Notes: generated by a model not told the origin, from the sequence alone. Numbered from the stretch's first letter, positions 1 through 48,706 are shown. The stretch: DNA of 48,706 nucleotides from Candidatus Staskawiczbacteria bacterium (GCA_026395295.1 JAPLYZ010000020.1:1-48706); one strand, 5' to 3'. Made by a program: numbers and translations.

Positions 1-2
1 CC

Positions 3-131
3 CTGGGCTACAAGACGCCTTTTGAATTAATGATAAAGCATGGTATGTTAAATCTTGAATATATCAAATCGTGGAGGAACAATCGTTTTTCTTACGACAT
101 TAACCGTCAATCAGTTGCGATTCGGGGGTGA
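3..131 (+). mobile_element. 3' end of IS30-family transposase (partial, runs off the window)
   Basis: Manual translation from nt 3 gives LGYKTPFELM...QSVAIRG* (stop 129-131). LGYKTP-E and a terminal VAxxG* running into the right IR are typical of IS30 transposase C-termini. Confidence 0.7.
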
Positions 132-189
132 ATTTGCATTAGTTTATAATATCTAATAATACCATAATAATATAATGGTGTCAATGTTT

Positions 190-873
190 TTAGCTGTTTT
201 CCAGTTCAGCCTGCACGGTGATCCTTTGGTAGTCTTTTCCCGGAGGCCAGCAACTGATTAGTGTCAAAACACTGCTGTTGGCGCTAAAATTACCCTTAGG
301 CACATCGGCCCCTCTTGCAATTATCGTTTTTTGTTTAACTATATATGTGTACTGTTTATTATTAAGGTCAATTAAAATTTTGTCTCCCGGAATTAACTTG
401 TCTAAGTCAGTAAAAACCCAATCGTGTTTTGTCTTCGGCCAGCCGGGCGGAGCCGAGTGACCCAAAATTACTATCTGACCAGCTTGCCCAGGGCTCACAG
501 AGCCCGGGTAGTAAACCACCCCTGAATCAAGGTCTTTGGTAAGTGAAACCTTGTCGGCACTTGTTGCAAAAACTATTGGAACAGAAATGGATATTTTTGA
601 AATTTCCAGCGTATTTTGTTTATCGGTGTAACTTGTTTCAACAACTCTTGCAGACTTAGGAGCCTCTTCCCCGTTTTGGTTGAAAGAAAAATAAGAAGCA
701 TCTATTGTTGAAGCGTCAATCGACGGATAAGGATTAAAAAAATCACTGACCAAACCTGAAACCTCTTTGTAATTAAAAATCCAAGAAACATCAGTCCAGT
801 TTATTATTAAAAAACTTGCCAGATATATCAGCGCCGTAACTTTTAATATTTTTTTTACTCTTCGTTTTTCCAT
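190..873 (-). CDS. Sortase-family protein (peptidase C60)
   Basis: N-terminal TM anchor; ILGHS, TLISCWPP and a downstream Arg give the His-Cys-Arg sortase triad. Confidence 0.9.
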   Translation of the reverse strand: MEKRRVKKILKVTALIYLASFLIINWTDVSWIFNYKEVSGLVSDFFNPYPSIDASTIDASYFSFNQNGEEAPKSARVVETSYTDKQNTLEISKISISVPIVFATSADKVSLTKDLDSGVVYYPGSVSPGQAGQIVILGHSAPPGWPKTKHDWVFTDLDKLIPGDKILIDLNNKQYTYIVKQKTIIARGADVPKGNFSANSSVLTLISCWPPGKDYQRITVQAELENS

Positions 874-1862
874 TAGATTATAATTTGATGCGGGATAATT
901 GAGATTATAAAACTTTTGTTCAATAAAACAGACAATGACAGCAATACTAAAATCAGGGCCGACCTGAGAACAAGCTTTTTTTCAAGCGGACGCGAACCAA
1001 GGCTAAAAAATATAACTGCGCAAAGTGTGCCAATGATTATCAAAGAAATTCCGTAGGCAATATCTTGCAGTAATGCGTTATAATCGTAAGAAACAAATTT
1101 AGGAGAACTCGAAAGGCTGTCTCCGCCGGCTTCCAGGAAATTTTGCGACTGCGTTGATTGCGACAAAACTTCCTGGCCAACCGGATTAGTGGCTTTTGGA
1201 GTTGTGCTTGCATTAGGCTGAATTGTTGCAACCGGCTTTGAGCTACTATTTTTTACCGCAGATTTTAGGGGCAACTGAGTCCCAAACTCCTGCACAACAA
1301 TAATTGCGTTGTTGTTGCCAAAACCTTCCAAAACAGCCGTGCCAACTTCTGTATAATTAGGATTTACAATGTTTGCTTTATGAGATGGCGAGTTTAACCA
1401 GGCATCATAAACTTCTTTTGAGTCAAAAAATCCAACTGCCAAATTTTCTCCTGCATATTTGTAATTATACCCTGCTTTCAAAAACCAGGACCATGGCGTA
1501 ACTCCGCTGGGGCTGGTGTGGCTGAAATAGTTATTTGAAACCATGTTCTCTGCTTTTGCTTGGGCAGCCTGGTTCAATTTTTTATTTTCCGTTAACGCGT
1601 TTAATCCCAAAGATTGCCGAGTTTGATTAACAAAATTTTCAAGAGATGATTTTGTTATGTCAGCAAAAAATGCATTTGGCGGAAAATTAAATGACACAGA
1701 AATTAAAACAATCTTCAAAACCAAAAGCAAAACAACACAATATAGCAATGCGTTGCCTTGCAAAAAATTTGATTTATAGTTGTTGCTTTCTGAGGGCAAA
1801 ATGAAAAGCTTTATTTTATCAAAAACATACTCAACGATGTCCTCTTTTGAAGAATAATCCAT
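873..1862 (-). CDS. CAP/SCP-domain membrane protein
   Basis: NQTR..L..L, YFSHTSP, AGENLA and WLNSPSHKANI CAP motifs; one N-terminal and two C-terminal TM helices. Confidence 0.9.
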   Translation of the reverse strand: MDYSSKEDIVEYVFDKIKLFILPSESNNYKSNFLQGNALLYCVVLLLVLKIVLISVSFNFPPNAFFADITKSSLENFVNQTRQSLGLNALTENKKLNQAAQAKAENMVSNNYFSHTSPSGVTPWSWFLKAGYNYKYAGENLAVGFFDSKEVYDAWLNSPSHKANIVNPNYTEVGTAVLEGFGNNNAIIVVQEFGTQLPLKSAVKNSSSKPVATIQPNASTTPKATNPVGQEVLSQSTQSQNFLEAGGDSLSSSPKFVSYDYNALLQDIAYGISLIIIGTLCAVIFFSLGSRPLEKKLVLRSALILVLLSLSVLLNKSFIISIIPHQIII

Positions 1863-1889
1863 AAATTTTACTTTGTACCCATATAATTA

Positions 1890-1918
1890 ATTATACTTCA
1901 ATTTTATCTCTTTGTCAA
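1890..1918 (-). promoter_or_regulatory. Consensus sigma70 promoter for the CAP/sortase operon
   Basis: Minus strand TTGACA (1918-1913), 17-nt spacer, TATAAT (1895-1890). Confidence 0.75.
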
Positions 1919-2010
1919 TAGTTTGATGCACCCTTTTCACATCTTAATCTTGCCATAATTTCTCTTGCCAAGCAACAAAAAACCGCTTCCTTATGGAAAA
2001 CGGCTAAAAA

Positions 2011-2868
2011 TCACCCACCGCAGGTTTTGTTGTCGCAGATGATTGCCCTGTCTTTGGGCCTTAAATCTATGTAGCGCAGATTTTTCCTGTTAGCAACAGA
2101 AATTTCATTGCTTAACAATAAATTAAGTTTTGTGAGCTGGGAATTTATATCTGAATCAGCGCTCAAATCAAAATAAACTTTCCAGCCTTCTTCCGTGCTT
2201 ACACTTAATCTCGATGAGCTTGCAATCAACGCCTCTGTTAAACTTATTTGAAAATTATCTTTCAAGTTTTTTTGAACTTTTAAAATGGCGCCCATCACAT
2301 TTTTCTCCACAATTTTCTCTCCAATGTAAATTTGTCCGTTATCTGCCACCTGTCGCACAATAAGATAGCTGGAATTCAACTGCTCGGGCTTAATTTGCCC
2401 AAATGCAATTCCGTTGCCATCAATTAAATAACATTGCGTGTCGGCTCCACAAAAAATTCCGACCAGAGTCCTTTCCGAAATTGACACCTCTAATGTTTGC
2501 GAAAATATTTTACTAACTTCCGCTTTTTCAATTATAATAAAATCTTTCAAAATTTCTTTGTTTATTTTTTCGGAATTAACCAAAAAAATACTTCTGGTGG
2601 AAACTTCTAAACTGCCAATTTTTAAAATTTTGTTGTTTGCGAGGTTATAAACCAAGGTTTCTATGTTGCGGCTGGGCACCTGCCTGTTTCCGTAAATTAT
2701 AACATTCTTAACTTGAACTCCATCGTAGAATAGAAAAAAATATAAAGCAGACAGAACAATAGCCAAACACAAAAACACAATCCAAAACCACGGCCTTTTG
2801 AAAATGGATTTTCTAGGTTTTATATTATGGATTTTGCCTTTTATGTGTTTTTTTCTGTATGAGGTCAT
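2011..2868 (-). CDS. ftsQ: Cell division protein FtsQ/DivIB-like (POTRA)
   Basis: Basic N-tail, one TM, POTRA-like VKNVIIYGN...ISER, C-terminal YIDLR. Start placed at ATG 2868, which overlaps the femABX stop (TAATG). Confidence 0.75.
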   Translation of the reverse strand: MTSYRKKHIKGKIHNIKPRKSIFKRPWFWIVFLCLAIVLSALYFFLFYDGVQVKNVIIYGNRQVPSRNIETLVYNLANNKILKIGSLEVSTRSIFLVNSEKINKEILKDFIIIEKAEVSKIFSQTLEVSISERTLVGIFCGADTQCYLIDGNGIAFGQIKPEQLNSSYLIVRQVADNGQIYIGEKIVEKNVMGAILKVQKNLKDNFQISLTEALIASSSRLSVSTEEGWKVYFDLSADSDINSQLTKLNLLLSNEISVANRKNLRYIDLRPKDRAIICDNKTCGG

Positions 2869-3950
2869 TACAAGTTTCTTTTGCGTTTTCTTATTTTTTC
2901 TATCAAATAATTTATCCAATATTTTTGGGAAATAACAAAATCTTGTGTTTTGACATAATTTTTCTTACATCCTCCAAAACCCATTTTAAAAAGCGAGAGT
3001 CCTGCCCACGGGTGCCTTGATTTTTGGGCGTCTGACTCGGTTGCCACATCTGGAGCAATCCCCCAAAAATTATAGGTTTTGCATCCCTTAATTTTGGCTT
3101 CTTGTATGGCCCTCCATTGTAACAAATACGAAACAGGGATTTTATTATATTTGGAAAGAGACCCGGAATGATGATAAAAACATATTCCCTGCCAAAAGAC
3201 AAAAATCGCCGAGGAAACAACTTCCCCTTTATACTTTCCCAAAAATATTAAAATTTCTCTGTCTTTTATGAAAGAATTAAATTCTGCTTCCAGATATTTT
3301 TCCGGAAACACAACAAAGTGGTGCCTTTTAGCTGTTTCAACATAAACCGGCCAGAAGAGTTTTAAGTCTTCAATTTTGTCACTGACTGAAATTTGTATGT
3401 CGGGGTTTTTTTCTGCCTGGCGAATCAAATATCTGGTGGTTTTGCGCATATTTGCCAAAAGTTTTTCTTCGGGCAAAGTGATGTCTAATTCCCAGGTAAC
3501 TTCCGGGTGCATATGTATTGGCGAGCGCCTAAAGCCTAAATCTAAAAAAATATTTTCATTTTCCGGGTATCCGTCATCTGGCGAAATAACGCCTTCTAAA
3601 AAAATCGGAGACACCCTTATAAAACTCGCCCCTTGTTTCTTGGCAACATCGCTCAGCTGCGCCACAATAAGCCCTAAAATTTCTTTCTTGTCCTGGTTTG
3701 ATAAACTTTCTTTAACAACAGGTCCGTGCGGAATAAATAAAAAAGTCCCACGCCTTGCGGAAATTTTATAAACTAAAACAACGCCCAACAGTTGGTCTGT
3801 GTCATAAGCGCCAATCCTCCAAATTACGCTTCCCATTTCCTTGTTAAATTCTCCCCAGTTCCACGACTGCAAAAAGGTTTTCTCTGCTTGCTGCAAAAGA
3901 AAGTTTTCCCATTCTTCTTTATTGTCTATTTCTCTAATTTGAATTGCCAT
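2868..3950 (-). CDS. FemABX-family peptidoglycan bridge peptidyltransferase
   Basis: FLQSWNWG, PHGPV, MRKTTRYLIR, YNFWGI and FKMGFGG motifs. Confidence 0.92.
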   Translation of the reverse strand: MAIQIREIDNKEEWENFLLQQAEKTFLQSWNWGEFNKEMGSVIWRIGAYDTDQLLGVVLVYKISARRGTFLFIPHGPVVKESLSNQDKKEILGLIVAQLSDVAKKQGASFIRVSPIFLEGVISPDDGYPENENIFLDLGFRRSPIHMHPEVTWELDITLPEEKLLANMRKTTRYLIRQAEKNPDIQISVSDKIEDLKLFWPVYVETAKRHHFVVFPEKYLEAEFNSFIKDREILIFLGKYKGEVVSSAIFVFWQGICFYHHSGSLSKYNKIPVSYLLQWRAIQEAKIKGCKTYNFWGIAPDVATESDAQKSRHPWAGLSLFKMGFGGCKKNYVKTQDFVISQKYWINYLIEKIRKRKRNL

Positions 3951-3964
3951 ATTTTTATTTTAGC

Positions 3965-4000
3965 AAAAAAAAGCGCCTTCGGGAAGAAGGCGTTAAAAAA
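3965..4000. terminator. Probable intrinsic terminator
   Basis: CGCCTTC/GAAGGCG stem with an A-tract on the left (U-tail on the minus strand). Confidence 0.6.
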
Positions 4001-4001
4001 T

Positions 4002-4634
4002 CTATTTTTTACCACTTTCAAACTCCTTGCCAAGTCGCTCTGCCATTTTCAATTTTTCTTTCCAATACTTTGCCTCTTCATCGATCTCCCCTAATCTACC
4101 TCGATCTTGCGATGTTAAATCGCCTTCCCATATCATAATGCTTTTCCTTTCTAATTCTAATTGAGCAATTCTGGCTTTAATAAGATCTGATTTTCTTACC
4201 CGAAGCTCTTTATATTCCCCTTTTATTATTTCAACCTTAAAAAATCCAGAAGCCTCTACTGCCGAAACTTGCCACACCTCATCTCTGTTAATTTCGCCAT
4301 TATGGCCTAATACCTCAACAACTTCTCCTTTTTGGAAAGGTTGCAGTCCTGCAAGTTTTTTCTGCTCAAAAGTTTTCTGGTCTCCTCTTTCATTACGAGC
4401 AACAACATATCCCTGTTTTTTATCAGATGGTCCCACAACTTCCCAACCGCCTTCTAATCTTGCAGGCTTGCCACCTCTTGCATTCCTTGTTACTGTCACT
4501 TCTGCTCCCTGGCCTTTAAAAAAATTTTCACCAATTTCAAAAGCTTCTGCGTCCTTGCCTATTTCATCGTTGGGTTGCACTTCGCTTAAGCCACTTTGTG
4601 GATCTACTTCACCTCTTATTTCTAGATTCTTCAT
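4002..4634 (-). CDS. Hypothetical protein
   Basis: 210-aa charged ORF with its own promoter-like TTGACA...TAAGAT upstream and a terminator downstream; no family recognised. Confidence 0.7.
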   Translation of the reverse strand: MKNLEIRGEVDPQSGLSEVQPNDEIGKDAEAFEIGENFFKGQGAEVTVTRNARGGKPARLEGGWEVVGPSDKKQGYVVARNERGDQKTFEQKKLAGLQPFQKGEVVEVLGHNGEINRDEVWQVSAVEASGFFKVEIIKGEYKELRVRKSDLIKARIAQLELERKSIMIWEGDLTSQDRGRLGEIDEEAKYWKEKLKMAERLGKEFESGKK

Positions 4635-4708
4635 AATTTTTTTACTTTAATTATTTATTTTATCTTACTATTTTCTTACCAATAATGTCAAGAGACCCTG
4701 CTCTCTCA

Positions 4709-5773
4709 CTATCTTAACAATCTTATGGCGACGCCTATAAAAGCCAGCACAATGCCAATAATCCAGGCGCGCATTGTTACTTTGTATGAGGGCCAGCCAA
4801 GAGCTTCAAAGTGATGATGGATTGGAGTTGAAAGAAAAACTTTTTTCTTTCGGAATTTTTTAGACAAAAGCTGGATTATAACAGACAAAACTTCAACCAC
4901 CAAAATTCCGGCAATTATAGGCAAAACGTAAACAGAGTCAGTTAAAAAAGCTATTACAGAAAGAACTGTTGTCAGTCCAAGAATTCCTGTTTCTCCCATA
5001 TAAAATCTTGCCGGCGGAATGTTAAACCATAAAAAAGCAAACAAAGTTCCGGCAACAACTGCGCAAAACGCCGCTAAATCAATTTTCCCCACAGAGAAAG
5101 CAATAATAGTAAAAGCGCCGAAAATGGAAGCAAAAGTTCCTCCGGCTAATCCATCTAATCCATCCACAATGCCACCCGACCAGCAAGCAACGGTTACTAT
5201 GACAAATAATGGAATGTACCACAGCCCTATGGAAACGTCTCCCAAATAAGGAATAAAAATTGTGTCCCAGCCCAGCTTTTGATAAAACCAAAGACTTGCT
5301 ATGAGACCAATTAAAATTACCAGCAACAGGCGTTTTTTAAAAGAAATTCCTCCACCGACATATTTCCCCCAGCCCCTAATAGTTAAAATATCATCGGCAA
5401 AACCCACCAAAGATGCGACAATTAATGTGAAAAGAGGCAGCCATGTTTGGCTTCTTGATAAAAAGTTAAATTGAGAAATCCAGGTGTCTGGAAAAAGCAT
5501 CGCTAATACAGAAAATAAAAAAGTGACAAAGACAACTGTTAACCAAATAAGCAGGCCTCCCATGCGTGGCGTGCCAACTTCTTTTTCTTTGTGCAGGTTA
5601 TTAAAAACAACAGCATCTTCGCCGGAAATTGCCTTTTGCCTTGCTGTTTTCTTCCAAAGTTTGTGCTTATACAAAAAATGCGTCAGCAATGGACACCAAA
5701 AAATCGCCAATGCCGAGGCTAAAGCCGCCAAACTGAAAATTTTTATAACATTAAAAATTAAAATAGTAATCAT
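4709..5773 (-). CDS. mraY: Phospho-N-acetylmuramoyl-pentapeptide transferase
   Basis: TPRMGG, GFADD, DGLDGL, YMGETG and PIHHHFE motifs; multi-TM. Confidence 0.95.
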   Translation of the reverse strand: MITILIFNVIKIFSLAALASALAIFWCPLLTHFLYKHKLWKKTARQKAISGEDAVVFNNLHKEKEVGTPRMGGLLIWLTVVFVTFLFSVLAMLFPDTWISQFNFLSRSQTWLPLFTLIVASLVGFADDILTIRGWGKYVGGGISFKKRLLLVILIGLIASLWFYQKLGWDTIFIPYLGDVSIGLWYIPLFVIVTVACWSGGIVDGLDGLAGGTFASIFGAFTIIAFSVGKIDLAAFCAVVAGTLFAFLWFNIPPARFYMGETGILGLTTVLSVIAFLTDSVYVLPIIAGILVVEVLSVIIQLLSKKFRKKKVFLSTPIHHHFEALGWPSYKVTMRAWIIGIVLAFIGVAIRLLR

Positions 5774-6690
5774 TCACAGAAATTTATTAATTTTTTCATT
5801 TCGGCAAATCGGTCATCAGATCCTAAAATTACGTTGATCAAATAACCGTTATTTTTCGGACTATCAACCACTAAAAGCAAGCAACCCTTAGCTGCATCGG
5901 TGAAACCGGTCTTACTACAAATGGCTTCCGGCATCTCGCTTAAAAGTTGGTCGGTGTTTTCAACTTTCCCGAAATTTGGAACATAAAAATCCTTAACCTT
6001 GCTTATGTTGGCGATCTTAGGATATTCCCTTAAAATGTGTTCAGCAAGCTTTATTAAATCTCGCGCAGTAGAAACATTTCTGGAACTTAAACCTGTGGAG
6101 TCTGCAAAAAAAGTGTTGTCTAACCCCATATCTTTTGCTTTTTGGTTCATTAAACCGATAAATTTTTGCTCGCCAATTTTTTCCGATAACGCATAAGCTG
6201 ATTTATTAGAAGAGCCAACCAACATTATGTCTAGAAAACTTTCAACCGGCATTGTGTCTCCCAGCTTAACATCTTGCCTTACAGATTCCTGTGAGTCGGC
6301 AACTTCATTAACTGTAATTGTGTCTGATAAGTCGTAGTTGTCTAAAACAATAACCGCTGTCATCAGTTTGGTTAAACTGGCAATTGGCAGCCGAGCATCG
6401 CTATCTTTTTCAAAAATAATTTTTTTTTCTCCATAAGAATTGCTTTCTACAGAAATTGCCGCCTTTGCTCTTATCTCGGGAACAACGCCTTGTATTAGAA
6501 CAGTGCCTCCGGTTACATTTTCCAAATTAAAATCCCTGAAATTATCGGAAACACTTCCCAAAAACACCGTTTTGTTTTGGCTCTGGGAAAAATTATCAAA
6601 AACCCATTGCAAACCAAAAATCATGTATACAAAAAATCCTAAAAATACCAGCGACAATAACAAACCTTTGATTGCCCGGCTTAAATTCAT
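5770..6690 (-). CDS. D-alanyl-D-alanine carboxypeptidase (peptidase S11)
   Basis: PIASLTKLMT (SxxK), SSN (SxN) and KTG motifs; N-terminal TM. Confidence 0.92.
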   Translation of the reverse strand: MNLSRAIKGLLLSLVFLGFFVYMIFGLQWVFDNFSQSQNKTVFLGSVSDNFRDFNLENVTGGTVLIQGVVPEIRAKAAISVESNSYGEKKIIFEKDSDARLPIASLTKLMTAVIVLDNYDLSDTITVNEVADSQESVRQDVKLGDTMPVESFLDIMLVGSSNKSAYALSEKIGEQKFIGLMNQKAKDMGLDNTFFADSTGLSSRNVSTARDLIKLAEHILREYPKIANISKVKDFYVPNFGKVENTDQLLSEMPEAICSKTGFTDAAKGCLLLVVDSPKNNGYLINVILGSDDRFAEMKKLINFCE

Positions 6691-8087
6691 TTTTTAGTCT
6701 TGCCTATGCTTATGTGTAATTCTTTTAGCTGTTTTTTATCAACTTCCGATGGAGCCTGCATCATAAAGTCCCGACCATCTCCTGTTTTTGGAAAAGCAAT
6801 GACTTCTCTGATGTTTGGTTCGTTTTGTAAAATAGTTACAATTCTATCAATGCCCGGAGCAATTCCACCGTGCGGAGGCGTGCCGAATTGAAAGGCCGTA
6901 AGCATATGCCCAAACTTTTCCCAAATTTCTTCTTTTTTATATCCCATAATTTCAAAGACCTTTTCAAGGATTTTCGGGTCGTGGCTTCTTATTCCCCCGC
7001 TTGCCAATTCCATGCCATTTAGAACAATATCGTACTGGTTGGCAACAATTTTTTCTATATTTTTTTTATTTAATAAATCTGGGATAAACTCTTGTTTTTG
7101 GGCTGAAAATGGATTATGCACGAATGTCCACTTTCCATCTTCTGTTTTTTCAAAAAATGGAAAATCTATTATCCAACAAAAAGCCAGAAGATCTTTATCA
7201 TTTTTGTCCTTTCTTAAATCCGGTTTATCGGAATTATATTTTTCCATTGCTTCTTTATATGGAATTCTGGGAAAAGGAATTTCCTGTATTTTTTTATTCG
7301 GGTATAAGGTTTCAATCATCTTAATAAACATTCTTTCCACCAATTCAAGAATGTCTTCTCTCTCCACAAAACTCATTTCTAGGTCAAGCTGAGTGTGCTC
7401 AAATTGACGATCTCCCCTTGAGTCTTCGTCTCTAAAGCATCTGGCAATTTGGAAATATTTTTCTAAACCGGCCGCCATTAAAAGTTGCTTATATTGCTGT
7501 GGGCTTTGAGGCAAGGCATAAAATTTTCCTGGTTGTAATCTTGAAGGAACTATAAAATCGCGGGAGCCTTCTGGCGTTGACTTTGTAAGCATGGGAGTTT
7601 CAATTTCCGCAAAGCCTTCTTTATCTAAAAAATCTCTAAAAAACTTTATGACTTTATGTCGCACAATAAGATTGTTTTTCAGTCTTTCTCTTCGTAAATC
7701 CAAATACCTGTATTTCATCCTCACCTCCTCGTTAATGTCATAGCCGTCGCCCTCAATGGTCAGTGGCAGGGTTTCTGACTCAGACAAAATCTTCAAGCTT
7801 TCCACCGAAAGTTCCACCTGACCTGTTTCAATTTTTGGGTTAATCATATTTTCCGGCCTTTTAACAATTTGTCCGACAATTTCCACAACCCATTCTGTTC
7901 TCAAATTTTGGGCCAGGTCATAGGCCTCTTTATTTGAGGGCACAAAAACAACCTGCAGAATTCCGCTGATGTCGCGCAGGTCAATAAACAAAATTTTTCC
8001 GTGAGCCCTCCTGGTGTTGACCCATCCGCAAACCCTGACCTTTTCTCCAATATGTTTTGCCGTGTCTTTTATTAAAAATCTTTGCAT
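6687..8087 (-). CDS. aspS: Aspartate--tRNA ligase (short form lacking the GAD insertion)
   Basis: OB-fold N-terminus, YRYLDLRR, LPQSPQ, CFRDED and PPHGGIAPGIDR; only 466 aa. Confidence 0.95.
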   Translation of the reverse strand: MQRFLIKDTAKHIGEKVRVCGWVNTRRAHGKILFIDLRDISGILQVVFVPSNKEAYDLAQNLRTEWVVEIVGQIVKRPENMINPKIETGQVELSVESLKILSESETLPLTIEGDGYDINEEVRMKYRYLDLRRERLKNNLIVRHKVIKFFRDFLDKEGFAEIETPMLTKSTPEGSRDFIVPSRLQPGKFYALPQSPQQYKQLLMAAGLEKYFQIARCFRDEDSRGDRQFEHTQLDLEMSFVEREDILELVERMFIKMIETLYPNKKIQEIPFPRIPYKEAMEKYNSDKPDLRKDKNDKDLLAFCWIIDFPFFEKTEDGKWTFVHNPFSAQKQEFIPDLLNKKNIEKIVANQYDIVLNGMELASGGIRSHDPKILEKVFEIMGYKKEEIWEKFGHMLTAFQFGTPPHGGIAPGIDRIVTILQNEPNIREVIAFPKTGDGRDFMMQAPSEVDKKQLKELHISIGKTKK

Positions 8088-8093
8088 AATTTT

Positions 8094-9296
8094 TTATTTA
8101 AGTTTAATTTTTACGAATTTTCTGCTGCCGACTTTTATTATCATTCCGTCTTTTATTTCTACAGATTTTTTCCACTCTTTTTCGGTTTTATCATCTATAT
8201 CAACTGCCCCAGCCTCAACCAATCTTTTCGCCTCGTTTTTTGAAGGAGCCAACCTAGTGTCGCACAATAAATCCAAAATAAAATACTCTCTCGTGTTTGT
8301 GTTAAAAACTGGCATATCGCTTGGCAATTCCTTATCGCGATAGACCTTGTTAAACTCTTCTTCCGCCTTTTTCGCTTCTTTTTCGCCAAAAAATATTTTA
8401 GCGATTTCAAGCGCCAAATGCGCCTTTGCATCTCTTGGATTTCCCGAAACTATTTCTTTTATTTCCTCCAATGGTAAATACGTATTATTAACAAACAAAA
8501 TTTCTGTCATTTCGTCGGGTTGAGCCATAATTTGTCCGTACATGTCGGCGGGTTTTGCGTCCAAAAAGACTCCGGTGCCCTTGCTCTTTGACATTAGTTC
8601 GCCGGTTTTTGGATTTTCCATTAATGTTACAGCAATCACAAACTTATCTTTGCCTTTTAGCTTCTTTATCAAATCTCTTCCTGCCAAGGCATTGAAAATT
8701 TGGTCGGTTCCGCAAACCTCCACGTCAACACCCATAGCCACCGAATCATAACCTTGCATTAACGGGTACAAAAATTCATGCAAGTGTATTGGCTTTTCCT
8801 CTCTAATTCTTTTTTGGAACATATCGCGTTCAAGCAATCTCTGCACAGTAAAATTACTTGCCAAATCTATAACTTCTTCCATTGTAAGCTTCGAAAGCCA
8901 ATCGTTGTTATATTTTATTTTTGGCGGATTTTTAAGGTCGTTGAAATTCATCAATGGCTTTATCAACTGCTTCCATTTTTTAACATTTCCAACAACTTCT
9001 TTACGCGATAGTTGTTTTCTCGCGGAATTTTCTCCGGAAGGATCTCCAATTCGAGCTGTAAAGTCGCCAAAAAGAATTATAACTTCGTGCCCAAGTTTCC
9101 TGAACTTTTCCATCAGTATTATATTTTTTGCATGACTTAAATGCAGGGTTGGCGATGTGGCGTCAAAACCAATATAAAACCTAAGCTTTTTTCCACTCAA
9201 CAGTTCTTTGCGAAACTCGTCTTTTGTCGGTAAAATTTCAACAATTGTCCCGCGATTTAAAACTTCATCAATTTTTTGTTCATTTGTGTCTGTCAT
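8094..9296 (-). CDS. tyrS: Tyrosine--tRNA ligase
   Basis: YIGFD, HLSH (HIGH), YPLMQGYD, GTDQ, MSKS and C-terminal S4 domain. Likely start MTDTNEQ at 9296. Confidence 0.95.
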   Translation of the reverse strand: MTDTNEQKIDEVLNRGTIVEILPTKDEFRKELLSGKKLRFYIGFDATSPTLHLSHAKNIILMEKFRKLGHEVIILFGDFTARIGDPSGENSARKQLSRKEVVGNVKKWKQLIKPLMNFNDLKNPPKIKYNNDWLSKLTMEEVIDLASNFTVQRLLERDMFQKRIREEKPIHLHEFLYPLMQGYDSVAMGVDVEVCGTDQIFNALAGRDLIKKLKGKDKFVIAVTLMENPKTGELMSKSKGTGVFLDAKPADMYGQIMAQPDEMTEILFVNNTYLPLEEIKEIVSGNPRDAKAHLALEIAKIFFGEKEAKKAEEEFNKVYRDKELPSDMPVFNTNTREYFILDLLCDTRLAPSKNEAKRLVEAGAVDIDDKTEKEWKKSVEIKDGMIIKVGSRKFVKIKLK

Positions 9297-9413
9297 AATT
9301 ATTGGTAATCTTAATACGTTATTAAATGATAGCAATTTTTGCAAAAAAAAGAAAGCGCGGAAATCCACAGCATCATATGTCCCTTAAATGTTGCAAAAAA
9401 AAAGAGGCAATGA

Positions 9414-9644
9414 CTAACATTGCCACGTGCCTTTTGGCTTCTTGGGCTTTACCCTGCTCACCTTGCAGTTGATGCAAACGTTTACAACTCCACCGCCGGT
9501 GTCGATAGTTGGGCAAAAATTATGCATACCATCTTTAGTCATAAGGGGAAAGCTCTCTTCGCACACCGGACATTGATGTTTCTCTGTGTTTTTGTCATTC
9601 ATAAAGTATTGCGAACTGGGCCACCAGCAAGTATCAATTTTCAA
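9414..9644 (-). CDS. Small putative zinc-ribbon protein
   Basis: CPVC...CINC pairs; fills an intergenic gap; start uncertain. Confidence 0.4.
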   Translation of the reverse strand: MKIDTCWWPSSQYFMNDKNTEKHQCPVCEESFPLMTKDGMHNFCPTIDTGGGVVNVCINCKVSRVKPKKPKGTWQC

Positions 9645-9686
9645 TTTTCTGACCTTAGTCTACCTTAAAATTTAGGAAAGATCAAA

Positions 9687-10298
9687 TTAATTCTTCCTAT
9701 CTAAAAGATGCAAAACATCTTCTCTAATCTGCGCAGGATTTTTTGCAAGAACAGTTTTCATTCCCAACTCCTTTGCCGGTAGGAGATTCTTTTCTTTATC
9801 ATCAATAAAAATACATTCTTCCGGCTTAACCTTCAATTTTTCAACGGCCAATTGATAAATATCCATCTCCGGTTTTTTCATTCCCACTTCGTACGACAAA
9901 ATAACATCTTCAAACTCATCGTAGCCTTTATTCTCTCGAATAACATCCGCCTCAAATTTAAAAATGTTAGACAGCACAACAACCCTAATTCCCATCGCCC
10001 TTAATTTTTTAACCAAATCAACGGTCTCTTGTATAAAAACGAAAGTTTTCCTATAAATGTCTTTAGCGGTCTTTGCGCAATCAGCAGGCAACGGCTTGCC
10101 AATGGCCTCGGAAAGTCTTTTCCAAAATTCTTCGTCAGTGATAATGCCTTTTTCAGCTAAAACGGCTATTTCCGATTTTTTTTCTTTTATTTGCTCTAAT
10201 TCCTTTTCAGGCACGTTGCATATTCTGGCCAAATCCATGCTTAATGGATGGCCCACCTTTATTATTCCTCCATAGTCAAATAAAACTACTTTTATCAT
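9687..10298 (-). CDS. HAD-superfamily hydrolase (subfamily IA)
   Basis: VLFDYGG, LSN, KP and FIDD motifs. Confidence 0.92.
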   Translation of the reverse strand: MIKVVLFDYGGIIKVGHPLSMDLARICNVPEKELEQIKEKKSEIAVLAEKGIITDEEFWKRLSEAIGKPLPADCAKTAKDIYRKTFVFIQETVDLVKKLRAMGIRVVVLSNIFKFEADVIRENKGYDEFEDVILSYEVGMKKPEMDIYQLAVEKLKVKPEECIFIDDKEKNLLPAKELGMKTVLAKNPAQIREDVLHLLDRKN

Positions 10299-10312
10299 GT
10301 TATATTTTTATA

Positions 10313-11653
10313 TTAAAATTTATCTGCTAATTTATAAATGTCTCCTGCGCCCATAATAATTAACACATCGTCGGATTTTATATTTTTTTTAACGTAGCTT
10401 TCCGTTGCGCTTAACGAAAAATATAAGATATTTTCTTTGCTAATTTTCTTAACTAATTTTTCAGATGAAACCTCTGAATTAATTTTTTTGGTCTCCCTTC
10501 CTGCCACGTCATAAATATCTATGATAATTATTTTGTCTGTTTGAGCTTTGCGGAAAGTTTTCACAAAATCATTGAATAAATAATAAGTTCTTTGATGCTG
10601 GTGAGGCTGAAAAACACACCAGATGGTTTTATCAGGATACTTCTCTCTTGCAGCTTTCAATGTTGCTGAAATTTCACTGGGATGATGCCCATAATCAGAC
10701 ACAACTGTTATCTTTTTATCTCCGGCCTTGCCTTCTTTTACCTCGAACCTTCTCCAGGTTCCTTCAAATTCCGACAACGCGCTAAAAGAAAGTTCATCGG
10801 GAATTCCCAATATCCTCGCCACTTGCAAAACTGCCAAAGCGTTGGATATATTGTGTTCTCCGGGCACTTTTAAAATTTTTCTTAGTTTTTTTGCTTCACC
10901 GTCATTGCGAGCGAAACGAAGCAATCTTTGATTTTTGTCATTCCCGCGAAAGCGGGAATCCAGATTGCTTCGTCGTCCGAAGCTCCTCGCAATGACACTT
11001 AAATTTTTATCGTCACCGTTAAATACCAAAAATCCATCATCCGACAGTCGCATAATAAAGTCCCTGAACGCTTTTTTGACATTGGAAAAAGTCTTAAAAT
11101 AATCTAAGTGCTCTTTATCAACATTGGTTACCACAATAATTTTTGGCGAGTAGTGCAAAAAAGATGAATCGTATTCGCAAGCTTCAATAACCAAAAATTT
11201 CCCTTTGCCTTCTCTAAAATTACTGTTTCCAAACTCTTTTACTTTTGTTCCAACGATGACTGTGGGGTCGAGCCCGGCTTTTGCCAAAACTAAAGCCAGC
11301 ATTGCGGTTGTTGTGCTTTTCCCATGAGCTCCGGCAATTGCAATTGTGTAATATTCTTTTGTTAAATCTCCTAAAGCCTCGGGGTAAGACAAACATTCAA
11401 CCCCCTTCTCTTTGTAAAATTTTAACTCGGGGTTATCTTTTTTAACAGCAGGACTATAAACCACTAAATCCAGATTTTCTTTTACATTTTCAGCGGAATT
11501 GCCAATAAAAATTTTTACTCCTTTTTCTTTTAAAAAATCTGTGATTTCCGAAGCAACCAAATCAGAGCCACTCACCTCGTGGCCTTTTGACAAATAGTAC
11601 TGAGCCAGTGCCGACACCCCGATTCCGCCTACGCCAATTAAATGTATCTTCAT
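10313..11653 (-). CDS. murC: UDP-N-acetylmuramate--L-alanine ligase, with in-frame repeat insertion
   Basis: GVGGIGVS, GAHGKSTTT, EACE, EHLDY, DYGHHP and FQPH. Start at ATG 11653 (MKIHLIG). Confidence 0.93.
   Translation of the reverse strand: MKIHLIGVGGIGVSALAQYYLSKGHEVSGSDLVASEITDFLKEKGVKIFIGNSAENVKENLDLVVYSPAVKKDNPELKFYKEKGVECLSYPEALGDLTKEYYTIAIAGAHGKSTTTAMLALVLAKAGLDPTVIVGTKVKEFGNSNFREGKGKFLVIEACEYDSSFLHYSPKIIVVTNVDKEHLDYFKTFSNVKKAFRDFIMRLSDDGFLVFNGDDKNLSVIARSFGRRSNLDSRFRGNDKNQRLLRFARNDGEAKKLRKILKVPGEHNISNALAVLQVARILGIPDELSFSALSEFEGTWRRFEVKEGKAGDKKITVVSDYGHHPSEISATLKAAREKYPDKTIWCVFQPHQHQRTYYLFNDFVKTFRKAQTDKIIIIDIYDVAGRETKKINSEVSSEKLVKKISKENILYFSLSATESYVKKNIKSDDVLIIMGAGDIYKLADKF
10900..10997. 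repeat. Cluster of three CGTC/TGTC-type palindromic (REP-like) repeats inside murC
   Basis: CGTCATTGCGAG..GAAGCAATCT (10900-10927), TGTCATTCCCGCGAAAGCGGGAATCC (10936-10961) and an inverted AGATTGCTTCG..CTCGCAATGACA (10962-10997). Confidence 0.85.
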
Positions 11654-11660
11654 ATTATTT

Positions 11661-11831
11661 TTATTTTTTTGGCAAGTGTTTTTGGAGGCACTCATCGCAA
11701 ATGCCATGAGTTATTCCCGACTCGCCCTCAACTTCTTTTTCTCCTATTTCTTTTCTACACCAAGCGCAAACAATTTTCATAATCGCTTTTTTACCTTCTG
11801 GTTGCTCTTTCCTTGTTTCTGAATTTTCCAT
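11661..11831 (-). CDS. Small zinc-finger protein (VCAWC...THGICxxC), missing from the ORF track
   Basis: Manual translation: MENSETRKEQPEGKKAIMKIVCAWCRKEIGEKEVEGESGITHGICDECLQKHLPKK* (56 aa), ending 7 nt before the murC start. Confidence 0.75.
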   Translation of the reverse strand: MENSETRKEQPEGKKAIMKIVCAWCRKEIGEKEVEGESGITHGICDECLQKHLPKK

Positions 11832-11877
11832 ATTTTTGTTATTGAATAATTTAAAACAAACCTACAATTCCATACAT

Positions 11878-11899
11878 CCCTTGTTCGCGCGAATAAGGG
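11878..11899. repeat. Near-perfect palindrome (REP-like)
   Basis: CCCTTGTTCGCGCGAATAAGGG, intergenic. Confidence 0.55.
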
Positions 11900-11912
11900 T
11901 ATTATTTTGTAA

Positions 11913-12482
11913 TTACAATTTTAGATTGTGGGATTCTAAAATTGTGTAAACAGGCCCGCCTCTTTTCATTTCTGATTCCATTACTTCAATGGACTCCACA
12001 TCGAATGGCAAATCAAACATTCCGTTTATTTCCGGTCTTTCTTCTGGTTCAATCTGTTTCCATGCAAAAGAGCTAATACGAGCCAAAGTAATATGCGGAG
12101 CGAATGTCCTATTTTCCGGCACAAATTTAACTTTTTCTGTTAAAGAATTTTCCAGGTCTTCGCGAAGCAAAGACAGTTCTTCTGACTTCTCCCCTTCCGC
12201 CCAAACCATTTTTGGAGGCAACTTTTTCGGAGGACCATACAAAATCTGATTTACATTCAAAGAAAATGAACTGTGCCTTTCTGCAACTTCTTTTGCAACC
12301 AAACAAACTTCGCCGATTTCTTCATCGGTCAAAGTGCCCAAAAACTCCAAGGTAATATGCAAATTATCTTTTGGCGTCCATTTCGCAGGAAGTTCCGCAA
12401 ATTTTTCCGAATACGCAAACAACTCTCTCTTTACTTCCTCCGGCAAATTTATAGCAATAAAAACTCTGTGTCTCTTTTCCAT
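11913..12482 (-). CDS. thpR: RNA 2',3'-cyclic phosphodiesterase (2H family)
   Basis: RVFIAI, two HITL motifs, C-terminal GPVY. Confidence 0.93.
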   Translation of the reverse strand: MEKRHRVFIAINLPEEVKRELFAYSEKFAELPAKWTPKDNLHITLEFLGTLTDEEIGEVCLVAKEVAERHSSFSLNVNQILYGPPKKLPPKMVWAEGEKSEELSLLREDLENSLTEKVKFVPENRTFAPHITLARISSFAWKQIEPEERPEINGMFDLPFDVESIEVMESEMKRGGPVYTILESHNLKL

Positions 12483-12550
12483 ATATGTTTTTCATTCTAT
12501 CAGAATAATCCGTGCTACTCAACCTCAAACAACCGAACTCGAACAACTGG

Positions 12551-12585
12551 GTTCATAATTTACGCGATAGCGTATTTTATGAACT
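12551..12585. repeat. Palindromic element downstream of the PaaX-like gene (copy 1)
   Basis: GTTCATAATTTACGCGATAGCGTATTTTATGAACT; inverted copy at 13215-13250. Confidence 0.8.
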
Positions 12586-12599
12586 ACCTTAAAATTTAA

Positions 12600-13145
12600 T
12601 TATTTTATTTTAAACAATTTTTTAAAATACGCTTCGTTGTCGACATATTCCAATACAGCAAAACGAACAAACTTATCAAGCTCAAAATAATTAACTAAAA
12701 GCTCTATTTCCCTTTTACATTCTACCGGAGTTATAAAAACGCTTTTCTGGAGTTCCCGAAAACCAATGAATTTTAGCTTGCGGCGCAAGGCATCTCTGCC
12801 TCTTTTATATTTTTCTGGGATATCAAAAGACACCATCCTCCATTTCCCGTCCCACTTTTCTTTTTTATTCTTAAGATTGTTTAAACGAAAGCCTAACGAT
12901 TTTAATTTCCCTTTTTTAGTTAAAGTCAATCTGACGAATCCATTTTTAGAAACCTCTTTATCAATAAGATCTAATTTATATAGATACTTAATCCCTTCTG
13001 TTAATTCCTGTTTGCTTATTTTATTCCATTCACGGGAAATAGCCCCTAAAACTCTTCTCTGTTGCCCCGGAGTAATACTATAACCAAAAGCAATGCCGGC
13101 CAACAAAAGCAGTAAAATTTTTTCTTTGGTTACATTCATATACAA
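12600..13145 (-). CDS. PaaX-like wHTH + ferredoxin-fold (Cas2/VapD-like) protein
   Basis: wHTH wing (L...GFVRLTLTKKG) followed by WDGKWRMVSFDIPE...LKFIGFRELQKSVF. Confidence 0.85.
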   Translation of the reverse strand: MYMNVTKEKILLLLLAGIAFGYSITPGQQRRVLGAISREWNKISKQELTEGIKYLYKLDLIDKEVSKNGFVRLTLTKKGKLKSLGFRLNNLKNKKEKWDGKWRMVSFDIPEKYKRGRDALRRKLKFIGFRELQKSVFITPVECKREIELLVNYFELDKFVRFAVLEYVDNEAYFKKLFKIK

Positions 13146-13214
13146 CTATTTAGCTTTTTATATTTTTTCATGACTTTTTTATATCTTAATTAACAGTATC
13201 ACAAAACACCAGCC

Positions 13215-13250
13215 AGTTCAATAATTACGCTATCGCGTGAAATATGAACT
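13215..13250. repeat. Palindromic element upstream of the PaaX-like gene (copy 2, inverted)
   Basis: Reverse complement AGTTCATATTTCACGCGATAGCGTAATTATTGAACT matches copy 1. Confidence 0.8.
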
Positions 13251-13357
13251 GCCTACTTATGGTTAAATACTATCACAATTTTTATCAAAAAAAACAAAAC
13301 CTGTAAAAAAAGAAGCCCGATTCATTCGAGCTTGATAGTTGTCCATGACATATCAGG

Positions 13358-13564
13358 TCATTCACTCAACCAAGGAAGCAAATCAATCACTTCGACATCT
13401 TTGGATTCATGCCACTCGCCGTCGAAGTGCACGCGCTTACCAACTGGTCGGTTGTTTAATCCCTCAGGATCTTGATGGGCGAGACGTATTACTACATCCC
13501 TCGGTTCCCCACCTTTGACTTTGACCCTGAGCCTGCAGGTTTGTCGGCACTGAGTTATGTCCAT
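13358..13564 (-). CDS. Small hypothetical protein
   Basis: 68-aa ORF downstream of a promoter TTGACA-17-TATTAT (13669-13641). The AAGGAGG SD points to an out-of-frame ATG, so the start and frame are uncertain. Confidence 0.4.
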   Translation of the reverse strand: MDITQCRQTCRLRVKVKGGEPRDVVIRLAHQDPEGLNNRPVGKRVHFDGEWHESKDVEVIDLLPWLSE

Positions 13565-13706
13565 AAGCTTTTTGGTATTTTTGTTGAGGGTTCATCAAGG
13601 CCTCCTTTCGAGAGCCAACCCGTTTTGAAGAACTAAGTTTATAATAGCATACAAAAAATACCCTGTCAATGGTGGCACTTGCTTTTCTTTGTGATACAAT
13701 TTATTT

Positions 13707-14411
13707 ATGGCAAACAAGGAAATTGCGAAAATATTCAGAGATATGGCGGAGTTGCTCAATATTCGGGGCGATAGCGCGTTTCATATAAATGCTTACATAA
13801 AAGCCGCTGCGTATTTGGAGGCTTTGCAAACTGATGTTTCGGAGTTGTACGGTAACCCTCCTTCGCCAAAGGCTTCGGAAGGGCAAAAAAACAAATGGAA
13901 AGTTTTTTTGGTTCCAAAAATAATTGGTGATAAAAACGCCAAGAAAATTGAAGAGTATATAAAACACGGAAAAATCAAAGAGTTTGAAGAATTAGAAGAA
14001 GAAACAGCAATTAGGCAAGTCATCACACATTTTTTTATGTCAAAAGGGTTAAGCTTGCAAGAATTGAAAGAAAATGCTAAAAAGAGGAAAATAATATATT
14101 CCAGATTTACCAAACCAGCTAAGCAATTGCTGGAATTGGCTGGCTCAATTGAAAAGGCAAAATCTGCCATTGATACTGTAGCACAATGGGCAAGCACCAG
14201 AAAACTTGATTATGCCATTGAAACCGTTTTCAAAAAATGGCTGGAATTAGACAGATTAAAACCAAAAGAAATAGTTAAAAAACCATTTTACAAAGGCGAC
14301 CCCATGATTTGGTCCGAATCTAAAAAGAAATGGTTTGTAATTTCAAAATACGGCGAGTGGTTAGAATTCGCCGACAAACAATCCACTATTGAGTGGAGAA
14401 CTATAGAATAA
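13707..14411 (+). CDS. PolX-type N-terminal HhH (8-kDa) domain fused to an unknown domain
   Basis: N.EIA.IF..MA.LL...G...F...AY.KAA and IG...AKKI.EYI..G.I..FE.L match the PolX N-terminus; no polymerase or PHP domain follows. Confidence 0.75.
   Translation: MANKEIAKIFRDMAELLNIRGDSAFHINAYIKAAAYLEALQTDVSELYGNPPSPKASEGQKNKWKVFLVPKIIGDKNAKKIEEYIKHGKIKEFEELEEETAIRQVITHFFMSKGLSLQELKENAKKRKIIYSRFTKPAKQLLELAGSIEKAKSAIDTVAQWASTRKLDYAIETVFKKWLELDRLKPKEIVKKPFYKGDPMIWSESKKKWFVISKYGEWLEFADKQSTIEWRTIE
13856..13884. repeat. CCTTCGCC-AAA-GGCTTCGG-type palindromic element, in frame
   Basis: CCCTCCTTCGCCAAAGGCTTCGGAAGGGC, translated as PPSPKASEG within the HhH domain. Confidence 0.7.
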
Positions 14412-14427
14412 AATTAAAAAATATAAC

Positions 14428-14988
14428 ATGCTTACACATACAGATTTGCATCCAGGCATACAATTTATTTATGAAGGCCAGCCATGGGAGGTTTTAGAGG
14501 CCAATATGATGAAAACCGCCCAAAGAAGGCCGGTTATTCAAAGCAAAATAAAAAATTTAATAGATGGCAGAGTCCAAGAGAAAAACTTCCAGCAGGGAGA
14601 TGTTTTTGACGAAGCTGATTTGGAAAAGCGAGAAATAAAATATCTTTACACCACAAAGGGGCAATTTTTTTTCTGTGAACCGAAAGACCCGGCGAAAAGA
14701 TTCTCTTTTACCGAAGCTCAAATTGGGACTCAGGCAAAATTTTTAAGACCAAACGAAATTGTTACCGGAATTGTTTTTGAAGAAAAAATTATCACTTTTA
14801 AACTGCCTATAAAAGTCCAACTGAAAGTTAAAGAAACAGCCCCGGGGCTTAAGGGCGACAGGGCCCAGGCAGGAACTAAAGAAGCCACCTTGGAATCGGG
14901 CGCGGTTATCCAGGTGCCCCTGTTTATTGAGGAAGGAGATGTAATTGAGGTCAACACAGAAGTTGGCCAATACGTAAAACGCGCATAA
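14428..14988 (+). CDS. efp: Elongation factor P
   Basis: KNLIDG, YLY, PGLKGD, KEATLESG and VPLFIEEGD...YVKR motifs. Confidence 0.93.
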   Translation: MLTHTDLHPGIQFIYEGQPWEVLEANMMKTAQRRPVIQSKIKNLIDGRVQEKNFQQGDVFDEADLEKREIKYLYTTKGQFFFCEPKDPAKRFSFTEAQIGTQAKFLRPNEIVTGIVFEEKIITFKLPIKVQLKVKETAPGLKGDRAQAGTKEATLESGAVIQVPLFIEEGDVIEVNTEVGQYVKRA

Positions 14989-14990
14989 AT

Positions 14991-17531
14991 TTAGGCTTTT
15001 GAGGGCTTCCAGTAATGGAAATATACAAGTTTGACTATTTCGCTTGTTATAAAATAGGCGCCATTGAGCAAAAACACAATTAGCAATGGGATAATGGGCG
15101 GAGCCACAAAATGGAACCAGTTTTGCCCAATTTTTAAAAAGGGCAAAGCAACAACAAATATGGCATCTATTGCTGTAAGGAATATCAGCCAAAAACTTGG
15201 CCTTTTTGCTTTGTAAAAAAGCCCTTTTGTTCTAATAATATAAATAAGCAGAATCTCGGTTAAAATGCTTTCTATGTACCACAAGGTTTGGATGACTCCG
15301 GGCGACTGTTTGTAAAAAATTGAAAAAAAAATAAAATCAAATACTGTGCTGACCAGAGCCAAAGAAATAATTAGCGGCAAAACATTGTGAAGTTGATACA
15401 TTTTTGGCTTTCTCAACTCTTCGACATCCACGGAATCTGTGGCAACCGAAATCAACGGAAAATCTGACAAGATGTTTCCCAGCAAAATTTGCACCGGCAA
15501 CATAGGCAAAAAATCTATAAATAAAGAAATAACAGCAATTGAATAAAAATTCCCAAAGTTGCTTGCCAAGGCGCACTTTATGTATTTATTTATGTTGGCG
15601 AAAATCATTCTGCCATCTTTAATTCCATTAACAATCACTCTGAGATCTTTTTGCAAAAGAACAACATCTGAAGCATCTCTGGCAATATCTGATGCCTCAA
15701 CAACGGCAATTCCAACGTCGGCTGTTTTCAACGCCGGAGCATCATTGACTCCCTCGCCCATAAAACCAACCTCGTGTTTCTTTTGCAGAGATTTTATAAT
15801 TTTGTGTTTCATATCAGGAGATACTCTGGCAAAAACAATTTTTTCTTCACATGCGTCGTCAAACTCTTCTTGTGACAGCTCCTCTAATTCCTGCCCGGAA
15901 ATTAATTCTTCGGGCAATTCTGTCAGCCCGGTCCGCTTAGCCACATATCCTGCAACCTCTTTTGAATCTCCGGTAATAATTTTTATTCTGACTCCCAATT
16001 TCTTAGACAAATTCATTGCTTCCTTGGCAGTGGTTTTTATTGGATCTTCAAAAACAAAATACCCTAAAAATGTCAGCCCTTTTTCGTCTTCAGCTTTGAT
16101 GTCAATGGTTTTTGAACCAATTTTCTTAAAAGCCAAAGCTAAAACTCTCTTGCCTTCCCTGCCCTCTTTTTCTATATCTTCCTTTGTTTCTTTCCTGTCA
16201 AAATTACCGCTCATTCTGGAACAATTATTCAAAATAGACTCCGGAGCTCCCTTAACAATCAGAAATTTCTCACCACGCAAGGATTGGATCAAAAATGCAG
16301 ACCTCATTCTGTAAGAATCAAACGGCAGTTCTGAAATTATTTTAAATTTTTTCGACTCTCTTAAAATGTCTTCCGGAGCTCTCTGTAATAAAGCAGAATC
16401 AAACGGGTTTAAAAAATGTTTATATTCCGCCACGCTTAGCGTGGCAATTGGGACGCTTAGCGTCCCGTACAAAAAACATTTTTTCTTATCGGAAGAAACC
16501 GTTTTTTCCAAAGATAATTTGTTCTGCGTTAATGTTCCTGTTTTGTCAGCGCACAAAACTTCTATATTCCCTAAGTCTTCAATGGCAGACAGGCGTTTCA
16601 CAACCACGTTTTGCTTTGCCATTTTTAAGCTTCCCTCAGACAAAGCAAATGTTACCACAACCGGCAAAGCTTCGGGCAAAATGCTGACTATTAAAGCAAC
16701 AGAAAATAAAAGTATTTCCAATCCCACATTCAGACCTTTAATCAAGAGATTGGCGATCAAAATTAAAGTTATTGTTACGACAACAATTCTTAGAATTAAT
16801 TTACAGAAATATAAAATGCTTTTTTCGTAAGCGCTCTCTTTTTTTATCTCGGAAACCGTTTTTATAATAGTGCCGAAAACCGTGTCTTTTCCCGTGGAGA
16901 CAGCAATCCCCGTTGCTTTGCCCGATATTACAGAAGAGCCTGAAAAAATAATATTTTTTGCCTTAAAAATTTCTTTTTCTTCTCGGGCTAACGGATCTAT
17001 AACCTTAGAAACGGGGTTAGACTCTCCGGTGAGAACTGACTCATCTGCTAAAAAGTTTTGGACGCTTGTTACCCTCAAATCGGCGCAAACCTTATCGCCC
17101 GCCTCCAGCATAACAATATCCCCCGGAACTAAAAACTTTTCGTCAATAATTTCCTGCCTTGAATCTCTTAATACTTTAACCTTTTGCGGAATAAATTCCC
17201 TTAGAAGCGCTACCGCCTTTTCAGCTCGATATTCTTGAAAAAATCCGACAACAACGTTGATAATAATGAAAGCCAAAACCGCCAGACTGTCAACCAATTG
17301 GCCGATAAAAAAAGATATTACAGCTGCGGCTAAAAGCAAATAACAAAACGGAGATTTAAACTGCCTTATAAAAATGCTTAACGCGTTTGTATTTTTGACC
17401 TTCACCTCGTTCGGGCCGAATTTGGTCAAAGCAAAATTCGCCTGCTTTTTTGTGAGCCCGCTTTCGGAAGTTTTTAACAATTCCAAAACTTCTTTGACGC
17501 TTATGCTTGTATATTGTGAAAAGCTATTCAT
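14991..17531 (-). CDS. P-type cation-transporting ATPase (MgtA-like)
   Basis: LTGES, PEALP, DKTGTLT, KGAPE, TGD, GEGVND and LPMLPVQIL motifs. Confidence 0.9.
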   Translation of the reverse strand: MNSFSQYTSISVKEVLELLKTSESGLTKKQANFALTKFGPNEVKVKNTNALSIFIRQFKSPFCYLLLAAAVISFFIGQLVDSLAVLAFIIINVVVGFFQEYRAEKAVALLREFIPQKVKVLRDSRQEIIDEKFLVPGDIVMLEAGDKVCADLRVTSVQNFLADESVLTGESNPVSKVIDPLAREEKEIFKAKNIIFSGSSVISGKATGIAVSTGKDTVFGTIIKTVSEIKKESAYEKSILYFCKLILRIVVVTITLILIANLLIKGLNVGLEILLFSVALIVSILPEALPVVVTFALSEGSLKMAKQNVVVKRLSAIEDLGNIEVLCADKTGTLTQNKLSLEKTVSSDKKKCFLYGTLSVPIATLSVAEYKHFLNPFDSALLQRAPEDILRESKKFKIISELPFDSYRMRSAFLIQSLRGEKFLIVKGAPESILNNCSRMSGNFDRKETKEDIEKEGREGKRVLALAFKKIGSKTIDIKAEDEKGLTFLGYFVFEDPIKTTAKEAMNLSKKLGVRIKIITGDSKEVAGYVAKRTGLTELPEELISGQELEELSQEEFDDACEEKIVFARVSPDMKHKIIKSLQKKHEVGFMGEGVNDAPALKTADVGIAVVEASDIARDASDVVLLQKDLRVIVNGIKDGRMIFANINKYIKCALASNFGNFYSIAVISLFIDFLPMLPVQILLGNILSDFPLISVATDSVDVEELRKPKMYQLHNVLPLIISLALVSTVFDFIFFSIFYKQSPGVIQTLWYIESILTEILLIYIIRTKGLFYKAKRPSFWLIFLTAIDAIFVVALPFLKIGQNWFHFVAPPIIPLLIVFLLNGAYFITSEIVKLVYFHYWKPSKA
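16429..16466. repeat. Twin hairpin inserted in frame in the ATPase
   Basis: GCCACGC-TTA-GCGTGGC (16429-16445) and GGGACGC-TTA-GCGTCCC (16450-16466), translated as GTLSVP-I-ATLSVA. Confidence 0.75.
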
Positions 17532-18490
17532 CTAAATGGATAAAATATTTCTACCAAAAGAAACAAGATATAAATTGAAAGAAAAATTAACCCTTCCATC
17601 TTGGTAATTTTTCTGCCGGTTCTGATGAAAATAAGGAAAATTAAAGAAGCCACTACGGTAAATATTCTGGTTGTTAAAAATGGAGACATATCTTTAATTT
17701 CAAACGGAGAAATTAAAGCGACTATTCCCAAAACCAATGTGGCGCAAACTATGACTGAACCCATTAGATCTCCTAAAATCATCCAATTCTCTCCGCGTCG
17801 TGCGGAAATGATGGAAAAATAGGTTTCCGGAAAACAATTTCCCAAACCAACGATTAAAATGCCCACCAGCGAAAGCGAAATTCCAAGCTTGATGGAAAAA
17901 AATTGGGCCGAGCTTATAACAAAATAAGAAGCCAAAAGCAACAGCGCCAACAAAGCGATAATTTTGAAAATGTTAACAACGAAACTTTTAAATCCTTTAA
18001 CCGGATTTTTTGGCCGGCCGGCATAAACTTTTTTGAATCTTTCCTCTTTGGAAAAAAGCCACCAAGTATATAAAACAAACGCTCCTAAAAGTATAAGCCC
18101 GTCTCCCCTGTCCAGTTTGCCGTCCCAAACCAAAATTATTGGCAAGATGGCAATTGCCGATGTAAAAATTGCCGACTTTTGCACCATTTCGTTTTCAGCC
18201 GGCAAAAATTTTGAGCCAAAAAGCACTGCTATTGCCATAACCAGAGTCAGGTCAACCAAATTGCCTCCAACAATGTCGCCAAAAGATATTTGGGGCATAT
18301 GGCGCAGGGCGGCGCTGACGTCAACAAATAGGTTTGGCAGAGAAGCGGCGAATGCCATTACAAAAAAAGCAGTAACAAACTCTCTCCAACGCAAATATTT
18401 GGCAATATCAACCAGTGTTGCCACCAGTTTTGAGCTTAGCCATGAAAGAATGAATATTGATGCGATGAAAATTGCGATTTCAGTTGCCAT
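17528..18490 (-). CDS. Sodium/calcium exchanger (CaCA) family protein
   Basis: Two alpha repeats: AASLPNL..GDIVGGN and GNCFPET..GDLMGS. Confidence 0.88.
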   Translation of the reverse strand: MATEIAIFIASIFILSWLSSKLVATLVDIAKYLRWREFVTAFFVMAFAASLPNLFVDVSAALRHMPQISFGDIVGGNLVDLTLVMAIAVLFGSKFLPAENEMVQKSAIFTSAIAILPIILVWDGKLDRGDGLILLGAFVLYTWWLFSKEERFKKVYAGRPKNPVKGFKSFVVNIFKIIALLALLLLASYFVISSAQFFSIKLGISLSLVGILIVGLGNCFPETYFSIISARRGENWMILGDLMGSVIVCATLVLGIVALISPFEIKDMSPFLTTRIFTVVASLIFLIFIRTGRKITKMEGLIFLSIYILFLLVEIFYPFR

Positions 18491-18494
18491 AAAA

Positions 18495-19625
18495 CTATTT
18501 TATAAAATAAATAATTTCGTAAATTACTCCTAACAAAAACACTAAAGACAGGGGGTATATTATTATATTCTTGCCACCTATTTTTTTGTACATTAACAGA
18601 ACTAAAATTCCATCAATGCCCAGCAAAACTCCGCCCACAAAGGACAACAAAGGTATAAAAGATTTTAGCCCCAGCAAGAAGAGTATCATTGGCGGAAAAC
18701 ATGTCATTATAAAAGCCTGCCAATGCTTTATTTTCAAATCAAACATCAGGGTTTTCTTAAAAATAATTCCCTGGGTAATAAAGGCTGTAAAAGTGGCCAG
18801 GGCTCCTATTAAAAGAGAAATAAACACCAAAGCGCTCGGCAGAAAAGATTTTAAACCTTGCAAAGCAGTCGGGTCTGTTTGAGTTCCCGTTATTCCCAAT
18901 ATTAAAAGAACAAATAGAAAATAAAAAACTGAAACCGTTATGGTGGAAGCTGTGACTATTGTTTTTAATCTTTTTTTATTCGTACGCAACATTTCCTCCA
19001 CCTCGGGTATCAACCCAATTCCCCACAACGCAAACAACAGCGGACCGTATGGCAGAAAAACGTTTTGAAAATTGGAAATTAAAAATTGAAAATTACCGAA
19101 TATATTGCTGAGTTTTATTTGTGAGAAGCCTTCTACAAATATAAAAAATAAAGATAAAAAAAGCAAAGCGATTACCCAAAACTCCACCTTGGCAACTACC
19201 TTTATATCAAAATAAATTATCACGCTTGCTATTAGAAAATAAATAAAAATGTAGGTTAAAACACTCCCAGAAAATATGGGTTGGAAAACCGATGTTAAAA
19301 ATTGACCTCCTATTAGAATATAAACCAAAAGCACTCCAACAGTTCCAAAAATAACCGAAGCCGATGTAAAAAGTTTCGCCCATTTTCCCAAATAATACCC
19401 TACAAACCCGGGGAATCTTTTAAAATCTGGGGTCTTTAAACTTATCTGGCAAAATATAAGGTTTATGGCGACAACCAGCGCAGTCAAAACCAAGAAATAC
19501 AAAAGCATCAGCCAAATGCCGGTTTTCACGGCGACATAAGGCAGAGACAAAAAACCAACCCCAATCATTCCTCCAGAAAAAACCGCAATCGGATAAATAT
19601 AATTTTTTAGTACGTCTTTAAACAT
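18495..19625 (-). CDS. Aromatic amino-acid permease (HAAAP/TyrP-like)
   Basis: GGMIGVGFLSLPY N-terminal motif, about 11 TMs, YG.LLFA..G...IP. Confidence 0.85.
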   Translation of the reverse strand: MFKDVLKNYIYPIAVFSGGMIGVGFLSLPYVAVKTGIWLMLLYFLVLTALVVAINLIFCQISLKTPDFKRFPGFVGYYLGKWAKLFTSASVIFGTVGVLLVYILIGGQFLTSVFQPIFSGSVLTYIFIYFLIASVIIYFDIKVVAKVEFWVIALLFLSLFFIFVEGFSQIKLSNIFGNFQFLISNFQNVFLPYGPLLFALWGIGLIPEVEEMLRTNKKRLKTIVTASTITVSVFYFLFVLLILGITGTQTDPTALQGLKSFLPSALVFISLLIGALATFTAFITQGIIFKKTLMFDLKIKHWQAFIMTCFPPMILFLLGLKSFIPLLSFVGGVLLGIDGILVLLMYKKIGGKNIIIYPLSLVFLLGVIYEIIYFIK

Positions 19626-19648
19626 TAATATATTTTACCATTAAAAAC

Positions 19649-19672
19649 AAAAACGAGCCAATGGCTCGTTTT
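19649..19672. terminator. Intrinsic terminator after the tRNA-Glu/GIY-YIG unit
   Basis: AAAACGAGCC-AAT-GGCTCGTTTT. Confidence 0.7.
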
Positions 19673-19677
19673 CCCAA

Positions 19678-19739
19678 GTGGTCCCAATGGGATTTGCCCA
19701 GTCATCCGACTGGGCATCAGGTCGTATGACCTGATGAAC
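19678..19739 (-). repeat. Duplicated tRNA-Glu 3' end with a 40-nt twin hairpin at the T-loop position
   Basis: 19678-19696 is identical to 19996-20014; hairpins at 19696-19715 and 19716-19735 are followed by GAAC (GTTC on the minus strand). Confidence 0.85.
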
Positions 19740-19995
19740 TATCTTGGAATTTTATCAAAACATCTCTCAATTGTTGTCTCAACAATCTTCTTCCTTCCGT
19801 TGTCTTTAAAAATTTCTCTCTTCTCGCCGCATCCGATTTCAATAAATACGCCTCATAACAAATAAGTTTGGGCTGTTTATTTTTTGTAGAAATAACATTA
19901 CCAAGTTTATGTTCTTGGATTCTTCTTTCCAATTCGCTTGTAAATCCTTTATAAATTTCCCCAGTATTTAATAACAAAAAATAAACATAATACAT
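19717..19995 (-). CDS. Small GIY-YIG nuclease (YhbQ/UPF0213-like)
   Basis: YYVY...IYKG.T..L.RR..EH..G; A.RREKFLK. Confidence 0.92.
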   Translation of the reverse strand: MYYVYFLLLNTGEIYKGFTSELERRIQEHKLGNVISTKNKQPKLICYEAYLLKSDAARREKFLKTTEGRRLLRQQLRDVLIKFQDSSSGHTT

Positions 19996-19996
19996 G

Positions 19997-20071
19997 TGGT
20001 CCCAATGGGATTTGAACCCATGTTACTTGCTTGAGAAGCAAATGTCCTAGACCAGGCTAGACGATGGGACC
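19997..20071 (-). tRNA. tRNA-Glu (CTC)
   Basis: Cloverleaf with GGTCCCA/TGGGACC acceptor stem, anticodon loop TT-CTC-AA and T-loop TTCAAAT; CCA not encoded. Confidence 0.95.
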
Positions 20072-20075
20072 GCGT

Positions 20076-21794
20076 CTATTTAGCATTTATATCATAGTCG
20101 GGGGGAATTTGCCAATAATTAATTATGTAATTGGCTAATTGCTTGAAAACCGGCACCGCGGAAAGAGCGGACTTTGGAACTTTTGGATTGTCTAGCTTAA
20201 CTAAAATTAAAAACTGCGGATTGAAGGCCGGCCCATAGCCTACGAAGCTCTGGATAGTTTTGTCGGGCTCGTAACCCTTGCCGGTTTTTAAAGGAACCTG
20301 AGCTGTGCCCGTTTTTCCGGCCAAATAATAACCCGGAATTTTTGCCACGCTGTTAAAGCCCTTATCAACAACATTAACCAGCATAGAATTTAACTGAGTA
20401 ATCGTGTTTTGAGAAACAATTGGGTCAGAAATTTCCGGCTTTGTGCTGGTTTCTTCTTTACCGTTCACAATTTTATCAACTATATAGGGTTTCACCAATT
20501 TCCCGCCGTTGGCTATGGCGCAAAAACCTTTGGCGATTTGCATGGGAGTCAACTCAATTCCTTGTCCAAAAGCAGCTGTTGCAAAATTTATGTCCGGGCC
20601 CTTCTTCAAACTGTTATTGCCCGAATAAACCTCTCCCTGCAAATCAACTCCTGTTTTTGAAGTAAATCCAAATTTATCAATATAATTAAAAAATGTATCG
20701 TGCGGAATTTGCTGTTCGGCGAAAACTGCTCCTGTGTTAATTGAATTTTCCAAAACCTGAGTCATTGTTTGCTTACCATATTTTTCGTTATCAAAATTAT
20801 GAACCGAATACTGGCCGAAAGTCAAAACCCCTGTATCTGTATAAGTTGTGTCGGGAGTGATTTTACCCTCATTCAAAGCAGCCGCCATTGTAAACGGTTT
20901 CATAATAGACCCCGGCTCAAAAAGTTTTTGCGTGACAGAATTTTGGAAAACGTCCAAGTCAAATTCTTTTGAATATTGATTGAGGTCAAAACCGGGAAAG
21001 TTTGCTAAAGCAATAATCCTGCCGGTGTCAGGCTTCATAACTATTATCTGGCCCGAGTCAATGTCGTTTTTCTTTTGCTCTTGTCTTAGCAAAGCTTCTG
21101 CTTGAAACTGTATATTATAATCAATTGTCAAATAAATATCCGAACCGTCTAAAGGCACCTGGCTGTTGTTTGAAAAAATAAAACCCAAACCAGACCTGTC
21201 TTCCTGGATTCCGGATTTACCTCTTAAAATATCGTCGTAATACCCTTCTATTCCATATTGGCCCGAACCTTCGCCACCCAAAAATCCAACTGCTTGAGAA
21301 GCCATTTGCCCTTGCGGATAAAATCTTTCAGGCTCGTTTTGCCATGACAAACCTTTTAAATTCAGGGCTTTAACTTTTTTTAGATTATCGGAAGATAAGT
21401 TTTTTTCTATAACAACATACGATTCTGCGCCACTTAATTCTGAAAGAATCTGCTCTTGGGACTGGTTAATATTTTTGCTTAATATATCCGCGAAGGCTGT
21501 TTTGTCTGAAATGTTCTTCGGGTTTGCAGATATTGTCCAGCTGTCTTTGTTTATGGCTAAACTTTTTACTTCTCCTGACAACTTGTCGCCCTTTGTTTCC
21601 TGGCTATTTTCACAAAAAATTTGTCCCCTTGAACCCACGACGCTGTCAAAGGCCACCTGCTGACCCATGGCCTGCGCGCCGTAAAGCTTTCTCTCTAAAA
21701 TTTGCAGAAAAAATAGGCGGCTAATAATAGCTGCCCCAAAAATTAAAACTATGATTAAAATTATGTTTATGCGCCAATTAACCGGTTTCCTCAT
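20076..21794 (-). CDS. ftsI: Class B penicillin-binding protein (FtsI/PBP3-like)
   Basis: TM anchor, RGQI, R.YP.G, EPGSIMK, SIN and KTGTAQ; dcw context. Confidence 0.9.
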   Translation of the reverse strand: MRKPVNWRINIILIIVLIFGAAIISRLFFLQILERKLYGAQAMGQQVAFDSVVGSRGQIFCENSQETKGDKLSGEVKSLAINKDSWTISANPKNISDKTAFADILSKNINQSQEQILSELSGAESYVVIEKNLSSDNLKKVKALNLKGLSWQNEPERFYPQGQMASQAVGFLGGEGSGQYGIEGYYDDILRGKSGIQEDRSGLGFIFSNNSQVPLDGSDIYLTIDYNIQFQAEALLRQEQKKNDIDSGQIIVMKPDTGRIIALANFPGFDLNQYSKEFDLDVFQNSVTQKLFEPGSIMKPFTMAAALNEGKITPDTTYTDTGVLTFGQYSVHNFDNEKYGKQTMTQVLENSINTGAVFAEQQIPHDTFFNYIDKFGFTSKTGVDLQGEVYSGNNSLKKGPDINFATAAFGQGIELTPMQIAKGFCAIANGGKLVKPYIVDKIVNGKEETSTKPEISDPIVSQNTITQLNSMLVNVVDKGFNSVAKIPGYYLAGKTGTAQVPLKTGKGYEPDKTIQSFVGYGPAFNPQFLILVKLDNPKVPKSALSAVPVFKQLANYIINYWQIPPDYDINAK

Positions 21795-22126
21795 TTTGTT
21801 TTGACTACGGCGACCGAACTATCCGAAATTCTTATATATTTTACTGAGGTGGTTTTTTGAAAATTTAATGCCTGTATTTTCTGCAAGGCCTGGCCTAAAA
21901 AGCTGTTCTCGGCGAATGATATTTCTAAATTTTTATTCTCGTCTGAAAGTTTTGTAATCTGTTTCTCGTAGCTGTTCATTAAGTAAGACCCTCGGGTCAA
22001 ATCATTTATCTGCCAAACGTAAAAAACCAACAAGAAAAAGCTGACTATAAATCCCAAAAGACAGGCTGTCTTCCAATTTATTGCCGGCAAATCTACAGAG
22101 GCGAAATTTAATGTTGCGGTAGTCAT
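21791..22126 (-). CDS. FtsL-like cell division protein
   Basis: Single TM plus coiled coil, located between rsmH and ftsI. Confidence 0.65.
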   Translation of the reverse strand: MTTATLNFASVDLPAINWKTACLLGFIVSFFLLVFYVWQINDLTRGSYLMNSYEKQITKLSDENKNLEISFAENSFLGQALQKIQALNFQKTTSVKYIRISDSSVAVVKTK

Positions 22127-22132
22127 TTTGTT

Positions 22133-23020
22133 TTAAATCTTTATTGCAACCCTAAGCTTTGCAGATCTTGATCTTGGATTTTTCCCAAGCTCATCTCGGC
22201 TTGCTGTTATGGGCTTTTTATTTAATATTCTCAATGTCTTTTTTTTACTTTCACTTGCGAAAAAGTTTTTGACAATTCTGTCCTCTAAAGAATGAAATGA
22301 TATAACCGCCAATCTTCCTTCCGGCGCCAGCAGAGAAACTGCCTGTGGCAAAACCCTTTTTATGCTTTCTAATTCATCGTTAACCGCAATTCTCAAAGCC
22401 TGAAAGGTTCGGGTTGCATAGTGAATCTTCCCTCGCCAATATGCCGATGGCGTTGCGTCTTTTATGGTTTCTATAAGTTGAAATGTGGTTTTTATCCTTC
22501 CTAATTTTCTTTGTTCTACTATGTTTTTGGCAATTTTTCTGGAAAATTTTTCTTCGCCGTAGTTTGTTAAAATTTCCTCAATTTTTTCTTCCGGCCACTC
22601 ATTAACAATTTTTTCTGCAGTTAAGTAACCTGTCTCGTCGTTGTATCTCATGTCTAAACCCTGGTCCACTTTGAAAGAAAATCCTTTGTGTGTGCCTTCC
22701 AGTTGAGCCGATGACATTCCTAAATCTAGAAGAACTCCGTTAACCTGACCAAGATTTTTCCTTTCAACAATCTCTGTGATGTTTGTATAGGAATCATTAG
22801 TTAAAATTATCCTGTCCTTGAATTGAACGTTCAGCCATTGGCTTGCCACAATTTGTTGAGGGTCGAGGTCAATTCCCAATAATTTTCCGTTTGGCCCGTT
22901 TTTTGAAAGTATATCCTCTGAGTGCCCGCCCTCGCCTATCGTGCAATCAACAAAATTTTCATTTGGCTTTGGGTCTAAATATTCTAAAACTTCTTTTTTA
23001 AGTACGGCTGTGTGAATCAT
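22133..23020 (-). CDS. rsmH: 16S rRNA C1402 N4-methyltransferase
   Basis: DCTIGEGGHS, LDLGMSS, LDMR, FQALRIAVN, SFHSLEDR and NPRSRSAKLR. Confidence 0.97.
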   Translation of the reverse strand: MIHTAVLKKEVLEYLDPKPNENFVDCTIGEGGHSEDILSKNGPNGKLLGIDLDPQQIVASQWLNVQFKDRIILTNDSYTNITEIVERKNLGQVNGVLLDLGMSSAQLEGTHKGFSFKVDQGLDMRYNDETGYLTAEKIVNEWPEEKIEEILTNYGEEKFSRKIAKNIVEQRKLGRIKTTFQLIETIKDATPSAYWRGKIHYATRTFQALRIAVNDELESIKRVLPQAVSLLAPEGRLAVISFHSLEDRIVKNFFASESKKKTLRILNKKPITASRDELGKNPRSRSAKLRVAIKI

Positions 23021-23022
23021 TT

Positions 23023-23454
23023 TTAAATTCCGAAATTTCCTAATTTTGAAACAATTTCTTCCACCCCTTTTTCCGCGGTCTTTCTATAAGAATCCCATTT
23101 CTCTGAATCCCATATTTCCAAACGGTTTGACAGTCCGCAGATGACTACGTTTTTTTTAAGGGTGGCGTAATTTTTTAAATAATCGGGAACTAATATCCTA
23201 CCCAATTTGTCTAAGACCACCTCCATGGCTCCTGCCAGCATAATTCTTGCAAAAGATCTTGCTTCTGTTTGAGAAATCGGCAGGTTGCCTAATTTCCCGG
23301 CCATTACTTCCCACTCTTTTTGCGTGTAAACAACCAGGCAATTTTCTACTCCTTTTGTTATTATTACTTTGTCTCCAAGCTCGCCCCTGAATTTGGCAGG
23401 CAGAGCTAAGCGTTTTTTAATATCAATTGTATGCTCGTATTGTCCAATCAACAT
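23023..23454 (-). CDS. mraZ: Division/cell-wall transcriptional repressor MraZ
   Basis: D.K.RL.LP.KFR, DKLGRILVP and LEIWD; first gene of the dcw block. Confidence 0.96.
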   Translation of the reverse strand: MLIGQYEHTIDIKKRLALPAKFRGELGDKVIITKGVENCLVVYTQKEWEVMAGKLGNLPISQTEARSFARIMLAGAMEVVLDKLGRILVPDYLKNYATLKKNVVICGLSNRLEIWDSEKWDSYRKTAEKGVEEIVSKLGNFGI

Positions 23455-23487
23455 AATATAAAGTTATACACTTGTTTTGGCAGTTCT

Positions 23488-23512
23488 CCCACACTTATCC
23501 ACATATTCCCAC
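23488..23512 (-). promoter_or_regulatory. MraZ operator: three GTGG(G/A) boxes at 10-nt period
   Basis: Minus strand GTGGG-N5-GTGGA-N5-GTGGG directly upstream of mraZ, with another GTGGG at 23529-23533. Confidence 0.8.
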
Positions 23513-23551
23513 TTCATCTTATTTATAGCCCACTTCATGGCACCGAGTCAA

Positions 23552-23680
23552 CCCCGTTAGAAATTTTTCTCCCACCAGGCATTTTTTAAAATATAGTAAC
23601 GATATATCTTAAAAATTAAGTCAATGTTTTTACGAACAAAATCAATGGAATATCGCATACCGACAAAATTTCTAACGGGG
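23552..23680. mobile_element. MITE-like element (129 bp)
   Basis: Terminal IRs CCCCGTTAGAAATTTT / AAAATTTCTAACGGGG flanked on both sides by TCAA (putative 4-bp TSD); no ORF. Confidence 0.75.
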
Positions 23681-23790
23681 TCAACACCTTTCATAAAAAT
23701 AAACTTATTCACCAGTTATCCACAGCCCATATTTTGATATTTTGTCGCACAATAGAGTTTTCCACACAAACCTATATATAAGAAATAAAT

Positions 23791-23813
23791 AAAAAAGCCT
23801 CACAAAGTGAGGC
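23791..23813 (-). terminator. Intrinsic terminator after the 67-aa ORF
   Basis: GCCTCAC-TTT-GTGAGGC followed by TTTTTT on the minus strand. Confidence 0.7.
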
Positions 23814-23844
23814 ATGAACACTGCACAAGCTATTCCCTTCCACA

Positions 23845-24048
23845 TTAAGTTTCTATGACCTCTCCCCAAAAATCCTTTTTGGGTGCGCCAGTCTGTTGCC
23901 GCCCCGGACGGAACGACTCAATGTGACAAAAGTCGCCCCTTGGCCGCTGTTCTTCCGGCATAGTCTCAACCTTATGATGATTGCCAGACATAACCAGCGC
24001 TAACGGCGTAGGTTCCAACTGTGTAGGTTTTTTTTGAGCATTTTTCAT
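23845..24048 (-). CDS. Small hypothetical protein
   Basis: 67-aa ORF between a boxA-like motif and a terminator; no family recognised. Confidence 0.45.
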   Translation of the reverse strand: MKNAQKKPTQLEPTPLALVMSGNHHKVETMPEEQRPRGDFCHIESFRPGRQQTGAPKKDFWGEVIET

Positions 24049-24135
24049 AAGCTTGCCTATTATTTGTTAAAGTGCTGTATTACCCAGCACTTATCTGCTT
24101 CCAATTTCAGAAACAAATAAGTGCCGGGTAAAATT

Positions 24136-24199
24136 AAAAATCCTCTGTGAGGAGGATTTTTGATTTTTTATTTTTTTATATTCATCAAAAACCTCCTCC
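24136..24199 (-). promoter_or_regulatory. Attenuator: alternative antiterminator/terminator stems
   Basis: GAGGAGGTTTTTGAT can pair with ATCAAAAATCCTCCTC, which alternatively pairs with GAGGATTTTT (terminator). Confidence 0.65.
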
Positions 24200-24280
24200 A
24201 CTTCGTGGCAACAAAAGCAAGCTTAACAACAAAGAGGCTGAATAGTTCAAATTATTTGTTTTGCTGATTATTTTTTCCAT
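24185..24280 (-). CDS. Putative Leu-rich leader peptide
   Basis: MEKIISKTNNLNYSASLLLSLLLLPRSGGGF*, with 7 Leu codons in 8; TTGACA upstream at 24325-24320. Confidence 0.6.
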   Translation of the reverse strand: MEKIISKTNNLNYSASLLLSLLLLPRSGGGF

Positions 24281-24331
24281 TTTGGCTATTATATTTTTAT
24301 ATTACTCCTTCCAATAATCTTGTCAATACTT

Positions 24332-25858
24332 CTACCTCCCCATGGCCGCGGCTTCTTCGGTGAGTATTTGGATAAGTTGGGTGATGAGAGCTACGAGTTG
24401 TTGTTTAATTTGAGTAATAACTTCAGCTCGGGTTGGCGCGACCACACCCGGTGTGGACGGCGTGGTTGGTGGTGGAGTTGGAGTTTCAACTGCTTGTGAA
24501 CTGCTGTCTGATGTTGAGCTTGTGGTGAAGGTGGGTGCTCCGCTGCTTGCTCCACCGCCTCCGCCAAGCACTAAGGAGAAGTCAGCTATAATGGTGTGGT
24601 CTGTAGTTACGTTGGCAAAGGTGTAGGTGGTTAGCGGGCCTTGTGAAGCTCCGTCTACTATGACGTTGGTTGTGTAGGGGGCGTTGGCTGATATTACGAA
24701 TGTCTGGTTTACTCCATCGTCTACGGTGGTGGCTCCTGCTGGACTGATTGAACCGTTCTTTCCTGCTGTTGGAGTAAGAGTGTGAGTTGCAGGAATTGCA
24801 ACTAAGCAAGAAAAATCAACCACAAACATGTTGTTTGTGGAAGTATCAGCAATATAAGCATGCGAACCAGAGACAGCTACTGAAGACGGAGAGGCGTAAA
24901 AAGTAGGATCCACATTTACCAAAGCCACTTCAGAAGCTGATAATGGATTTGAAATATTAACAATGGAAAGAGAAGAATCATTAGAATTAGCTACAAAAAC
25001 ATAATGGCCAGAAACAGTATCAAAAGTAGGGTTACTGCCAGTAAGAGAAACTATGCGGACTTCGGAAGCAGACAGAGGAGTAGAAATATCAACGACATGT
25101 AAAGTAGAATCAGTGCTAGAAGCATATAAATAAGAATTTAAAGCAGTAAGCCAAACAACATTGCCTGAAGAAAGAGAAATAGTATGAACCTCGGAAGCAG
25201 AGGCGGGAGTAGAAATATTAACAACAGAAATTGTATTATCATTCAAATTTGCAACATAAGCATAGTTACTAGAGATAGCAACAGAAACTGTAGAATTATA
25301 AGTACCAGTTAAAGTAACAGAAGCAATTTCAGAAGCAGAAGAGGGAGTAGTAATATCAACAACAGAAAGTCCATCAGAAGTAGATCCTTTGTCATTCATA
25401 TCAACATATAAATAATTACCATTAACAGCAACCGATACAGCATTATTACCAGTAAGAGTTACAGTATGAATTTCAGAAGCAGAAGACGGAGTAGAAATAT
25501 CAACAACGGATACGGTACCATTCCAATTAGAAGCATATAAATAATTACCAGAAATTACTTGCGAAACAGGTTGGCCAGAAAGAGAAATAGTATGAACAAC
25601 AGAAGCAGAGGCCGGAGTTGAAATATCAACAACATCAATAGAAGAATTAGTATAATCTGCAACATACGCATAATTACCACTAACAACAACAGAATAAGAA
25701 TGTGAACCAGTTAAAGTAACAGTAGAAACTAAAGCCGGACAACCATAAGGACTACCAACTGCCAAAGAAAAAGACGGATAAAAAAAACCCATAATTAAAC
25801 CAAGGACTATGACAAAAAAAATGTGTTTCTTCATAAAATGAATCATCTTACCAAACAA
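24332..25858 (-). CDS. Secreted LVIVD-repeat beta-propeller protein with a C-terminal beta-repeat domain and low-complexity tail
   Basis: Signal peptide; 7 repeats of S..V.GNY.Y....VVDISTP; InlB-B-like HTLT...G.NGSISP; start may be 25846 or 25834. Confidence 0.85.
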   Translation of the reverse strand: MFGKMIHFMKKHIFFVIVLGLIMGFFYPSFSLAVGSPYGCPALVSTVTLTGSHSYSVVVSGNYAYVADYTNSSIDVVDISTPASASVVHTISLSGQPVSQVISGNYLYASNWNGTVSVVDISTPSSASEIHTVTLTGNNAVSVAVNGNYLYVDMNDKGSTSDGLSVVDITTPSSASEIASVTLTGTYNSTVSVAISSNYAYVANLNDNTISVVNISTPASASEVHTISLSSGNVVWLTALNSYLYASSTDSTLHVVDISTPLSASEVRIVSLTGSNPTFDTVSGHYVFVANSNDSSLSIVNISNPLSASEVALVNVDPTFYASPSSVAVSGSHAYIADTSTNNMFVVDFSCLVAIPATHTLTPTAGKNGSISPAGATTVDDGVNQTFVISANAPYTTNVIVDGASQGPLTTYTFANVTTDHTIIADFSLVLGGGGGASSGAPTFTTSSTSDSSSQAVETPTPPPTTPSTPGVVAPTRAEVITQIKQQLVALITQLIQILTEEAAAMGR

Positions 25859-25923
25859 AAGGAAACTAAAACATAAGAACGGTGGATAAATTACGCGGAA
25901 GCCCCTCCTTCTCGAGGAATAAT

Positions 25924-26958
25924 TTAATGGAGATATTTTGCTGCGGCCTCGTTATGCTGGTCGAAGGTTTCGCTGAATATTGTTTTGCCGTCGGTTAAAT
26001 AAAACCAATACTTTGAAGCCTTGGGACGAATGGCGGCGGTTATTGAATCGATCCCCGGCTCTGAAATGGGACCCTTGGGCAACCCCCTATACTTGTAGGT
26101 GTTGTAAGGTGAATCTATTTTTGTGTCTTTAACCGAAATGTTTGCGTTACCTGTGGCATAAATAACCGTCGAGTCCAACTGCAAAGGCATATCAATTGCC
26201 AAACGTTTCCACAAAATTCCGGCAACCATTTTTTTGTCATCTAAAGTTATTACTTCTTTTTCCAAAATTGAAGCCATTGTAACTACGTCAAAAATAGACC
26301 TTTTTTTGTTCTTTATTTCAGCTCTTAATTCTGGAGTTAACTTTTTATCAAAATTTGCCAACATGGCATTTAGCACATCTTCGCAAGTCTCTCCCTTGGC
26401 AATTTCGTAAGTATCGGGAAAAAGATAACCTTCCACATCGGCTTTTTTTGGCTTGTCTTGCAAAAAAGCAAAATCTTCTGAATAATCTTTATTTGTGAGC
26501 GTAATAAAATAACTTTGTTTGCAAACGCCTTTTGATTCTAAATATTTTCCGATGTCCTTTTTATCCCAACCCTCTAAAATTACCAACTTGTCTCTTAGAA
26601 CATCTCCCTGCTCCATTTTATTTGCAATTTGCCAAGCCGACATTTTTGGAGACAAATTATACTCGCCTGCCTGCAATTTTGAGTGCTTTAGAGATAAAAT
26701 TGAATAAAATTTAAAAAAATAACTGCTTCTAATTATTCCCAATTTTTGCAAACTGGTGCCAATGTCATCGTCGGACCAGCCTTTTTGAACAGAAAAAATA
26801 ATTGTTTCGTGCGAGCTGGGGTTGACCGGAACATAAATTTCAAAACACACGAAAAAAAACGCCAGCAAAAAAATAGTTGCAATAGTAGAAGCAATTTTTT
26901 CTAAAAATTTTACAGATATTTTAGAAAAATCTTTGTTCTTCAAAAAATTATTCTCCAT
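25924..26958 (-). CDS. mltG: Endolytic transglycosylase MltG
   Basis: LQAGEY, EGYLFPDTY, ASILEKE, LQLDST and SPYNTY...GLP.GPI. Confidence 0.95.
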   Translation of the reverse strand: MENNFLKNKDFSKISVKFLEKIASTIATIFLLAFFFVCFEIYVPVNPSSHETIIFSVQKGWSDDDIGTSLQKLGIIRSSYFFKFYSILSLKHSKLQAGEYNLSPKMSAWQIANKMEQGDVLRDKLVILEGWDKKDIGKYLESKGVCKQSYFITLTNKDYSEDFAFLQDKPKKADVEGYLFPDTYEIAKGETCEDVLNAMLANFDKKLTPELRAEIKNKKRSIFDVVTMASILEKEVITLDDKKMVAGILWKRLAIDMPLQLDSTVIYATGNANISVKDTKIDSPYNTYKYRGLPKGPISEPGIDSITAAIRPKASKYWFYLTDGKTIFSETFDQHNEAAAKYLH

Positions 26959-27287
26959 TATAATAATTTACCTTGTCTTAATAGTTTTGAAACAACTGCC
27001 GATTTTTCTTCGCCGGTTTCTGTCAAAATAAAATAAGTTTTTGGGTCGCCAATTATCAGCTTTTCGTTGCGAAGCGCCCGCAATGGCCTGTCTAATTTGC
27101 GCGAATCCGGCCAAATGGGATACCTTGGAAATTTTAGAGTGTCCGGAAATAAAGTAAAACACTCTTTTACTAATCTCTCAAAACTGCATTGTTCAGAATT
27201 TGAAATAATGAAATGTATACAAAAAAGTATCAGGTCGTTTACAGAAACCTTGGAAAAAGCCAAATCTTTTGTTGTCTTCTTAACCAT
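26958..27287 (-). CDS. Hypothetical protein, possibly winged-helix
   Basis: 109 aa, coupled to mltG; LRALR...LI.G....F.LT..G resembles a wHTH wing. Confidence 0.7.
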   Translation of the reverse strand: MVKKTTKDLAFSKVSVNDLILFCIHFIISNSEQCSFERLVKECFTLFPDTLKFPRYPIWPDSRKLDRPLRALRNEKLIIGDPKTYFILTETGEEKSAVVSKLLRQGKLL

Positions 27288-27295
27288 ATCTTTAC

Positions 27296-28564
27296 TTATT
27301 TAGCAGGGTTGTCCAATCTTCCCAGAAACAATATATTGCCGGTGGAGTTTTGCTGAATTACAAACAAGAAGGGGTGGTCTGCTCTGAATGTTTTGACAGT
27401 TCCCGGCATTGCACTATTCAGTGTCATTACCACTGCTGTTGCGGCCGCGGCTTCAGTCCCCTCTTCGTCCACTTGCACAAACGCCTGGTGGATAACATCG
27501 CCTATTTTCAAGTCTTTACTGCCTGTCATTCCGGAAAAATCAGCTGCGTCTGAAAAAGCCGAAGGCATACCCATATCAGACATATCATTTTTCATGAAAT
27601 ATTTTGTTTCAAGCTTAAATTTAGGAATATAAATGTCTATTCTGGTGTTTTGCAAGTCTGTTTTCAAACCGGAAAGTTTTTGGTCGCTTAAATATTTCTC
27701 TGCGTCTTTAACTGTTTTTCCAGCTTTTGGCAAAATTAAAGTCATAGACAAGTCATTCCCTTGGTATGGCAAATTCAAAACTTGAACGTCGTCATTCTCT
27801 GTATATTTAAACCGTGTATCTTCGCCCGTAAGACGCATCATATCTGCCTTTACAATTTTTCCTGAACTAACATTAAAGTCTTCCTGCCTTGTATCTGCTT
27901 TGGCGAACTGTTTCTGCCAATTACCTTTAAAATATATGGCATTTGTCAGCACCAAACGAGTATAGCTATCAACTGCGCCTTGCGGAATTAAGTCTTTTAT
28001 CTTGTTATTTGTTTTGTCCTCTATGTATTTGTTTATTGTTGTCCTGGAATTTTCTGTGTTATTAACGAAATCAAGATTGGTCAGCTTGCCTCCGTAATAT
28101 TTATCAACTGTTTGCAAATAAGCCGGCAAAAACGAGTAATCCTTTTGCGCCCATAAGGCATTGGCGGTATTCAGGCTGTAACTTTTACCCGCTTTGTTTA
28201 TCTCGTTATATATTTTTGCCGAAGACGATTCTAAAACTTTCACATCGGGCAAGTGAAAAACGCTGGCTATTTGGGAAGAGGTATCCCCTTTCGCGCCCTC
28301 ATACACCATAGACATAGCGCCAGAAACACTGTAGGGAGAAAAGAAAAAGTTTGAATCTCCGCTGTGCTTTGAATAAAAATCAACGGCGAACTGATTGTTT
28401 GCTTTAACAAGAGAGCTAACCCCTTCTGTTGTTGCCAATGAGTCGTCCAAGAAAACTGCCGGCGAAGGCGACGGAGCTTTTTTATAAATAAGATAAACAC
28501 CAATCGCTATTATGGCGACTACTAATATCGCTAATATTATAAACATTATAATTTTTTTTGTCAT
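27296..28564 (-). CDS. Membrane-anchored serpin
   Basis: FFSPYS, NAIYFKG.W, IPKF, EEGTEAAAAT hinge and FRADHPFLF; N-terminal TM. Confidence 0.95.
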   Translation of the reverse strand: MTKKIIMFIILAILVVAIIAIGVYLIYKKAPSPSPAVFLDDSLATTEGVSSLVKANNQFAVDFYSKHSGDSNFFFSPYSVSGAMSMVYEGAKGDTSSQIASVFHLPDVKVLESSSAKIYNEINKAGKSYSLNTANALWAQKDYSFLPAYLQTVDKYYGGKLTNLDFVNNTENSRTTINKYIEDKTNNKIKDLIPQGAVDSYTRLVLTNAIYFKGNWQKQFAKADTRQEDFNVSSGKIVKADMMRLTGEDTRFKYTENDDVQVLNLPYQGNDLSMTLILPKAGKTVKDAEKYLSDQKLSGLKTDLQNTRIDIYIPKFKLETKYFMKNDMSDMGMPSAFSDAADFSGMTGSKDLKIGDVIHQAFVQVDEEGTEAAAATAVVMTLNSAMPGTVKTFRADHPFLFVIQQNSTGNILFLGRLDNPAK

Positions 28565-28692
28565 ATAATTTCAATTATAATTAATTTTACTTGTTTATTG
28601 CTTAATTACTTATTTATATAACAAATTCAACTAAAATGCCAGACTTACTACAATAAATTTACCACACACTGCAACTCACTGCTATTTTATAT

Positions 28693-28739
28693 AAAAAAAT
28701 GGCCGGGATAGCTCGACCTTAAAAGGTGAGCTCCCGGCC
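28693..28739 (-). terminator. Intrinsic terminator closing the radical SAM operon
   Basis: GGCCGGGAGCTC...GAGCTATCCCGGCC followed by ATTTTTTT on the minus strand. Confidence 0.75.
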
Positions 28740-28752
28740 CTGTTGTTGCCCG

Positions 28753-29406
28753 CTACTTGGCGGACTTTTTGTTGGTGCGACGCGCCTTGGGTTTCCGCTG
28801 CTTGATTGTCAGCGAAGTGACCTTTGCGCTGTCCATCACGGCTCGGCATTTCGACATAGGTTTCTCTTTCTGTCCCACAACGGTTGCAAGTATGTGACAT
28901 CGGTTAGGTCCGAAGGGGAACTTTGTGAGCTCCTCATAGGAAAGGTAAACCTTCAGGATAAGCATCATCAGCTTTGGATCTATGCTTTTCAGCAAAACCT
29001 TAACTTTTGATCTGAACGCCTGATTACCCTCCATGTCTTTGGCATACTGGCAATCTAAGTGGAGAACTAAGTGAACTTTATCATCTTTCCGTAAAAAACT
29101 CAATGGATACATCCTACACGCCAGCGGTCTGATTCTCCGTATGGTGCACCTCCTGTTCTTACAGCAAGGACAATCTGGTTTGAGCTTCTCGATATCGGTC
29201 TCGCCCTTTTTGAAAGGCGAAATAAGAAGGACTCCCTTGTTGATTTCCAAAATTGGAACCCCTACCCGGAAAAGCATAGAAGACTCTGCCGGGAGAAGCC
29301 AAATATATCCTTTACAATCGTCGTAGGCGCAATGTTCGCACGCATCGCTTATGTCGAGCAGAAGCTTGTCTAAAGCCAGGTAAAACTCTTGCAGTGTTTT
29401 TATCAT
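28753..29406 (-). CDS. YkgJ-like (CxxCxxCC-type) Cys-cluster protein with a basic C-terminal peptide tail
   Basis: CEHC...C, CPCC...CTI...RPLACRMYP; ATG 29406 has a GGAGG SD and ATGA-overlaps the upstream stop. Confidence 0.8.
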   Translation of the reverse strand: MIKTLQEFYLALDKLLLDISDACEHCAYDDCKGYIWLLPAESSMLFRVGVPILEINKGVLLISPFKKGETDIEKLKPDCPCCKNRRCTIRRIRPLACRMYPLSFLRKDDKVHLVLHLDCQYAKDMEGNQAFRSKVKVLLKSIDPKLMMLILKVYLSYEELTKFPFGPNRCHILATVVGQKEKPMSKCRAVMDSAKVTSLTIKQRKPKARRTNKKSAK

Positions 29407-30305
29407 AACCATCCACCTCCAATCATGCAGCAAGGACTATCTGACCCGAGACAAAAGGTCACCTTGTCTCCTTCATACACAACGTAGCAGCATGTTTCGT
29501 TCGGGATCACCCAACTACTAGACAAAGATGTTAGCTCTTCTACACACTGCTCTGAAAGTATGCTTGCCAGAAACCTCTTCGGTTTTTTCAAAGCAATCTC
29601 GGAGCATGGATAGACCAGCCCGTCGAAGCTGAGATAAACCGTTGAGAGATTGGGGTTGCACAGCCTGTTCTGTCTTTTTGTCATTCTTTCCGCAATCTTT
29701 CTCAGCCTTACTTTTTGATCCCTATCTAAGGCAAGCCAGGATTTATGAGCGAGGGCTCTGCCGAGGATGGCTATCTCCGAAATGTGTACATGATAAGCGC
29801 CAAGAGCCATAGCCTTCTTGATTATGTCTTCTACCTCATATATGTTCTGCGCGGAAACCGTGATGTGCACGGAAACCGGCAAAACAGACGAAAAAGCAGA
29901 AATGGCCCTGCATGCCTTGTTAAAGCTACCAGCTCCGCGGACTGCGTCATGTGTCTCCTCCTTGACTCCGTCGAGACTAACCCCGACCAAATCCAGTAGC
30001 GATGACAGCTTCAAAACAAGACCCCTGTTTGATGTAAATCCGTTGGTAATTAGTCTTAGCCCCATCCCTTTGGCCTTACAGGCCTCGAGGATAGCGACTA
30101 TGTCTTTCCTCGCCAACGGCTCTCCGCCGGTAAACATAACCTTTTCACACCCGAGCCTTGCTATTCGGTCTACAACCGTTAATGCTTCATGAGTTGAGAG
30201 TTCGTTTTTTTCTGGCGAACCGCAATCTGTGATACAGTGGTTGCATCGCAAATTACAAACCCTGGTTATTTCCCAATGCCACTCTTCAAAGTGTTTTGTT
30301 GTCAT
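29403..30305 (-). CDS. Radical SAM protein with a truncated SPASM/twitch-like, Cys-rich C-terminus
   Basis: CNLRCNHC, FTGGEP, TNG, VSLDG...HD..RG, C...DG.VYPC, terminal TCCY...C...PCC. Confidence 0.92.
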   Translation of the reverse strand: MTTKHFEEWHWEITRVCNLRCNHCITDCGSPEKNELSTHEALTVVDRIARLGCEKVMFTGGEPLARKDIVAILEACKAKGMGLRLITNGFTSNRGLVLKLSSLLDLVGVSLDGVKEETHDAVRGAGSFNKACRAISAFSSVLPVSVHITVSAQNIYEVEDIIKKAMALGAYHVHISEIAILGRALAHKSWLALDRDQKVRLRKIAERMTKRQNRLCNPNLSTVYLSFDGLVYPCSEIALKKPKRFLASILSEQCVEELTSLSSSWVIPNETCCYVVYEGDKVTFCLGSDSPCCMIGGGWL

Positions 30306-31603
30306 AATTTCTCTCCTATCATGTGCGCAGCGCCTACGCTGACAAGTTTGCTGCAGAACTTTCTAACTTCCACTGCGTCAGCTTTTGCAGAAAAATCAGA
30401 GACCAAGTCTGCTTCAGAAAAAATACCCAGATACAAAGCCCTTCGAACTACCGCTAGGGATAGGCCGCTGACCTCTATTGTCTGGTAGCGCGTAATGAGA
30501 TATTTTTCCTGGTGAAACTCGTTGAGCTTAGCGAGGGGATCCATTTTAATCCTGCGGTATTCCCTTGGGAAAACCTCCTTCACGCAACCGCGCTTCGGAA
30601 GTGTCTCCACTTTATGCAGAGGCTCCGCCCTATTTCTTACCGCGTAATCAACACAATATTTGTCAGAACAGCTACAATCTACTTTACAACCACAGAGACA
30701 ATCGTGAAGAACCGGGCAGGATTTGCAAGGTTCAGTCACCCACGACAAATCTCTGAAGTCGCGAATTTTATCCGATTTCCAGATCTCTTCTATGGGCTGG
30801 GTCAAAACGTTACCGTAAATAACCTGTGACTGATTACAAATTCTCACACTGCCATCTGGATCTATGGCAGCAAAAGTTATGCCTACCCCGCAGTTAGCCG
30901 ACATATTTTCTTGGACCAGCCGTTCGTCAAGGCAGTAAGGTATAGCGGTGCCAAAACCCATGGGAATGTTAAGCTCATCCCTAGCGCGAATCATTTGCCC
31001 GAGAGCTATTTTAAACTGTTCTATTGTGGGCTTCAGTTGTTCGGCATTTGCGCTGCCTATACCACCATCCTCGAACCGGTCCACAAAAACGCTTTCCATG
31101 CCAAGTTCTTTGGCGAGGCGAGCGATATTGTAGATTTGGTCAAAGTTCCAGGCGGTGAGCACGGGGATACACCTAACGTCGAATCCAGCTGCAACGTAGT
31201 ACTTAATGCTTGCAACCGTATCCGCATAGCGCCCAGGCGTCTCGCTGTGAATGTTGTGAGTTTTCTCGTCGCCGTGAATGGGGACCCCAATACAGGCAAG
31301 CTTGTCTGACAACCCCTCAAGAGTGATTATTCCATTGGTGACCACGGTCACCGAGGAACGAGCTGAAAGAAGATTGATGTATTCGTTCAACTGGGGCACT
31401 CCTAAAAGCGAAGGCTCTCCACCGATTAGGTAGACGTGAGGAACCCATGATCCGTAAACAGACGCCACAATCTTGTCGATGGTTTCCTTCCTAAAAGGCA
31501 ACCCGCGCTTAGGATTGTAGCAAAATTTACATCTCTTATTGCAAGCGTAAGTCGTCTCGATATGAACGAGGTGAGGAACGCTGGGAATTTTTAAAGCCTT
31601 CAT
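30302..31603 (-). CDS. Radical SAM/SPASM protein with a probable C-terminal RRE (PqqD-like) domain
   Basis: CNKRCKFC, GGEP, CGVG...DG.VRIC, CxxCx5Cx3C...C; the last ~70 aa follow a 3-strand/3-helix wHTH pattern. Confidence 0.9.
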   Translation of the reverse strand: MKALKIPSVPHLVHIETTYACNKRCKFCYNPKRGLPFRKETIDKIVASVYGSWVPHVYLIGGEPSLLGVPQLNEYINLLSARSSVTVVTNGIITLEGLSDKLACIGVPIHGDEKTHNIHSETPGRYADTVASIKYYVAAGFDVRCIPVLTAWNFDQIYNIARLAKELGMESVFVDRFEDGGIGSANAEQLKPTIEQFKIALGQMIRARDELNIPMGFGTAIPYCLDERLVQENMSANCGVGITFAAIDPDGSVRICNQSQVIYGNVLTQPIEEIWKSDKIRDFRDLSWVTEPCKSCPVLHDCLCGCKVDCSCSDKYCVDYAVRNRAEPLHKVETLPKRGCVKEVFPREYRRIKMDPLAKLNEFHQEKYLITRYQTIEVSGLSLAVVRRALYLGIFSEADLVSDFSAKADAVEVRKFCSKLVSVGAAHMIGEKL

Positions 31604-31926
31604 GGTCCCACCTCCCGTGCCTGCCTTGCAAAAGCCGAAGCTACGGCCATGACGGCATCAATAGAGTCGTTTTTAGCTACACGGTTTCTCTTTTCCGTCC
31701 CACATTTTGTGCAACGGTGGACAATAATGTAGCCACCCTTTTTCTGTTCGATAGAAATCGGCTCCATGAGCCCTTTGCAGTTGTGCATCCTGTCGCCAGG
31801 ATTTACGTCAACATGTTTACTGTACAGACACGCCGAGCAATGATTGGTGTATCCATCGCCGACAACTTCTGTACCACAATTTTCACAACGGAAGTTCTCT
31901 CTTCTGCGAATAAATCTTAAGGACAT
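31600..31926 (-). CDS. RNHCP-domain zinc-binding protein
   Basis: F.C.NCG..V....TNHC..CLYSKHVD..PGDR...C.G.MEP...HRC..CG; AAGGAG SD. Confidence 0.9.
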   Translation of the reverse strand: MSLRFIRRRENFRCENCGTEVVGDGYTNHCSACLYSKHVDVNPGDRMHNCKGLMEPISIEQKKGGYIIVHRCTKCGTEKRNRVAKNDSIDAVMAVASAFARQAREVGP

Positions 31927-32007
31927 TTTGTCGCTCCTTTCTTGTAGTTTTAAATTTCAATGTGCTGAATTACCTATACATTACTATAAAATGCCAATTT
32001 GTCAAAC

Positions 32008-32031
32008 AAAAACCCGAGAGGCTATCTCGGG
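32008..32031 (-). terminator. Intrinsic terminator after the GNAT gene
   Basis: CCCGAGA/TCTCGGG stem followed by a T-tract on the minus strand. Confidence 0.55.
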
Positions 32032-32068
32032 AGATTTTATGTAATCAACGACCTAATCACTCTTAAAA

Positions 32069-32533
32069 TTATAAATTTTTGACCAAGGTAGCTAAATATA
32101 ACATTTCCCCTTTATCCTTGCTTTTTATTTTTTTAGTACTTTCCACTTTAAATCCCATTTTTTTATAAAACAACCTAGTCTTCTCATACGGCTCATATTC
32201 GGTTAATTCTGATAAAGTCTCAACTCTCAATTCCTTCAAACCAATATTCTTGAGTTCCTTTTCTAGTGCTTTTAAAAGGCTTGTGCCTGTACTTTTCCCA
32301 TGGAATTTCGGCTTCACCCCCATCCAGCTGATTCTTGCTTTACCTTCGTCTGATGTAAAAGTTAAAAAACCGATTATCTTGCCCTTATCTTCTGCAACAA
32401 ATCCACTATGAATTTTTAAATCAAACGGAATAGATGTGCTCGTTGCAAAATTATCAAACCATTTAGGATGGAGTTTTTTGACGACCGCCATAATATTTTT
32501 AAAATCTTTTTTTGTTGCCTTTCTTATTTTCAT
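32069..32533 (-). CDS. GNAT-family acetyltransferase
   Basis: MKIRKAT, MGV.P.FHGK.TG..LL and FYKKMGF. Confidence 0.92.
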   Translation of the reverse strand: MKIRKATKKDFKNIMAVVKKLHPKWFDNFATSTSIPFDLKIHSGFVAEDKGKIIGFLTFTSDEGKARISWMGVKPKFHGKSTGTSLLKALEKELKNIGLKELRVETLSELTEYEPYEKTRLFYKKMGFKVESTKKIKSKDKGEMLYLATLVKNL

Positions 32534-32566
32534 ATAATATATATTATTTGTCGCACAATAGATTTG

Positions 32567-32637
32567 CAGGGGCGCTGGGAATCGAACCCAGATCGTTCGT
32601 TTTGGAGACGAACATTCTACCGTTGAACTACACCCCT
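32567..32637 (-). tRNA. tRNA-Trp (CCA)
   Basis: AGGGGTG/CGCCCCT acceptor stem, anticodon loop CT-CCA-AA, T-loop TTCGATT. Confidence 0.95.
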
Positions 32638-32759
32638 ATTATATAAATATACCATTTTTGAAAAAATTTTTCAACAAAAAAAACCAGCGTTACCCGGTTT
32701 AACTTTTTCAAGTTTTGTTATTTCTCCCGACGATATTACGGATATAAATCCGCAAATTC

Positions 32760-33383
32760 CTATTTTTTCTCTAAAATGCCAAACTGATAATAACTTTTTA
32801 TCAATCCTTCTTCTGGTTTTCCCTTCAAAAAGTCGTCGCAAGCTCGCCTGACTCCTGGCAAAACATCCCAATCATAATCATGTATGCAAACAATTGCCCC
32901 TTTCGATAATTTTGGATAAACCTTTTTAAAACTGTCCATAATTGATGTGTAAAAATCACCGTCAAAAAATGCAAAAGCTATTTTTTCAGGATATTTTTGC
33001 TTACTAAACCATCCTTTATGGATTACGGGCAATTCAAGTCCCGCTTCTTTAAAATTACTCATAAAGCAATCTTTAGAAGTTTTGCAATGTCCTTTTGAAT
33101 ATTGCCTGTCTACATTATTTGCATCTTTTGTATCTTTCTCCGGTAAACCCTCAAAAGAATCGTAAACATGAAATTCTTTATCAGAATTATAGGCTATAAG
33201 AAATCTTCTTATGAATAAAGATGTGGTGCCCACATTGCAACCCAATTCAACAATGTCTCCTTTCACATTTTTATCTAAAATATTTTTTATAGACGTTAAT
33301 ATCTTAAAAAGCTGATCTTTGGTAACCATACCTGAAATCAATGGGTATTTTTCGATTAATTCATCAATGACACTATTTTTCAT
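32760..33383 (-). CDS. TylF/MycF-family O-methyltransferase
   Basis: GDIVELG, YDSFEGLP, KGWF, DGDFY.S and HDY. Confidence 0.9.
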   Translation of the reverse strand: MKNSVIDELIEKYPLISGMVTKDQLFKILTSIKNILDKNVKGDIVELGCNVGTTSLFIRRFLIAYNSDKEFHVYDSFEGLPEKDTKDANNVDRQYSKGHCKTSKDCFMSNFKEAGLELPVIHKGWFSKQKYPEKIAFAFFDGDFYTSIMDSFKKVYPKLSKGAIVCIHDYDWDVLPGVRRACDDFLKGKPEEGLIKSYYQFGILEKK

Positions 33384-33405
33384 ACAATTATTTTTATCTA
33401 TTAAA

Positions 33406-34260
33406 TTATTTATCTGCGTAAATTGCTATAAGGGTTTTTTCTAAGCCATATTTTGATAGATCTTCTTCAGATTTTTCAGAAATAAGACCTTCTAATTTAC
33501 TCTTTATATCCTTTGGCCATAATTTGAAAATGTTTATAAACTCTTTAATGCTAAAATAATTTTCGAACCCGTCCGTATGTAAAAATAGCAAGTCTCCGGT
33601 ATTCATATTTAACATACCCGTGTTTAAATACAATTTTGCCGATTCTTCGCCATCAGCAACACCATAACCGACAAGCTCACCTTTTTCGCTTACTACGTTT
33701 CTATATTTCTTGCGTAACATTTCCTCACGCAACATTCTCATTTTTTCTTTCTCTTGCATATTCTCCCAATTTTTTGGTGAATGTTTCTTAAAAATAGCCC
33801 AACCATCAGGGGAATTAAATATTTTTTCTACTTTACTGTTAAATACTACCAAGCCCGAGTCGCATAATGAAAACCAATAAACTTTTTTTTCTTTAATTAA
33901 CAAAAATGCAACCGTCGCTGAAAAAAAATCCTCATCCCAATAATTTACCGTATTTTTGGTTATTCCACAAGAGATATTATATTCTAAAACCGCCTTATTA
34001 CTAAGTTCAAAGATGTCCTTCAAATCTTCTTTCGTAAAGGTCTCGTATCTTTTTTCGGCTTCTTTCATGGCAAGTTCACAAAATACTCTTGCCACCATAC
34101 CTGCGCCCGATTGCTTTGGATAGCTCTCCCCGTCTTTGGTTTGCAAAGAAACTCCATCGGCAACAATAAATATCGGATATTTTTTTGATATACAGAAATA
34201 ATCCTCTTGTGGACGAGGGTCAGGGAATGACGCCAATTTTAATATGGAGAATACCTTCAT
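33406..34260 (-). CDS. PP2C-like phosphatase-fold protein
   Basis: QED, FIVADGVS, CDS and LHTDG motifs. Confidence 0.8.
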   Translation of the reverse strand: MKVFSILKLASFPDPRPQEDYFCISKKYPIFIVADGVSLQTKDGESYPKQSGAGMVARVFCELAMKEAEKRYETFTKEDLKDIFELSNKAVLEYNISCGITKNTVNYWDEDFFSATVAFLLIKEKKVYWFSLCDSGLVVFNSKVEKIFNSPDGWAIFKKHSPKNWENMQEKEKMRMLREEMLRKKYRNVVSEKGELVGYGVADGEESAKLYLNTGMLNMNTGDLLFLHTDGFENYFSIKEFINIFKLWPKDIKSKLEGLISEKSEEDLSKYGLEKTLIAIYADK

Positions 34261-35636
34261 TTTGTTTCGCCGTGACGTTGCGACGCCATTTTTATCTCTT
34301 CTTCTAACCCGCCCTTTATCTTTAAGGATTGGATAAAACCATCTAATTTAACCAATTTTTTTTGTTCATTATCAAATAAAAGATTTAGGCCGTCGTTAAT
34401 TGCTTTATGCCAAATTTCTTCTCTCTTTTCATGGGGAAATGTTTGCCCTTTAGCATACAACGGATACCACATTTTTTTATCATCCGTAACAAATTCCTGA
34501 TAACTTGTTCTTGCCCAATTTATTGCTTCCTTTGTATTCCTTTTGTAAATTATGCAGAATGAAGCGATGATTTTTGAGTAACAATAATCTTCAACGTTCA
34601 CCCTGTTGCCCGACATAATACCTTCATCACATATTTTAAAAAATTCAATCAAACTTAATCTTCCATTACTTATATCCTTTAACCAATCATAACCTTCGAA
34701 TCCCCCTATTTTAGCTCCATAAGCTCCATGGGAAGAAGATGCTTTATTTTCCGGAAGATAATAAAGTGTATAAGCGTTTTCAATTAATCTGCACGCAAAC
34801 TCCTGTTCTTCTCCTGCCTTATTAGGCCAGGTTGCAAAATCGGGGAATCCGCCGACATCTAAATATTTCGTCCTATCTATAATAAAATGCCCCCATGTCT
34901 GATAGACCTGTATCGGTTTAAATATTTTTAATGTCTTATTTATAAACCTTCCTTTGGCGGTTAAATACTCCTTTGGTATAGAATTAAAATACGCGCCTTT
35001 GGTCCCCCTCTTGAAAAAGCTCTTTGTCAGTTCGCTTACCGGCAAAGCTATCTTAGGAAAAGATGCCCTATCATAAACTGGTAAAACTAATGCCGCAAAA
35101 TTTTTATCTGCTTTCTCTATTTTTTTAATCACTATCATCGCTATAAAAGTAAGATGCGGAGTTGGAACGCAATCATCGTCAAGAAAATATAGATACTTTC
35201 CGGAGGCGTGTTTGGCTCCTATATTTCTGGAAGCAGAACTCCCCTTCCTTTCGGAATTCAAAAAATATTTAATCTCTATGCCCTTTTTAGAATATGCCTC
35301 GGCCGCCAACTCTTCCACAACTTTTTTAGTATTGTCTGTTGAAGCGTCGTCAACCACAATTATTTCCTTAATAGAAGATTTTTGCAACAAAAGCGCGCTT
35401 ATGCAAACCGACAACGGATTATATTTATAATTCTCGGAATTTTTATCAAACGGACAGCGGTTATATGTGGGGATAACGGCGCTCATGTCTTCTTTCCTTT
35501 TTCTGCTATTTATTTTAAGACCGGAGAGATAATCAACACGGTAAAAATCCTTGGTAAACTCTTTACTCAAGTCTTCTTCTGTGAGTCCTTTTTCGGCCTC
35601 TACGCTATTTTTTACACTGTTGATTTTTGCATCCAT
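34257..35636 (-). CDS. Glycosyltransferase family 2
   Basis: VIPTYNR, IIVVDDASTD, SRN.G, FLDDD and GGF. Confidence 0.9.
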   Translation of the reverse strand: MDAKINSVKNSVEAEKGLTEEDLSKEFTKDFYRVDYLSGLKINSRKRKEDMSAVIPTYNRCPFDKNSENYKYNPLSVCISALLLQKSSIKEIIVVDDASTDNTKKVVEELAAEAYSKKGIEIKYFLNSERKGSSASRNIGAKHASGKYLYFLDDDCVPTPHLTFIAMIVIKKIEKADKNFAALVLPVYDRASFPKIALPVSELTKSFFKRGTKGAYFNSIPKEYLTAKGRFINKTLKIFKPIQVYQTWGHFIIDRTKYLDVGGFPDFATWPNKAGEEQEFACRLIENAYTLYYLPENKASSSHGAYGAKIGGFEGYDWLKDISNGRLSLIEFFKICDEGIMSGNRVNVEDYCYSKIIASFCIIYKRNTKEAINWARTSYQEFVTDDKKMWYPLYAKGQTFPHEKREEIWHKAINDGLNLLFDNEQKKLVKLDGFIQSLKIKGGLEEEIKMASQRHGETK

Positions 35637-35767
35637 GATGTTAAAAAAAATACAAAACTACGTATATTATAGCATAAATTTGCTGGAAATAACAGCGCCA
35701 AGGCCACAAGTCAAGCTAACAAAAAAACCCGGGGGAACCCGAGCTTTTTCTCTAGCTACATTTTTTA

Positions 35768-36157
35768 CTAAACCCCCAGCTTCTTTTTGACTTCGGCAAT
35801 GATGCTTTCAATAGAAACATCTGATTTTATAATATATTCAGACGGGGCCACCTCTATTGCTTTGTTTATGTGGTTCACATCGCTCATATTAGTCAAAAAT
35901 ATTGTGGGAATGTTTATGTGTTTTAACCTCATGCGTTTAGCCATTTCTATGCCATCCATTACCGGCATCATAATATCTAAAAGGATCAAGTCGGGTTTCT
36001 CTTTCTCTGCAGTTTCCAGCCCCTCTTGGCCATTTTGGGCGGTAACTATAAAGAAGCCCTCGTCCCTAAAATTAGTTTGAAGGATAAACATAAAATCTTT
36101 ATCGTCTTCCACAATCAGAATTTTTTTATCTATTTTTTTGTTTATCTTGCTGTTCAT
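35768..36157 (-). CDS. Single-domain response regulator receiver
   Basis: ILIVEDD, PDLILLDIMMP.MDG, LTN and YIIK. Confidence 0.95.
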   Translation of the reverse strand: MNSKINKKIDKKILIVEDDKDFMFILQTNFRDEGFFIVTAQNGQEGLETAEKEKPDLILLDIMMPVMDGIEMAKRMRLKHINIPTIFLTNMSDVNHINKAIEVAPSEYIIKSDVSIESIIAEVKKKLGV

Positions 36158-36198
36158 GTTTTTTAAAAATTAATAATAATTTTAAACTCTCTTTAAAA

Positions 36199-37815
36199 TT
36201 AGACGGGCAGCTCAACAATAAATGTTGACCCCTTTCCCACCCCTTCCGACTCTGCCCATATTTTTCCGTTGTGAGCTTTAATAATTTGACCCGACAAATA
36301 AAGTCCTATTCCCCTGCCCGATGAAAAAGTTTTTTTTGCTTCTTCGGTTCTCTCAAAGGTGTTATCAAAAAGTTTCGCCAGTCTTTCTTTTGCAATTCCC
36401 ATTCCTGTGTCTTCAATTTCAATCCTCACTTTATTACTTTCACTTTTCAACATCATTTTCACGCTGCCAACTTTTGTATATTTAACCGAGTTGTCAAAAA
36501 TATTTACCAAAGCCGCCTTTAATTTTGACTCATCGGCTTTTATTATGCAAGCCCCTTCGGGTTTTTCTAATGCCAGGTTAATTCCTTTTTTGTCTGCTTC
36601 AAGTTTCATGTCTCCAATAATTTCTTCTAATATGGGCGACAAATCAACGCCGTCTTTCAAAGAAACAACCTGCTTGCCCAGTTGAAATTGTGTAATATCC
36701 AAAAAGTCATTCACCATTTTAATCAAGCCGGTTGTTGACGTTTCAAACTTTCTTATAACTTCCTCTATCTTTTTTGGCACCTTGCCAAACGTTCCGCTAA
36801 GCAACAAATCGGCGTATCCTCTCATTGAAGTAAGCGGAGTTCTCAGGTGGTGCTGAATGGTCATCAAAAATTGATTCTTCACAGTGCTCAACGACTCCAA
36901 ATCCTCTTTGGCTTTTTTCTCCACCTCGTATGCCCTCTTAATCTCTTCCGCCAATTTTTCTATCTCCTCCCTCTGCCTGACTTCCCTTATGGCGCTTCGG
37001 ATAAGCAAAATGCCAAACACTATAACAATCAACAATATGCCTCCATTAAGCAAAAAATCCTGAAGACTTTCTGACAGCAAGGCTTTAATCAATAATAATA
37101 CCCATATTGAGAATGTTAATAATTCTGCCGCGATAACCTTACCATTAAAAAGATGATGTTTCAACGCTGCATAACTTATAAAAATTACATATAAAACAAC
37201 AAAATAATTACCGAAAGGATAAACGTTAAACAGCTGGGGTAAAAAATTTGTTATTCCACCGCCTGCTCCGAATAGTAATGCCAATAATATATAATCTATT
37301 TGTCTTTTTTGTATCAGCGATGCTCCTTTTCTTCTCTGAATAAATAAAAATCCGCTCCAAATTAGATAACTAGCGAAAAGACCGAAAAACAAATAATATA
37401 GTGGTCCTACTTCGATCCAATAATTGAACCCCGCTCCTGGTGGCACCCCTTTTACAAAAAACTTCGTAAAAAAGTTTGATAATACAAAGAACAAAGCAAA
37501 AAAATAGCCAATTATTAAAATAATTTTTTCTCTAATATTTTTTTCATCCTCCAAAAAAAGTATGGTAAAATGATAATAAAAAATTGGAATAAATATAGCA
37601 CCAACATTGAGAATTTTATTCCAGATTAATGCGCTAGAATAATTTGGTGAAGAAATCTCCATACCCAGCGAAAAACTCCACAAAGCTATGCTGAATGTCG
37701 TTAAAAACCACAATTTATTAGTCTTGGCTTTGAAATTTTCTAAAACAACAAAACATCCGAAAATGAGGCTGGAGATAGCCGTAATAAAACAAGATATTGT
37801 AAAGACTGGTAACAT
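36199..37815 (-). CDS. Sensor histidine kinase with an N-terminal 7TM-type sensor
   Basis: Multi-TM N-terminus, H-box HHLRTPL, N.FDN.VKYT, DTGMG and G.GIGL. Confidence 0.93.
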   Translation of the reverse strand: MLPVFTISCFITAISSLIFGCFVVLENFKAKTNKLWFLTTFSIALWSFSLGMEISSPNYSSALIWNKILNVGAIFIPIFYYHFTILFLEDEKNIREKIILIIGYFFALFFVLSNFFTKFFVKGVPPGAGFNYWIEVGPLYYLFFGLFASYLIWSGFLFIQRRKGASLIQKRQIDYILLALLFGAGGGITNFLPQLFNVYPFGNYFVVLYVIFISYAALKHHLFNGKVIAAELLTFSIWVLLLIKALLSESLQDFLLNGGILLIVIVFGILLIRSAIREVRQREEIEKLAEEIKRAYEVEKKAKEDLESLSTVKNQFLMTIQHHLRTPLTSMRGYADLLLSGTFGKVPKKIEEVIRKFETSTTGLIKMVNDFLDITQFQLGKQVVSLKDGVDLSPILEEIIGDMKLEADKKGINLALEKPEGACIIKADESKLKAALVNIFDNSVKYTKVGSVKMMLKSESNKVRIEIEDTGMGIAKERLAKLFDNTFERTEEAKKTFSSGRGIGLYLSGQIIKAHNGKIWAESEGVGKGSTFIVELPV

Positions 37816-37817
37816 TT

Positions 37818-38969
37818 TTATTGATTTAATTCTTCATTAATATATTCTATTGTTTCCCTTACGCTCGGCGGACATTTATCTAGGTTTTTTATTCCATGTT
37901 TTATAGCAAAATTTCTAGCGCAGAATCCTATACATACATTTTTTTCTAAATTTGAAAATTCTAAGTCATCTGCTCTACCTATTATTATATTAATCTTTTC
38001 TTTGCCTAGAGCAGCTTTTTTGATAAATTTTAAATTTTTAAAAGGTTGTTTTTTTACGTGCTTACCGTATTCTTTCAGCACAGTTATACATCGAGAACAA
38101 CTTTTGGTCGGCCATACATATATATTTTTTAAAAATTTCTGAAATTTCTCGGCCCTTATAAAATCATAAATTTTATATTTGGAAACAGCTTCAAGGGTAT
38201 TGTTGGTAGGATAATTACCAACTCTTAACTTTTGAGCAGCTGCAATGTGCAATATTTTTTTGCAATCAAACCCCAACAAATAAGCTGTCAGCGAGTCTAG
38301 TTCCACCATATCATCTCCGGCTAATATCAAATTCAGTTTTCTACTCTTCCCATCATGAGGACCATTCCCCTCCATGGCGATAATACCGTCTATTATGCTT
38401 ATGTTTGGTTTCACGGACTTCCCAATATGTGCGATATAATCATCTAAATCATTTTTATGGATATTTACCCTATCCATCGGCGATACAATTCCCATTTGGT
38501 TTTTTAAAGATAAACTAACATCAGTTTCCATATGGGATTTCATTTTGGCCAGATTGATATAAAAATCTACTTCTTGCAAAATTTTGGGTACTGAAAATTT
38601 TACTCCGTTGGATTCGACTGTATTTTGTTCGATATCGTCGATATTCAGTATATTAACCCCTTTAATATCACGCAAAGAAGCGAAACCGCCCTTATTAATA
38701 ATTCTCTCAAATGGAAAGGTCTTTTCTTTTATCCCCAAAAGTGCCCCATGACCAATAATAATTTTTCTGGCTCCGTTCTTGATTAAAAATTTCGACAATT
38801 CCCGTAAAAAAATTGGGTCCGTATTCTCGCCCTGTATTATAGGCGGCCTTGCTGAAAAATTAGGTTTAATAAAAATATTTCCTCTAGGAGAATAATTAAA
38901 ATGCTCAAAAATTTTTGCAAAGCTATCTTGCAAGGTTTTACCAGTTTCTCTTAGAACGATTATGGACAT
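37818..38969 (-). CDS. DUF362-domain Fe-S protein
   Basis: IKPN, K.KSH....SL.LKN..G, IIDG..AMEG.GP..G, CSRC...C.G.C...CPP. Confidence 0.85.
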   Translation of the reverse strand: MSIIVLRETGKTLQDSFAKIFEHFNYSPRGNIFIKPNFSARPPIIQGENTDPIFLRELSKFLIKNGARKIIIGHGALLGIKEKTFPFERIINKGGFASLRDIKGVNILNIDDIEQNTVESNGVKFSVPKILQEVDFYINLAKMKSHMETDVSLSLKNQMGIVSPMDRVNIHKNDLDDYIAHIGKSVKPNISIIDGIIAMEGNGPHDGKSRKLNLILAGDDMVELDSLTAYLLGFDCKKILHIAAAQKLRVGNYPTNNTLEAVSKYKIYDFIRAEKFQKFLKNIYVWPTKSCSRCITVLKEYGKHVKKQPFKNLKFIKKAALGKEKINIIIGRADDLEFSNLEKNVCIGFCARNFAIKHGIKNLDKCPPSVRETIEYINEELNQ

Positions 38970-39026
38970 ACGTTTAATTTATTTATTATATCATCTATAT
39001 TCATTAAAATAAAATCAATACACCAT

Positions 39027-39422
39027 TTAATTCCATGGAAATTTAAAACATTCCTCGTCATATAAACAATAATCCGCTCCTCCATTTATCGCGAATGTTT
39101 TTATACTTTTTGCACCTTTAAGATATTTTGAAGCTACTTTAAAAGTTGTTCCTGTCCTGCTTATATCGTCAACTAGAAGTATATTTTTGCCACTAAAATT
39201 AAATTCTAGCTTTTTTATTAATTTGGGGTGCTTGAACGTAATTTTGTTTTCATCATCCCTGAACCTTAACCACACCAGCTCTAATTTTTTTTTTATTTTT
39301 TTAGAAACTAAAAAACCAGGAATCACTCCTCCTCTAGCAATCGCAACTATCAAATCAAATTCCTCCTGGAAAATAACACTATCCAGTCTATTTTTAATTT
39401 GTTTCCAACTCTTTCTTTCCAT
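39027..39422 (-). CDS. Type I phosphoribosyltransferase
   Basis: VAIARGG and ILLVDDISRTGTT (PRPP loop). Confidence 0.9.
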   Translation of the reverse strand: MERKSWKQIKNRLDSVIFQEEFDLIVAIARGGVIPGFLVSKKIKKKLELVWLRFRDDENKITFKHPKLIKKLEFNFSGKNILLVDDISRTGTTFKVASKYLKGAKSIKTFAINGGADYCLYDEECFKFPWN

Positions 39423-39954
39423 ATCTGCTGATAAATTTTAGTAATATATACCCTCCAATTATTTCAAAAAACAAACCGGGATAGCCCAATACCACATCAG
39501 CCATAGATAAGGTTAGATTGTGCGTGAACAAATGAATTATTGTTGAACCAATAAGCTGATAGCTGAAAACAATTAAAACTATGGTCACTATGGATAATTT
39601 TCCGCTCATTCTGGCAAAAAAGCTTGCCGTTAATGATAACAAAACCCCTTTTATAATCACGAATGGTAATATGGTCAGCATCGGCATTCCGGTTAAAAAA
39701 AAGCTTATAAACACCGACGATATTGCGGTTATAATTCCAACCTTCCATCCAAATTTATAGGCCCCGATAAGCACAAAAAAATAAACAGGCAGAATAATTT
39801 GCCCGACCATATAAAAATGATGAAGTGCATACGGTAATGCAATACTTCCCGCGACCAGCGCTAAAGATAGAATATATGTTCTGTATTCAGTTAAACCTAA
39901 ATCTAAACACAAAAATTTTGAATTCAGAGATAAAGTTTTTTGATTTTTTTCCAT
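39394..39954 (-). CDS. ECF-transporter S-component-like membrane protein
   Basis: LP...H....G...LP..F.VL.G....G...G; about 6 TMs. Confidence 0.7.
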   Translation of the reverse strand: MEKNQKTLSLNSKFLCLDLGLTEYRTYILSLALVAGSIALPYALHHFYMVGQIILPVYFFVLIGAYKFGWKVGIITAISSVFISFFLTGMPMLTILPFVIIKGVLLSLTASFFARMSGKLSIVTIVLIVFSYQLIGSTIIHLFTHNLTLSMADVVLGYPGLFFEIIGGYILLKFISRYGKKELETN

Positions 39955-39963
39955 TTTTAAAAA

Positions 39964-40572
39964 TCAATTAACTAGTTTTTTTATTTCTTCCATTATAGTA
40001 TCTGTTATCTCGCGGAGGACATTCTCATTACCTTCCTCCCTATAATATTTATCAAAATATAGGGGCTCACCTATGTTAATCCTGATACTTTTCTTAAGTT
40101 TCGGAAATTTATCATGGCGAGACATAACTTCATAGGCCCCTGATATGCCCACCGGTACAACGGGCACCCTTGCCTTTAAAGCAAACTTAGCGACACCAGA
40201 AAAAGTCTTCCCTATTTTCCCATCAGCTGACCTGGTTCCCTCGGGAAAAATCCCTAAAATTTTTCCATTTTCCAAAACTAAAAGGGCCTTTTTGTAAACT
40301 TCTTTTTTATCCGGACTATCCCTATCAACCCTAATCTGCCCAGTGCTAACCATTAATGGATACCAAAATTTGCTTTTATAAAATTTTTCTGCCGCTAAAA
40401 AATAAATCCGCCTGGGCAGAACAGAAACTAGAGATATAAAATCAAAATAACTGGAATGATTGGCCGCGACAATAAATGCGCCATCGCGAGGCAAATTTTT
40501 TAGACCATCTATTTTTTTTATCCAGATTAGCCTAACCAACCAACCGAGAGTTGTCTTGATAATCCAATACAT
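39964..40572 (-). CDS. plsC: 1-acyl-sn-glycerol-3-phosphate acyltransferase family
   Basis: NHSSYFD, FPEGTRS and VPVVPV. Confidence 0.9.
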   Translation of the reverse strand: MYWIIKTTLGWLVRLIWIKKIDGLKNLPRDGAFIVAANHSSYFDFISLVSVLPRRIYFLAAEKFYKSKFWYPLMVSTGQIRVDRDSPDKKEVYKKALLVLENGKILGIFPEGTRSADGKIGKTFSGVAKFALKARVPVVPVGISGAYEVMSRHDKFPKLKKSIRINIGEPLYFDKYYREEGNENVLREITDTIMEEIKKLVN

Positions 40573-40595
40573 AATGCTTAAACTATTTTTAAAAA

Positions 40596-41240
40596 TTATT
40601 CGGGAGATTGGGCGATAATCATTAAACCGGGTTTTTTATCGCCGTGGTACGAGGTAAAAAGCGTTTTCTTGAAGCTGATAATTTTAAACCCCGCCTGCTT
40701 TATCAAATCTTTTATTTCCTGCGCGTAAAAATTATGGCTCCTGCACAATTCCTTGCCAGTGTCTTTGTCTTTCACAGACAGCGTGCCATATTCGCCGGTT
40801 ATTTTGGAATCTTCCTTATACCTGTCCTCAAACTTTTCACTCATTTCAAATTCGGCTATGTGCAAATGCCCGCCCTTTTCCATAATTGACCTTACTTTTT
40901 TCAGGCACTTTGCCCTGTCATTTTTTTTCAGCGAGCACAACAACCCCTGCAACAGCGCGCCCTTAAATTTTTTTTTAAATTTGGCTTTCAATATGTCGGC
41001 ACAATAAACCTCGGCGCCAAAAAGATAGGCGTCTTTGCTCAATTTTTCTATGGCCTCTTTGTTTATGTCTATTCCAATCGGACTCAACCCCCTGGTGGAG
41101 CATGAGTACAAAAACCTGCCCAGTCCACACCCGACCTCCAAAATTCTGTCCCCTTTTTTAAAATAACTCCAAAACTTTCCATCAACTCTTGTTGAAGACG
41201 GAATTTTTTCCGGAGGAATTCTCGCCCATAGTTTATCCAT
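40596..41240 (-). CDS. Class I SAM-dependent methyltransferase
   Basis: ILEVGCG.G and GIDIN motifs. Confidence 0.88.
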   Translation of the reverse strand: MDKLWARIPPEKIPSSTRVDGKFWSYFKKGDRILEVGCGLGRFLYSCSTRGLSPIGIDINKEAIEKLSKDAYLFGAEVYCADILKAKFKKKFKGALLQGLLCSLKKNDRAKCLKKVRSIMEKGGHLHIAEFEMSEKFEDRYKEDSKITGEYGTLSVKDKDTGKELCRSHNFYAQEIKDLIKQAGFKIISFKKTLFTSYHGDKKPGLMIIAQSPE

Positions 41241-41327
41241 ATGCCTTTGTATGCTTATTATAATACGAACCGCAAAAAAGTGAAAGCCCCCGACCTGCCC
41301 GTCAAAATGCGTGTCGCTTTTGTCGGG

Positions 41328-42080
41328 TTATTTCTTGCTGTTTATTGCCTGCACATATTTGCAATAATCGCAGTCGGCTCCCGCCTCGGGAATTTTGTTA
41401 CCATTTAAGCACTTGTGCGCGTCAATAATGGTTTGCTCAACCCACGAGTCGTCGCCCTGGTAAGGAATAACTTTTATATCAAACTCCAGCTTGGCATCAA
41501 AGGCCTGTTTGTCGCTGTTGCCGTTGCAATAAACAAAATACCCGGTTTTAGAAACCTTAAACCCATTTTTACGAAACAGCCACTGATAAATTTCCATCTG
41601 TCTTTTATATCCAATTTGCCAATCGGCATCTAAACTGACCTCTTCGTCTTTTGACGTGGCTTTATAGTCCACAATCATCAGCTGGCCATTTTTATCTGCC
41701 CAAACATCGTCAACGCCTCCGGTTATCAGCAAATTTGTATCTTTATGCAAATGGGTTATTCCCCGCCTTAAGGCATCGCGCCATTCATCCATTCTCTTGT
41801 CTGCCAAAGGCACCGCGTCAATTTTATAGCGCTTCATTAAAGGATGAGCCGTGCCTTTTGCCCTGTGAATGTCAAACTCCTTTTTCAAAAGTTTATCAAC
41901 AGCCGAGTTCAAACTAAATGGAAACCCAGGTGGCCTGTCGGTGCCCAGCCTGCGGTCAAAATAAAAACAACGTGGACAATTTAAAAACAAATCAATCCTG
42001 CTTCTGCTCAACCTAAAAGGCTCTTTCGCCTTTGGGTCATACAAATTCCTCTGCCTATTTGGATTATAATAATTGCTCAT
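41328..42080 (-). CDS. PD-(D/E)XK nuclease with a Cys (Fe-S) staple (AddB/Cas4-like)
   Basis: LSRS.....CPRCFY, GGVDD, IVDYK, Q..IY and CDYC. Confidence 0.85.
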   Translation of the reverse strand: MSNYYNPNRQRNLYDPKAKEPFRLSRSRIDLFLNCPRCFYFDRRLGTDRPPGFPFSLNSAVDKLLKKEFDIHRAKGTAHPLMKRYKIDAVPLADKRMDEWRDALRRGITHLHKDTNLLITGGVDDVWADKNGQLMIVDYKATSKDEEVSLDADWQIGYKRQMEIYQWLFRKNGFKVSKTGYFVYCNGNSDKQAFDAKLEFDIKVIPYQGDDSWVEQTIIDAHKCLNGNKIPEAGADCDYCKYVQAINSKK

Positions 42081-42088
42081 GTTTAAAT

Positions 42089-43036
42089 TTATTTTATTTT
42101 TTTCTGATTATATTTTTCCAACTCTTCTCTCACTCTTTTCTCCATTTCCAAATGTGAAACATTACCGACATCTTGCAAAATCTTTTTTTCGTTCAAAACC
42201 AAAAAATCATCCAATTTCTTAACCCAATTTTTCATGTACATAACTCTTTGCTCCACGCTTTGCAATTCGGCAAAAGACAGAAACTGTTCCACTAACAAAT
42301 TTAACCTTTTCAGTTCCAATTCTTCCAAATAATTTTTAGCAATTTGCGCCTGTTCGCGAGTTATAATCTTGCCCTTCCAGTTTGTCAGTCCCATATTTTC
42401 TTTTTGGCTGTTAATCCTCATAGAAACAATTTCCGCCGCGGTCAATCCGGTGATAGCATAATGAAATTTATTTTGTACTGTAGCATAAAACAATTTTGCG
42501 TAATCTGTTTTGAGGTTGTAGTCGGCGCTGGTGGCAAAGACATCGCGTACTTTTTGATAAAAATTGGCTTCTGAAGTTCTGATTATTCTAATCCTTTCTT
42601 CCCATTCTTGGAAATATGTCTTTTTCACTTTGCCTCCCGCCAATTTCTCATCATCCATAACAAAACCTTTTACAATATACTCTTTCAACTTCTGTGTCGC
42701 CCAAATTCTGAATTGCGTGCCTCTTAAAGAATTTATGCGATATCCTATAGAAATTATCGCATCCAAATTGTATATTTTAACTTGTCTTTTTACTTCTCTA
42801 TCGCCCTCCTTTTGAACTGCTAAGTAATCCTTAGTAGTTGCTTTTTCGCTCAATTCTGCGCTCTCAAAGATACTTTTAAGGTGAAAAATTATGTTTTCCA
42901 CAGAGCAATCAAAAAGCTCCGCCATCTGCCTTTGCGAAAGCCAGACAGTCTCCTCTTTCATTTGCACCTCAATCTTTGTTTCGCCATCTTCAGTGCTATA
43001 GATTATGATTTGATTATTTTTCTCCCGCTTATCCAT
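42089..43036 (-). CDS. RhuM-family (virulence RhuM) DNA-binding protein
   Basis: ETVWLSQ.QMAELF, YNLDAIISIGYRINS..GTQFRIWAT and IAKNYL. Confidence 0.92.
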   Translation of the reverse strand: MDKREKNNQIIIYSTEDGETKIEVQMKEETVWLSQRQMAELFDCSVENIIFHLKSIFESAELSEKATTKDYLAVQKEGDREVKRQVKIYNLDAIISIGYRINSLRGTQFRIWATQKLKEYIVKGFVMDDEKLAGGKVKKTYFQEWEERIRIIRTSEANFYQKVRDVFATSADYNLKTDYAKLFYATVQNKFHYAITGLTAAEIVSMRINSQKENMGLTNWKGKIITREQAQIAKNYLEELELKRLNLLVEQFLSFAELQSVEQRVMYMKNWVKKLDDFLVLNEKKILQDVGNVSHLEMEKRVREELEKYNQKKIK

Positions 43037-43173
43037 AGAATTATTTTTTATACTCTTCTTTTTTATACTTTTTTATAACCTGCTATTCTACTATAAAAAT
43101 TATTAGAACAGCTCCCCCATAGCCAGGTTATCGTATGACAACCCGTGTTTTCCCCTCCCCAATTATTTTTTAT

Positions 43174-44682
43174 CTAATTAATGTCGGGCAAGTACAACCC
43201 TAAAATATCTAAAACGGTTTTTTTGTTCTCAGAAGATAAAAAATTTAAAACTAATTTTTTATACCCATCCTTAGCAAGATCAATCTTACCTTGAACTTGT
43301 CTTACTAATCCCTTATGTGGGTAAACTTTTAAAATCTCTACTATGTCTTCGCTATTTGGTAATGATACGTTTGAAAATTCCTCGTCTATTTTACCAAACA
43401 TAGTACTTTTGAAAACTTCACAATCCTCTACATTTTTTACAGCATCAAAACCTTCGTTTATTATACACCGAATATGGTGTTTCGCGATTTTAAATTTTGT
43501 AAATTCTATATTTTCTGTATAAATTTTCTTAATTACAGTAATAATTTCCTCTTTTTTTTCTGGTTGCGATAAGTGATTGCAAACCAATTCTATTATCCCT
43601 GGTAATAGAAACAAGTTTTCTACTTCATTCAAACCACAGCAAAATATGCCGTCACTTTTTAGTTTATCTATTTGGCTTTGTGAACGAAAATCCCTATCTA
43701 TAAGACCAAAAACTTGTTTATCATGTAAATCATCATTATCTTTCAAACCATTTACCGATTCTATTACTTTTTTACAGGAACCCCGCGCAATAATCGTAAA
43801 TCCATCGTAAAACGATTGATAAATTTGCGTATCAAGAGAACCCTTGTTCCCTTCAACAAAAATAATCGGCTTTCTACTACCTATTATTTCTAGGTAAAGG
43901 TCTTCGGGTATAACTTCGTTGGAGTCTACCTCCTTCCATTCCCACTGGTTGATTCTGTAACTTTTTATCCAAATAATTTTGTTAGTGGGTTTTCTAGCGG
44001 CAAAATCAAGGTCGTGGGTTATATAAACAAAAATACAATCGCTTCTTTGTTCTTCGAGTTTATTCCACAATCTTACCATCAAAGATTTGTGTAGATGAAG
44101 CTCCGGTTCATCAATAATTAAAATACAATTTTCATCAGCCAAAAGAATTTGAGATATAAGATACAGCCCAACTTTTTCACCGTCACTCATTTCCGTACCA
44201 GAAAATTCGCTACCTTCATTTAGAATACGCACCCTATCATTCTCTAATTTTAAAACTCTGTGTGGAAAAATAAAATTCCAGACCTCAATTACCTTCTCTT
44301 TCACAGAACCTTGGAGTTCTTCGTGCTTTATCCCACCTTTTGTTTTGATGTGGTCAATCACTTTTTCATTTCTCCTTGATTCTTCGGCGAATATAGATAC
44401 TAATACTTGCTGATAATCATTTTCCGGTTGAACTGGGCTTTGATTTTTAAACATGGTTTTTAAATTCATACCTGCGGTTTCAAAATCTTGTCTCTGGACA
44501 ACTTCACTTAACTGTAAATATCTTTGAGCAGAAATTCTCTTTGTAGGATTATTTATTTGTTCAATCCTTGAGCCGAATCTTGTCTTGCCGGAACCGTTCG
44601 CACCAACAATTATTATACTTTTTTCAATCCCCATCGTTATTTTATCTGCACTATTAGGTTTTGGAAAATTAATATTCTTCAT
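43174..44682 (-). CDS. ABC-type ATPase fused to a DUF4435/TOPRIM domain (PARIS AriAB-like)
   Basis: GANGSGKT, MSDGEK, IIDEPELHLH and THD, then FVEG....D, GSC..V, IDRD and EVEN. Confidence 0.8.
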   Translation of the reverse strand: MKNINFPKPNSADKITMGIEKSIIIVGANGSGKTRFGSRIEQINNPTKRISAQRYLQLSEVVQRQDFETAGMNLKTMFKNQSPVQPENDYQQVLVSIFAEESRRNEKVIDHIKTKGGIKHEELQGSVKEKVIEVWNFIFPHRVLKLENDRVRILNEGSEFSGTEMSDGEKVGLYLISQILLADENCILIIDEPELHLHKSLMVRLWNKLEEQRSDCIFVYITHDLDFAARKPTNKIIWIKSYRINQWEWKEVDSNEVIPEDLYLEIIGSRKPIIFVEGNKGSLDTQIYQSFYDGFTIIARGSCKKVIESVNGLKDNDDLHDKQVFGLIDRDFRSQSQIDKLKSDGIFCCGLNEVENLFLLPGIIELVCNHLSQPEKKEEIITVIKKIYTENIEFTKFKIAKHHIRCIINEGFDAVKNVEDCEVFKSTMFGKIDEEFSNVSLPNSEDIVEILKVYPHKGLVRQVQGKIDLAKDGYKKLVLNFLSSENKKTVLDILGLYLPDIN

Positions 44683-44785
44683 ATTCGTATTTCTTAATTA
44701 ATTACTCACTTCCTTTTACTTCCGTTTATTATATAATGAACGAAAGGCGAGGCATAGCCCCGTCACAAGTTCTGCAATAAAGTCC

Positions 44786-44989
44786 CTATTTGCCTTTTAT
44801 CAGGTCATTTAGGGATTTTATTTTATGTTTCTTGAGAAAATTCCCAAGTAGCATATCGTCTCGAACATGAAAATCTCTGCCGTACTGCTCCTCGATGGTA
44901 CCCATATGGGTACCATCGCGTTTATCACGCAATTCTCCATCTTTGTTGCGAGTACGGTAGCCTTTCATGCCTTCAGCGTCTTTTGCCAT
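44786..44989 (-). CDS. Small hypothetical protein with a structured leader
   Basis: 67-aa ORF with protein-like composition; promoter TTGACA-16-TAAAAT at 45161-45134. Confidence 0.7.
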   Translation of the reverse strand: MAKDAEGMKGYRTRNKDGELRDKRDGTHMGTIEEQYGRDFHVRDDMLLGNFLKKHKIKSLNDLIKGK

Positions 44990-45190
44990 AATACTTCACT
45001 GCCGTATCTCGGCGATTTGCTTAATAAGGAAGGCTCGACTATTTCTTCCTGACCGTTTATGCGGTCCTCCTGTATAACCACTTCGTATCAGAATAGTCGA
45101 GATTATGATGTGACGAGGCCACCCTCATCTAGCATTTTACTCCAACGAAAACGTCTGTCAAATCATTTTCCCCCTCTTATAGTCTGTGGA

Positions 45191-45226
45191 TAAATAAAAA
45201 CAGACTCTTTGGTCTGTTTTTATTTA
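45191..45226. terminator. Bidirectional intrinsic terminator
   Basis: AAATAAAAACAGAC-loop-GTCTGTTTTTATTT. Confidence 0.75.
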
Positions 45227-45234
45227 TTTTTCAA

Positions 45235-45504
45235 TTAATTCCCTTTACAAAAAGCGAGATATTTTTTCTGAGCCTCCATAACTTTTTTTCTTTTATTCTC
45301 TAGTTCTTTTCTCATTTCTTGTCTCTTTTCGAATTCTACTTGAGTGTCTCCCCTTGTTGCCATTTTTACTAATTTCCCACCCATCCATATAGAAAAAAAT
45401 TGTGAAAAATACTCGTGACATCTATTTTCAAAGTCAATGTAGTCTTCAACTAATTTTGTGTATTCCTTCAAATAATCTTCTTTACCCTTGTTTTCGATTT
45501 TCAT
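45235..45504 (-). CDS. Hypothetical helical protein
   Basis: ORF after the HNH gene; start set at ATG 45504 to avoid overlap. Confidence 0.55.
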   Translation of the reverse strand: MKIENKGKEDYLKEYTKLVEDYIDFENRCHEYFSQFFSIWMGGKLVKMATRGDTQVEFEKRQEMRKELENKRKKVMEAQKKYLAFCKGN

Positions 45505-45509
45505 ATTTT

Positions 45510-46103
45510 TTATTTCTCCCAAACAATATGCCCGTTGATATTATGTTTTTCGTATGTTTCCAAAATATCTGCACAAAATTTCATAAGCTCTTTGTTGTTT
45601 TCACTTTTTGCTAATTCATATAATCTAATAAACATTTTCTTTCCAGTTTCGGTTTGCTTTAAATTTTTCTTTATAAAATTGTGCTGCGCGCATAAGGTTT
45701 GCCCGTTTTCTATAGTTGCCTCCCCTCCTAAATCTTTGGGTTTTATGTGGTCTATTTGTAAATCAACGCCGTCTTTTTTACCTCTGCCGCAAATCACACA
45801 CTTATAGCCGTCTCTTTTTAAAATTGCGTCTTTCTGCACAACGGTAAAATCTTCTAAATCTCTTTTGTACGCTTTCTTTGGATCGTACTTATAAATTCCT
45901 TTAGCAATTTTTATCAAAAATCCAGTTTGAGATAATTTACGAATTGCCCTATCAGGATCACGAAAAACATTTCCAGTCCTTTCTTTATAGGTCGCGACGA
46001 CCCAATCTACAACCTCAGGATGTTTGATATCTCTGTCAGGGTTTTTCTTAAAAAACTCAATAATTAAATCTTGTTGAACTACATTATTGTTTTTGTTTTC
46101 CAT
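45510..46103 (-). CDS. HNH endonuclease (putative restriction enzyme)
   Basis: RDGYKCVICG, IDHIKP...GG.....NGQTLC..HN..K; follows the MTase. Confidence 0.88.
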   Translation of the reverse strand: MENKNNNVVQQDLIIEFFKKNPDRDIKHPEVVDWVVATYKERTGNVFRDPDRAIRKLSQTGFLIKIAKGIYKYDPKKAYKRDLEDFTVVQKDAILKRDGYKCVICGRGKKDGVDLQIDHIKPKDLGGEATIENGQTLCAQHNFIKKNLKQTETGKKMFIRLYELAKSENNKELMKFCADILETYEKHNINGHIVWEK

Positions 46104-46115
46104 AATATTTATTAA

Positions 46116-47099
46116 CTAAATTAATTTTACTTCATTTTTTAAACGCTCTATCGCTATATCACAATATTTACCGTCAATATCAATCCCAATTCCTTTTCTA
46201 TTATGCGCGTAAGCAGCAATAAGTGTTGAGCCGCTTCCCAAAAATGGGTCTAAAACCGTATCTCCAATAAAGCTAAACAGTTTGATACATCTTCGTGGTA
46301 ATTCTACTGGAAATGGCGCGGGGTGACCACCTGCTCCTTTTTTACTTTGACCATTAAAAGTCCATACTCCGTTCGTCCAATCCATAAATTCTTGTTTTGT
46401 AATATCGTTTTCTCTACTGCTCCCAGTTTTTTTCCAACTGTCTTTATATAGAACTAAAATTAATTCTACTGGAGCAATTACGTAAGGTGCGGAAGCCGAC
46501 ATGAATGAACCCCATGCAGTACGACGAGATATATTCCCCTCGTTCCAAATAATCGTGGAATGATACTTCCAGCCAATGTCTTTTGCAATCTTTGTAATAT
46601 CTGCGCCGACCGATTTCTGTCCACCTTTATTCTTGTCGAGCGGTATATTCAGCAAAAAACGCCCTTCTGGTTTTGCTAAATCAAAACACCTTTTAATCCA
46701 TTTTTTTGTAAAATCTAAATAATCTTCGTAGCTTAAATTGTCTGCATGCTCGTTATAGTGTATATCAACATTATATGGCGGAGAAGTGATAATAAGATCA
46801 ACTGTGTTGTCTGGAATAGAATCAAACTTTAAAATATCGTCTTTATAAATTGCCACGCCATTTCTCAAAAAATACAGCTTTTTTGAGCTTATACTTTTAA
46901 CGCTTTTTATTTCAGCCACTCCACTTTCAGTTAGAAATAAACCTCCCGTAGCAAGGTCTTTTACTCCTTGGTTTTTGGATAATTTGCTTCTGATCTTTTC
47001 TTTTTGAGGCTTATAAATCTTTTTTCCTGAATTTTTGGATTTTTTATTTTTTACTTTTGTTTTTGGCATATTTTTTTTATTTTCTATTGAATCTTTCAC
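46116..47099 (-). CDS. Site-specific DNA methyltransferase (N4-C/N6-A, beta class)
   Basis: TSPPY precedes HPAPFP and VLDPFLGSGST; start may be ATG 47069. Confidence 0.93.
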   Translation of the reverse strand: MKDSIENKKNMPKTKVKNKKSKNSGKKIYKPQKEKIRSKLSKNQGVKDLATGGLFLTESGVAEIKSVKSISSKKLYFLRNGVAIYKDDILKFDSIPDNTVDLIITSPPYNVDIHYNEHADNLSYEDYLDFTKKWIKRCFDLAKPEGRFLLNIPLDKNKGGQKSVGADITKIAKDIGWKYHSTIIWNEGNISRRTAWGSFMSASAPYVIAPVELILVLYKDSWKKTGSSRENDITKQEFMDWTNGVWTFNGQSKKGAGGHPAPFPVELPRRCIKLFSFIGDTVLDPFLGSGSTLIAAYAHNRKGIGIDIDGKYCDIAIERLKNEVKLI

Positions 47100-47115
47100 T
47101 TTTTCTTTTTAAAAT

Positions 47116-47379
47116 TTACCGGTCGTAAGACATGTTTCCTCGGCTTTCAATCTCCTCAACTTCAACCACTTTTTTAGATTCGTTAACAAAATAGATAATT
47201 CTATACGGACGAATAACAATTTTCCGGTTATAACTATACCTGCCCTGCATGTGAACGCCCAAGTACGGATTAGTTTCAAGCTCTCTAAGTTTTTCTGCAA
47301 TTTTCAACCGCCAATTTTGCGGAAACTTCTTTACCGCTTTTCTAACACATGTTGGAACGTAAACATAGTATATCCCCAT
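47116..47379 (-). CDS. RelE/ParE-family toxin
   Basis: 87 aa; K..KK.P, L..NP..G and YRIIY; downstream of the antitoxin. Confidence 0.85.
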   Translation of the reverse strand: MGIYYVYVPTCVRKAVKKFPQNWRLKIAEKLRELETNPYLGVHMQGRYSYNRKIVIRPYRIIYFVNESKKVVEVEEIESRGNMSYDR

Positions 47380-47380
47380 A

Positions 47381-47734
47381 TTATTTCTTCCTTTTATTAG
47401 CGCTGTAATCCTTTTTAGCTTTATCTCTTAACACCAAACTATTCGTCGGTCTAACTATACCTAATTCCCTTTCAAACTCCTGCAAGGTGACATATTCGCC
47501 ACGAGCAATCTCGTCCTCGGCCTTTTTAATTTTAGCGGCAAACTTCGGGTCTTTTGCTAATGCCAAATCTTCCATCAAGGAGTCGTACTCCTCGGCAGAC
47601 ATTGCAACCATTTTAGCTTTACCGTTTTCAGTAAAAAGATAATGATTGCCACGTTTCTGAATTTTCTCAGCAATGTCAAAAATATTGCTTCTAGCCTCGC
47701 TGATAGAGATAATGTTTTTCATTTTTATGGTCAT
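47381..47734 (-). CDS. Phd/YefM-family antitoxin
   Basis: ISISEAR.N.......T.NGK...V.MS.EEY..L.E.L. Confidence 0.88.
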   Translation of the reverse strand: MTIKMKNIISISEARSNIFDIAEKIQKRGNHYLFTENGKAKMVAMSAEEYDSLMEDLALAKDPKFAAKIKKAEDEIARGEYVTLQEFERELGIVRPTNSLVLRDKAKKDYSANKRKK

Positions 47735-47764
47735 AATTTTGTTTAAATTAATTAATAGACTATA

Positions 47765-47799
47765 TGTACATTATAGCGTACATCATAGGTTGCTGTCAA
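47765..47799 (-). promoter_or_regulatory. TA promoter with YefM-type operator
   Basis: TTGACA (47799-47794), 18-nt spacer, TATAAT (47775-47770), overlapped by TGTACA (47765) and CGTACA (47777) 12 nt apart. Confidence 0.7.
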
Positions 47800-47801
47800 T
47801 A

Positions 47802-48473
47802 TCATATTAACTTGTTTTCTTTGAAGCTGTATGGCGACTTGCCTTTGGCAATAATAACATGGTCTAAAACTTCCACTCCCATTATTTTGCCAGCTTCAAT
47901 TATTCTTTTGGTAATTTGTAAATCATCTTCCGACGGCTCGTTGTCCCCCGACGGATGATTGTGCGCCAAAATTACCGAGCAGGCATTTTGTTTCAACGCT
48001 TCCTGAAAAATTTCTCGCGGGTGTATCAAGCTGGCGTTTAACGTGCCAATAAACATCGGCTTTTTGTGCAAGAGTTCGTTTCTGGCATTAAGAAAAAGCG
48101 CCATTAAATGCTCTCTTGTTTTATCTCGCATATACACAACCTGGGCCAAAACATCTTCAACCGATTCAATTTTTGGGAGACTTTCGTCTCTTACTTCAAG
48201 AGCTCTTTTTACTAATTCCTGACTGGCTAAAATTGCGCAAGCTTTTGCCGAATTTATGCCTCTAATTTTTGTTAAATCTCCGTATTTTAATTGTAAAAAA
48301 TTTTTAATTGGGGATTTCGCCAAAATTTGCTCTGCCACCTCAATAACATTTTTCCCTTCCACTCCCGTGCCAAGCAAAATTGCCAGAAGCTCTTTGTCTT
48401 TCAGGTTTTCCGCGCCTTTGGCAATCAATTTTTCTCTCGGCCGTTCAATTTTGGGCAAATCCTTTATTTTCAT
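47802..48473 (-). CDS. radC: RadC (JAB/MPN) family protein
   Basis: RPREKL, ELLAILL, HPREIF, AHNHPSG...PS..D and LDHVII. Confidence 0.95.
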   Translation of the reverse strand: MKIKDLPKIERPREKLIAKGAENLKDKELLAILLGTGVEGKNVIEVAEQILAKSPIKNFLQLKYGDLTKIRGINSAKACAILASQELVKRALEVRDESLPKIESVEDVLAQVVYMRDKTREHLMALFLNARNELLHKKPMFIGTLNASLIHPREIFQEALKQNACSVILAHNHPSGDNEPSEDDLQITKRIIEAGKIMGVEVLDHVIIAKGKSPYSFKENKLI

Positions 48474-48574
48474 AAAGTTATATCTTACTTAAATCTACTC
48501 CTTTTTGGGGCAAAGTTCAAATTTTACAACCCCATTCGCGCAACCCTAAAAAACAAAACCTTGCTCAGTATTTT

Positions 48575-48706
48575 CTAATCAAGAAAGGATCCTGAAATCT
48601 CGGACATGACTTTGTTGGAAAAGGTTGTCGGGAATTGGAGCTTTTGACCTTTAAAATTATTGAATAATTTCTCTTTTTCTTTTTGCATAAACCCGGCGAA
48701 TTCGTT
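48575..48706 (-). CDS. 3' end of a hypothetical protein (partial)
   Basis: Open frame NEFAGFMQKE...SGSFLD* from the window edge. Confidence 0.5.
   Translation of the reverse strand, partial: NEFAGFMQKEKEKLFNNFKGQKLQFPTTFSNKVMSEISGSFLD

Follow-up and report, generated by a model that had tools for sequence, protein, structure and literature searches.

SegB of phages T4 and T6 is a free-standing GIY-YIG homing endonuclease whose gene lies in a tRNA gene cluster and which, in the parts of the accounts drawn on here, is inherited preferentially through cutting DNA that lacks it (PMC2330249, PMC13096335). Mobile ORFs (mORFs) of fungal mitochondria make gene hybrids, with examples in Allomyces (atp6) and Glomus (atp6, atp9, cox2, and nad3); as presented in the sections of the source used here, an endonuclease ORF is inserted together with a replacement gene end, the native end is displaced downstream, and the displaced native end resembles the sequences of relatives while the inserted end is divergent (PMC3630166). 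Short, GC-rich elements with two adjacent hairpins are found in the mitochondria of chytrids and fission yeast and are thought to be mobile, according to the relevant portion of a secondary account (PMC10085805, citing Paquin and Lang 1996 and Paquin et al. 1997, 2000).

The window analyzed here is the whole 48,706-nt stretch from Candidatus Staskawiczbacteria bacterium, with positions counted from its first letter. At a tRNA-Glu(CTC) gene it carries an insert that likely belongs to a family of selfish cassettes of about 0.3 kb, of the homing-endonuclease type, which reside in tRNA genes, enter them at the T-loop between positions 56 and 57 (56|57), and bring their own homology arms. By analogy, the cassette would work most like a free-standing homing endonuclease of the SegB kind combined with the gene-end duplication of mORFs. 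With SegB, as far as the consulted parts of its description go, it shares an intron-free GIY-YIG nuclease gene lodged at tRNA genes. SegB, however, lies between tRNA genes and is hosted by a phage, whereas the cassette sits inside tRNA coordinates, duplicates the tRNA end, carries a double hairpin, and has cellular hosts (CPR and other bacteria). As is typical of Seg genes, the cassette gene lies outside any intron or intein, and 19 relatives differ in whether their orthologous tRNA-Glu spacer contains it. Seg proteins exceed it in size and include a DNA-binding part, and both I-TevI and Seg proteins have a separate DNA-binding module; in contrast, the cassette protein consists of a catalytic domain of ~85 aa alone, with no such module.

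The likeness to mORFs, judged from the same portion of their description, consists in an endonuclease ORF joined to a second copy of the end of the host gene (a 19-nt repeat here, with 16 full copies elsewhere). A displaced end that is native-like, behind an imported functional one, may be present at three other loci, compared by eye; at the tRNA-Glu gene of the source genome the two copies are identical. mORFs target mitochondrial protein genes and the cassette bacterial tRNA genes; the cassette further differs in its fixed break point at T-loop 56|57, its mirror form, and the hairpin module at its junction. Entry into the loop of a universal RNA gene, the existence of two layouts that mirror each other, and a junction marked by a conserved double hairpin are features not described for SegB or mORFs in the portions of those sources considered here. 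The mitochondrial double-hairpin elements, compared by description from a partial source, resemble the cassette in their two adjacent hairpins; in the bacterial case, the hairpins accompany a nuclease cassette and keep to a single exact site within tRNA genes.

In the IS200/IS605 family, a structured element end abuts a target-like flank near a short motif, and TnpB acts with a guide RNA. The cassette likewise has a structured end that adjoins a flank identical to the target sequence and lies beside a short fixed motif (here GGTTC), but it has neither TnpA nor TnpB and its nuclease has a different fold. In size and domain the nuclease corresponds to the minimal GIY-YIG proteins of the UPF0213/YhbQ type (1ywl and 1zg2), which are structural-genomics entries named "hypothetical" and for which a literature search found neither a function nor a linkage to tRNA. 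No description of bacterial tRNA-linked GIY-YIG cassettes was found in the full-text literature, subscription journals lying outside the scope of the search.

Anatomy of the tRNA-Glu locus

The features of the locus, all on the minus strand, are as follows.

19996..20071, minus strand: intact tRNA-Glu(CTC) gene (ARAGORN; Rfam RF00005 at 19997-20071, 62.2 bits)
19717..19995, minus strand: GIY-YIG ORF of 92 aa (ORF call; Pfam PF01541)
19736..19739, minus strand: GTTC, left T-loop half-site carried by the cassette (sequence; alignment)
19696..19735, minus strand: double-hairpin element; the two stems abut, each of 8 bp and closed by a 4-nt loop (sequence, folding, and covariation)
19735-19716, minus strand: hairpin 1, ATCAGGTC-ATAC-GACCTGAT, perfect stem
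19715-19696, minus strand: hairpin 2, GCCCAGTC-GGAT-GACTGGGC, perfect stem
19678..19695, minus strand: remnant AAATCCCATTGGGACCAC, a displaced copy of tRNA positions 57-74 (sequence; blastn-short)
19649..19673, minus strand: intrinsic-terminator-like hairpin and T run, the counterpart of the terminator in relative G041

An earlier note on this DNA had described the principal elements of this arrangement, and its description was borne out. The GIY-YIG ORF starts 1 nt past the tRNA-Glu discriminator (ARAGORN, Rfam, and ORF coordinates): A19997 is the discriminator and is followed by C19996 and then by the ATG at 19995-19993 (Rfam boundary and sequence). The duplication of the tRNA 3' end was confirmed to the base, as the remnant together with the C that precedes it is a 19-nt exact repeat, 100% identical to tRNA positions 58-76 (sequence and blastn-short), of the last 19 nt of the tRNA (19996-20014). 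Inspection of the sequence placed the twin perfect 8-bp hairpins between the T-loop TTC and AAAT, as claimed. The ORF does end inside the GTTC-hairpin region, its last seven codons and stop reading through GTTC and hairpin 1 and its TGA (19719-19717) falling within the 3' arm of that hairpin; a terminator (19673-19649) follows the tRNA 3'-end copy. The displaced tRNA 3' end lies directly ahead of the terminator belonging to the tRNA; the cassette is therefore most likely transcribed together with the tRNA, and its position between tRNA and terminator fits the co-transcription that had been proposed.

The source genome (G000) comprises 0.9 Mb on 20 contigs, contains 46 tRNAs, and is 97.6% complete. 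When the 46 tRNAs were compared with it by blastn-short, only seven partial matches were found away from tRNAs, the remnant included. The RNA fold of positions 19640-19760 has an energy of -51.7 kcal/mol (z = -6.1), and none of 200 shuffles was as good. In a search against Rfam 15 for a family covering the hairpin region, the tRNA alone passed, and all other matches were far under their gathering scores.

The assembly of the locus was checked against Logan contigs. A contig of 2,210 nt from run X2 (depth 90) showed 0 differences over positions 19400-20043, a contig of 3,753 nt from run X6 (depth 44), a sample without a flag marking it as a possible source, showed 0 differences over 19400-20050, and a 195-nt contig from a third study (X9) showed 0 differences over 19632-19826. 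The permease start, terminator, remnant, hairpins, ORF, and 3' part of the tRNA were all joined on single contigs. The whole arrangement is found without differences in contigs from other samples that span both repeats and is therefore not an assembly artefact, a possibility that the earlier note had raised against itself. No empty allele or joint skipping the cassette was present among the Logan contigs, which are assembled contigs and not reads. The contigs end inside the tRNA, where words common to the tRNAs of other organisms accumulate.

The insert had also been claimed to be a small, integrase-free element at a tRNA, and its only ORF is indeed the one of 92 aa; three matches to the tyrosine recombinase family (PF00589) were found in the source genome, on contigs C6, C17, and C20 only, and none on the contig that holds the window (C15). 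Integrase-borne tRNA islands have a tyrosine or serine recombinase gene inside them; the cassette differs from these in its single 92-aa ORF and in the lack of a tyrosine recombinase match on its contig. Integrated islands typically leave the 3' end of a tRNA as a direct repeat, and the repeat could on that ground be read as the decayed stump of one. That reading, like that of a faulty assembly, can be given next to no probability: independent contigs span both repeats with 0 differences, and the insert is 318 bp long, recurrent, and without an integrase on its contig.

Recurrence at other tRNA genes and the mirror layout

The full layout (a tRNA, the GIY-YIG gene, G(G)GTTC, the double hairpin, and tRNA positions 57-74) was found at at least 16 further tRNA genes of other genomes, Kiritimatiellae and Verrucomicrobiota MAGs included. 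The architecture reported in the earlier note thus repeats at other loci and in other genomes. Within the genus it is present in G017 at tRNA-Lys(CTT), where the ORF has a stop, and at tRNA-Glu(TTC), and in G003 at tRNA-Glu(CTC), the ortholog of the tRNA gene described above. Elsewhere in the order, other families carry it at tRNAs Gly-GCC, Gly-CCC, Gly-TCC, Ser-GCT, Ser-TGA (twice), Ser-CGA, and Leu-CAA, and MAGs that include Kiritimatiellae and Verrucomicrobiota carry it at Val, Thr, Asn, Arg, and Pro tRNAs. The remnant matches at 17/17 positions in the Thr-CGT and Asn-GTT copies. A scan of one genome per species identified 80 loci with proteins of 46 to 75% identity, spread over many Patescibacteria classes and over MAGs labeled, as deposited for the bins, Kiritimatiellae, Verrucomicrobiota, Victivallales, Omnitrophota, Cloacimonadota, and Gammaproteobacteria. 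Among copies with at most one mismatch in each stem, 16 distinct ones were "full," meaning 230 to 340 nt from the tRNA (assigned by distance, not ORF by ORF), and 29 were minis, that is, copies without the ORF.

At an E value of 1e-12 or below, the ORF was present in 101 of the 401 genomes of the order. A same-strand tRNA lay within 17 nt of all nine order homologs of at least 60% identity, and a tRNA lay within 300 nt of 29 of the 60 order homologs at 39 to 53% identity. Sorting 149 distinct intact ORFs by position, a tRNA was found at most 30 nt upstream for 20, at most 60 nt downstream for 57, and within 300 nt for 26, with none for the remaining 46. Many ORFs elsewhere contain stop codons, as expected for elements decaying after invasion.

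The 57 intact ORFs with a tRNA downstream, compared with the 20 arranged as in the window, represent a mirror layout: a dead tRNA 5' part ending in GGTTC, the hairpins, GAATCC, about 15 nt, the ATG of the ORF, and an intact tRNA downstream. The duplicated part in this form measures 54 to 75 nt, and the dead 5' part matches the live tRNA at 71/71 positions in locus L187, 70/70 in L242, and 68/71 in L230. In both layouts the T-loop is split at 56|57, the long side being the displaced tRNA piece and the short side that of the cassette. The hairpins stand exactly at 56|57, with both half-sites kept, in 16/16 full copies and in 16 of the 19 mirror loci examined (those with the downstream tRNA on the contig). 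Single extra hairpins were seen in the anticodon or D loops of older dead copies.

The PBP-tRNA-Glu-permease spacer was read in 19 relatives. It is empty in G041, one of the most similar relatives over the stretch (78% identity), where the terminator stands directly behind the tRNA in a spacer of 147 nt; aligned with it, G000 has 318 extra bases, at 19995-19678. In G003 the same spacer is occupied by a full cassette whose hairpins belong to another family, in G024 by a mini with a third hairpin family, and in G021 by a remnant that lacks hairpins. In the other 15 spacers, no double hairpin or tRNA remnant was seen by eye, and no cassette-type ORF was found in the searches covering them (one search covering all, another covering six genomes of the genus). 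Two of the spacers were long, at 431 nt (G018) and 319 nt (G015). Comparison of filled and empty alleles, which the earlier note had looked to, therefore yields empty (G041), full (G000 and G003), and mini (G024) states at one spacer, and the insertion point it had given, within the T-loop between TTC and R57, was upheld. These differing states indicate several independent entries into one tRNA locus within a genus. The mirror layout described above goes beyond what the earlier note had seen, as do the repeat family and the ORF-less copies described below.

Double hairpins and displaced tRNA ends

The double hairpin occurs in 10 copies in the source genome, six behind a tRNA (Glu-CTC, Gly-TCC, Arg-CCT, Arg-TCG, Arg-CCG, and Ser-GGA) and four away from tRNAs. 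The five tRNAs other than Glu-CTC carry minis, in which the tRNA is followed by 4 to 32 nt, G(G)GTTC, the hairpins, and an 18-mer resembling a tRNA 3' end; compared with the adjacent tRNA, the 18-mer is exact for Gly-TCC, has one mismatch for Ser-GGA, and has several mismatches for the three Arg tRNAs. The four copies away from tRNAs form a sister subfamily, some of them lying inside protein genes at TTC|AA-like sites. A hairpin-only copy in a tsaE-like gene (L017), compared with five relatives, fell in a variable loop with no clean target-site boundary, and a comparison for L025 gave flanking matches only.

A pattern of GTTC plus hairpins was found in 23 of the 401 genomes of the order, with about 70 matches against 0 for the reversed control; the hairpin pattern gave 16 matches listed in 41 genomes and 0 when the same pattern was read backwards. 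Among the loci fetched, GTTC-oriented copies nearly always lay behind a same-strand tRNA, at a distance of either 4 to 105 nt (minis) or about 250 to 275 nt (with the ORF in between), and had a tRNA-end-like 18-mer next to them. G(G)GTTC is present in most relatives, and an alignment of 45 copies shows no variation at T4, T5, and C6 of the motif. Beside related ORFs, this one position is taken by hairpins of three families unrelated in sequence, namely, one with a GTC/GAC core (the window), one with ATG/CAT and 5-nt loops (G017 and G024), and one with TCCGCC/CCAGCC (G003 and G232). Rfam searches of the noncoding inserts of G017, G019, and G021 returned nothing.

Pairing in the hairpins is maintained through sequence change. 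In 25 exact pattern matches selected without demanding complementarity, 239 of 250 free positions were Watson-Crick pairs; the other 11 comprised six G-T pairs and five other mismatches, numbers too small for telling RNA-level from DNA-level selection. Changes on both sides were found in 11 of the 16 base pairs of the hairpins across the 45 aligned copies. Pairing amounted to 99.2%, versus 20 to 44% with the partners slid, the former figure being inflated by the preselection of copies with at most one mismatch per stem. Pairing is also kept in minis whose remnant differs from the neighboring tRNA, and the perfect hairpins of such ORF-less copies suggest a function beyond being carried along, one for which the homing model does not account.

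The distribution of the copies bears on the view that the double hairpin is an independent palindromic repeat of the MITE or REP type, settling at T-loop-like sites in dead tRNA pieces and unrelated to the GIY-YIG gene. The four of 10 genomic copies away from tRNAs would fit such a repeat, as would the single hairpins in other loops of dead 5' remnants. We consider this view quite improbable, as it leaves unexplained the exact 56|57 position with both half-sites in 16 full and 16/19 mirror loci, the presence of three unrelated hairpin families at the same position next to related ORFs, and the nearly constant location of GTTC-oriented copies behind a tRNA. Moreover, the genome contains no HUH transposase that matches the Y1 family PF01797 (0 matches in G000, 97.6% complete; a control search matched 6 of 14 known genomes).

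Not all displaced ends match the tRNA beside them. The remnant agrees with its neighbor at 16/17 positions or more in nine of the 16 full copies and five of the 29 minis; in the other seven full copies and 24 minis it has at most 15/17 matches to the adjacent tRNA, with the hairpins still paired. Three cases were compared by eye with the alleles of relatives, without a tree. The remnant at Arg-CCT of G000 has one mismatch to the Arg-CCT 3' ends of G041 and G018 and five to its own neighbor, a tRNA that is 96% identical to Arg-CCT of G005 and G014 and has its 3' end in common with that of G014. The remnant at Arg-CCG of G000 pairs perfectly with the acceptor 5' strand of the syntenic allele of G008. 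The remnant of G024 equals the allele of G005, G008, and G003, and the live tRNA in front of it agrees with that allele over its first 28 nt and then differs, making it a chimera with a G2-U71 pair. Such mismatched remnants look like alleles of relatives and would fit the arrival of a foreign tRNA allele with the resident end pushed downstream. At tRNA-Glu(CTC) of G000 both repeat copies are identical, so at that locus imported and native copies, and likewise homing and target-site duplication, are inseparable. Two minis are stacked behind one tRNA-Glu in locus L183, and a tandem repeat of the 44-nt GTTC-plus-hairpin unit was present on one low-depth contig.

Were the locus the product of a transposon-like element, the GIY-YIG protein would act as a transposase, the hairpins as an element end, and the 18- to 19-nt repeat as a long target-site duplication, left by a staggered break with one cut at 56|57 and the other behind position 74. 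The exactness of the 19-nt repeat at this locus, the hairpin-only copies within protein genes at TTC|AA-like sites, the minis with remnants unlike the adjacent tRNA, and the tandem 44-nt unit all speak for such an element. We nevertheless regard it as unlikely: hairpins are found at one end only, the mirror duplication of 54 to 75 nt is far too long for a stagger, and the poorly matching remnants of 7/16 full and 24/29 mini copies, behind hairpins that remain paired, resemble the alleles of relatives.

The maintained pairing could also reflect a function for the host, in which a tRNA-linked nuclease and an RNA structure would serve the maintenance, processing, or regulation of tRNA genes. In favor of this, the ORFs remain intact and are conserved to the extent of 18 invariant columns, the hairpins stay paired even in minis, and the unit lies within the transcription unit of the tRNA. 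A host role of this kind is nonetheless very doubtful given the patchy distribution (ORF in 101/401 genomes at the E value above, hairpin pattern in 23/401), the differences in presence at the same locus between species of one genus, the stop codons in many copies, and the occurrence of proteins of 60 to 75% identity in distant phyla.

The nuclease and a putative homing mechanism

The 92-aa protein matches the Pfam GIY-YIG family (PF01541) at residues 1-69 with 42 bits against a cutoff of 22.6 (E value of 1.2e-10). It has this single Pfam domain and no second domain; relatives range from 82 to 102 aa, and a search of NCBIfam assigned the protein to no family. An alignment of 18 relatives contains 18 invariant columns, among them Y3, Y5, G17, R25, E28, H29, Y47, E48, D55, E60, and K64, with Y15 nearly invariant; the conserved Tyr-x-Tyr, Tyr-x-Gly, Arg, and Glu signatures of the GIY-YIG superfamily, including its GIY and YIG motifs, are represented among these residues. 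The best solved relatives by sequence are PDB entries 1ywl and 1zg2, both UPF0213 (E values of 1.7e-5 and 1e-4).

A homodimer model of the protein scored an ipSAE of 0.84, compared with 0.00 for the best of three controls, with a partner pLDDT of at least 92 and 100% agreement of contacts between runs; the mark reached is a model confidence and not a measurement, and among solved structures it was attained by 20 of 30 homodimers and 1 of 23 monomers. The modeled interface comprises residues 44-59 and 75-82 and includes E48. On this model the nuclease probably acts as a symmetric dimer, and such symmetry would match that of the T-loop box, which is nearly palindromic (TTC|GAA in many tRNAs, TTC|AAA here). 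The clades of the nuclease follow tRNA isotype weakly, with 32 changes versus 36.2 in shuffles and a minimum of 32, a weak indication, since the tree was built from 83 columns and its resolution is poor (stars on 19 of 145 inner branches). This would fit a nuclease that recognizes something all tRNAs share and leaves the choice of target gene to the arms.

Under the homing model, the 318-bp insert between C56 and R57 would consist of a replacement copy of tRNA positions 57-74, the GIY-YIG gene, and G(G)GTTC with the 40-nt double hairpin; the replacement copy would keep the tRNA intact, the original 3' end being displaced downstream. The nuclease would break the near-palindromic T-loop box (TTC|RA) in a cassette-free tRNA gene, and the break would be repaired by copying from the cassette-bearing gene. 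The left homology arm would be supplied by the intact tRNA and the right one by the 18-nt remnant; in the mirror layout, the dead 5' part would be the left arm and the live tRNA the right. As both arms would be tRNA sequence, no homology outside the tRNA would be needed, and an incoming tRNA allele could overwrite the resident one. The double hairpin, standing at the break point of the remnant, would split that target site and may serve as an insulator, as a structure bound by the nuclease, or as an RNA end structure. The earlier note, whose interpretation is supported in part, had proposed that the nuclease recognizes the hairpins; these occur also in copies that lack the ORF and, in another subfamily, within protein genes. 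The ORF would be expressed by read-through from the tRNA promoter, and transcription would end at the native terminator. This reading, in which cleavage and its site, the route of repair, and what the hairpins do are all putative, would account for the duplication reaching from the T-loop to the gene end, for function across contexts and phyla, for the overwriting of alleles, and for the weak tracking of isotype.

An arm of 18 nt is short for RecA-type recombination. A perfect T-loop site is also retained by the intact tRNA of the filled allele and by each of the 45 remaining tRNA genes. The host genome would thus be cut by its own nuclease if that enzyme were simply a double-strand nuclease specific for T-loops, and the homing model offers no explanation of immunity. 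The remnant and the double hairpin might instead form a guide module, as a transcript end or single-stranded DNA, of a nucleic acid-guided GIY-YIG nuclease. The hairpins would then hold a nuclease dimer (~85 aa), the remnant would pair with a matching tRNA gene beside GGTTC, and the cut would be made at the junction of scaffold and guide, at 56|57, in parallel with TnpB, whose guide RNA reads the flank of its transposon. Such a module would explain why hairpins and remnant abut, why pairing is kept in ORF-less copies, and why the clades do not track isotype; it shares the self-targeting problem of the homing model, and we see a slim chance that it is correct.

No targets in a genome are more conserved or more often repeated than tRNA genes. 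If the homing model holds, they host a dedicated class of minimal selfish cassettes that cross phyla and overwrite tRNA alleles, a bacterial counterpart to the mobile ORFs of mitochondria. This would account for acceptor and T-stem alleles being unusually diverse within this one genus, as well as for the scattered tRNA fragments in ultrasmall genomes. The nuclease, with its putative activity, would be among the smallest candidates for a site-directed DNA enzyme.

The reading of the ORF into the hairpins varies among copies. It continues through GGTTC into the hairpins in nine of 19 translated ORFs (10 with that of the window), giving tails like GSPGHTTGRPVE, and other ORFs stop before GGTTC. 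The C-terminal tail read from the hairpins is thus probably incidental.

Orientation and sequence of tRNA genes within the genus

In the spacer between the PBP and permease genes, the orthologous site of the window cassette, the orientation of tRNA-Glu(CTC) relative to its neighbors was compared across 19 relatives. The tRNA gene was co-oriented with its neighbors in 6 relatives and opposite to them in the other 13. Inversion or replacement of this tRNA gene seems to have occurred within the genus. An inverted T-arm fragment is also present in this spacer in the relative G021.

Window 19626-20075: region used for the tRNA-Glu(CTC) orientation comparison (loci L027-L049)

When tRNA-Arg and tRNA-Glu genes for the same isoacceptor were compared among species of one genus, striking differences appeared in the acceptor and the T-stem; for tRNA-Arg(CCG), five variants of the acceptor were seen. 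At the locus of G023 that is syntenic with tRNA-Arg(CCG) (L279, G023:C3, about 365330-365405), ARAGORN called a tRNA with the anticodon TTA ("tRNA-Stop"), which could represent a suppressor tRNA or an Arg tRNA that has mutated.

Other sequences 3' of tRNA-Arg(CCG)

At L276 (G017:C32), tRNA-Arg(CCG) is followed by a noncoding insert of approximately 165 nt and then by 18 nt identical to the tRNA 3' end, preceded by TTTTC. This insert, which contains no GIY-YIG ORF and had no match in Rfam, is a different type of occupant of the T-loop site used by the cassette (56|57). A conserved sequence of approximately 200 nt, beginning with GGGTGCGAG, lies 3' of the Arg-CCG locus in three further relatives (L277 in G019, L278 in G002, and L280 in G008) and looks structured; tRNA was the sole family found when L277 was searched against Rfam at gathering thresholds.

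Other GIY-YIG genes of the source genome

Other GIY-YIG genes of the source genome (G000) are listed here with their surroundings.

C8:5973-6215: small gene (L003), not at a tRNA, with inverted repeats ACCCCGTTAGAA / TTCTAACGGGGT on either side
C2:33221-33457: small gene (L004), not at a tRNA, with inverted repeats ACCCCGTTAGAA / TTCTAACGGGGT on either side
C8:26071-26274: small gene (L008), not at a tRNA, bracketed by an inverted repeat of approximately 30 nt with an inner hairpin
C20:11744-11989: gene (L005) whose leader begins after a GTCCACCA fragment
C14:6382-6603: gene (L006) whose leader begins directly after tRNA-Ala(CGC)

A long-range stem, CACTTCGC ... GCGAAGTG, closes the leader of 100 to 150 nt that L005 and L006 have in common. 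A 28-nt copy of positions 45 to 72 of tRNA-Ala(CGC), with 92.9% identity, was found 3 kb downstream of that tRNA (C14:9292-9319). The stretch between the two, which holds L006 and other genes, may be a larger insert.

Hairpin variants

Dead 5' tRNA copies (L192, L198, L213, L195, and L220) carried single hairpins of the GTC/GAC-core type seen in the cassette, located in the anticodon loop, the D loop, or the variable loop, and such hairpins seem to accumulate in the loops of dead tRNA genes. Among the Logan contigs of sequencing run X2, one with a depth of 10.5 (main contig, 90) returns from window position 19739 to 19696, forming a tandem repeat of the 44-nt unit of GTTC plus hairpins (window 19696-19739), which may represent a variant or a locus of another organism.
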